Virus genome (UHGV): UHGV-2171516
Reading direction: 5' to 3' (one strand)
Length of the DNA stretch: 10,665 bases
Origin: a virus
Part shown: positions 1-10,665 of the stretch, one piece after another
How positions within the stretch are numbered: position 1 is the stretch's first letter
How the letters are laid out: the number at the start of each line of letters is the position of its first letter
The notes under the pieces: generated by a model
The model's database searches: none
Told to the model about the DNA's origin: nothing
Seen by the model: only the letters and a program-made list of their open reading frames with translations
Made by a program: the position numbers and the translations under genes

Positions 1-77
1 GGCCACCAGCCATGTGAGGGGGAATCCATGAAAACCACATCACAAAATTATTATCTCATCAGCACGGGAGCTGCACA

Positions 78-1736
78 ATGGAGCTGACGATCACGCCGAA
101 TTTTGCACAGGAACGAGCGTTAAACATGTTGCGCCGTGACTGGAAGGCAAACGACACCTTCATGGTTTACTCGCCAACAGGTAGCGGTAAAACGGGTCTG
201 GCAGCCTTCATAGTTGCTGGTTTTGTCAGCCGTGGTATGCGTGTTCTGTTCTGTGTTCCGTACACCATCCTGATTGGTCAGACGGCTAATCGGTTCGTGC
301 AGTATGGTTTACCTGGAGATGAAATCGGTTATATCTGGGCGGATCACCCGAACTACGATCCGGACCGGAAAATTCAGATTGCCAGCGCTGACACGCTTAT
401 TCGTCGTGTTTTTCCTGAAAATATCGATCTGCTGATTATCGACGAAGCGCACCTGCGTAAAAAACGCATCCTGAAGGATATCGAACGTCTGCGCGGCAAA
501 GGCGTAAAAGTGATTGGCCTGTCGGGTACTCCGTTTTCTCCGTTCCTGGGCAAATACTATGACCGACTGATTAAGCCGACCACCATCGGCGAGTTAATCC
601 AGCGTGGCGATCTGAGTAAATACGAATTTTACGCGCCAACTAAGCCGGATCTGAAAGGTGTTAAAACCACATCTTCGCTTGAGTACGGCCGCGATTACAA
701 CGAAACACAGCTGGCTGAAATCATGTGCGGCTCTACGCTGGTGGGCGACATCGTACAGAACTGGCTGGAGAATGGTCGGGATTTACCTACCATCGCTTTC
801 TGCGTCAACGTAGCTCACGCCAATTATCTGACAATCCAGTTTAACCTGGCGGGTGTTAACGCTGAGGTAATGACCGCCGACACTCCGGTAGATGAGCGCC
901 AGACCATCATTCACCGCTTTGAAACCGGTGCAACGAAAATCATCGTTAGTGTGGGCGTTCTGGTGGCCGGCTTTGATAGTGACGTTCGTTGCATCATCTA
1001 CGCCAGGCCAACAAAAAGCGAAATTCGCTGGTTGCAGGCTCTCGGGCGTGGGCTGCGCACCGCACCGGGTAAAGAGTCCTGCCTTATCTTCGATCACAGC
1101 GGCACCGTGCACCGTTTGGGTTATCCGGATTCAATCGAGTACGACGAGCTTCCCGGTAAGTCTGACGGCATGGAGGAAAGCGCGCGCCGGGCAGTTGAGG
1201 AACGGGCCGAAAAACTGCCACATGAATGCCCTCAATGCCACTACATGAAGCCAGCAGGCGTCTATGTTTGCCCGAAATGTGGACACAAGCCGCTGCGAGG
1301 TGAAGACGTTGATACTGACACTAGCCGCAAACTTAATAAGCTGGGTAAAAATCAGCATCAGTCGACGAAGGCAGAGAAACAGTCCTGGTGGAGTCAGATC
1401 AAATTTTATCAGCGCCAGCGTGCTTCGCTGGGGCGTCCAGTCAGTGACGGATGGTGTGCTCACACTTTCCGGGAAAAGTTCGGTGAGTGGCCTGACGGAC
1501 TGAGTAACTTTCCGATGGAAATTACCCCTGAGGTAAATAACTACATCAGACACAAACTGATCCGGTTTGCCAAAGGCCACCAGCGGGTTCAGAAGGTCAC
1601 TGAAAACGCACAAACAACGATTGATTTATCTCAGGAACGTGATGAACGACGTGAGATACCGGCAGGCAGTGAGGCCTGGCGCATCATGCAGGCAAAGCAC
1701 CAACTCCAGAAAAATATAAACAGTCTGAGTCAGTAA
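78..1736 (+). CDS. Phage replication helicase, superfamily 2 (DEAD/DEAH-box type) with C-terminal zinc ribbon
   Basis: 552-aa ORF. Walker A SPTGSGKT near the N-terminus, DEAH box in LLIIDEAHL, SAT-like GLSGTPF, helicase C-domain motif QALGRGLR, C-terminal CPQC...CPKC pair. SD GGGAG at 66-70, 7 nt before the ATG. Stop TAA 1734-1736 is one base from the next start. Confidence 0.85.
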   Translation: MELTITPNFAQERALNMLRRDWKANDTFMVYSPTGSGKTGLAAFIVAGFVSRGMRVLFCVPYTILIGQTANRFVQYGLPGDEIGYIWADHPNYDPDRKIQIASADTLIRRVFPENIDLLIIDEAHLRKKRILKDIERLRGKGVKVIGLSGTPFSPFLGKYYDRLIKPTTIGELIQRGDLSKYEFYAPTKPDLKGVKTTSSLEYGRDYNETQLAEIMCGSTLVGDIVQNWLENGRDLPTIAFCVNVAHANYLTIQFNLAGVNAEVMTADTPVDERQTIIHRFETGATKIIVSVGVLVAGFDSDVRCIIYARPTKSEIRWLQALGRGLRTAPGKESCLIFDHSGTVHRLGYPDSIEYDELPGKSDGMEESARRAVEERAEKLPHECPQCHYMKPAGVYVCPKCGHKPLRGEDVDTDTSRKLNKLGKNQHQSTKAEKQSWWSQIKFYQRQRASLGRPVSDGWCAHTFREKFGEWPDGLSNFPMEITPEVNNYIRHKLIRFAKGHQRVQKVTENAQTTIDLSQERDERREIPAGSEAWRIMQAKHQLQKNINSLSQ

Positions 1737-1737
1737 G

Positions 1738-2706
1738 ATGAAAACAGCAGATGCAGCGAAAGGCCGCTGGCCTGAAATATTAGAGCACTTCGGTCTGCCG
1801 CCGATAACCGGAAAAAATCACTTCAAGGGTGAATGCCCGGTATGCGGTGCACGTGGCAAGTTCCGAATTGACGACCGCGACGGTGCAGGAACGTGGATCT
1901 GTGTATGTGGTAGTGGCGATGGTATGAAACTTGTCACCCTGACACAGGCGAAGCCATTTAACGAGATTTGTACCGAAATAGACCGCCTGATCGGTAATGA
2001 TTACCAACGGGTTAAAATCCCGGTAACCAGCAGCGCCACCAGCTTACGCAAACGGGTATTGAGCAAGTTTTCAAAACTGGAGGCACTGCGTGGTACATCC
2101 GGCGCAGCGTATCTTAATTCTCGTGGAATATTCAGTCTTCCTGCTGAGGCGATCCGGTTCAATGCCAGGCAGAGACACAACGGGAGTGTGTTCCAGTCTC
2201 TTTATTCACTTGCTACGGACGATAAAGGGGAGTTGTGCTATCTGCACCAGACTCTGCTTGATGGTGATAAAAAAGCAGATATCGGTAGCAGTGCAAAGCG
2301 CCTCAAATCCCTGCAGGAAGATAACTATTTGGATCACGCTCGTTCTGTAGCTATCCGCATGTTTCCTGTCGCCAGCACTCTGGGTATCGCCGAAGGCATC
2401 GAAACAGCGCTGTCAGCGCACCAGATTTATAACGTGAACACCTGGGCAACCATTAACAGCGGCTTTATGAAAAAGTTTCGCGTACCAGCTGGTGTTCTGC
2501 ACCTGATTATTTTTGCCGACCGTGACGAGAACAGCGCCACCGGGCTGGCTGCGGCTTGCGAATGTGCTCATGCCAATCTGATGGCAAAGAATGACCTGCA
2601 GCGCGTGAGCGTGTACTGGCCGGATCACGATGATTTCAACAATATGCTCATGAACGGTGATCAGGTTCGAGAGCTGGTTTTCCATAAGAAAAAGGCGGTT
2701 GCGTAA
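1738..2706 (+). CDS. Phage DNA primase (P4-alpha-like zinc-binding ribbon plus Toprim domain)
   Basis: 322-aa ORF. N-terminal CPVCG...CVCG zinc ribbon, Toprim signatures AEGIETALS and FADRDEN (DxD). ATG 1738 follows the helicase stop directly (TAAgATG), suggesting translational coupling. Confidence 0.75.
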   Translation: MKTADAAKGRWPEILEHFGLPPITGKNHFKGECPVCGARGKFRIDDRDGAGTWICVCGSGDGMKLVTLTQAKPFNEICTEIDRLIGNDYQRVKIPVTSSATSLRKRVLSKFSKLEALRGTSGAAYLNSRGIFSLPAEAIRFNARQRHNGSVFQSLYSLATDDKGELCYLHQTLLDGDKKADIGSSAKRLKSLQEDNYLDHARSVAIRMFPVASTLGIAEGIETALSAHQIYNVNTWATINSGFMKKFRVPAGVLHLIIFADRDENSATGLAAACECAHANLMAKNDLQRVSVYWPDHDDFNNMLMNGDQVRELVFHKKKAVA

Positions 2707-3563
2707 TGCGTACTGATAATAACGAACATAAAGCACTATTCACCATCCCGACGGCAGCGTACAGCTCCGCCCTCGCAAACATCAAGCCCCTGCCAGAGCA
2801 ACGGAGAATCACCGGGCATAAGCAGACTGATGCTTATCTTTGGGTGCTGGAGGTTATCCGTCTGAACGAACCCGCACATCTGGATGCTGCTGAGGCTGCG
2901 CTGGTGAAAATTAAAATTTCCCCAAAAGAGGCTCAGGAACGCTATTCGCGTTATCTGCTGGCGAATGGTTACGAACCTTTCCAGGTTGCGTTCGGCATCA
3001 TCGGCATGGATAACCCTGCGCAGGTTATCAGGAACGCCCGGGAGAACATCAAAAAAGCGGCATCAGTCAGGGCTACGTTTGGTAGCTATGAAGCAGCGCT
3101 CGAAGATGTGGAAGCAGAGCGGGTCATCAGGTCTTCCCAGAAATTTATCAACGATCATCTCTGGGGCTGGACTGCGGCAGAGAAAAAAGCCGGAAGCATT
3201 GGCGGCAGCCGCATGAACGAAATTGATGAACAGCGTCGGGCATTTGTTGATGGATATCGCGATGTGCTGCCTGAGCCTTATACGCTGTCTGATGTTGTTC
3301 GCGAGTTCGTTTACTGGGACTGGCTCTACAGTGTTCGCCACACTGCAACTAAAGAACAGGGCGATGAGTTTGGTTACTCTGAGCATCACGAATCGGTATA
3401 TGACCGCGAGCGCTACCTTGAAAAATTGCTGGCAACCATCAAACCGGTGACACGCGCTGAAGCCGTGGAGGTGTGCCGCTGGTTTCTGGCAAGTGGTAAG
3501 GGTGAATGCATGGAAGACGACGGTGCAGCGGTCATTCTCAATCTGGTTGGGGAGTGTGAATAA
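2706..3563 (+). CDS. Hypothetical phage protein, function unknown (sits where the nin region lies in lambdoid phages)
   Basis: 285-aa ORF in codon-like frame. Start overlaps the primase stop (TAATG) and its stop overlaps the next start, so it is part of the coupled operon. No motif I recognise. Confidence 0.6.
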   Translation: MRTDNNEHKALFTIPTAAYSSALANIKPLPEQRRITGHKQTDAYLWVLEVIRLNEPAHLDAAEAALVKIKISPKEAQERYSRYLLANGYEPFQVAFGIIGMDNPAQVIRNARENIKKAASVRATFGSYEAALEDVEAERVIRSSQKFINDHLWGWTAAEKKAGSIGGSRMNEIDEQRRAFVDGYRDVLPEPYTLSDVVREFVYWDWLYSVRHTATKEQGDEFGYSEHHESVYDRERYLEKLLATIKPVTRAEAVEVCRWFLASGKGECMEDDGAAVILNLVGECE

Positions 3564-4378
3564 TGAAGCTTGAGGCATCGCTAAAATACTTCAGTCCTCA
3601 GGGAATGTATATCGGCGACGATGTGAAAGGAACCTCTCCGGAACGTCTTACAGGCACCGATGTTATGGCGGCTATTGGTACCACCAGTAATCGTGAGCGG
3701 TTTGGCCTGGCGGCCTTCTTCGGGAAGGCCGGTATCAGCAAGACTGATGAGCAGATGGCAGTCCAGGCGCTGGCGCGTCACGCGATGGAAATTGCACCGA
3801 AGAATGTGCGTAAAGCAGCTGGTGGTGAATTTGGCTGGTGTATGCTGGTACTGGCTCAGTTTGCTTTTGCTGAGTATTCCCGATCGGCGGCCACCAGCGT
3901 AACATGCCATAGTTGCAGTGGTACCGGACTAACACCCCGTAAGCAGGTCATTCGTAAGGTTTCATACCCATGGGGTAAAGCACCATATTGGGCCAGTCGC
4001 TCCCGTGCTGTTCGACCGTCAGACTGGGAAAGATGGACAGAGGTAACGGAAGTTGTACCAGTCGTTTGCGATGTATGTAAAGGGAAGGGAGTGATAAGTG
4101 CCAGGTGTCGTTGTGGTGGAAAGGGAGAGGTACTGGACCGCAAAGCCACAAGCGAGCGTGGTGTGCCAGTGTTTAAAATCTGCGAGCGTTGTAGTGGAAA
4201 GGGATTCGTATCTATCAAATCAGCTAATGTTCATCGAGCTATTCAAATATACATTCCCGATCTGCACCAGTCTTCATGGTCGCGCAATTGGAAACCATTC
4301 TATGAAAAATTGATTGATATCCTGCATCAAGGTGAGCGGCATGCGGCTAGAGAATTTGAGAAGGCAACGAGTTACTGA
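3563..4378 (+). CDS. Q: Putative late antiterminator Q (phage 82 / QuuQ-like size class) with four CxxCxGxG zinc-finger repeats
   Basis: 271-aa ORF. Last gene before a promoter-like element, a strong terminator and the tRNA cluster, which is the Q position in lambdoid and Stx phages. Four repeats CHSCSGTG, CDVCKGKG, CRCGGKG, CERCSGKG. GGGGAG SD upstream; start overlaps the previous stop. Family assignment is by position and size, not sequence recall. Confidence 0.55.
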   Translation: MKLEASLKYFSPQGMYIGDDVKGTSPERLTGTDVMAAIGTTSNRERFGLAAFFGKAGISKTDEQMAVQALARHAMEIAPKNVRKAAGGEFGWCMLVLAQFAFAEYSRSAATSVTCHSCSGTGLTPRKQVIRKVSYPWGKAPYWASRSRAVRPSDWERWTEVTEVVPVVCDVCKGKGVISARCRCGGKGEVLDRKATSERGVPVFKICERCSGKGFVSIKSANVHRAIQIYIPDLHQSSWSRNWKPFYEKLIDILHQGERHAAREFEKATSY

Positions 4379-4417
4379 TCTGAACAGCTTTGGCGGAGAG
4401 ATTTTTGAGCAACCGAC

Positions 4418-4447
4418 TTGACTTTGCATAAAATTGTCTTGTATCAT
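4418..4447 (+). promoter_or_regulatory. Candidate late promoter (pR'-like): -35 TTGACT 4418-4423, -10 TATCAT 4442-4447, 18-bp spacer
   Basis: Sigma70-like hexamers directly downstream of the Q-like gene, about 40 nt upstream of a strong intrinsic terminator. This matches the lambdoid pR'-tR' arrangement. Not validated. Confidence 0.35.
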
Positions 4448-4488
4448 TTTAATTATGGGGTTTAGCGCCAATATAAAAATTAACACGG

Positions 4489-4512
4489 AACCCGCTTTAT
4501 AGCGGGTTTTTT
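4489..4512. terminator. Rho-independent terminator (tR'-like), usable from both directions
   Basis: 8-bp stem AACCCGCT / AGCGGGTT with TTAT loop, followed by a T6 run on the + strand. It lies 2 nt beyond the stop of the minus-strand gene 4515-5459, so it can also end that transcript. Confidence 0.65.
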
Positions 4513-4514
4513 AA

Positions 4515-5459
4515 TTATGGTAAATTTTCCATAAATTTCTTAAATAGTAATTTGTCTTTATTGCTTACAGATTTCTGAATGTTAAGTAATGCACGTAAAG
4601 GTTTAAGGTTTTCTCTTGTTGCAAAAACCCTGGATTTTTCTAAGCGTTCCTGAGCAAAGTTAAAGCGTTCTCTTAATCTTGAAACCTTTATTCCAAAAGA
4701 CAACACCTCTCTTTCAGTCAATTCATCTGGGGTACATTTGTTTAATTTTTCCAGAACCATTTTTATATCTCTTTCATAAAGAAGAGCAATGTCATAATCA
4801 TTCAGCAAGCATTCAGGGTATTGTATTACCCCAATAAGTTCATTTACGGTTTTGTTTTTGTTGTTAACTTTTGGAGCTGAGTCGCTTGTTTGCTTCTGGG
4901 ACATAATTTCGTCCAGTTCTAGCTCTTCTGTATTTTTTAATCTTGAGCGGAAAACACGCCCATCACCAGAAGCAGCCATCTTTTTCAATGTTTGATAAGC
5001 CGCACGCCCGATGATTTTAGGGTCTTTCATGTCAAGTATTCTATGAGCAACCTCAGTTAGTGATGGACGCCCAGATTCGATTTTGGCTTTGAGTTTGTAA
5101 TAGCTAAAAATATCATCTTTTGCCTCTTTAAGTGCGGTAAGTAAGCGATGGAAATCTGCTTTTCGGCAAAGTTCTATTGCTAAATTATCAAATGCTATAC
5201 CAAAAACATTAGTTCCACATACATGGCCGATATTCGTTTCAAATCCTTCTTTCGTAACTACCAGAAATCCCTTTTTATGCCCTTTGCGGCAATTTGATTT
5301 TCCACATGGAATTTCCTCTGGTAGGTCATCGTAGTAACCAAAAACGTCAGAGAGTTGCTGATCATTTAACTCTAATTTGGGATAGTAAGACTCTCTCGCC
5401 TGAATTTCTGCCCAGTCATTCACGCGAATAAAACTTTCGCCATTCTTGAGAAAAATCAT
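4515..5459 (-). CDS. Hypothetical 314-aa protein on the opposite strand; AT-rich moron, candidate accessory or defence gene
   Basis: Long ORF antisense to the phage backbone, visibly AT-rich against GC-richer flanks. Good SD AAGGA about 5 nt before the ATG (reverse complement of 5457-5470). Flanked by an AT-rich upstream region 5460-5580 and the terminator at 4489-4512. Cysteine/histidine cluster CGKSNCRKGH...HVCG; no family recognised. Confidence 0.7.
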   Translation of the reverse strand: MIFLKNGESFIRVNDWAEIQARESYYPKLELNDQQLSDVFGYYDDLPEEIPCGKSNCRKGHKKGFLVVTKEGFETNIGHVCGTNVFGIAFDNLAIELCRKADFHRLLTALKEAKDDIFSYYKLKAKIESGRPSLTEVAHRILDMKDPKIIGRAAYQTLKKMAASGDGRVFRSRLKNTEELELDEIMSQKQTSDSAPKVNNKNKTVNELIGVIQYPECLLNDYDIALLYERDIKMVLEKLNKCTPDELTEREVLSFGIKVSRLRERFNFAQERLEKSRVFATRENLKPLRALLNIQKSVSNKDKLLFKKFMENLP

Positions 5460-5583
5460 ACTCGTCCTTACTGTGGTTAGATTTAAAGCATATCCATTTG
5501 ATATTTAATCACTATTCTTTTTGTATTTCACCTAAAACGATTTGTTTTCATGTTTAATGTGACTGATGTATCATCACTCCCCC

Positions 5584-5656
5584 AGCCATTTTAGCTAAAT
5601 GATGAGAGCGAGTTATAATCGCCAGGTCGCTGGTTCAAATCCAGCAAGGGCCACCA
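5584..5656 (+). tRNA. tRNA-Ile-like (ileX/ileZ-like) with intact 3' half but degenerate 5' acceptor and D arm; possible pseudogene or fragment
   Basis: 3' portion ATAATCGCCAGGTCGCTGGTTCAAATCCAGCAAGGGCCACCA closely resembles the E. coli tRNA-Ile2 3' half as I recall it (T arm GCTGG/CCAGC, acceptor 3' strand AAGGGCC, discriminator A, CCA). The upstream sequence does not supply a matching GGCCCTT acceptor strand or a clean D stem. The anticodon loop reads GTTATAA (UAU) in my fold. Confidence 0.4.
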
Positions 5657-5663
5657 TCACATA

Positions 5664-5740
5664 CCGCCATTAGCTCATCAGGATAGAGCGCCAGCCTTCG
5701 AAGCTGGTTGCGCGGGGTTCGAGTCCTCGATGGCGGTCCA
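5664..5740 (+). tRNA. tRNA-Arg (anticodon UCG)
   Basis: Hand-folded cloverleaf: acceptor CCGCCAT/ATGGCGG, D stem GCTC/GAGC, anticodon stem CCAGC/GCTGG with loop CTTCGAA, T stem CGGGG/CCTCG (one G-U) with loop TTCGAGT, discriminator T plus CCA. 77 nt. Confidence 0.75.
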
Positions 5741-5754
5741 TTTATCGGCATTCT

Positions 5755-5831
5755 GCGTTGTTAGCTCAGCCGGACAGAGCAATTGCCTTCTAAGCAATCG
5801 GTCACTGGTTCGACTCCAGTACAACGCGCCA
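5755..5831 (+). tRNA. tRNA-Arg (anticodon UCU, argU/argO-like)
   Basis: Hand-folded cloverleaf: acceptor GCGTTGT/ACAACGC, D stem GCTC/GAGC, anticodon stem ATTGC/GCAAT with loop CTTCTAA, T stem ACTGG/CCAGT with loop TTCGACT, discriminator G plus CCA. 77 nt; resembles E. coli argU. Confidence 0.85.
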
Positions 5832-5846
5832 CACTTATTTTTTTCT

Positions 5847-5868
5847 GGCTTGCTTCGGCGGGCCTTTT
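5847..5868 (+). terminator. Weak intrinsic terminator-like hairpin after the tRNA cluster
   Basis: Stem GGCTTGC / GCGGGCC (two G-U pairs) with TTCG tetraloop, then TTTT. Confidence 0.3.
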
Positions 5869-5896
5869 AGTTGCTGAAAAAGAAAACACCAGGTGG

Positions 5897-5930
5897 TTAG
5901 CAGGGTATCCGTTACCCTGCTAAATTTTTA
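5897..5930 (+). terminator. Strong rho-independent terminator
   Basis: Perfect 11-bp stem TTAGCAGGGTA / TACCCTGCTAA with 5-nt loop TCCGT, followed by A then TTTTT. Confidence 0.65.
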
Positions 5931-6144
5931 AATACCTCACAATTCAGCAAGTTGATGATTGTCTGGCTGTCAGGGATTTTGTTAAAAAAATCCTGCATGG
6001 TGAATCCCCCTGAGCGGAGGGGCGACTGGTGACGGTATAATCTCTGATTATCAAAACGAGAATGACGCGGGTTTAGTGGCACCGGGCTGAACTCACCGGG
6101 AGGCACCCGGCACCATGTGCATGATGATACAGATACGCGGCTTT

Positions 6145-6171
6145 AGCCCCTCTCCGGAGGGGCTTTCTTGT
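6145..6171 (+). terminator. Terminator-like hairpin
   Basis: 8-bp GC-rich stem AGCCCCTC / GAGGGGCT with TCCG tetraloop, then TTCTTGT. Confidence 0.45.
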
Positions 6172-6175
6172 GGGC

Positions 6176-6202
6176 AAAAAAAAAGCCCGAGTGGGTTCGG
6201 GC
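6176..6202 (-). terminator. Rho-independent terminator oriented for the minus strand
   Basis: On the + strand an A9 run followed by stem GCCCGA / TCGGGC with loop GTGGGT. On the minus strand this is a hairpin followed by T9. Confidence 0.5.
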
Positions 6203-6257
6203 AACAGCATGAGATATACATTTTTATAATCGAATGGATTTTAACCAGAATTCATAA

Positions 6258-6284
6258 GGCTGCGCAACTGCGTGGCCTTTTTCG
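6258..6284 (+). terminator. Terminator-like hairpin upstream of nanS-p
   Basis: Stem GGCUGC... / ...GCGUGGCC (includes G-U pairs) followed by TTTTTCGTATT. Confidence 0.4.
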
Positions 6285-6384
6285 TATTGCGGGCTGTAGT
6301 TTTCCTCCTGCCATTGTCCTGTAACTTCCGGACTTCAGCCCGCCCCTCATCTGACTCACAACATTATCCCGACCGGGAGGATTC

Positions 6385-8367
6385 ATGACATTTAAACACT
6401 ACGATGTGGTCAGGGCGGCGTCGCCGTCAGACCTTGCGGAGCGACTGACACAAAAACTGAAGGAGGGGTGGCAGCCATTTGGCAGTCCGGTGGCCATCAC
6501 GCCCTATACCCTGATGCAGGCCATTGCGGCGGAAGGTGATGTCACCACACCGGTGGTGGTGCAACCGTCGGGTGATGGTGGCGCTGTTATCAGCACCACC
6601 AGCGAACCGGAATATTACTTTGTCATTGCGCTGGCCGGGCAGTCCAACTCGATGTCTTTTGGCGAGGGGCTGCCGCTGCCGGATACGTATGATCGTCCTG
6701 ACCCGCGTATTAAGCAACTGGCGCGTCGCAGCACGGTGACACCGGGCGGTGCGGCCTGTGCATATAACGACATTATTCCTGCAGACCATTGTCTGCATGA
6801 TGTGCAGGACGTGAGTAATCTGAATCACCCGAAAGCAGACCTCAATAAAGGGCAGTATGGCTGTGTGGGGCATGCCCTGCATGTGGCCAAAAAACTGCTG
6901 CCGTTTATGCCTGCCCGTGCGGGGATCCTTCTTGTCCCGTGTGGACGTGGCGATTCGGGATTTACTGCGGGAGCAGAGGGCGCGTTTAATGAGGCGTCGG
7001 GTGCGACAGCGGGCTCTTCCCTGTGGGGGGTGGATAAACCGTTGTATCGTGACCTGGTCAGCAGAACGCGTGCAGCCCTGAAGAAAAATCCGAAAAACGT
7101 GCTGTTGTCGGTGATCTGGATGCAGGGGGAAAAAGATGTCAGTTCGGGGAGACATGTAGAGCACAATGCACTTTTTCTTGCCATGGTAAATAAATACCGT
7201 GCAGACCTGGCAGATATTGCAGACCAGTGTATTGGCGGGACAACGTCCGGCGTCCCGTGGATTTGCGGTGACACCACGTACGACTGGAAGGCGAAGTATG
7301 CAGTGCAGTATGAGGCGGTTTACGGAGGCTATAAAGGCAAGGCGGCGCAGAATATTCACTTTGTGCCGTTGATGACGGATGAGCATGGTGCGAATGTGCC
7401 GACAAACGAGCCGTCAGAAGATCCGGACATTATCACGGCGGGATACTATGGTGCCGCGTCACGCAGTAATGGTAACTGGACGACAGCCGATCGTAAAACG
7501 CACTTCAGCTCCTGGGCGCGAAGAGGCATTGTTTCAGATCGGCTGGCAGGAGAGATACTGGTGCGAGCCGGGCGTTTGCTGCCGTTCCTGAGCGGGCAGT
7601 CTGCACCGCTGGCGACCACGCCAGCCTCCACGGGGGATGCACAGTCTGGCTCTGCGGGTCCGACGCAACAGCAGGGTGCAGGTACTTCTGCAGGCGGTCA
7701 TACTGAAGCCGTAACAAGAATGGTGGCCGGATATGATGCGAACAGTGGCAGTGGTGTATGGACAGAGCAGCAGTGGAATGCGTCCGGTGGTAAAGGCACT
7801 GTGACGGATGACAGTGGCAGGAAGGCGCTGCGACTGGAAAAACAGCCGGGTAAACTGACCTCCTGGAAGATGTTCCGTACTGTTGCGGTGGAGGAGGCAA
7901 AAAATCTTCTCAGTAAGGGGGGGGAAATTGCCGTGCGGTTTAAGATCCCGGAGGGTGTCGAACTGGTTAACGGTCAGTTTGTCTTTGGTCTGTACTGGCC
8001 GGTGTCGCAGTGGGCGTCAGGCGCGACAGCAAACAGCATGCTGGCGTCCTTCTTCCTTCAGACGGATGCATCAAATCTGAATCTGATGTACCACAAGGGG
8101 GAGTCGAATGCGCAACTGGGCACATTTGGGGCATTTGACCATAACTGGCATACAGTTGTTTTCCGCTTTGCGGGAAATAACAGCGAAAAAGTGGTGCCGG
8201 TGATTGATGATGCAGAGCAGTCTGCGTTTGACCTTGTGATGTGGACAAATGATGGCTTTACAGCAGATACGCTGACGCTGACAGATATCACGGGGGCAAA
8301 AGCGACGTATCCGGTACTGCTTGATACGGTCACAGTCAAAGTTAACGAAAGCCGGGCATCATCATAA
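6385..8367 (+). CDS. nanS-p: Prophage-encoded sialate (9-O-acetyl-N-acetylneuraminate) O-acetylesterase, NanS-p / YjhS-like (SGNH/SASA esterase with N-terminal DUF1737-like and C-terminal lectin-like domains)
   Basis: 660-aa ORF. N-terminal MTFKHYDVV... segment typical of phage NanS proteins, SASA-type block ALAGQSNSMSFGEG, Gly/Ser/Gln-rich linker, long C-terminal domain. SD GGGAGG at 6375-6380. Same place as the yjhS homologue between toxin locus and lysis genes in Stx phages. Confidence 0.85.
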   Translation: MTFKHYDVVRAASPSDLAERLTQKLKEGWQPFGSPVAITPYTLMQAIAAEGDVTTPVVVQPSGDGGAVISTTSEPEYYFVIALAGQSNSMSFGEGLPLPDTYDRPDPRIKQLARRSTVTPGGAACAYNDIIPADHCLHDVQDVSNLNHPKADLNKGQYGCVGHALHVAKKLLPFMPARAGILLVPCGRGDSGFTAGAEGAFNEASGATAGSSLWGVDKPLYRDLVSRTRAALKKNPKNVLLSVIWMQGEKDVSSGRHVEHNALFLAMVNKYRADLADIADQCIGGTTSGVPWICGDTTYDWKAKYAVQYEAVYGGYKGKAAQNIHFVPLMTDEHGANVPTNEPSEDPDIITAGYYGAASRSNGNWTTADRKTHFSSWARRGIVSDRLAGEILVRAGRLLPFLSGQSAPLATTPASTGDAQSGSAGPTQQQGAGTSAGGHTEAVTRMVAGYDANSGSGVWTEQQWNASGGKGTVTDDSGRKALRLEKQPGKLTSWKMFRTVAVEEAKNLLSKGGEIAVRFKIPEGVELVNGQFVFGLYWPVSQWASGATANSMLASFFLQTDASNLNLMYHKGESNAQLGTFGAFDHNWHTVVFRFAGNNSEKVVPVIDDAEQSAFDLVMWTNDGFTADTLTLTDITGAKATYPVLLDTVTVKVNESRASS

Positions 8368-8372
8368 CCGGC

Positions 8373-8409
8373 AAAAAAAACCGCCAGCGGCAGAAACGGA
8401 AGCTGGCGG
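8373..8409 (-). terminator. Rho-independent terminator oriented for the minus strand, just 3' of nanS-p
   Basis: A8 run 8373-8380, then 8-bp stem CCGCCAGC / GCTGGCGG with a 13-nt loop. On the minus strand this is a hairpin followed by T8; there is no T tract on the + side. Confidence 0.45.
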
Positions 8410-8506
8410 AGGTAATCCCAATGGAGAATGTAAAGAAAAGATGCTTTCGTATATCGGTTTTTTAAATGAAAACAGTTCTCATTGTCAACCATAACGGTAA
8501 GAAACT

Positions 8507-8701
8507 ATGACATTTGTTCATCAGGTGATGCTGTACTTCTGTACGGCGGTCTGTGTGCTGTATCTTCTTTCGGGTGGGTACAGGGCAGTGCGCGATTTCT
8601 GGCGCAGGCAGATTGATAAAAGGGCCGCAGAGAAAATCAGCGCCAGTCAGTCAGCCGGAGCAAAAACAGAAGCCCCACTCATTCCGGAACAACCTTCTTA
8701 A
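8507..8701 (+). CDS. Small hypothetical membrane protein (64 aa, one predicted transmembrane helix)
   Basis: ORF with hydrophobic stretch VMLYFCTAVCVLYLLSGGY and a charged C-terminus. Weak SD (GGTAAGAAA). Sits between nanS-p and the holin. Confidence 0.4.
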   Translation: MTFVHQVMLYFCTAVCVLYLLSGGYRAVRDFWRRQIDKRAAEKISASQSAGAKTEAPLIPEQPS

Positions 8702-8726
8702 TAACCCCTTTCAACGAGAAAATCCT

Positions 8727-9017
8727 ATGTCAGAAATAAAATCGCTGGTCACTGCTGAGGCAGTGAAGGAAGTCCTGCGCTCTGAAGAAGTCCGGAGCGC
8801 ACTGAAACAGCAACTTCGGCAGAACCTTGAGGCGCGTCTTGATGCAGAAGTGGATTCAATTCTGGATGAATTGCTTGGTGCACAGCCGGAACCATCCCCG
8901 GAACTGCTTCCGGAACCACAGGCGGAAGATGTCACCACGGAAAATGGTGATATTCAGCCGGAGTCACCGGTGACGGATATGACAGACACACAGCCAGAAT
9001 CGGGCACAATGCTGTAA
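8727..9017 (+). CDS. Hypothetical acidic protein (96 aa) with Pro/Glu-rich C-terminus
   Basis: In-frame ATG at 8727 within track ORF 8553..9017; the longer 154-aa form overlaps the previous ORF and lacks an SD. Followed by a terminator-like hairpin at 9028-9060. Confidence 0.45.
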   Translation: MSEIKSLVTAEAVKEVLRSEEVRSALKQQLRQNLEARLDAEVDSILDELLGAQPEPSPELLPEPQAEDVTTENGDIQPESPVTDMTDTQPESGTML

Positions 9018-9027
9018 CGGTGAGTCA

Positions 9028-9060
9028 GGGTCATCAGTAAAGAGCTGGTGGCCCTTTTGT
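9028..9060 (+). terminator. Terminator-like hairpin upstream of the holin
   Basis: 10-bp stem GGGTCATCAG / CTGGTGGCCC (two G-U pairs) with loop TAAAGAG, followed by TTTTGTTGTTG. Confidence 0.4.
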
Positions 9061-9092
9061 TGTTGTGAGCTTCCGAGTACGGGAGACGGGGT

Positions 9093-9308
9093 ATGTACCA
9101 GATGGAAAAAATCACAACAGGTGTGTCATACACCACGTCAGCGGTGGGAACGGGCTACTGGTTCCTGCAGTTGCTGGACAGGGTTTCCCCGTCTCAGTGG
9201 GCGGCAATAGGCGTGCTGGGGAGTCTGCTGTTTGGGCTGCTGACATATCTGACGAACCTGTATTTCAAGATTAAAGAAGACCGGCGTAAGGCGGCGCGGG
9301 GAGAGTAG
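9093..9308 (+). CDS. S: Class II holin (pinholin), phage 21 S-like, with dual-start motif
   Basis: 71-aa ORF strongly resembling the phage 21 S holin as I recall it ([21 protein letters not shown]...[21 protein letters not shown]). Met1 and Met4 (MYQMEK) fit the antiholin/holin dual start. SD GGGAG upstream. Confidence 0.9.
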
Positions 9309-9311
9309 ACG

Positions 9312-9821
9312 ATGAATAAACAATACGAACTGGTTGTTAAAGGGATAAATAATTACCCGGATAAGATTACTGTTACTGTAGCGCTGGAAACGGGTGGGTA
9401 TACGTCACTGTTGTTGCCAAATGTGGTGATTGATCTTGATCGTGTTGAAGGTGCCCCGCTGGAGTTTTACGAAGCTGAGGCGAAAAAGAAGGCGAAGCAG
9501 TTTTTCATGGATATTGCTGCCGGGTTATGTGAAGGGGATGAACAGTCACAGGAAAAGTGCCTTTGTTCCGAAGATCGGTATACCATACAAATTAACAATG
9601 CATATAACACGATACTGTCAGAAAAAGATGATATCGAATCACGCATTGAAAAACTGGAGAATTGCGTCGTTGAACTGAATAAAAAACTGTCGACGCTGAT
9701 GCCTTCTGAAGATGCAAAAAAACGCCGCGATGAGCAGTTCGCGGCGTTTTACGATTATTGCATTGAAGTTACTCGCAGGAATTTTGTGAAGGCTTTTGAG
9801 GAGAGTAAATCTCTTCAGTAA
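9312..9821 (+). CDS. Hypothetical 169-aa soluble protein inserted between holin and endolysin
   Basis: ATG 4 nt after the holin stop, with SD GGGGAGAG (9298-9305) lying inside the holin 3' end. AT-richer than the flanking lysis genes. No transmembrane segment; coiled-coil-like stretch SEKDDIESRIEKLENCVVELNKKL; no family recognised. Confidence 0.6.
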   Translation: MNKQYELVVKGINNYPDKITVTVALETGGYTSLLLPNVVIDLDRVEGAPLEFYEAEAKKKAKQFFMDIAAGLCEGDEQSQEKCLCSEDRYTIQINNAYNTILSEKDDIESRIEKLENCVVELNKKLSTLMPSEDAKKRRDEQFAAFYDYCIEVTRRNFVKAFEESKSLQ

Positions 9822-10029
9822 GCTTAATGGCGGACGCTGCAATTAATTCAGGAAGGTCCGCAAGGTCATCTGTCAGTGGGAATGATGAAAAATCGGCGGC
9901 AGTTCTGTTAAGAATTGCTTTAACTAATTCCTTTTCCTCATCCGGCAACACGTTGATTAGAGCTACGACTGCTTGCCTGAGTGCGATTAAATCAGCAAAA
10001 GTTTGTTTTGGTAGATTTGGATAATCCAT
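9769..10029 (-). CDS. Hypothetical small acidic protein (86 aa from the internal start), convergent with and overlapping the 3' end of 9312-9821
   Basis: Track ORF 9769..10101 on the minus strand. I prefer the internal ATG at 10029 (MDYPNLPK...) because it has an SD (GAGGTGA) while the 10101 start has none. The 3' end overlaps the + strand ORF by about 53 nt. Could be spurious. Confidence 0.35.
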   Translation of the reverse strand: MDYPNLPKQTFADLIALRQAVVALINVLPDEEKELVKAILNRTAADFSSFPLTDDLADLPELIAASAIKLTEEIYSPQKPSQNSCE

Positions 10030-10140
10030 AGTCACCTCTGTGTTTATCAGATTGACATACCCTGGCCAGTGCCCACCACTGGCGGGGTGAAGGCTTAACA
10101 TATCCAGGGATTCGGAACCGATAAATCCTGATAAATATCC

Positions 10141-10665
10141 ATGAACGCAAAAATCAAATACGGCCTGTCAGCTGCTGTTCTGGCGCTGATTGCTGCAGGC
10201 GCGTCTGCTCCTCAGATACTTGACCAGTTTCTGGACGAAAAAGAGGGTAACCACACAACGGCATACCGTGATGGTGCAGGTATCTGGACCATCTGCCGTG
10301 GTGCCATCATGGTGGATGGCAAACCTGTCGTTCCGGGCATGAAGTTGTCGAAGGAAAAATGCGACCAGGTTAACGCCATTGAGCGTGATAAAGCGCTGGC
10401 GTGGGTGGAGAAAAACATCAGAGTGCCGCTGACCGAACCCCAGAAAGCGGGGATCGCGTCATTCTGTCCGTACAACATTGGTCCCGGTAAGTGTTTCCCG
10501 TCGACGTTTTACAGACGAATTAATGCTGGTGATCGCAGGGGAGCATGCGAAGCGATTCGCTGGTGGATTAAGGACGGTGGCAGAGACTGCCGTATTCGCT
10601 CAAACAACTGTTACGGTCAGGTATCCCGTCGCGACCAGGAGAGTGCGCTGGCGTGCTGGGGAATT
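10141..10665 (+). CDS. R: SAR endolysin (phage lysozyme, T4/P1-Lyz-type catalytic E-D-T), 3' end beyond the window
   Basis: Open frame from ATG 10141 to the window edge (175 codons, no stop), so absent from the ORF track. N-terminal signal-anchor-release segment YGLSAAVLALIAAGASA, then catalytic spacing E...D...T in EGNHTTAYRDGAGIWTICRG. In-frame stop at 10132-10134 fixes the start. SAR endolysins pair with pinholins. Confidence 0.85.
   Translation, partial: MNAKIKYGLSAAVLALIAAGASAPQILDQFLDEKEGNHTTAYRDGAGIWTICRGAIMVDGKPVVPGMKLSKEKCDQVNAIERDKALAWVEKNIRVPLTEPQKAGIASFCPYNIGPGKCFPSTFYRRINAGDRRGACEAIRWWIKDGGRDCRIRSNNCYGQVSRRDQESALACWGI

Follow-up and report, generated by a model that had tools for sequence, protein, structure and literature searches.

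A probable late antiterminator of the lambda Q family in its phi80-like long form, with two putative tandem zinc ribbons

Identity of the protein

The open reading frame at positions 3563-4378 (plus strand, 271 aa, ATG start) of the stretch of DNA analysed here (UHGV virus genome UHGV-2171516, 10,665 nucleotides in all, hereafter the window) very probably encodes the late-gene antiterminator Q of a lambdoid prophage, and it belongs to the lambda Q family (PF03589) in the long form known from phage phi80. The protein has already been annotated and its architecture is already known from phi80 Q and from Escherichia coli K-12 QuuQ, and hence it is not new; rather, we are dealing with a typical and correctly annotated late antiterminator, whose four cysteine motifs are best read as two zinc ribbons in tandem.

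A first-pass annotation made from the sequence had seen a Q-like antiterminator in this frame, and both the assignment and the coordinates and strand, which are exact, hold up. The Pfam profile of PF03589 ("Antitermination protein Q") matches the protein in two stretches with E=4.6e-51 and 171.3 bits against a cut-off of 26.7 bits, PHROG 127 ("anti-termination protein Q-like") matches it over its full length with E=4e-98, and its top relative with a solved structure is phage lambda Q (7ubm_Q, E=6.4e-33). The HMMER alignment to lambda Q comes in two pieces, residues 1-123 being aligned with lambda 1-126 and residues 179-260 with lambda 115-197, and the homology covers the N-terminal segment, the helical body with its helix-turn-helix (HTH) and the zinc ribbon, indicative of the same fold, at an overall identity of ~30% to lambda Q (PF03589; PDB 4MO1, 7UBJ-7UBN). 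Furthermore, the RefSeq name of the protein in E. coli chromosomes is already "antitermination protein", and phage vB_EcoS-611R1 encodes a 99.6% identical protein named "antitermination protein Q" in a gene order that equals that of the window. The start of the frame overlaps the stop codon of the upstream frame (TAATG).

Three families of Q proteins without mutual relationship are distinguished, namely Q-lambda (PF03589), Q21 (PF06530) and Q82 (PF06323) (PMC9388147). The Q82 and Q21 families do the same job from the same genome position as the window protein with folds that are unrelated to it (PMC9388147), and neither of them was found for the frame in Pfam at E<=1. A comparison with the Q of phage 82, as had been proposed, is accordingly off target, and lambda Q and phi80 Q are the relevant relatives.

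The N-terminal ~44 residues (3563-3694, plus strand) align with lambda Q 1-44, which is the torus- or nozzle-forming segment. In lambda Q the torus is built from helices 1-11 and 32-42 (PMC9388147), and the AF2 model of the window protein shows two helices, 3-10 and 31-44, joined by a loop. The segment is conserved in the window protein, and its G39 is invariant among 35 homologues. The C-terminal helical body with the HTH (4211-4375, plus strand) aligns with lambda Q 153-197, a region that includes H4-H5, i.e. the HTH (PMC9388147), and the segment QSSWSRNW (aa 236-243, nt 4268-4291, plus strand) is the presumed recognition segment.

Cysteine motifs and zinc pairing

[quoted passage not shown] All four motifs are indeed present on the plus strand, namely CHSCSGTG (aa 115-122, nt 3905-3928), CDVCKGKG (aa 169-176, nt 4067-4090), CRCGGKG (aa 182-188, nt 4106-4126) and CERCSGKG (aa 207-214, nt 4181-4204), but only three of them conform exactly, since the third, in this protein as in most relatives, reads CxCxGxG and is thereby one residue shorter than the DnaJ pattern. 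They likewise do reach the C-terminal part, but the set spans residues 115-214 and thus starts mid-protein. The motifs are not there by chance, as none of 200,000 shuffled versions of the protein had at least three of them and only 14 had two. In addition, none of the eight cysteines and none of the motif glycines varies among 35 homologues at 67-99% identity or among 33 arm segments with identities down to 29%.

When 53 long and short members of the family are aligned, the only invariant columns are C182, C184, G186, C207, C210, G212 and G214, all of which belong to motifs 3 and 4, and in the short forms, lambda Q included, motifs 1 and 2 are both missing together. Many short forms open their ribbon with a "CRC" of the motif 3 type, the stretch "ARCR(D)C" is common to the window protein and lambda Q, the first knuckle of the shared ribbon being CRC in the former and CRDC in the latter, and the 22 residues between the cysteine pairs of motifs 3 and 4 equal the distance from C121 to C144 in lambda. 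Since these cysteines and glycines are conserved family-wide, and since the four cysteines of lambda Q bind one zinc in the zinc ribbon that forms the "arm" of the protein (PMC9388147), motifs 3 and 4 (core ribbon 4100-4210, plus strand) are, as judged from the alignments, lambda's own zinc ribbon. With motifs 3 and 4 thus accounted for, motifs 1 and 2 should by elimination bind a second zinc.

We consequently regard two tandem zinc ribbons, with motifs pairing as 1+2 and 3+4, as the best reading of the sequences and models, rather than the interleaved arrangement of DnaJ. The predicted hairpin between motifs 1 and 2 described below fits this pairing, and so does the one-sided variation in motif spacing, which among cluster representatives amounts to 14 to 63 residues between motifs 1 and 2, 13 residues in nearly all cases (11-15 in three) between motifs 2 and 3, and 23-27 residues between motifs 3 and 4. 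It is also in agreement with a weak likeness found by BLASTP self-comparison (E=0.003) between motifs 2 and 4, each taken together with the strand ahead of it, which is suggestive of an origin of the extra ribbon by internal duplication of a ribbon unit.

Distribution of the long form

The notion that the zinc-finger module is unusual for the family does not survive comparison with its relatives. Four motifs are found in 39 of 39 full-length genomic relatives, which include Citrobacter, Enterobacter, Photorhabdus, Providencia, Xenorhabdus, Proteus, Erwinia and others, and when 1.8 billion cluster representatives were searched exhaustively, 59 full-length 50%-identity representatives (185-300 aa) were obtained, among which at least four cysteine pairs occur in 31 and two pairs in 14, in a set that leans to long forms since it was retrieved with a long-form query. 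Judging from these counts, the two-ribbon architecture is common in the lambda Q family. The only solved structures of the family are nevertheless of the short one-ribbon form, whereas it is the two-ribbon form that is the more frequent among these long-form-query representatives (31 versus 14 of 59) and that includes both phi80 Q and K-12 QuuQ. There is no solved long-form structure among the PDB matches to the frame, and a full-text literature search found no paper describing a two-ribbon Q.

phi80 Q (gp17; NC_021190) has the same long architecture in 270 aa, with the motifs CDCCDGGG, CKPCNGKG, CRCHGKG and CDRCGGRG and a hairpin tip (KVSYPWGK.PYW...SRAVRPSDWE.WT) near-identical to that of the window protein, at an identity of ~40% overall and 18-37% in the body. 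Its HTH segment and its spacer element (TCGCGGA...) differ from those of the window, and the DNA-binding regions of phi80 Q are the subject of Guo & Roberts 2004, as cited in PMC9388147. QuuQ/YdfT of the Qin cryptic prophage of E. coli K-12, with which a comparison had also been proposed, is 36% identical (E=4e-49) and has four cysteine motifs in the same order, but at 250 aa it has a shorter hairpin between motifs 1 and 2 and CRGC as its third motif. Many of the homologues P0001-P0120 carry a precomputed Pfam match to PF27659.1.

The extra zinc-ribbon module

Compared with lambda Q, the window protein contains an insert of ~66 residues (112-178) directly ahead of the lambda-type zinc ribbon, and it is this insert that supplies motifs 1 and 2. 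Alignments of the 39 genomic relatives and of the 53 long and short members both place the gap at the insert, and the putative module (aa 112-179, 3896-4099, plus strand) is thus missing from lambda Q and from the other short forms. Between motifs 1 and 2 AF2 predicts a long β-hairpin with strands at 123-134 and 157-168, and it does so both in the full-length and in the module-only model.

The tip of this hairpin (aa 131-158) is 79% identical to that of phi80 Q and 93% identical to that of the Q of Franconibacter (L032, deposited as Enterobacter pulveris), although the bodies of these proteins are only 18-38% identical. Conversely, the proteins of L008-L012 are 87% identical to the window protein in the body, yet have an unrelated and shorter hairpin, and in L017 (225 aa) motifs 1 and 2 are almost adjoining. 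The Q genes are in this respect mosaic, the hairpin (aa 123-168, window 3929-4066) being exchanged separately from the rest, as seen in the window, L002, L008-L016 and L032.

The late promoter region

The late-promoter region is located forty bases past the stop codon of Q. The candidate promoter that had been pointed out at 4418-4447 (plus strand) was recovered as a PR'-like late promoter with a -35 hexamer TTGACT (4418-4423), an 18-bp spacer and a -10 hexamer TATCAT (4442-4447), matching the consensus at 10 of 12 positions, but a consensus promoter scan is by itself not significant (7 found versus 3.6 expected). The search for a Q-binding element near this promoter, as had likewise been suggested, yielded a candidate in the spacer, TTGCATAAAATTG (4424-4436, plus strand), which is identical to lambda's TTGAATAAAATTG in 12 of 13 positions and lies in the equivalent place, the 13-bp register relative to lambda being that of our own alignment. 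It is followed by a candidate sigma-dependent pause element (4451-4460, plus strand) consisting of a -10-like AATTAT (4451-4456) and GGGG, the corresponding sequence being AACGAT and GGG in lambda and AAT(N)(A/G)T in the related loci, with GG after it or, in four loci, AG. Finally, a terminator scan found a tR'-like intrinsic terminator at 4487-4516 (plus strand), GGAACCCGC-TTTATA-GCGGGTT and then a T run, some 30-60 nt past the likely start site; its RNA fold has an energy of -20.6 kcal/mol (z=-3.35, with equally stable shuffles in 0 of 200), and a hairpin with a T run is found at the equivalent relative place in most related loci. Rfam lists no known RNA in 4450-4520.

Most of the 39 related loci, and also lambda and phi80, show this four-part layout of promoter, element, pause element and terminator downstream of Q, and the phi80 record carries annotations for pR', the terminator and a Q site within the spacer; the promoter layout is missing within 120 nt in 6 of the 39. 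In lambda, in the window and in the 25 related loci matched by a TG-N14-pause-element pattern, the pause element follows the TG end of the spacer element after 14 nt. The promoter hexamers drift by 1-3 bp among loci, which is to be expected if Q engages the paused and not the open complex. In the window and in L006-L017 the -10 hexamer lies only 3 nt upstream of the pause element with an 18-bp spacer, as compared to 5 nt and a 17-bp spacer in most relatives and 6 nt in lambda. Because of this short distance the start site would lie inside the pause element and the paused RNA would be shorter, by our estimate ~12-14 nt, so that neither the start site nor the pause position need agree with lambda, where the latter is at +16/+17.

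The strongest evidence for the binding site comes from covariation. Proteins with Q-S-S/T-W-S in the HTH (aa 236-240 in the window) go with TTGCATA in 13 of 13 loci, those with x-R-T-W-T/R go with TTGTCC in 17 of 17, and those with Q-P-T-W-S go with TTGAATAA in 4 of 4, lambda among them, so that the HTH class equals the class of the spacer element in 34 of 34 loci (L004-L042, with lambda as L001) and no cross-class case occurs, these counts being of loci and not of independent events. The classes moreover cut across the remaining protein, since the two Photorhabdus proteins L019 and L024, though otherwise close to each other, have different helices and go with different elements. Covariation without exception of the HTH class and the element class supports 4424-4436 as the predicted Q-binding site, and across the lambda Q family the correspondence could make Q-binding sites predictable from sequence.

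Proposed mechanism and alternative interpretations

Late control in the prophage should follow the textbook lambda scheme, with the antitermination activity of the protein predicted by homology. The HTH of the body and the zinc-ribbon arm would bind the 13-bp element in the spacer of the late promoter, with RNA polymerase meanwhile held in a sigma70-dependent pause at AATTAT-GGGG, and Q would contact this paused, sigma-containing polymerase and then transfer to it. Together with NusA, the first ~44 residues of Q would then fold into a nozzle at the RNA exit channel that prevents terminator hairpins, and the Q-modified polymerase would pass the terminator at 4487-4516, as well as those further on, and transcribe the tRNA, esterase and lysis/morphogenesis genes. 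This sequence of binding, contact with the paused polymerase and formation of a NusA-aided nozzle is taken from lambda Q (PMC9388147).

The first-pass annotation had also considered that Q might be missing and that late control might work differently, but the frame is evidently a lambda-family Q accompanied by a lambda-like promoter, element, pause element and terminator, and the true Q does not lie elsewhere, as no second Q is found at E<=0.01 for Q82 and Q21 among the ten other window frames, nor in the 29-kb annotated stretch of the prophage. One could still imagine a defunct gene left over in a cryptic prophage, with late control independent of it, since homologues such as QuuQ/YdfT sit in cryptic prophages and since the portal gene of the matching E. 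coli prophage is frameshifted. Such an explanation is however exceedingly improbable in light of the facts that the frame is intact with every family-invariant residue present, that the 99.6% identical protein is encoded in the genome record of a sequenced phage whose genes are arranged alike, that the promoter, binding element, pause element and terminator are intact and match the HTH class, and that the window holds no other Q family. The four motifs could alternatively be a DnaJ-type cysteine-rich domain with interleaved zinc centres (1+4 and 2+3), serving as a chaperone-like or otherwise new protein-binding module. The notion stems from the three exact motifs and from the four successive CxxCxGxG-type zinc knuckles that the protein shares with the DnaJ domain (PF00684), to which may be added a match to the Pfam DnaJ_CXXCXGXG profile with E=5e-6 over aa 169-216, precomputed PF00684 matches for many homologues in public data, and the near-constant 13-residue spacing of motifs 2 and 3, which is short and could in principle be a zinc hairpin. 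The profile match however covers only motifs 2-4 and with 27.1 bits stays under the cut-off of 32.7 bits, the NCBIfam DnaJ models score far under their cut-offs, Pfam finds neither a J domain nor DnaJ C-terminal domains in the frame, the knuckle is found twice in lambda Q's own ribbon (CRDCHGTG and CGRCKGVG), and a published account has already remarked on a DnaJ-type InterPro match for a lambda-Q-like phage protein (PMC5313236). In addition, an interleaved pairing would break the conserved lambda ribbon and would not tolerate the one-sided length changes, and the window protein probably lacks the interleaved centres and the V-shaped hairpin fold of DnaJ. A DnaJ-type domain is thus disfavoured and very unlikely, and what remains of the contrast originally drawn between a DnaJ pattern and the single ribbon of lambda is the doubled set of motifs, one half of which is the lambda ribbon.

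Given two tandem ribbons, it may be asked what the extra one contacts. A second arm for reading DNA, which would lengthen or alter the Q-binding element and make the site of long-form Qs larger than that of lambda Q, is not without appeal, since the lambda arm itself touches DNA at site positions 11-13 (PMC9388147), since the module is inserted beside the lambda-type arm, and since there are several arginines and lysines in the tip of the hairpin. This is nonetheless unlikely, as one and the same tip (79-96% identical) is combined with no fewer than four spacer elements, namely TTGCATA (window, L004), TTGTCC (L006, L007), TCGCGGA (phi80) and ATTCGGAA (L032), as one class of element also pairs with different hairpins, and as comparison of related loci revealed no conserved DNA outside the lambda-like 13 bp. 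Because the hairpin is an exchangeable module whose tip is retained with different spacer elements, we consider it more probable that the extra ribbon touches a conserved host component, for example RNA polymerase, sigma or NusA, than that it reads DNA in a base-specific manner. More specifically, and with a good deal of reserve, it is conceivable that the long-form Qs of the phi80, QuuQ and window type have a second, exchangeable arm, a β-hairpin with strands of ~12 residues and a highly conserved tip (YPWGKAPYW...SRAVRPSDWE.W), that contacts RNA polymerase, the repositioned sigma region 4 or NusA at a place that lambda Q leaves untouched. If there is such a second arm for host contact, most Qs of the lambda family would load onto polymerase somewhat differently from the single solved example.

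Genome context

The window matches a lambdoid prophage that is integrated beside yecE in E. coli and in which Q is preceded by integrase, excisionase, a LexA-type repressor, helicase, primase and a hypothetical gene, in that order, and followed on the same strand by two tRNA-Arg genes, a sialate-esterase-like gene, holin, lysozyme, a lysis protein, terminase, capsid and portal. In the window, the replication module upstream of Q (78-3563) differs from lambda O/P plus the nin region. In it, a DEAD/ResIII helicase (78-1736) is followed by a zinc-ribbon/Toprim primase (1738-2706) and then by a 285-aa protein of PHROG 6204 (2706-3563), which is translationally coupled to Q.

The downstream late region that would be read by the Q-modified polymerase extends over 5585-9821 (plus strand). 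It begins with a tRNA-like sequence (5585-5653, plus strand; a weak Rfam match of 32.6 bits) upstream of the two tRNA-Arg genes (TCG, TCT; 5664-5740 and 5755-5831, plus strand), followed by the sRNA STnc100 (5966-6175, plus strand; Rfam, 158.7 bits) and by AsxR ('anti-stx2 sRNA', 6180-6232, minus strand), the Rfam score of which is exactly the gathering score. Further downstream, all on the plus strand, are a SASA esterase (6385-8367), a DUF1378 gene (8507-8701), a DUF826 gene, the holin (9093-9308) and a DUF1327 gene (9312-9821). The arrangement of tRNA, STnc100 and AsxR is that of the late region of Stx phages, with stx genes absent.

Between the PR' terminator and the tRNA genes a frame of 314 aa (4515-5459, minus strand) opposes late transcription. 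It has no match in Pfam or PADLOC and only one in PHROGs (PHROG 7003, where a function is unassigned), its GC content is 34-39% as against ~50-55% in the flanks, and it looks like an acquired cargo gene. The frame sits where stx or other cargo lies in related phages, and its stop codon directly adjoins the hairpin at 4487-4510, a structure that could stop transcription arriving from either side.

Follow-up and report, generated by a model that had tools for sequence, protein, structure and literature searches.

Morons of lambdoid phages, such as bor and lom of lambda, rexAB, sieB, gp15 of HK97, and the Shiga toxin (Stx) genes, have their own promoters, deviate in base composition, and show presence/absence variation. 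Lambda also carries paQ, an antisense promoter that controls Q and the late genes by convergent transcription. A single prophage defense protein at a lambdoid moron locus is known from the Tai/Ati system of phi80 and other prophages, in which the locus for Tai precedes the packaging module and the late-expressed protein Ati counteracts Tai (PMC11364771).

The locus described here lies in a 10,665-nucleotide stretch of virus genome UHGV-2171516 (the window) and contains ORF314, a 945-bp gene with a predicted 36-kDa product. ORF314 is a bona fide accessory gene (moron) that lies, in antisense orientation, within the leader of a lambdoid prophage's Q-dependent late operon. Like the morons named above, it has a promoter footprint, a deviant GC content, and presence/absence variation among close relatives, and expression from the prophage, a property of those morons, is proposed for it as well. 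Like the Stx genes, ORF314 occupies the cargo slot from Q to the lysis genes, where sister phages have stx2e or stx2f at a distance of a few hundred bases. Unlike the Stx genes, it opposes the late transcript in orientation and lies immediately next to the terminator tR'. It also differs from the named morons in resembling none of them in sequence or fold and in belonging to a family of at least 550 clusters (at 50% identity) carried by phages, plasmids, and genomic islands of Beta- and Gammaproteobacteria. As with paQ, transcription of ORF314 would be directed at Q and the late promoter from a downstream promoter, whereas the ORF314 unit encodes a conserved protein and is predicted to stop mostly at tR'. 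Tai/Ati and ORF314 would share the problem of self-inhibition in late development and its solution through late (Q-dependent) transcription, but ORF314 has no partner, and its proposed self-protection is antisense silencing. Assignment to the Tai system was rejected because the locus differs and a tblastn search with ORF314 found no match in phi80.

Organization of the ORF314 locus

The features of the locus are as follows.

3563-4378, plus strand: Q antiterminator gene (PF03589, E 4.6e-51)
4200-5599, no strand: low-GC module with the Q C-terminus, pR', tR', ORF314, and the ORF314 promoter (GC 0.25-0.45 per 100 nt)
4418-4457, plus strand: predicted late promoter pR' (10/12 consensus match), with -35 TTGACT (4418-4423), an 18-nt spacer, -10 TATCAT (4442-4447), and the conserved block TAATTATG (4450-4457)
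4487-4516, plus strand: intrinsic terminator tR' (hairpin 4487-4510 and U-run)
4515-5459, minus strand: ORF314, ATG start, 314 aa
5469-5465, minus strand: Shine-Dalgarno sequence AAGGA, 5 nt upstream of the ATG (5459-5457)
5503-5531, minus strand: putative sigma-70 promoter of ORF314 (phylogenetic footprint), with -35 GTGAAA (5531-5526), a 17-nt spacer, and an extended -10 composed of TG (5511-5510) and TTAAAT (5508-5503)
5585-5653, plus strand: degenerate ileZ-like tRNA with TAT at the anticodon position (Rfam tRNA, 32.6 bits)
5664-5740 and 5755-5831, plus strand: two genes for tRNA-Arg with anticodons TCG and TCT, carried further downstream as late-operon cargo

ORF314 is a genuine protein-coding gene under strong purifying selection. 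The dN/dS values were 0.03 to 0.11 in eight unsaturated pairs, and a family member was encoded in all 120 loci found in other genomes, which were located with a hand-built degenerate DNA pattern. The initial annotation, made from the sequence of the window, had described a 314-aa ORF antisense to the phage backbone and had named beforehand a lack of coding conservation as evidence against its reading; what was found is the opposite. It also described the gene as self-contained, on the opposite strand, deviant in composition, and placed in a lambdoid cargo slot, which agrees with the present results; the gene has a Shine-Dalgarno sequence and a promoter footprint of its own. The GC content of ORF314 is 0.365 and its GC3 is 0.305, which are below those of the neighboring genes (0.51 to 0.555 and 0.53 to 0.58, respectively), as had been noted. 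The AAGG core of the proposed Shine-Dalgarno sequence is invariant in 12 aligned loci, and the upstream region reported as AT rich (GC of 0.31 at 5500-5599) contains the phylogenetically conserved footprint. Ten of the 12 aligned loci, the window among them, retain the elements xTGAAA and TG(A/G)TTAAAT at saturated coding dS; the exceptions are L036, with the variant TGGATGAAT, and L003, which lacks the block. A generic promoter scan did not call this promoter. ORF314 thus appears to have its own promoter, independent of the late operon.

On the plus strand, the block TAATTATG of pR' spans the predicted transcription start. Orthologous and paralog loci, where synonymous sites are saturated, keep the -35 element, the spacer motif TTGCATAAA, and the downstream block, and late promoter activity is probable for this segment. 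In lysogens, pR' is constitutively active and its transcription is then terminated (PMC7547250). The hairpin at 4487-4510 has a free energy of -14.8 kcal/mol on the plus strand (z of -4.7) and is followed by a U6 run that overlaps the stop codon of ORF314; orthologous loci retain the hairpin with a different stem sequence. On the strand of ORF314, the free energy of the hairpin is -12.7 kcal/mol, the U-tract after it (UUCCGUGUUAAUUUUU) is interrupted, and a terminator scan made no call there. The hairpin is therefore clearly the tR' of the late operon and possibly, though only weakly, a terminator for ORF314, so that the bidirectional terminator of the initial annotation holds well for the plus strand and less so for the minus strand. 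ORF314 lies between Q/pR'/tR' and the tRNA cluster, so that late transcription modified by Q has to pass through it in the antisense direction.

The low-GC tract extends further than had been stated, taking in the last 171 nt of Q and pR'/tR'. The GC content of Q is 0.415 at 4208-4378 versus 0.530 at 3563-4207, and nucleotides 1 to 644 of Q are 98% identical in prophages with a different Q C-terminus and the ORF314 paralog. These comparisons place a recombination breakpoint inside Q at about 4206, with the end of Q (about 171 nt, from about 4207) travelling with ORF314. The independent acquisition suggested earlier is too simple a description if it is taken to concern only the ORF, since the low-GC block spans the Q C-terminus and pR'/tR' and the breakpoint falls in Q. 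The right boundary of the module is the degenerate tRNA at 5585-5653, which was not called by ARAGORN and is annotated as 'tRNA-Pseudo-TAT' in phage vB_EcoS-611R1.

Distribution of the family and features of the protein

Close homologs of ORF314 adjoin tR' in at least seven different lambdoid backbones with two Q families. In every phage-borne close homolog and paralog, the stop codon lies within a few nucleotides of tR' and the gene is convergent with Q. STEC276 has a near-identical allele located between Q and stx2e, in a cassette 94.5% identical in nucleotide sequence to the window (dN of 0.009). A paralog with 25% identity to ORF314 (E 4e-26) occupies the slot between Q and stx2f and was swapped in on 98%-identical backbones. 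These positions match the classic lambdoid cargo slot that had been proposed for the gene. In a presence/absence survey of the kind that had also been suggested, type A was found in 22 and the paralog in 15 of 5,426 complete Escherichia coli genomes. Phages with 60 to 84% identical Q (L051, Fels-1, and others) lack ORF314, some of them having a methyltransferase remnant in the slot, which indicates that ORF314 is accessory cargo. The occurrence of related Q genes without ORF314 also led to rejection of Q as its obligatory partner. Strict covariation of the ORF allele with the Q-binding region of pR' was rejected on locus L007, in which a type A ORF lies beside the pR' variant of the paralog.

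The slot occupants have diverged to 59 to 69% identity (25% for the paralog), and the family appears to have been in this slot long enough for such divergence. Strongly divergent alleles on near-identical backbones and a patchy distribution on mobile elements are typical of conflict genes. Neither a conserved partner gene nor a conserved host-gene neighborhood was found in the 120 loci. Literature searches for the family accessions and the PHROG identifier found no mention of the family, and the papers on Stx phage architecture and hotspots did not mention the ORF314 gene.

Members of the family have in common a CCHC zinc module at the N terminus and a helical C-terminal part that diverges faster. 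Residues 1 to 86 of ORF314 probably form this module, and the remainder is predicted to consist of helices and a small beta insertion. Conservation and secondary structure, rather than coordinates, are the basis for the zinc site and for the role proposed for the C-terminal part. Of the Cys/His cluster noticed in the initial annotation, the predicted ligands C52, C57, H61, and C81 are 99 to 100% conserved in 72 distant relatives, whereas H79 of 'HVCG' is kept only among close relatives and is not a conserved ligand. N284 is invariant in the helical part, and the family conservation revealed no enzyme-like invariant acidic or basic residues. Pairwise Nei-Gojobori omega values were 0.045 to 0.14 for the C-terminal part and 0.03 to 0.12 for the N-terminal part, with no diversifying selection in the former by these estimates. 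ORF314 is soluble and basic (pI of 8.8; family median of 8.4).

The absence of a motif that could be placed was confirmed by the searches. Pfam and NCBIfam gave no ORF314 match above the curated cutoffs and no consistent match across the 72 relatives. None of the 5,027 models of PADLOC-DB v2 matched ORF314 at an E value of ≤1, and the 72 family members had just three single, weak matches (E ≥ 0.0015). Searches of the PDB by phmmer, the full-length profile, and the N-terminal-domain profile gave best E values of 0.1 to 0.46, which are coiled-coil noise. The AlphaFold model is of high confidence (pLDDT of 96) and had no fold relative among solved or viral predicted structures. PHROG 7003, a phage protein family without an assigned function, matches ORF314 over its full length (E 4.1e-118; residues 1 to 313 versus profile positions 1 to 308 of 309). 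Nor was homology found to routine phage proteins, whether structural or regulatory, the other result named beforehand as speaking against the moron reading. HNH and beta-beta-alpha-metal nucleases have a catalytic His ending strand 1, an Asn within the hairpin, and a metal-binding His or Asn on the helix. Assignment of ORF314 to them was not supported, there being no HNH family match and no fold match; in this comparison, the conserved polar residues are only H61 and N76, and H61 more plausibly ligates zinc. Treble-clef and WRKY-GCM1-like zinc fingers have a C-x4-C knuckle, a beta-hairpin, and a ligand at the helix N-terminus. ORF314 resembles them in its C-x4-C-x23-C spacing (C52, C57, and C81) and its knuckle-hairpin-helix order but differs in its CCHC ligands, with the His only three residues past the knuckle. 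Profile and fold searches gave no match to treble-clef-type domains, and the resemblance is a lead.

Possible functions of ORF314

The best explanation, held tentatively and at somewhat less than an even chance, is that ORF314 is a lysogen-expressed single-protein defense or exclusion factor that is switched off by late transcription. In the lysogen, host RNA polymerase would transcribe ORF314 constitutively from the extended -10 promoter towards pR', and the protein would serve as an anti-phage defense or superinfection-exclusion factor, acting alone since no partner gene is conserved. The conserved zinc module would supply a constant binding activity (for nucleic acid or protein), and the variable helical part may set the target specificity. 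Upon induction, Q-modified polymerases would transcribe past tR' and traverse all of ORF314 head-on, and collision and antisense RNA would silence the gene, so that the phage's own late development would be unharmed. The geometry of the genes suggests this silencing.

Support for a defense role is indirect and comes from a machine-learning prediction and an apparent, moderate excess of defense neighbors. DefensePredictor lists the STEC276 allele (WP_096111884.1) as a 'Predicted novel defense gene' with a mean log-odds of 4.67, just above the cutoff of 4 (PMC13092281, Table S10). Its cluster, WP_000576620.1, which includes this near-identical 314-aa allele from an Stx2e prophage, is a prediction only; the entry gives no homolog or fold match, and the cluster was not found among the 42 validated systems in the examined parts of the supplement (PMC13092281). 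The overall validation rate given there is 45%, falling with the score (PMC13092281). Because the method uses GC and neighborhood features, the score is not independent of the composition signal. About 20 of 248 nonredundant ±2 neighbors of family members (8 to 9%, a raw count) matched defense models, some of the matches being to generic domains. The immediate neighbors include CBASS cyclases in two cases, with a 4TM effector and CapP, GajA of Gabija (E 8e-236), AriA of PARIS, AbiTii, type I and II restriction-modification systems, PD-T4-2, PD-Lambda-2, and NsnA. In addition, an AbiJ-like gene overlaps the 3' end of the family member in three loci.

If ORF314 is such a defense factor, the prophage would disarm its own defense gene at induction by a built-in arrangement adjoining Shiga toxin genes, which would be a simple transcriptional way to avoid prophage autoimmunity. 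A sizeable family without a curated-family or known-fold match would also join the bacterial immune repertoire. The broader proposal of a new, widespread single-protein immune family with a novel fold, linked to lysogeny through the path of the Q-modified polymerase and lying beside Shiga toxin genes, is rather doubtful. Under this reading and under the counter-defense reading alike, the family offers a cheap and concrete experimental target, namely one gene with its native promoter and five obvious point mutants.

The plasmid-borne homologs suggest a different, unlikely role, that of a counter-defense or establishment factor serving phages and plasmids, which would be made on entry from a constitutive host-type promoter, neutralize restriction, SOS/RecBCD, or other immunity, and continue to be made in the lysogen only for lack of repression of the gene. 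The plasmid surroundings of distant full-length homologs (23 to 28% identity) are of the kind usual for leading or establishment modules. In Vibrio vulnificus plasmids, the homolog is beside ParA, DUF2913, Hok/Gef, an anti-restriction protein, and an ArdC-like zincin; in a Burkholderia vietnamiensis plasmid, it is about 600 bp from the TraI relaxase; in a Pseudomonas putida plasmid, it is beside DUF4942 and a Y-family polymerase; and in a Pseudomonas aeruginosa megaplasmid, it is beside a DNA methyltransferase. A 63%-identical homolog lies near PsiA and ParE, and in Methylophaga, a homolog follows an orphan Dam-like methyltransferase at a distance of 32 nt in an element present in at least seven copies. 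Neighboring Hok, anti-restriction, ArdC-like, PsiA, or TraI relaxase genes occur in four to five plasmids, counted irrespective of oriT polarity. Plasmid leading regions concentrate anti-defense genes (PMC11541004), and these contexts would point equally to an anti-defense or establishment role; they are ambiguous because plasmids also carry defense genes near partition and toxin-antitoxin modules. However, the chromosomal copies adjoin defense systems rather than anti-defense genes, the basic protein is unlike DNA-mimic anti-restriction proteins, the machine-learning classifier labels the allele defensive, and the orientation opposes the early and late operons of the phage, by which the gene would be silenced in lytic growth. 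A role of this kind would link the entry strategies of phages and plasmids.

A lysogenic-conversion or host-physiology role unrelated to phage conflict, for example as a DNA- or RNA-binding host regulator, is likewise improbable. The combination of a zinc module and a helical domain within a basic protein would suit a regulator that binds nucleic acid, one UniRef entry labels a family protein 'Transcriptional regulator' (a source label only), and other cargo of the slot (tRNAs, the small RNAs STnc100 and AsxR, NanS-p, and Stx) serves host or virulence physiology. Domain searches of ORF314 and its relatives, however, found no HTH or other known DNA-binding domain, no host-gene neighborhood is conserved, and the extreme divergence on near-identical backbones with a patchy mobile distribution is more like that of a conflict gene. 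Defense or exclusion is also preferred over a brake on the late operon, which is very unlikely. In this reading, transcription converging on tR'/pR' and on the 3' end of Q would, like that from paQ in lambda, silence the late genes of the lysogen, targeting pR'-driven lysis, Stx, and NanS-p, and a protein antagonizing Q or the antiterminated polymerase could add to the effect. The invariable abutment of the stop codon on tR' and the convergence with Q fit this arrangement, as does the joint recombination of the ORF314 module with the Q C-terminus and pR', and the weak terminator on the strand of ORF314 makes read-through into pR' and Q plausible. On the other hand, most family members occur where Q is absent (plasmids, islands, and a Klebsiella phage immunity region), phages with related Q do without ORF314, the pairing in L007 breaks strict covariation of the allele with the Q-binding region, and a purely cis-acting antisense role would leave the purifying selection on the whole protein unexplained. 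ORF314 lies within the transcript that drives Stx2e/Stx2f, NanS-p, and lysis, and any effect of convergent transcription would bear on the toxin output of STEC.

Gene layout and base composition

The window covers the early-right and late-leader part of a lambdoid prophage, with the following genes.

78-1736, DEAD-box helicase
1738-2706, Toprim primase
2706-3563, 285-aa protein
3563-4378, + strand, late antiterminator Q (PF03589, E 4.6e-51)
4515-5459, - strand, ORF314 (314 aa, ATG start), between Q and the tRNAs
5664-5740 and 5755-5831, two tRNA-Arg genes
6385-8367, + strand, NanS-p-like SASA esterase (sialate O-acetylesterase; 660 aa; DUF1737, SASA, and DUF6645)
3' of the NanS-p-like gene, a DUF1378 gene and a holin gene

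The antisense ORF described in the initial annotation was confirmed, and its dN/dS of 0.03 to 0.11 (pairwise Nei-Gojobori, eight unsaturated pairs), alike in the N-terminal 100 residues and the remainder, indicates that it is coding. Its close homologues share 59 to 98% identity, are all 313 to 320 aa long, and form 13 clusters at 90% identity from E. coli, Kluyvera, Ewingella, and metagenomes. The cassette is annotated as "hypothetical protein" in every genome carrying it. The firm conclusions are that ORF314 is a genuine accessory gene under selection, with a predicted promoter of its own, that it belongs to a large mobile-element family lacking annotation, and that it occupies the Stx cargo slot, antisense within the leader of the late operon. 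Occasional broken copies also occur: an ORF314 copy with W16stop in an IMG/VR locus (L023, 6001-6945), and in phage phi467 (L048, 7001-7875), beside stx2f, a 306-aa-type paralogue with two frameshifts relative to the intact version.

The low G+C content noted for ORF314 was borne out (GC 0.365 and GC3 0.305 versus GC 0.51 to 0.555 and GC3 0.53 to 0.58 in the flanking genes). ORF314 shares its low-GC tract (about 4200-5599) with the region upstream of it, with the Q-ORF spacer, and with the final 171 nt of Q (GC 0.415). A second low-GC tract (9312-10150) contains a DUF1327 gene (9312-9821, GC 0.418) directly after the holin gene and a convergent 110-aa ORF (9769-10101, - strand, GC 0.441) overlapping its 3' end; it may be another moron-like insertion.

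Several RNA features surround the tRNA-Arg pair. Directly upstream is a degenerate third tRNA (5585-5653, + strand), ileZ-like with TAT at the anticodon position (Rfam 32.6 bits; no call by ARAGORN; "tRNA-Pseudo-TAT" in phage 611R1), and in other genera the orthologous loci carry an intact CAU tRNA at the equivalent position. Between the tRNAs and the NanS-p gene lies a match to sRNA STnc100 (5966-6175, + strand, 158.7 bits). A match to AsxR, the "anti-stx2" sRNA (6180-6232, - strand), scores 63 bits, exactly the Rfam threshold, in a prophage without an stx gene. The NanS-p-type esterase is the first late protein-coding gene, a position downstream of the stxAB site in Stx phages.

Expression signals

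In an alignment of 220 nt 5' of the start from 12 loci with saturated coding synonymous sites, xTGAAA, a 17-nt spacer, TG(A/G)TTAAAT, and an AAGG Shine-Dalgarno (SD) sequence were kept in 10 loci, including the window; one locus (L036) has a variant, and the block is missing in another (L003). The SD and AT-rich upstream region proposed for ORF314 stand, the latter inside the low-GC tract.

5531-5526, - strand, predicted -35 element GTGAAA, conserved footprint
5511-5510 and 5508-5503, - strand, predicted extended -10 element (TG and TTAAAT), conserved footprint
5469-5465, - strand, SD AAGGA, with the ATG at 5459-5457

On the Q side, TTGACT (4418-4423), an 18-nt spacer, TATnAT (4442-4447), and the block TAATTATG (4450-4457) are kept in orthologous loci and in the locus of the distant paralogue. 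Next comes a GC-rich hairpin ending in a U-run (4487-4516); the stem varies in sequence among loci with pairing kept, and the U-run overlaps the ORF314 stop codon. Judged by sequence, the elements at 4418-4516 are the expected pair of late promoter pR' and terminator tR'. The hairpin, initially called bidirectional, is a strong predicted terminator on the + strand (-14.8 kcal/mol, U6) but a weaker one on the ORF314 strand (-12.7 kcal/mol, interrupted U-tract). pR' is constitutively active in lysogens and terminated immediately downstream (PMC7547250). Q-modified polymerase would have to cross the entire ORF314 antisense before reaching the tRNAs, NanS-p, and lysis genes.

Distribution and recombination at the cargo slot

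Among 5,426 complete E. coli genomes, 22 carry the cassette, as does a single deposited phage, vB_EcoS-611R1. In STEC276, where it is 94.5% identical at the DNA level, the order is Q, ORF, tRNA-Arg, and stx2e. Homologues with 59 to 69% identity lie convergent with Q, between Q and holin, in at least seven backbones with different replication, lysis, and terminase modules, and an Ewingella homologue lies beside a Q of another family (PF06323).

The window's Q shares its first 644 nt, at 98% identity, with prophages whose Q C terminus is different; at the identical position these carry a 306-aa paralogue (25% identical to ORF314, E 4e-26). Fifteen E. coli genomes contain the paralogue, which in strain 2015C-4136CT1 lies between Q and stx2f. 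Beyond a recombination breakpoint at about 4206 inside Q, where GC falls from 0.53 to 0.415, the C-terminal ~57 residues of Q, the pR' region, and the antisense ORF all differ in those prophages; the Q C terminus, pR', tR', and ORF314 recombine as one block. In three other genomes whose Q is related, the slot holds nothing but a methyltransferase remnant and tRNAs, and no family member is present in phages such as Fels-1, with Q genes 60 to 80% identical. The occupancy of the slot, the paralogue swap, and these absences mark ORF314 as an accessory gene and the slot as a true hotspot for cargo where the family has long resided, in agreement with the initial reading of a moron in a cargo slot.

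Protein family and possible function

No match to ORF314, 72 diverse relatives, or full-length or N-terminal-domain profiles was found in Pfam, NCBIfam, PADLOC, or PDB sequences; the sole match of ORF314 is PHROG 7003, whose function is not annotated. It is a protein without known relatives in sequence or fold. An exhaustive profile search of 1.84 billion representatives retrieved 550 clusters at E ≤ 1e-3 (292 at E ≤ 1e-10), nearly all about 300 aa long and aligned end to end. Across the 72 relatives, Y43, C52, C57, G64, G78, C81, G82, and N284 are invariant and H61, G53, T75, N76, F86, and F90 are at least 90% conserved, with the core motif CGLxxCHxPHxxGYLVxTxxGxETNIGxxCGKxxFG. The Cys/His cluster first noted thus holds for the three cysteines and H61, but H79 is conserved in the close clade only. 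The AlphaFold model from a deep alignment (pLDDT 96.1, pTM 0.85) has a small beta domain (residues 1-86) and a helical domain with one beta-hairpin insertion. In the beta domain, a C-x4-C knuckle leads into a beta-hairpin and then into a helix N terminus, an order that points to a putative treble-clef-like CCHC zinc site. The set of conserved polar residues does not resemble an enzyme active site. ORF314 lacks transmembrane segments and is a soluble, basic protein (pI 8.8).

A degenerate DNA pattern from the core motif, scanned over reference genomes, gave at least 120 loci; all 120 listed encode a family member, and nearly all of the 80 with listed hosts are from Beta- and Gammaproteobacteria. 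No neighbour conserved across the listed family loci was found, so the protein probably acts alone. The 248 nonredundant nearest ORFs include mobile markers (integrases, DDE and Tn3 transposases, resolvase, RepB, Mu-like head genes, and CI-like repressors) and defence genes (CBASS cyclases with 4TM effector and CapP, Gabija GajA [E 8e-236], PARIS AriA, AbiTii, HEPN, type I and II RM, PD-T4-2, PD-Lambda-2, NsnA, and an AbiJ-like gene). Taken as a raw list, these neighbours hint at a possible association with defence islands. A Klebsiella phage carries a 28%-identical member as an antisense moron beside the immunity region.

The most likely function, assigned tentatively, is that of a single-protein anti-phage factor, which the lysogen would express and head-on Q-dependent transcription would shut off at induction. 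A defence role is plausible, and as an element ORF314 belongs to a known class, the prophage moron as candidate single-gene immunity. The searchable papers contain no mention of the family accessions or PHROG id. In the DefensePredictor study (PMC13092281), Table S10 lists the STEC276 allele (WP_096111884.1) as "Predicted novel defense gene," with a mean log-odds of 4.67 versus a strict cutoff of 4 and no remote-homology or Foldseek hit. Of the units tested in that study, 45% were validated, at a rate rising with score, and the predictor's features include GC content and neighbours. The allele is not among the 42 validated systems in the accessible files.

Plasmid neighbours in Vibrio, Burkholderia, and Pseudomonas (ParA, Hok/Gef, anti-restriction protein, ArdC-like zincin, DUF4942, orphan methyltransferases, PsiA, and relaxase) recall leading or establishment regions, where anti-defence genes are abundant (PMC11541004). 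A role for ORF314 in counter-defence or establishment seems unlikely, and we give similarly little weight to another conversion or regulatory function. Less probable still is a brake on pR'/Q-driven late expression; strict functional pairing of ORF allele and pR' is disfavoured because one locus (L007) combines an ORF314-type ORF with a paralogue-type pR'.

Small unannotated ORFs are coupled to some distant members, in Klebsiella phage ST13-OXA48phi12.2 (L041, 4686-6073) and a Burkholderia plasmid (L042, 5723-6921), one of 144 aa downstream and another of 93 aa upstream with a 4-nt overlap, neither with a Pfam match. Methylophaga thiooxydans DMS010 carries at least seven copies on a repeated element (L067, L068, L070, L091, L108, L112, and L125), and where a copy has its upstream flank (8 to 9 loci in the cluster), a D12-class Dam-like DNA methyltransferase gene precedes the family gene by 32 nt. 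In three loci (one being L132, 3623-4423), the 3' end of the family gene is overlapped by a same-strand AbiJ-like abortive-infection gene (AbiJ_NTD5 and Abi_C), which may represent a two-gene arrangement in a subclade.

Follow-up and report, generated by a model that had tools for sequence, protein, structure and literature searches.

We asked what kind of element lies at positions 5584 to 5656 on the plus strand of the window, the whole 10,665-nucleotide stretch of DNA analyzed here, where a well-preserved tRNA 3′ half is preceded by a 5′ half that resists folding. A first-pass annotation, made from the letters alone, had offered three readings, namely, a decaying version of the Stx-phage tRNA for AUA, an intact but atypical tRNA, and an attachment-site scar. 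Our analysis favors the first. With a probability of about 90%, 5584-5656 is a pseudogene of phage ileZ, the rare-codon tRNA-Ile2 gene of Stx-type lambdoid phages, whose clean 3′ half was acquired by exchange. We refer to this 73-nt tRNA-Ile2(CAU) pseudogene, which has an ACCA end, as psi-ileZ. The assignment draws on relaxed ARAGORN searches, Rfam, alignments, and the record GenBank ON470586, which labels an identical sequence tRNA-Pseudo-TAT; psi-ileZ is an already known kind of pseudogene, labeled as such in at least one public record. The window belongs to an stx-negative lambdoid prophage of Escherichia coli, and its 5400-5900 segment (a 501-base query) was 100% identical to E. coli SCU-106 and JNEC-KY202. 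As background, the CAU anticodon of tRNA-Ile2 reads AUA once it has been lysidine modified, C34 being the target of TilS, and ileZ was reportedly named by Plunkett et al. in 1999 in phage 933W.

At default settings, ARAGORN called only two tRNAs over the window, tRNA-Arg(tcg) at 5664-5740 and tRNA-Arg(tct) at 5755-5831, and left 5584-5656 uncalled. With thresholds lowered to 80% (-ps80), it returned a tRNA-Ile(tat) with bounds of exactly 5584-5656, in a fold with weak stems (A1.C72 and A5.G68 mismatches, about two D-stem pairs, and a 4-bp anticodon stem). The Rfam tRNA model (RF00005) matched 5585-5653 with 32.6 bits (E = 0.001), marginally above its gathering score of 29, and in its alignment the anticodon stem was interrupted by a 4-column gap, with nonstandard pairs there as well as in the acceptor and D stems. 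Intact ileZ copies scored 70.3 to 72.5 bits on the same model, about 40 bits above psi-ileZ; degenerate copies scored 36 or 31.3 to 32.6 bits depending on the state of their anticodon loop (states A and B, respectively, described below), and the Stx2i-type copy gave no Rfam tRNA hit at E ≤ 1. The minimum free energy calculated by RNAfold for psi-ileZ was −18.2 kcal/mol (z = −1.0 versus shuffles), for a structure from which the acceptor helix was absent, compared to −31 to −33.5 kcal/mol (z = −3.4 to −4.0) and full acceptor pairing for intact relatives. Across the loci examined with default ARAGORN, none of the 11 degenerate copies was called, while all 11 intact copies were called as tRNA(cat), which ARAGORN labels Met from the CAT anticodon and which PGAP and GenBank label Ile. 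PGAP annotated nothing at psi-ileZ in the three E. coli genome records viewed in detail, and all 22 matching E. coli genomes list "none" as the annotation under the psi-ileZ match. A 25-nt segment of the psi-ileZ 3′ part had a single occurrence in the window and none in 200 shuffles, so the match is far above chance. The metazoan-mitochondrial modes of ARAGORN, which would accommodate a D-armless tRNA, gave low-quality alternatives only, including an antisense "Gln," and that candidate was dropped.

We aligned psi-ileZ with MAFFT to intact ileZ from Stx2a_WGPS6 (AP012539) and NCTC9112 and to E. coli K-12 ileX (NC_000913.3 3215598-3215673). It could be aligned with ileX and ileZ along the entire gene, its 5′ half base by base with the Stx2-phage gene, and every difference from intact ileZ fell 5′ of position 5615. 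From A35 to the terminal CCA (5615-5656, plus strand), all 42 of 42 positions were identical to intact ileZ, a stretch that spans the rest of the anticodon loop, the 3′ strand of the anticodon stem, the variable loop, the T arm, the acceptor 3′ strand, A73, and CCA. The near-canonical, CCA-ended 3′ part described in the first-pass annotation was thus clean as stated, although the identical stretch is 42 nt long and not 45 to 50. The degenerate part (5584-5614, plus strand) carried a G1>A change and one extra nucleotide (A5588) in the acceptor 5′ strand, a C13>A change in the D arm, replacement of AGTGGTGA by AATGATGA in the D loop with loss of the conserved G18G19, a 4-nt deletion inside the GAGCGAGCGA repeat at the junction of the D and anticodon stems, and C32>G (5612) and C34>T (5614) in the anticodon loop. 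Most of these lesions are GC>AT changes, and the linked block to the left is AT rich. With K-12 ileX, psi-ileZ has the T stem, A73-CCA, and most of the anticodon arm in common; intact phage ileZ differs from ileX at 6 to 7 of 76 positions (7 for NCTC9112), to which the window copy adds the disabling lesions and T34 in place of C34. By descent, as judged from these alignments, psi-ileZ belongs as a pseudogene to the ileX/ileY/ileZ-type tRNA-Ile2 family.

The lesions were not compensated. Pairs 2:71, 4:69, and 13:22 were broken in all three pseudogene rows of the alignment and three anticodon-stem pairs were absent, in contrast to the 6:67 difference between ileX and ileZ (C-G to U-A) and the A31-U39 to G31-C39 change in the intact loci L011 and L068, both of which are compensated. 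Only five of seven acceptor pairs could form in either register, the mismatches being 2:71 and 4:69 in the Rfam/MAFFT register and A1.C72 and A5.G68 in the ARAGORN register. A mismatch at 1:72 is a feature of initiator-type tRNAs and disfavors EF-Tu binding. The first-pass annotation had found no matching acceptor 5′ strand or D stem, and this was borne out: the 3 to 4 D-stem pairs and G18G19 expected of a functional tRNA were lacking. The deleted repeat is a tandem GAGC-GAGC-GA that extends over the D-stem 3′ strand, position 26, and the anticodon-stem 5′ strand, and the loss of one 4-nt unit suggests replication slippage as the origin of the deletion. With one GAGC/GCGA-repeat unit gone, the remaining bases would suffice for just one of two helices, that of the D stem or that of the anticodon stem; accordingly, a 4-bp anticodon stem (GCGA/UCGC) is possible only with bases of the D-stem 3′ strand. 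The sole fold with a 7-nt loop then gives GUUAUAA, with an atypical G32 and the UAU anticodon already read by the first-pass annotation. This anticodon is a by-product of decay, T5614 having replaced the C34 that defines the CAU of tRNA-Ile2. The T arm (GCTGG-TTCAAAT-CCAGC), A73, and CCA were those of intact ileZ. From this predicted structure, we infer that the psi-ileZ product would be unable to work as an elongator tRNA. Such decay explains why default finders (ARAGORN and that of PGAP) skip psi-ileZ while covariance models give a marginal hit.

The gene neighborhood places psi-ileZ in the slot of a known cluster. The window contains, in order, replication genes, Q, pR′/tR′-like sites, a reverse ORF, psi-ileZ, argN, argO, STnc100 and AsxR matches, and a gene for an esterase with SASA and DUF6645 domains. 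Q is a 271-amino-acid allele of the antiterminator (3563-4378, plus strand; Pfam PF03589, 4.6e-51). Just after it, a consensus scan identified on the plus strand a promoter-like site, TTGACT-18-TATCAT, at 4418-4447 and a terminator-like hairpin at 4487-4510, which from their position we read as candidate pR′ and tR′. The AT-rich reverse ORF (4515-5459, minus strand; 314 amino acids), in a block with a GC content of 30 to 42%, matched phrog_7003, a family of unknown function (E = 4e-118), and had no Pfam or PADLOC hit. The two genes downstream of psi-ileZ are intact: argN, tRNA-Arg(UCG), at 5664-5740 (plus strand; 56 bits on Rfam) and argO, tRNA-Arg(UCU), at 5755-5831 (plus strand; 68.1 bits), both called by ARAGORN and annotated as tRNA-Arg by PGAP, argN in SCU-106. 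The order, orientation, and spacing of psi-ileZ, argN, and argO fit the lambdoid ileZ-argN-argO cluster that follows Q, with the reverse ORF interposed, and psi-ileZ heads its cluster as ileZ does in the Stx2 phages, with the same 7-nt spacer to argN. Together with the alignment, the uncompensated lesions, the 4-nt deletion, and the loss of about 40 bits, this shared slot argues for the first-pass suggestion of a decaying copy of the Stx-phage AUA tRNA. Since candidate pR′ lies upstream, the tRNA cluster would fall in the late transcript. A weak sigma-70-like site, TTTTCA-18-TATCAT (5545-5574, plus strand; 9 of 12 matches in the consensus scan), about 10 nt upstream of psi-ileZ is a possible local promoter of the cluster. 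From its location downstream of both sites, psi-ileZ is probably transcribed; at most, it would be a leader of the argN-argO precursor that is discarded after an RNase P cut at argN and degraded.

We then compared how intact and degenerate copies are distributed. A scan of IMG/VR with the tRNA 3′ half returned at least 120 loci. In about 110 of those listed, the intact 5′ half was nearly invariant while the immediate upstream flank varied freely, a signature of purifying selection on intact ileZ. Full-length ileZ fills the same slot in about 2,900 E. coli genomes; in most Stx2 phages and many prophages, the match begins at about 5590 (5585-5590 in the E. coli genome search), where the slot is annotated as ileZ (tRNA-Ile) and argN and argO come next. 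The degenerate 5′ motif was present in 8 IMG/VR loci, in the GenBank phage vB_EcoS-611R1, and in 22 of 5,426 complete E. coli genomes. A search of one representative genome per species gave 0 hits, and we thus have no evidence of the motif outside E. coli prophages and viral contigs. The degenerate half is tightly linked to what lies to its left. The reverse ORF and its upstream region accompanied it in all 11 degenerate loci and were absent from the 124 others compared, and the 3′ end of the Q allele and the pR′/tR′ region occurred in the same 22 of 5,426 E. coli genomes as psi-ileZ. The reverse ORF is limited to this rare 271-amino-acid Q allele (22 of 5,426 genomes, including stx2i prophages), and an "empty site" with the same Q/pR′/tR′ and no reverse ORF was found in 0 of the 5,426 E. 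coli genomes and 0 of the IMG/VR loci listed. Within the degenerate family, the 5′ half was no more variable than its flanks (π of 0.03 versus 0.02), a comparison of short segments at low diversity in a small, closely related sample that shows neither relaxed nor extra constraint.

Intact copies were themselves not uniform. In phage ileZ (for example, L002:2496-2571 and L005:2500-2575), the topmost pair of the anticodon stem is an A27.C43 mismatch, in place of the G27.U43 of host ileX (L135:4599-4674); about 110 phage copies among the matches listed conserve this mismatch, so it is apparently tolerated or selected. Some IMG/VR variants still called as tRNAs carry changes, C32>T in L020 and L122 and a D-loop T>A in L041 and L046. 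Another (L116:1231-1306) has TTCAGCCCAG in the D arm together with an A31.C39 mismatch and may be an independent early stage of ileZ decay.

Two relatives were informative for comparison with the window. Escherichia phage vB_EcoS-611R1 carries the identical pseudogene (ON470586.1 15892-15960) in the same Q/reverse ORF/argN/argO context, with 96% identity over the region and only SNPs in the flanks; its lysis genes follow directly, whereas the window instead has the STnc100/AsxR matches and the esterase gene. The stx2i prophages, such as CFIAFB20180511, share the degenerate 5′ half and the linked Q/reverse-ORF module with the window but, unlike it, have a decayed 3′ half (10 of 38 positions changed), a destroyed argN, and stx2i after argO. 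In CFIAFB20180511, argN (L004:2760-2860) retains its acceptor and T arms but has a replaced or scrambled anticodon arm with a 4-nt insertion, and only argO, directly upstream of stxA2i, is intact. The decayed 3′ half gave 0 hits in IMG/VR. Literature searches on the ileZ-argN-argO cluster and on the 933W tRNA genes returned nothing relevant. One 2026 paper describes stx2i prophages with "tRNA-pseudo-tRNA-Arg" as opposed to a complete Ile-Arg-Arg set (PMC13641118).

How could a pseudogene retain a perfect 3′ half? Eight lesions fall in the 5′ part of psi-ileZ and none in the 3′ part; for equal halves and uniform decay, the probability of this outcome is 0.5^8, or about 0.004, which makes uniform decay unlikely. 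The sequence from the anticodon loop to argO was often nearer between a degenerate locus and an intact one than among degenerate loci, with identities of 100% for L132 and L098, 99.6% for L127 and L005, and 99.1% for L001 and L008 (degenerate and intact, respectively). A second type of downstream cluster was also found, with a G in the T loop, no spacer before the next tRNA, and a glyT-like tRNA-Gly(UCC) further on. It follows a degenerate 5′ half in L126 (14031-14256) and L130, where psi-ileZ is succeeded by Arg(UCU) and then Gly(UCC). L133 has it after an intact 5′ half, and there the same Gly comes behind a variant gene and a tRNA-Thr(UGU). In L131 (4848-4989), only the start of this second type is shared, the second tRNA being truncated and followed by unrelated DNA. 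The content of phage tRNA clusters headed by ileZ or psi-ileZ is fluid, and the Q/reverse-ORF module was seen with Arg-Arg, Arg-Gly, and stx2i contexts. In L133 (570-884, minus strand), the order is ileZ, an 82-nt gene, Thr(tgt), and Gly(tcc); the 82-nt gene, called Leu(cag) by ARAGORN, resembles an Arg tRNA with a rewritten anticodon arm.

Taken together, these data suggest that the joint between the Q/reverse-ORF module and the shared tRNA cluster most likely lies within psi-ileZ itself, 3′ of the deletion. Homologous exchange with the intact clusters of other lambdoid prophages would repeatedly overwrite the sequence to the right of this joint, and the clean 3′ half most likely reflects such exchange and not retained function. 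The Stx2i-type lineage would fit as one in which the right side escaped such renewal. The anticodon loop is also in keeping with this model. The window has state B (GTTATAA), and a group of relatives (L050, L129, L132, and ERL04-3476) has state A (CTCATAA, anticodon CAT), in which CAU is kept and all other psi-ileZ lesions are shared. In a tree built from the linked left block (1,069 nt), state A was nested within state B lineages, which makes state A derived, that is, a revertant. We had considered state A as an intermediate toward state B, an order that this linked-module tree reverses. The joint return of positions 32 and 34 to the intact bases is expected of a conversion tract from intact ileZ that reaches the deletion.

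The other readings of the locus fared less well. The suggestion that the tRNA is intact but atypical (its D arm might be reduced, for instance, and its UAU might read AUA without lysidine and thus independently of TilS) did not survive, and we regard it as extremely unlikely. The relaxed ARAGORN call of a tRNA-Ile(tat), with its 4-bp anticodon stem, U33, A37, intact T arm, A73, and CCA, and the Rfam score above the gathering threshold both speak for such a tRNA. Yet two of the seven acceptor pairs are mismatched whichever register is chosen, including 1:72 in the register that starts at 5584, the D stem has about two pairs without G18G19, G32 is unusual, and no lesion is compensated; the predicted fold lacks an acceptor helix and is no better than shuffles. 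Default ARAGORN and PGAP rejected the gene in every locus checked, a GenBank record labels it pseudo, and one clade reverted UAU to CAU with all other lesions kept. At default settings, ARAGORN did not return the high-scoring, canonical call that the first-pass annotation had named as its refutation. It is scarcely more than conceivable that the tRNA 3′ half was left or duplicated by the integrase-mediated insertion of the reverse ORF or another element, as the notion of an attachment-site scar would have it. Integrases that target tRNA genes cross over in the tRNA 3′ half, which is the part that is clean here, and the boundary of the AT-rich block does lie at the tRNA; a recombination joint inside the tRNA is the element of this proposal that stood. 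The 5′ half, however, is a diverged ileZ homologue and not foreign DNA, and about 2,900 genomes hold a full-length ileZ in the slot. The 3′ half had no further copy in the 10.7-kb window (≤3 mismatches) and no direct repeat in the flanks, and no integrase gene is annotated in the region, so that within 10.7 kb psi-ileZ has none of the foreign junction, second copy, and integrase that mark an attachment-site remnant. The flanking-repeat search gave a single perfect repeat, 12 nt long and AT rich (4447 and 4509), which has no relation to the tRNA. Moreover, the lesions are linked to the whole Q-pR′/tR′-reverse-ORF block and not to the ORF alone, with no empty site in 5,426 genomes.

A further alternative to simple decay is re-use of the remnant as a regulatory element, whether an internal promoter of argN-argO, a leader or processing element in the tRNA precursor, or part of the region upstream of the reverse ORF. 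State B reads AGTTATAAT at 5611-5619, which contains a perfect −10 at 5614-5619 with a G at −14, and both G5612 and T5614 improve the extended −10 match relative to intact ACTCATAAT. All deep branches of the degenerate family keep state B, which speaks for re-use, but the best −35 matches at only three of six positions, and the consensus scan made no call at 5614-5619. The state-A clade lost both bases without visible consequence; provided that the 97.7%-identity group, of which one member was checked, is state A, this clade makes up 11 of the 22 genomes. Another promoter-like site (5545-5574) lies upstream, the cluster is probably also part of the late transcript, and the idea arose post hoc; we consider it quite improbable. 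More broadly, the remnant might not be inert, either serving in state B as a promoter or leader for argN-argO or offering its 3′ half as a preferred crossover "linker" for module hopping, which we hold to be unlikely.

We therefore return to psi-ileZ as a decayed ileZ with an exchanged 3′ half. As such, it illustrates cleanly how a mosaic joint can fall inside a phage tRNA gene, and its added value is modest; its overall importance is small, the mosaic joint being the sole mildly instructive point. The cluster in about 2,900 E. coli genomes provides common homology, through which exchange, and not selection, can preserve a perfect 3′ half in a pseudogene. "Half conserved" should accordingly not be read as "half functional." What this prophage lineage supplies is two arginine tRNAs (UCU and UCG) and not an AUA-reading tRNA. 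By standard wobble, the anticodons UCU and UCG read AGA/AGG and CGA/CGG. The first-pass annotation had proposed codon counts as a guide to the tRNAs needed, and in nine genes of the window, we counted 7.4 AUA, 6.3 AGA, 5.2 AGG, and 5.2 CGA codons per 1,000. Compared with E. coli averages, the excess in these genes is larger for AGA and AGG than for AUA. The bias, in nine genes only, agrees weakly with the arginine tRNAs having been kept and ileZ lost. The reverse ORF has the highest AUA and AGA use in the window, with 19 AUA and 29 AGA plus AGG codons per 1,000.

Some further features of the region were noted. The reverse ORF occupies the slot between Q/tR′ and the tRNA cluster where lambdoid phages bear accessory cargo genes. 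The 12-nt perfect direct repeat, TTTTAATTATGG, at 4447-4458 and 4509-4520 flanks the tR′-like hairpin, with the first copy directly after the pR′-like −10 and the second running over the stop codon of the reverse ORF; the repeat may reflect chance in AT-rich DNA or be a trace of block assembly. Terminator-like hairpins were found at 5847-5864, 5897-5923, 6145-6164, and 6256-6279. Finally, this prophage without stx has a full-length STnc100 match (5966-6175, 158.7 bits) and an antisense match to AsxR, the "anti-stx2 sRNA" (6180-6232, minus strand), whose score of 63.0 is exactly the gathering score.

Follow-up and report, generated by a model that had tools for sequence, protein, structure and literature searches.

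Two facing small-RNA genes and a 68-bp scar at the toxin position between the tRNA genes and nanS-p of a lambdoid phage genome

Results

The late-operon leader and its cargo gene

The window analyzed here is the whole 10,665-nt stretch of virus genome UHGV-2171516, and our subject is the interval at positions 5832 to 6384, between a tRNA block and a nanS-p-type esterase gene. A preliminary description had given the gene order as Q, tRNAs, nanS-p and lysis genes, and this order holds, with the nanS-p domains recovered and holin domains found downstream of them. The left part of the locus has the lambda-type late-operon layout, a Q protein followed immediately by a candidate promoter and terminator:

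3563-4378, + strand: Q-type antiterminator gene, 271 aa (Pfam PF03589 Antiterm, 171 bits; phrog_127, anti-termination protein Q-like)
4418-4447, + strand: candidate late promoter pR' (TTGACT-18-TATCAT, then a -10-like TAATTATGGGG)
4487-4516, + strand: candidate tR' terminator directly after pR' (hairpin 4487-4510, 10-bp stem and T run)
4515-5459, - strand: AT-rich 314-aa gene between tR' and the tRNAs (31-40% GC vs about 52-55% in the flanks)
5545-5574, + strand: promoter-like site upstream of the tRNAs (TTTTCA-18-TATCAT), aligning with the annotated putative tRNA promoter region "pT" of 933W
5585-5653, + strand: degenerate ileZ-like pseudo-tRNA (Rfam tRNA only 32.6 bits; no ARAGORN call)
5664-5740, + strand: tRNA-Arg(TCG) (ARAGORN; Rfam 56 bits)
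5755-5831, + strand: tRNA-Arg(TCT) (ARAGORN; Rfam 68 bits)
5847-5868, + strand: tRNA operon terminator, left border of the toxin position

The Q gene has 77.6% DNA identity to that of the Salmonella phage Fels-1. No other site in the window resembles a promoter more closely than the candidate pR' (10 of 12 matches), which forms a conserved island common to Fels-1, with flanks that diverge on both sides, and is predicted to function as the late promoter. The tR' hairpin folds at -14.8 kcal/mol (z = -5.9), and Fels-1 also has a hairpin and T run at that position, though their sequence differs.

Between tR' and the tRNAs lies the 314-aa minus-strand gene (4515-5459), which the preliminary description had passed over, and which is the actual protein-coding cargo, or moron, of the late-operon leader. 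Its product, annotated as phrog_7003 (unknown function), belongs to a large uncharacterized family with 550 representatives (clusters) and has no match in Pfam, NCBIfam, PADLOC or PDB. AlphaFold2 predicts its structure at pLDDT 94, and the family has an invariant Cys/His site; a structure search with the predicted fold gave no structural relative.

The two tRNA-Arg genes are argN and argO of the Stx2 phages, and the tRNA block as a whole is 90% identical to that of 933W. A third, degenerate tRNA at 5585-5653 had also been missed; next to 933W ileZ, it lacks 4 nt of the anticodon stem and reads TAT in place of CAT, and it is annotated as tRNA-Pseudo in phage 611R1. The homologue of the tRNA operon terminator is annotated in 933W as a [quoted passage not shown].

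The toxin position is 68 bp wide

The interval had been described as an empty toxin slot filled by a terminator array, on the strength of a gene order matching that of Stx-converting phages. Alignment to Stx1 and Stx2 phage genomes bears out the Stx-phage layout, in that the flanks coincide with the toxin-locus borders, but the toxin position is only 68 bases and the other ~450 bases are a conserved small-RNA (sRNA) module, found in Stx phages too, downstream of stxB. An sRNA filling the interval was one of the outcomes that the preliminary description itself had named as refuting it. The units are:

5869-5936, + strand: toxin-position slot, a recombination scar of 68 bp (DUF3927 mini-ORF end 5871-5900 and hairpin 5897-5930)
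5937-6175, + strand: STnc100 / EcOnc27 / PasD-family sRNA gene (Rfam match 5966-6175; own terminator 6145-6171)
6176-6232, - strand: short anti-sRNA gene of the AsxR/AgvB family, facing the STnc100 gene (terminator stem 6202-6185 and U run)
6256-6284, + strand: conserved terminator between the sRNA pair and nanS-p (10-bp stem and T run; -15.7 kcal/mol; in 7 of 7 aligned loci)
6285-6384, + strand: conserved nanS-p 5' UTR (long putative hairpin, about 6289-6302 paired with 6330-6344; Shine-Dalgarno GGGAGG)
6385-8367, + strand: nanS-p-type sialate O-acetylesterase gene, 660 aa (Pfam DUF1737, SASA and DUF6645)

In the alignment, stx2AB of 933W and stx1AB of BP-4795 replace exactly 5869-5936. Window positions 5590-5868, comprising the tRNAs and their terminator, have 90% identity to a 933W stretch ending 53 nt before stxA2, and positions 5937-6492 align with 933W from 46 nt past the stxB2 stop at ~80% identity, while from 5928 onward the window aligns with BP-4795 from 45 nt past the stxB1 stop. 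The stx junctions therefore map to window positions 5868 and 5928-5937, and the exchangeable cargo position is narrow, running from just past the tRNA terminator to just before the sRNA. In other phages it is variously occupied by stx1, stx2, an intact DUF3927 mini-gene or almost nothing.

The scar itself holds the last nine codons and stop of a DUF3927 mini-gene, plus its hairpin (-17.8 kcal/mol); the encoded peptide (LLKKKTPGG and stop) matches PLLKKKTPDC and stop in strain MSB1_4I, whose 24-aa DUF3927 gene is intact. The joint of tRNA terminator and DUF3927 remnant occurs in 2 of 5426 complete E. coli genomes. No stxA or stxB gene or remnant was found in the window, where tblastn with StxA1, StxB1, StxA2 and StxB2 gave chance matches (E >= 0.2). 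Remnants of an stx promoter or Fur-box, which had been suggested as worth looking for, were sought by blastn-short of the stx1 and stx2 cassettes including promoters, and again only chance matches were returned from the window (E >= 0.2).

Five hairpins close separate small units

All five hairpins reported earlier were recovered by the terminator scan. Four are on the + strand, with stems at 5847-5864, 5897-5923, 6145-6164 and 6256-6279 and a T-rich tail after each, and one is on the - strand, with its stem at 6202-6185 and 9 consecutive T after it. Hairpin folding energies range from -11.1 to -17.8 kcal/mol (z -3.0 to -5.3), and there are 6 terminator-like sites in 5400-6500 vs 1.3 +/- 1.2 in shuffles. 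The terminators at 6145-6171 (+) and 6176-6202 (-) stand back to back. The idea of a dedicated terminator stack does not survive the annotation, in which the hairpins close separate small transcription units, namely the tRNA operon, the mini-gene remnant and each sRNA, the fifth being the conserved terminator before nanS-p.

Two further motifs had been singled out. The repeated CGGAGGGG does occur twice, the second copy at 6155-6162 as reported and the first at 6015-6022, one base off the 6014-6021 given before; the true repeat is the 9-mer CGGAGGGGC, which contains it. A repeated 8-mer is not unusual in 553 bases, where five other 8-mers also occur twice or more, and in the consensus fold the two copies form the 3' arms of a pair of conserved hairpins within a single structured RNA. 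The TATAAT at 6036-6041 is where it was said to be, but it is not isolated, as a second copy lies at 6225-6230. The first copy falls in a variable, unpaired part of the sRNA and is absent from 933W and PhiR5_1; as a promoter for the sRNA it was rejected, being both unconserved and inside a structured RNA.

The earlier judgment that the interval has no credible open reading frame (ORF) stands. Its small ORFs have no Pfam match, the three longest are broken in relatives, and no ORF is conserved. Among four small ORFs examined for conservation, three are interrupted by stops or frameshifts/indels in most relatives; the other, a 44-aa ORF in antisense (6252-6386), persists in 5 of 7 cases but overlaps the conserved nanS-p 5' UTR.

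A full-length STnc100-family sRNA

What the interval does hold is members of two known sRNA families, the second of them a borderline match. The first, on the + strand, is established by a full-length match to RF02076 STnc100 (158.7 bits vs a gathering score of 47, E = 2e-36, model positions 1-206 of 206), a family also known as EcOnc27 or sRNA103 and to which PasD is related. In the consensus fold from 10 copies (RNAalifold), 13 of the 34 pairs show compensatory changes, among them pairs of the closing helix and of the terminator, which folds at -17.2 kcal/mol; the folding energy of the whole sRNA in the window is unexceptional (z = -1.6). In all 6 E. coli comparison loci an STnc100 match (141-208 bits) precedes nanS-p.

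We estimate the 5' end of this sRNA at about 5930-5941 and its length at roughly 235 nt. The -35/-10 candidates are weak or lack conservation in BP-4795 and Fels-1; those rejected on the ground that neither is conserved in these two phages are a TTGAYN at 5952-5957 and a TGTTAAATA-like extended -10 near 5926-5934. Likewise rejected was STnc100 as the pR'-tR' transcript of this Q type, as a separate promoter-terminator pair, conserved with Fels-1, lies directly after Q.

What is known of expression, Hfq binding and sponge activity comes from published work on homologues. In Sp5 the family is represented by EcOnc27, which is Hfq-bound and ~235/247 nt long, and homologous copies are expressed in Sakai (PMC4104026). 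Others are expressed in EDL933, with northern-blot confirmation for STnc100_4 and ribosome footprints on some copies (PMC5331693). An STnc100 element lies 75 nt after stx2B in Stx2 phages (PMC12370729). For these comparisons the published Sakai EcOnc27/AsxR coordinates, which are offset ~138 nt from NC_002695.2, were re-anchored by the northern probe and the AsxR sequence.

A borderline AsxR-family anti-sRNA on the facing strand

The second, minus-strand sRNA matches RF02703 AsxR at 6180-6232 with 63.0 bits, exactly at the cut-off (gathering score 63), and RF02702 AgvB with 43.4 bits, below the gathering score of 56. In the comparison loci AsxR is called in 933W and AgvB in BP-4795, and near-identical copies of the window's anti-sRNA in L005 and L006 fall below the Rfam cut-off. 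The highly conserved ~42-nt 3' region with its terminator is present, the gene is convergent with the EcOnc27-type sRNA a few nucleotides away, and its 3' part TATCTCATGCTGTTGCCCGAACCCACTCGGGCTTTT is identical to the printed EcOnc03 3' part. The 5' region is another matter: it departs from the AsxR consensus at 4 of its first 19 nt, the AsxR-specific variable region is not matched, and it corresponds to no printed AsxR or EcOnc03 sequence. The AsxR 5' variable region is reported to pair with the FnrS terminator loop; in RNAduplex runs against FnrS, neither the window allele nor genuine AsxR beat shuffled controls.

The stem of the conserved terminator at 6256-6284 appears from its position to overlap the presumed -35 of the anti-sRNA promoter on the opposite strand. 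The putative hairpin in the nanS-p 5' UTR beyond it comes from the alignment and a covariation-free consensus fold. The nanS-p homologue in the 97% identical SCU-106 prophage is annotated as a SASA family carbohydrate esterase.

Discussion

We regard the interval as very probably the standard late-operon leader of nanS-p-carrying lambdoid prophages, made up of small, independently terminated units. Its main content is already known: two facing small-RNA genes that are a widespread piece of E. coli prophages. Tree et al. 2014 (PMC4104026) placed the convergent sRNAs EcOnc27/AsxR downstream of PR', flanked by a moron coding sequence and a conserved phage ORF, with such a pair in Sp5, just 3' of stx2B, and in Sp3, 4, 9, 10, 11, 15 and 17, several of them toxin-free (PMC4104026). 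The module was counted 3068 times across 1157 of 5426 complete E. coli genomes, and ~70% of the copies have no toxin genes alongside; the junction sequences with stxB2 and stxB1 are present in 534 and 349 genomes, respectively. Since the sRNA pair was described in 2014, both RNAs are in Rfam, and the locus is 97-98.6% identical to a commensal E. coli prophage, the discovery value is low.

In the most likely mode of operation, the tRNAs and both sRNAs would be made in the lysogen from their own promoters and stopped at their own terminators, and the same terminators would hold transcription out of nanS-p and the lysis genes. Upon induction, Q would load onto RNA polymerase at pR' (4418-4447), and the polymerase would pass tR' (4487-4510) and all later terminators, crossing the 314-aa cargo gene in antisense on the way. 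Q-mediated read-through is well established for lambda, phage 82 and 933W, and by analogy its extension here through tR' and the downstream terminators over 1.9 kb, antisense gene included, is plausible. As for the suggestion that stacked terminators in the interval put late-gene expression under strict Q control, read-through of these hairpins is plausible but generic to lambdoid phages, and the proper tR' lies outside the interval.

The earlier interpretation, supported in part by our results, was of an Stx phage after toxin loss or an empty cargo site, with the interval as a purpose-built terminator stack for strict Q-dependence. The flanks do coincide with both the stx1 and stx2 borders, the tRNA block and terminator share 90% identity with 933W, there are more terminator-like sites than expected (6 vs 1.3), and in toxin-free Traversvirus relatives such as phi296 the tRNAs are directly followed by the module. 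We nevertheless consider this account improbable. No coding, promoter or Fur-box remnant of stx is detectable (all matches E >= 0.2), the 68-bp slot holds the 3' end of a different mini-gene, and most copies of the module in E. coli (~70%) have no adjacent stx. A simple toxin-minus derivative of a known Stx phage is also at odds with the pedigree of the surroundings, for no deposited phage exceeds ~83% identity to the downstream module, which reaches 94-98.6% with toxin-free E. coli prophages, and the Q gene, replication genes and pR' are Fels-1-like, not 933W-like. Nor do the hairpins look like a stack, since 4 of the 5 each mark where an identifiable gene ends, be it the tRNA operon, the DUF3927 remnant or one of the two sRNAs.

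It could also be argued that the sRNA-like sequences are decayed, silent relics, leaving the interval as a passive insulator and nanS-p 5' leader. The borderline AsxR score, the lack of a strong promoter consensus for either sRNA, and some decay in the region, evident from the neighboring ileZ-like tRNA, are compatible with that idea. It is very unlikely, however, given the full-length 158.7-bit STnc100 match with all helices intact, the compensatory changes across copies, the identity of the anti-sRNA 3' part to expressed EcOnc03, and the expression of homologous copies in EDL933 (PMC5331693) and Sakai (PMC4104026). That the interval instead codes for one or more small proteins, for example from a 69-aa ORF at 6115-6324 or a 64-aa ORF at 5912-6106 (-), is extremely unlikely. 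ORFs of 42-69 aa are present, small ORFs are annotated here in BP-4795, phi296 and P13374, and the ribosome footprints on EDL933 STnc100 copies (PMC5331693) point the same way, but the frames have no Pfam match and are broken by stops or indels in most relatives, and the conserved blocks track RNA helices, not reading frames.

A more speculative proposal, which we hold to be doubtful, is that the cargo site is differently loaded, such that the 314-aa gene would be a lysogen-expressed host-benefit or defence factor, switched off at induction by Q-driven antisense transcription, and the anti-sRNA allele would sponge a different host sRNA. Returning to the late-operon leader with its facing sRNA genes, the practical lesson is that intergenic "terminator arrays" in lambdoid prophages, where they lie between nanS-p and the tRNAs or toxin genes, call for annotation as sRNA genes. 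The locus is, moreover, an example of a toxin-free prophage with the same regulatory RNA families as the Stx phages.

Comparison with known phages and prophages

Sp5 and 933W share with the window the order and orientation of STnc100 (+), terminator, short anti-sRNA (-), conserved terminator and nanS-p. In 933W the same tRNA block and terminator lie upstream, and the locus is alignable over 5937-6492, with the module ~80% identical; the differences are that stx2AB takes up ~1340 bp there vs 68 bp here, that the anti-sRNA 5' region departs at 4 of 19 nt, and that the Q of 933W and phi24B is annotated pfam06530, whereas that of the window is PF03589. The toxin-negative Traversvirus (vB_EcoP_phi296, TL-2011a and PPwrbA) are the true "empty slot" relatives of the Stx2 phages. 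Like the window they have tRNAs, a terminator, a short spacer, the STnc100 module and NanS, with no stx, but their spacer is ~35 nt and unrelated to the DUF3927 remnant, another cassette stands at the anti-sRNA position, and identity is 82%.

Fels-1 has the same helicase-primase-hypothetical-Q order, the conserved pR' block, a tR' hairpin in the matching position, a moron on the minus strand beyond tR' and STnc100 copies before the lysis genes. Unlike the window, it has three STnc100 copies and a different moron gene, no stx, tRNA or esterase gene is annotated in it, and no anti-sRNA or tRNA in it scores as high as the Rfam gathering score. In EPEC prophages the arrangement is pasD, sialate esterase, pasA/pasC and holin, with the STnc100-related PasD directly upstream of the esterase, as here, and a PF03589-type Q is a conserved neighbor of the pasD arrangement (preprint, bioRxiv 10.64898/2026.05.13.724894); the likeness to PasD is one of arrangement, and the window sRNA scores as STnc100 proper.

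The remaining relatives are toxin-free. In MSB1_4I and PhiR5_1 the sequence from 5870 onward continues alike (85.7% and 81.4% identity), but small ORFs precede the module, in MSB1_4I with the intact DUF3927 mini-gene, and in NCTC9112 another, divergent copy stands ahead of the module. The window module is 94-98.6% identical to those of NCTC9112 and SCU-106, and in all these relatives, as here, it stands immediately before the esterase gene.

Gene order and cargo

The window covers the junction between early and late genes of a lambdoid E. coli prophage, with the following features:

78-1736, helicase gene
1738-2706, primase gene
2706-3563, hypothetical gene
3563-4378, Q-type antiterminator gene (Pfam PF03589)
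4515-5459, minus strand, AT-rich 314-aa gene
between the 314-aa gene and 5832, three tRNA-like genes
5966-6175, plus strand, STnc100 (RF02076), full length, 158.7 bits against a cut-off of 47
6180-6232, minus strand, AsxR (RF02703), 63.0 bits, exactly at the cut-off
6385-8367, nanS-p esterase gene (DUF1737 + SASA + DUF6645)
downstream of nanS-p, in order, DUF1378, DUF826, P21-type holin, DUF1327 protein

Identity to a prophage of commensal strain SCU-106 is 97.3% over 5400-6698 and 98.6% over the interval between the tRNA cluster and nanS-p (5832-6384); identity to phage vB_EcoS-611R1 is 99.9% from Q to the first tRNA. Beyond nanS-p, a strong 12-bp terminator hairpin (9027-9055, plus strand) separates the DUF826 ORF from the holin gene (9093-9308); the PasA/PasC sRNAs have been placed between esterase and holin (2026 preprint, bioRxiv 10.64898/2026.05.13.724894). 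The gene next after the holin (9312-9821) encodes the DUF1327 protein and not an endolysin, as in phage PhiR5_1, whereas the otherwise 97% identical SCU-106 prophage has a lysozyme gene there.

The preliminary description had missed two features: a gene on the minus strand separating Q from the tRNAs, and the degeneracy of the first tRNA. The former, with 31-40% GC, is this moron site's protein-coding cargo. Its 314-aa product had no match in Pfam, NCBIfam, PADLOC or PDB sequences, nor did 76 homologues in Pfam and PADLOC; the family comprises 550 representatives at 50% clustering, with C52, C57 and C81 invariant and H61 nearly so, and its AlphaFold2 model is confident (pLDDT 94.2). The ileZ-like first tRNA (5585-5653) differs from ileZ of the Stx2 phage 933W by a 4-nt deletion in the anticodon stem, a CAT to TAT change and altered 5′ acceptor bases, scores only 32.6 bits in Rfam and is not called by ARAGORN; the two downstream Arg tRNAs are intact. 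The tRNA promoter-like site (5545-5574) aligns with 933W "pT", and the tRNA terminator lies at 5847-5868.

A predicted sRNA pair fills the interval

The interval had been read as an empty toxin slot occupied by stacked terminators, an observation that we confirm and an interpretation that is partly supported. The description itself is accurate: all five hairpins were recovered where described by a terminator scan (6 terminator-like sites in 5400-6500 versus 1.3 ± 1.2 in shuffles), with folding energies of -11.1 to -17.8 kcal/mol and z of -3.0 to -5.3, and there is no credible ORF, the small ORFs having no Pfam match and the three longest being interrupted in related loci. Of the repeated CGGAGGGG, the second copy is at 6155-6162 as described, but the first is at 6015-6022, one base from its earlier placement; the TATAAT at 6036-6041 is present but not isolated, with a second copy at 6225-6230.

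The feature is already described, both in the literature and in Rfam. Two families, STnc100 and AsxR, match in the interval at or above the gathering score, the AgvB model reaching 43.4 bits against a cut-off of 56 at the minus-strand RNA (here, the anti-sRNA). The plus-strand hairpin 6145-6171 is the predicted terminator of STnc100, and the minus-strand hairpin 6176-6202 that of the anti-sRNA. Both CGGAGGGG copies form 3′ arms of conserved STnc100 helices, and the TATAAT at 6036, which 933W and PhiR5_1 lack, falls in a variable, unpaired stretch. Folding ten copies together, two of them taken from Salmonella phage Fels-1, gave a consensus of 34 pairs, 13 of them with compensatory changes. STnc100 stands directly upstream of nanS-p in all six E. 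coli comparison loci (141-208 bits); the anti-sRNA is AsxR in 933W (88 bits) and AgvB-type in the Stx1 phage BP-4795. The window allele has the 3′ part of EcOnc03, but of its first 19 nt 4 are not those of AsxR; predicted FnrS duplexes scored no better than shuffles, for genuine AsxR as for this allele, which makes that test uninformative.

The published precedent is a pair of convergent sRNA genes downstream of a Q-antiterminated PR′ (Tree et al. 2014, PMC4104026), exemplified in Sp5, 3′ of stx2B, by Hfq-bound EcOnc27 (~235/247 nt) and EcOnc02/AsxR (54 nt), with like organization in Sp3, 4, 9, 10, 11, 15 and 17 (PMC4104026). STnc100 has been reported 75 nt past stx2 (PMC12370729) and overlaps EcOnc27 (PMC12711010), and a preprint gives as a common arrangement pasD (STnc100-related), esterase, pasA/C and holin, with a PF03589-type Q nearby (bioRxiv 10.64898/2026.05.13.724894). 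In the supplement of Tree et al. 2014, the positions given for EcOnc27 and AsxR are ~138 nt off the current Sakai RefSeq (NC_002695.2, 1266000-1270000) and, taken directly, retrieve the wrong sequence. With this offset corrected, EcOnc27, given its size, would begin near the conserved TCACAATTCAG block (window ~5930-5941).

The anti-sRNA position (alignment columns ~262-350; window 6176-6255) is occupied by two unrelated cassettes between common flanking terminators: an AsxR/EcOnc03-like one in the window, 933W, MSB1_4I, NCTC9112 and BP-4795, and a different, longer one in phi296 (~5556-5650 of that locus) and PhiR5_1, for which no Rfam family matched at gathering score. The STnc100 module can also be repeated within one late leader, with two copies (~74% alike) in E. 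coli NCTC9112 (locus positions 3452-3750 and 4001-4447) and three, one partial, in Fels-1 (5108-5321, 5522-5644 and 6645-6863).

Conservation is higher in the nanS-p 5′ UTR (6285-6384) than in the sRNA region, and two hairpins are predicted in this UTR, a long one pairing ~6289-6302 with 6330-6344 and a small one partly covering the Shine-Dalgarno GGGAGG; in BP-4795 a single base change (TTCAG to TACAG) would close the sole stem mismatch. Five of 7 relatives keep a 44-aa antisense ORF (6252-6386) intact.

The toxin position is a recombination scar

In alignments to Stx1 and Stx2 phages, the flanks coincide with the borders of the toxin locus. The 933W tRNAs and its annotated "terminator upstream of the stx genes" align at 90% with window 5590-5868; 933W from 46 nt past the stxB2 stop aligns with 5937-6492, and BP-4795 from 45 nt past the stxB1 stop with 5928 onward. 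Hence, the stx1 and stx2 cassettes replace only window 5869-5936. This 68-bp piece has no similarity to stx flanks, and no stx remnant was found in it. From 5870 it is homologous to the toxin-free prophages MSB1_4I, PhiR5_1 and NCTC9112, and in MSB1_4I its counterpart forms the 3′ end of a gene annotated as DUF3927, of 24 aa (LLKKKTPGG* in the window versus PLLKKKTPDC* ending the intact gene); hairpin 5897-5930 comes after this remnant. The slot is thus a recombination scar. Only 2 of 5426 complete E. coli genomes matched the joint between tRNA terminator and DUF3927 remnant along the whole query.

The notion of a toxin-negative relative or empty cargo site holds insofar as stx is absent and the borders match, but the interval carries the predicted sRNA pair and is closest to toxin-free prophages. 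The module, the conserved sRNA-pair segment upstream of nanS-p, is at most ~83% identical to any deposited phage, Stx phages included, versus 94-98.6% for toxin-free E. coli prophages. In the 5426 genomes, a collection rich in STEC, it occurs at 3068 places in 1157 genomes (median 3 per genome); since the stxB2- and stxB1-junction sequences occur in only 534 and 349, ~70% of module copies have no adjacent toxin genes. The window phage is probably not a direct toxin-minus Stx phage.

Transcription scheme and comparison with Fels-1

No site in the window resembles a promoter more closely than TTGACT-18-TATCAT (4418-4447), a short way downstream of Q; together with the strong terminator that comes next (4487-4510), we take it as a candidate pR′/tR′. 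The block (4418-4516) is conserved with Fels-1 (4355-4470 of that locus) while the flanks diverge, and it looks like a pR′/qut/tR′ unit for this PF03589 Q lineage, with a short transcript of ~60 nt. Common to both prophages is TTGACTTTGCATAAA.TTGTC.TGTAT, then a -10-like TAATTATGGGG; the hairpin that follows is conserved in position, not in sequence. A further conserved terminator (6256-6284) lies past the sRNA pair, ahead of the nanS-p 5′ UTR. In the lysogen, each of the tRNA and sRNA units would start and stop on its own, and this would also shield nanS-p and the lysis genes. By analogy with what is established for lambdoid phages, polymerase that starts at pR′ and is modified by Q would read through all of these terminators. 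That the stacked terminators enforce Q dependence of the late genes is a reasonable idea; such an effect would be a by-product of small genes packed into the late leader, and the putative primary Q-controlled terminator (4487-4510) lies outside the interval.

The backbone of the window is Fels-1-like. Unlike the window, Fels-1 has no annotated tRNA or esterase genes; nor is an stx gene annotated in it. Like the window, it has the helicase-primase-hypothetical-Q order and the conserved promoter block and hairpin directly after Q, and there follow a minus-strand moron, three STnc100 copies and the holin.

Follow-up and report, generated by a model that had tools for sequence, protein, structure and literature searches.

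A candidate hypervariable gene slot between the S21-type holin and endolysin genes of E. coli lambdoid prophages

In the phage DNA analysed here (10,665 nt, hereafter the window), the S21-type holin gene (S) and the endolysin gene (R) are separated by about 830 bp that carry two genes, one for a 169-aa protein of the YdfR/DUF1327 family and one, on the opposite strand and convergent with it, for an 86-aa protein. Our preferred reading, which we hold tentatively, is that these 830 bp are one allele of a hypervariable slot located between the S21-type holin and the endolysin in the lysis cassette of most E. coli lambdoid prophages, and that its two genes form a pair whose convergent member is on in lysogeny and off in the late phase. 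The slot has two anchors, the holin-coupled DUF1327 N-domain on the left and approximately 76 nt abutting the start of R on the right. Between these anchors, alleles differ by block exchange of the C-terminal part of YdfR and of a minus-strand cargo gene convergent with it, with at least six unrelated cargo genes found so far. In the allele of the window, YdfR has a helical-hairpin C-module and the cargo is an acidic three-helix protein of 86 aa. That a YdfR/DUF1327 gene lies between S and R is known and usual for E. coli prophages; the new elements are the C-terminal hairpin with its 86-aa partner, an uncommon and unstudied combination, and the architecture of the slot.

Results

Layout and composition of the locus

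The original prediction described an AT-rich insert with a 169-aa ORF coupled to the holin stop codon, its Shine-Dalgarno sequence lying inside the holin gene, and an opposite-strand ORF of 86-110 aa that overlaps the 3' end of the first by 53 nt. All of these features are present, as listed below.

9093-9308, plus strand: S21-type class II holin (pinholin family), left neighbour of the slot (PF04971, E 7e-33; PHROG holin)
9300-9305, plus strand: Shine-Dalgarno sequence GGAGAG of the YdfR-family gene, within the 3' end of the holin gene (read from the sequence)
9312-9821, plus strand: YdfR-family gene, 169 aa, stop codon included (PF07041 DUF1327; PHROG 2091)
9312-9557, plus strand: DUF1327 N-domain, aa 1-82, left anchor of the slot (Pfam match and AF2 model)
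9528-9629, plus strand: linker, aa 73-106, of the 'CLCSED-RYTIQINN' type (AF2 pLDDT <50)
9633-9818, plus strand: C-module, aa 108-169, predicted helical hairpin or coiled coil (AF2 helices 108-129 and 133-168)
9769-9821, both strands: tail-to-tail overlap of the two coding sequences, 53 nt
9769-10029, minus strand: convergent 86-aa gene, the cargo of the slot (PHROG 2572, homologues, coding-frame tests)
10033-10038, minus strand: GAGGTG, Shine-Dalgarno sequence of the 86-aa gene (ATG at 10029, 3 nt further on)
10065-10140, minus strand: 76-nt junction element (right anchor of the slot), conserved in front of six unrelated cargo genes
10065-10083, both strands: hairpin GCCAGTG-N5-CACTGGC, at the boundary where cargo-specific sequence begins
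10097-10102, minus strand: candidate -10 hexamer TATGTT, 17 nt downstream of TTTATC
10120-10125, minus strand: candidate -35 hexamer TTTATC, within the proximal repeat
10120-10136, minus strand: two direct repeats ATTTATC, 10 bp apart (GATAAAT on the plus strand, 10120-10126 and 10130-10136)
10141-10665, plus strand: R, SAR-type phage lysozyme, right neighbour of the slot, running past the end of the window (PF00959, 3e-24; PHROG endolysin)

The holin gene ends in TAG (9306-9308) and the YdfR-family gene begins with the ATG at 9312; this 3-4 nt coupling is repeated in all related loci. The insert is indeed AT-richer than its flanks (GC 0.43 against 0.54; more exactly, 0.429 for the insert, 0.546 for the holin gene and 0.541 for R), and so has the composition unlike that of the flanking phage genes (0.54-0.55) that is expected of a moron.

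The S-R gap in E. coli prophages

An S21-type holin is encoded at 8846 places in 2435 of 5426 complete E. coli genomes, and DNA of the N-domain (insert nt 1-250) was found in 2704 of the 5426, including the Qin prophage of K-12. In a holin-seeded sample of 71 E. coli loci, the S-R gap measured 1-1316 nt and held a YdfR-family gene in 69%, whereas S and R were adjacent in only 17%; the assumption that R normally follows S directly was therefore mistaken for S21-type cassettes of E. coli. The order S-YdfR-R is annotated in many phages as well as in K-12 and B strains. Because a YdfR gene fills the gap at 69% of these loci and N-domain DNA is so widespread, the N-terminal half of the 169-aa protein, though only that half, has to be counted as a standard part of the cassette of this holin family. 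The suggestion that the insert is an undescribed module consequently fails for the DUF1327 half but stands for the pair formed by the C-module and the 86-aa gene, the latter present in 314 of the 5426 genomes, and for the surrounding hotspot architecture. A scan of genome contigs gave matches only in E. coli.

The 169-aa protein

On sequence grounds the 169-aa protein is a member of the YdfR/DUF1327 family. It matches PF07041 over aa 1-80 with 118 bits (gathering cut-off 25; E 2e-34) and PHROG 2091 over its full length (1e-84), scores that, like that of its convergent neighbour with PHROG 2572 (8e-50), are far above chance and bear out the view that both ORFs are genuine and conserved. Its gene also has the position of the family, directly after an S21-type holin gene and before a phage lysozyme gene, and public collections hold proteins 98-99% identical to it. 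In its own frame the ORF has a pN/pS of 0.32, and its shadow frame is not open. A 'DUF1823' label, found in PhiR12 phage records, was discarded (E 0.02; 15.5 bits against a cut-off of 25).

Model confidence in AF2 is moderate, with a pLDDT of 62 for the 169-aa protein and 70 for the 86-aa protein. The N-domain is modelled as three beta-strands and one helix (E5-14, E18-27, E38-43 and H50-73; pLDDT 66-88), and the linker at aa 73-106 is, from the model, probably disordered; other members of the family carry the alternative linker 'RPIILEAQNVWITYKGKLPGRITG'. The C-module is marked by a KKRRDEQFAAFYDYC motif and a ...KSLQ tail, and its pN/pS of 0.26-0.48 reflects purifying selection. It also occurs without DUF1327, in which case it directly follows the holin gene and is coupled to the holin stop codon, and its core is present in many variants that lack the 86-aa partner. 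With a maximum Kyte-Doolittle 19-residue mean of 1.08, the 169-aa protein has no convincing transmembrane segment.

The convergent 86-aa gene

From its first ATG the minus-strand ORF spans 9769-10101 and encodes 110 aa, but the conserved form starts at 10029 and has 86 aa. We dropped the longer form since PHROG 2572 aligns with residues 25-110 only and the homologues begin with MDY. At the site equivalent to GAGGTG, the type 2 and type 3 lineages (defined below) have AAGGA. The 86-aa protein is acidic (pI 4.3), has neither a signal sequence nor a lipobox, and is modelled as an amphipathic three-helix bundle (H8-26, H30-48 and H56-74). Its most hydrophobic stretch is in helix 1 (maximum Kyte-Doolittle 19-residue mean 1.64), a helix that includes D, R and Q and is the core helix of the bundle in the model. 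Homologues with 38-48% identity and a matching arrangement are found across lineages, with in-frame indels only. Convergent ORFs of 87 and 104 aa were ruled out as distant homologues (hhalign probability <1%), and a match of the 86-aa protein to TPR-CHAT proteins (P0141, P0142) was set aside as a helical-repeat resemblance.

The opposite strand of this gene contains a 65-aa ORF (9827-10024, plus strand), a shadow frame that shares its wobble positions with the minus ORF. As these positions coincide, dN/dS by frame cannot separate the two (pN/pS 0.38 for the shadow ORF and 0.44 for the minus ORF; 0.44-0.54 for the partner gene, which is under purifying selection), and we instead used codon-position counts, the conservation of start codon and Shine-Dalgarno sequence, and codon usage. 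In the 86-aa frame, differences follow the order pos2 < pos1 < pos3 in all distant pairs; the start codon and Shine-Dalgarno sequence are conserved and the length is steady at 86-93 aa, whereas the shadow ORF, though open in all lineages, varies from 59 to 115 aa and has no conserved start. Of all six frames, the 86-aa frame also scores highest for codon usage in four lineages, with weak support of 0.03-0.08 bits per codon. For these reasons we prefer the minus ORF over the shadow ORF.

The junction element next to R

Sequences diverge immediately beyond the 76-nt junction element, and Salmonella loci in which no R gene adjoins it keep its distal block almost unchanged. Judged by this conservation, the element probably comprises a promoter or operator for the convergent cargo gene together with its 5' leader; the element doubles as the plus-strand leader of R. 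The two ATTTATC repeats are invariant columns in E. coli types 1 and 2 and in Salmonella type 3. Together, the candidate -35 and -10 hexamers have 7 of 12 consensus positions, that is, a weak putative promoter that falls below the threshold of our consensus promoter scan, which called none at the junction element. The position and spacing of the -10 hexamer are conserved in all lineages, as TATGTT or TATTGT. The scan found no terminator downstream of the minus-strand gene.

At the position of the hairpin, cargo class L151 has a different one, AGCCTG..CAGGCT. The 72-nt leader has a folding z-score of only -1.3, and the Rfam 15 covariance models gave no match to 8400-10665 at E up to 1. The element is also kept upstream of R in two cargo-free loci (L002 and L161), which means that R may account for some of its conservation.

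The pair across lineages

The C-module and the 86-aa gene recur together in three diverged lineages, namely E. coli type 1, E. coli type 2 (L142 and L086) and type 3, which is from Salmonella. Tail module, N-domain and R are all present at 89 of 98 loci with the 86-aa gene, and at the other nine either the contig is cut or the tail has diverged beyond detection; these nine aside, no locus among the 98 had the 86-aa gene without the C-module. The two genes overlap tail-to-tail by 53 nt in type 1 and by 59 nt in types 2 and 3; the shared stretch codes on one strand for the final helix of the C-module and on the other for the tail of the 86-aa protein, which is predicted to be disordered.

Salmonella prophages encode the hairpin in a stand-alone 73-aa gene after the spanin gene, again with the partner, here of 93 aa, overlapping it tail-to-tail. 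This 73-aa gene is separately initiated, coupled to the spanin gene and under purifying selection, and its product matches the C-module by BLASTP (31% over 62 aa, E 3e-5), colinear to both C-termini. The Salmonella pair sits with unrelated holin and endolysin types (holin_8, holin_3_7 and GH19), and in E. coli and Salmonella alike the pair always lies within a lysis cassette or at its end. Alleles are shuffled in Salmonella: a C-module of 70% identity occurs with a partner of 100%, and one of 94% with a partner of 75%. This is not the allele-specific co-evolution that a tight cognate pair would be expected to display. Since the overlap of the genes forces joint inheritance, co-occurrence alone is no proof of a functional link.

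Searches for known systems

The idea of a defence or anti-defence role gained nothing from PADLOC, Pfam, NCBIfam, PDB or fold searches, and the same is true of a toxin-antitoxin role. In PADLOC-DB 2.0 the best match of the 169-aa protein was PDC-S11 (E 0.003, 14.9 bits), and the 86-aa protein had none; PADLOC, Pfam and NCBIfam gave nothing credible for the other cargo genes. Type II toxin-antitoxin status is not indicated, the genes being convergent and free of toxin-antitoxin domains in Pfam and NCBIfam, and the shuffling of C-module and partner alleles in Salmonella departs from the co-diversification of polymorphic toxin-immunity loci. As predicted, neither protein is holin-, endolysin- or spanin-like: in both we found no convincing transmembrane segment, SAR or signal sequence or lipobox and no match to a PHROG of the lysis category, and the AF2 models are of soluble helical or beta-alpha proteins. 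Fold searches of both proteins gave no matches and PDB sequence searches nothing, an AcrIIC4 match (E ~0.8) being noise. Our literature searches found no description of a slot in the holin-endolysin cassette.

Discussion

Under our tentative reading, the 169-aa protein would be made late, from the Q-dependent late transcript and in step with the holin, and would act in the cytoplasm through its DUF1327 domain, by analogy with the K-12 homologue that binds RNase E. The 86-aa gene would be transcribed from the conserved element by R, against the late operon. Transcription from that side would place its expression mainly in the lysogen, where it would last until converging late transcription and antisense pairing shut it off. 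It had been proposed that both genes are expressed at lysis; position makes this plausible for the plus-strand gene, but the 86-aa gene is antisense to late transcription and lies behind its own conserved element. We lean towards a common process for the hairpin module and the 86-aa protein, probably with direct binding between them; the outcome would be a pair that is on in lysogeny and off in the late phase.

Among known systems, one of the closest is YdfR of the K-12 Qin prophage (103 aa), to which the N-domain is 39% identical (E 4e-22, aa 1-80). In K-12, residues 1-72 of YdfR bind the N-terminal (catalytic) half of RNase E and the protein co-purifies with RNA, while its overproduction changes few transcripts and does not arrest growth (PMC13232886); binding of RNase E and RNA was shown for the K-12 protein only, with which the N-domain in the window shares the 39% identity given above. 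The two genes are alike in following an S21-type holin gene directly and preceding a lysozyme gene, and an EGAxLEFYEA motif is common to their products. However, the K-12 gene lacks the hairpin C-module and the convergent partner, and it overlaps rrrQ by 4 nt. Against the 243-aa type 2 form, K-12 YdfR matches residues 1-99 at 83% identity, and thus appears to have arisen by deletion. Protein regulators of RNase E include RraA, RraB and RapZ of the host and gp0.7 of phage T7, Srd of T4 and Dip of phiKZ. If DUF1327 in the window acts like K-12 YdfR, it too would be a phage protein that contacts RNase E late in infection, although the window proteins have no sequence or fold similarity to any of these regulators.

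It is possible, though we consider it doubtful, that the 86-aa gene is an independent moron expressed in the lysogen, with no functional tie to YdfR and an overlap that reflects nothing but tight packing. The model for this is bor of lambda, a small AT-rich accessory gene that lies opposite the late operon, by the lysis genes and in variable position, and encodes a lipoprotein with a known role. The 86-aa gene resembles bor-type morons in being small, AT-rich, on the opposite strand by the lysis genes and expected to be expressed in the prophage. Furthermore, six unrelated cargo genes use one slot and one upstream element, C-module and partner alleles recombine freely, the C-module core is common without the 86-aa gene, and the overlap codes just for the predicted disordered tail of the 86-aa protein. 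In contrast to bor, this cargo is located inside the lysis cassette, overlaps a late gene tail-to-tail, encodes neither a signal nor a lipobox, and has a conserved upstream element in common with five other cargo types. Other evidence also argues against independence. In Salmonella the partner has relocated to a different lysis cassette along with a complete C-module gene, when some 59 nt would have been enough to keep its 3' end, and that 73-aa gene is under purifying selection; moreover, cut contigs aside, the 86-aa gene was never seen without the C-module. A much bolder and, we think, unlikely extension of our preferred reading takes the cassette hotspot at the S-R junction to be a family of two-gene switches, on in lysogeny and off at lysis: one conserved, probably regulated promoter and leader on the R side drives interchangeable lysogen cargo, and matching late C-modules switch that cargo off or redirect it, perhaps as defence or host control with a late antidote and a tie between DUF1327 and RNase E.

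The original suggestion of a lysis-timing regulator, in which YdfR with or without the 86-aa protein tunes pinholin triggering or the release of the SAR endolysin, also seems unlikely to us. Translational coupling of the YdfR gene to the holin, seen likewise for the C-module-only protein, and the constant association of the pair with lysis cassettes in both hosts are what it would predict, and soluble lysis-timing factors exist: T4 RIII and P1 LydB are small cytoplasmic proteins encoded by or co-expressed with the holin. Nevertheless, the window proteins have no homology to these or similarity to other known lysis regulators and no membrane segment, 17% of cassettes work without a gene at the S-R position, as does phage 21 itself, and the pair also accompanies unrelated holins in Salmonella, so that any effect on lysis would not be specific to the pinholin. 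K-12 ydfR came up in an envelope-integrity screen, as cited in PMC13232886, which would fit a role in lysis but could be a polar effect on neighbouring genes. We regard a toxin-antidote or defence module, in which one product is harmful or blocks phage and the other neutralises it, as in addiction or in defence with a late antidote, as more improbable still. Two small genes that are always co-inherited in a hypervariable prophage hotspot, one with an acidic and helical product like many antitoxins and inhibitors, invite this explanation, and polymorphic toxin-immunity loci similarly combine a conserved N-domain with swapped C-modules and a different small gene for each C-terminal variant. Unlike in such loci, however, the small gene is convergent, neither downstream on the same strand nor co-transcribed, neither toxin nor immunity domains were detected, and alleles recombine without co-divergence. 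Overproduced K-12 YdfR does not arrest growth either, although that protein has no C-module (PMC13232886). Finally, it is very unlikely that the minus ORF is non-coding, whether as an antisense RNA that damps leaky expression of holin and endolysin or as the mere complement of a real 65-aa gene on the plus strand. In favour of a non-coding region, a transcript of the minus strand would pair with the late mRNA over its full length, every lineage keeps the shadow frame open with a similar pN/pS, and codon usage favours the 86-aa frame weakly; against this are the codon-position pattern, the conserved start, Shine-Dalgarno sequence and length, the 38-48% protein identity with in-frame indels only, the predicted amphipathic bundle (pLDDT 70) and the lack of an Rfam match.

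Genes of the YdfR family are present in about half of sequenced E. coli, often in multiple copies, and in the lysis cassettes of Stx and other lambdoid prophages. The hotspot view, with its fixed anchors, common upstream element and at least six convergent cargoes, offers a handle on prophage genes that have no known function, and our analysis corrects annotation. PGAP labels intact long YdfR alleles as truncated pseudogenes, and the convergent genes are missing from several phage records. The pair of C-module and 86-aa gene was also found in a Qin-like prophage of strain AS19-RrmA-, which is apparently a laboratory strain of the E. coli B type, strain EC2 is another carrier of the allele, and the Qin prophage of an E. 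coli B strain carries an allele of 183 aa with the 86-aa gene.

The gene between holin and endolysin

The right end of the window is a lambdoid late region with the following features:

3563-4378: Q antiterminator gene
5664-5740 and 5755-5831, + strand: two tRNA-Arg genes (anticodons TCG and TCT), downstream of Q and upstream of the esterase gene
after the tRNA-Arg genes: SASA/NanS-p-type esterase gene
between the esterase and holin genes: DUF1378 gene, then DUF826 gene
9093-9308: S, the S21-type holin gene
9312-9821, + strand: 169-aa ORF between S and R
9769-10101, - strand: ORF overlapping the 169-aa ORF by 53 nt
from 10141: R, the SAR-type lysozyme gene

Stx-type phages usually carry tRNAs at this site after Q. 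When ORFs, coordinates, coupling, overlap and GC content were checked, everything that the original prediction had described of the S-R insert was borne out: the ATG of the 169-aa ORF lies 3 nt past the holin stop, its Shine-Dalgarno sequence (GGAGAG) lies within the holin gene, and the GC content of the insert is 0.429 versus 0.546 for the holin gene and 0.541 for R. The accompanying premise that S and R normally adjoin did not hold. In a holin-seeded sample of 71 IMG/VR loci, with S-R gaps of 1 to 1316 nt, the two genes were adjacent and the gap empty at only 12 (17%); a gene with the YdfR N-domain occupied the gap at 49 (69%), and at 10 a protein consisting of only the C-module (the C-terminal helical hairpin of the 169-aa protein) was coupled to the holin. 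The K-12 Qin prophage, with the order essQ-ydfR-rrrQ, also has a gene at this place. Of 5426 complete E. coli genomes, 2704 carry the 5'-terminal 250 nt of the 169-aa gene, in up to 8 copies per genome, and 2435 carry the holin. Together, the survey and the genome counts indicate that E. coli prophages as a rule have a gene in the S-R gap, and that it is not an exotic insertion.

A mosaic YdfR/DUF1327 protein

By sequence as well as position, the 169-aa protein belongs to the YdfR/DUF1327 family: residues 1-80 match DUF1327 (PF07041; 118 bits), and the match to PHROG 2091 is full length. In the AF2 model, three beta-strands and a single helix make up the N-domain (pLDDT 66-88); residues 73-106 are a disordered linker, and the C-terminal part folds into a helical hairpin (H108-129 and H133-168). 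Members of the family are mosaics: the conserved N-domain leads into either of two linkers, which is followed by a coiled-coil segment (motif KKRRDEQFAAF(Y/D)DYC) and then by a tail that is either short (...KSLQ) or extended (263-329 aa forms). In some cassettes (L166, L170, L184, L145, L146 and L173) the S-R gap encodes a protein without DUF1327, starting MNHEEMNQRFSRLENEIAELNKKLS..KKRRDEQFAAFDDYC and coupled directly to the holin stop. It consists of just the coiled-coil C-module and extensions; the C-module is thus an independent domain.

K-12 YdfR shares 39% identity with the window's N-domain (E 4e-22). The K-12 protein (103 aa; MG1655 b1555, L144 5555-5866, overlapping rrrQ by 4 nt) aligns at 83% identity with residues 1-99 of a 243-aa form (L142), and its allele thus appears to have arisen by deletion, with loss of both the C-terminal part and the convergent partner. 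The only experimental data on the family concern K-12 YdfR. Two-hybrid and co-purification assays showed that it interacts with the RNase E N-terminal half, through a surface within residues 1-72; RNA co-purifies with Strep-YdfR, overproduction alters few transcripts, and ydfR was among the hits of an envelope-integrity screen (Göpel et al., 2026; PMC13232886).

PGAP labels intact long YdfR alleles as pseudogenes ('incomplete; missing C-terminus') and annotates the DUF1327 part only. Examples are a 169-aa allele (L090 11001-11246; NZ_CP058571.1, 100% identical to window 9312-10140) and a 183-aa allele (L143 3499-3834; AS19, E. coli B type); both ORFs are complete and their C-module is conserved.

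The convergent 86-aa gene

The best reading of the minus-strand ORF is the 86-aa form, from an ATG at 10029 with the Shine-Dalgarno sequence GAGGTG, since PHROG 2572 matches that form and all homologues keep it. This family occurs in E. coli and Salmonella prophages, under no public name other than 'hypothetical protein'. A plus-strand ORF of 65 aa (9827-10024) lies antisense to it and competes as the coding frame. As the wobble positions of the two coincide, their pN/pS values (0.44 for the 86-aa ORF, 0.38 for the shadow ORF) are alike and have no power to decide between them. Differences by codon position in the 86-aa frame are fewest at position 2 in three distant comparisons (32/23/39, 37/25/41 and 28/21/38). 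Every lineage keeps the start codon of this frame and a Shine-Dalgarno sequence, whereas the shadow ORF varies from 59 to 115 aa and has no conserved start. Of the six frames, the 86-aa frame also scores highest for codon usage in four lineages, by a margin of only 0.03-0.08 bits per codon; indels among homologues of 38-48% identity are all in-frame; and the AF2 model of the protein (pLDDT 70) is an amphipathic bundle of three helices plus a disordered tail. On these grounds we consider the 86-aa ORF very probably a real gene, and it is very improbable that the region is non-coding on the minus strand or that the shadow ORF is the true gene.

A conserved pair across lineages

All YdfR alleles ending in ...KSLQ (169, 176, 183 and 211 aa) are followed by a convergent gene of 86-88 aa with a 53-nt overlap. 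Tail module, N-domain and R accompany the 86-aa gene at 89 of 98 loci, the others being cut contigs or having tails diverged beyond detection. In a diverged lineage (type 2; L142, L086), a 243-aa YdfR with the tail ...KFLQELKLSQQE overlaps a partner of 89-93 aa (38-41% identity) by 59 nt. In Gifsy-like prophages of Salmonella enterica (type 3), the order is holin_8, holin_3_7, GH19 endolysin, DUF2514 spanin, a 73-aa gene whose start overlaps the spanin stop, a convergent 93-aa gene, and the terminase genes. The 73-aa protein and the window's C-module share 31% identity across 62 aa (E 3e-5), in an alignment that runs colinearly to the C-terminus of each. Hairpin module and small protein thus travel as a pair, without DUF1327, to a different lysis cassette. 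With pN/pS of 0.26-0.54, C-module and partner are both under purifying selection.

One Salmonella prophage with the stand-alone pair carries, between Q and the holin genes, a pertussis-toxin S1/scabin-like ADP-ribosyltransferase gene (L229 1500-2225), which looks like ArtA-type cargo at the stx-equivalent position.

A multi-cargo slot and its junction element

Other YdfR C-terminal variants are followed by convergent ORFs unrelated to the 86-aa gene. These five further cargo classes, of 87-91 aa (PHROG 18136), 90-94 aa, 104 aa (PHROG 1853), 105-116 aa and 210-233 aa, gave no credible Pfam or PADLOC match. The 210-233-aa class, which matched no PHROG either, is unannotated in the Stx1a phage Stx1_14040 (L004 2754-3455, - strand) and in L007-L015, where it overlaps the final ~250 nt of the gene for the 263-aa YdfR variant. 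The long tail of this variant may come from reading through the cargo gene's antisense strand.

The 76 nt adjoining the R start (window 10065-10140) are kept upstream of all six cargo types, and also ahead of R in cargo-less loci. On the minus strand they hold two ATTTATC repeats 10 bp apart, a promoter-like pair (TTTATC-17 nt-TATGTT, matching only 7 of 12 consensus positions) and a hairpin (GCCAGTG-N5-CACTGGC), directly past which the similarity between cargo classes stops. Each cargo has its own Shine-Dalgarno sequence, with its ATG 92-128 nt from the conserved block. In the Salmonella loci as well, where no R gene adjoins it, the repeat block hardly varies, in contrast to the coding sequence, which is down to ~76% nucleotide identity. 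From these sequence features we read the element as a candidate promoter/operator and leader of the convergent cargo; a promoter scan made no call at the promoter-like pair. The direct repeats at 10120-10136 (+ strand GATAAATCCTGATAAAT) overlap the candidate -35 and may resemble the boxes, likewise direct repeats, of response regulators of the OmpR/PhoB family, each half-site having one mismatch. The CpxR box is GTAAA-N5-GTAAA and the PhoP box TGTTTA-N5-TGTTTA.

Proposed mechanism

The reading that we tentatively favour is a composite one. The holin-coupled plus-strand gene would belong to the Q-dependent late transcript, so that its product would be expected late. The cargo gene, which is convergent with this transcript, would, if expressed in the lysogen from its own element, be opposed by collision and antisense pairing, giving reciprocal expression of the two. 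Because their pairing is conserved, the hairpin module and the 86-aa protein would be functionally linked, probably by protein-protein contact, and DUF1327 may provide the tie to RNase E or RNA.

That the 86-aa gene is instead an independent moron is doubtful, if the most serious of the alternatives. Salmonella alleles are shuffled (a C-module at 70% identity goes with a partner at 100%, and in another comparison 94% with 75%), so there is no allele-specific co-evolution, and the physical overlap of the two genes is sufficient to enforce linkage; the conserved pairing favours the functional link. The same shuffling rules out a co-diversifying toxin-immunity pair, and a toxin-antidote or defence pair is quite improbable. 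A lysis-timing regulator, coupled to the holin as the plus-strand gene is, ranks between such a pair and the moron and is unlikely. For the 169-aa protein itself, a holin, antiholin or spanin, a PADLOC defence protein and a type II toxin-antitoxin module were all ruled out. The searchable literature yielded no account of the fused C-module, of the convergent pair and its conservation, of the junction element that the cargo genes share, or of a multi-cargo hotspot between S and R.

Other features of the late region

Two ORFs near Q, one of 285 aa before it (2706-3563, + strand) and one of 314 aa between Q and the tRNAs (4515-5459, - strand), have no Pfam match. The site of the latter may be another variable spot, since strain EC2 has different genes there, including one for a nucleoid-associated protein. 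Within the late operon, between the DUF826 and holin genes, lies a terminator-like hairpin with a 12-bp stem and T-run (9027-9055, + strand; TTTGTTGTTG), through which Q-modified polymerase presumably reads.
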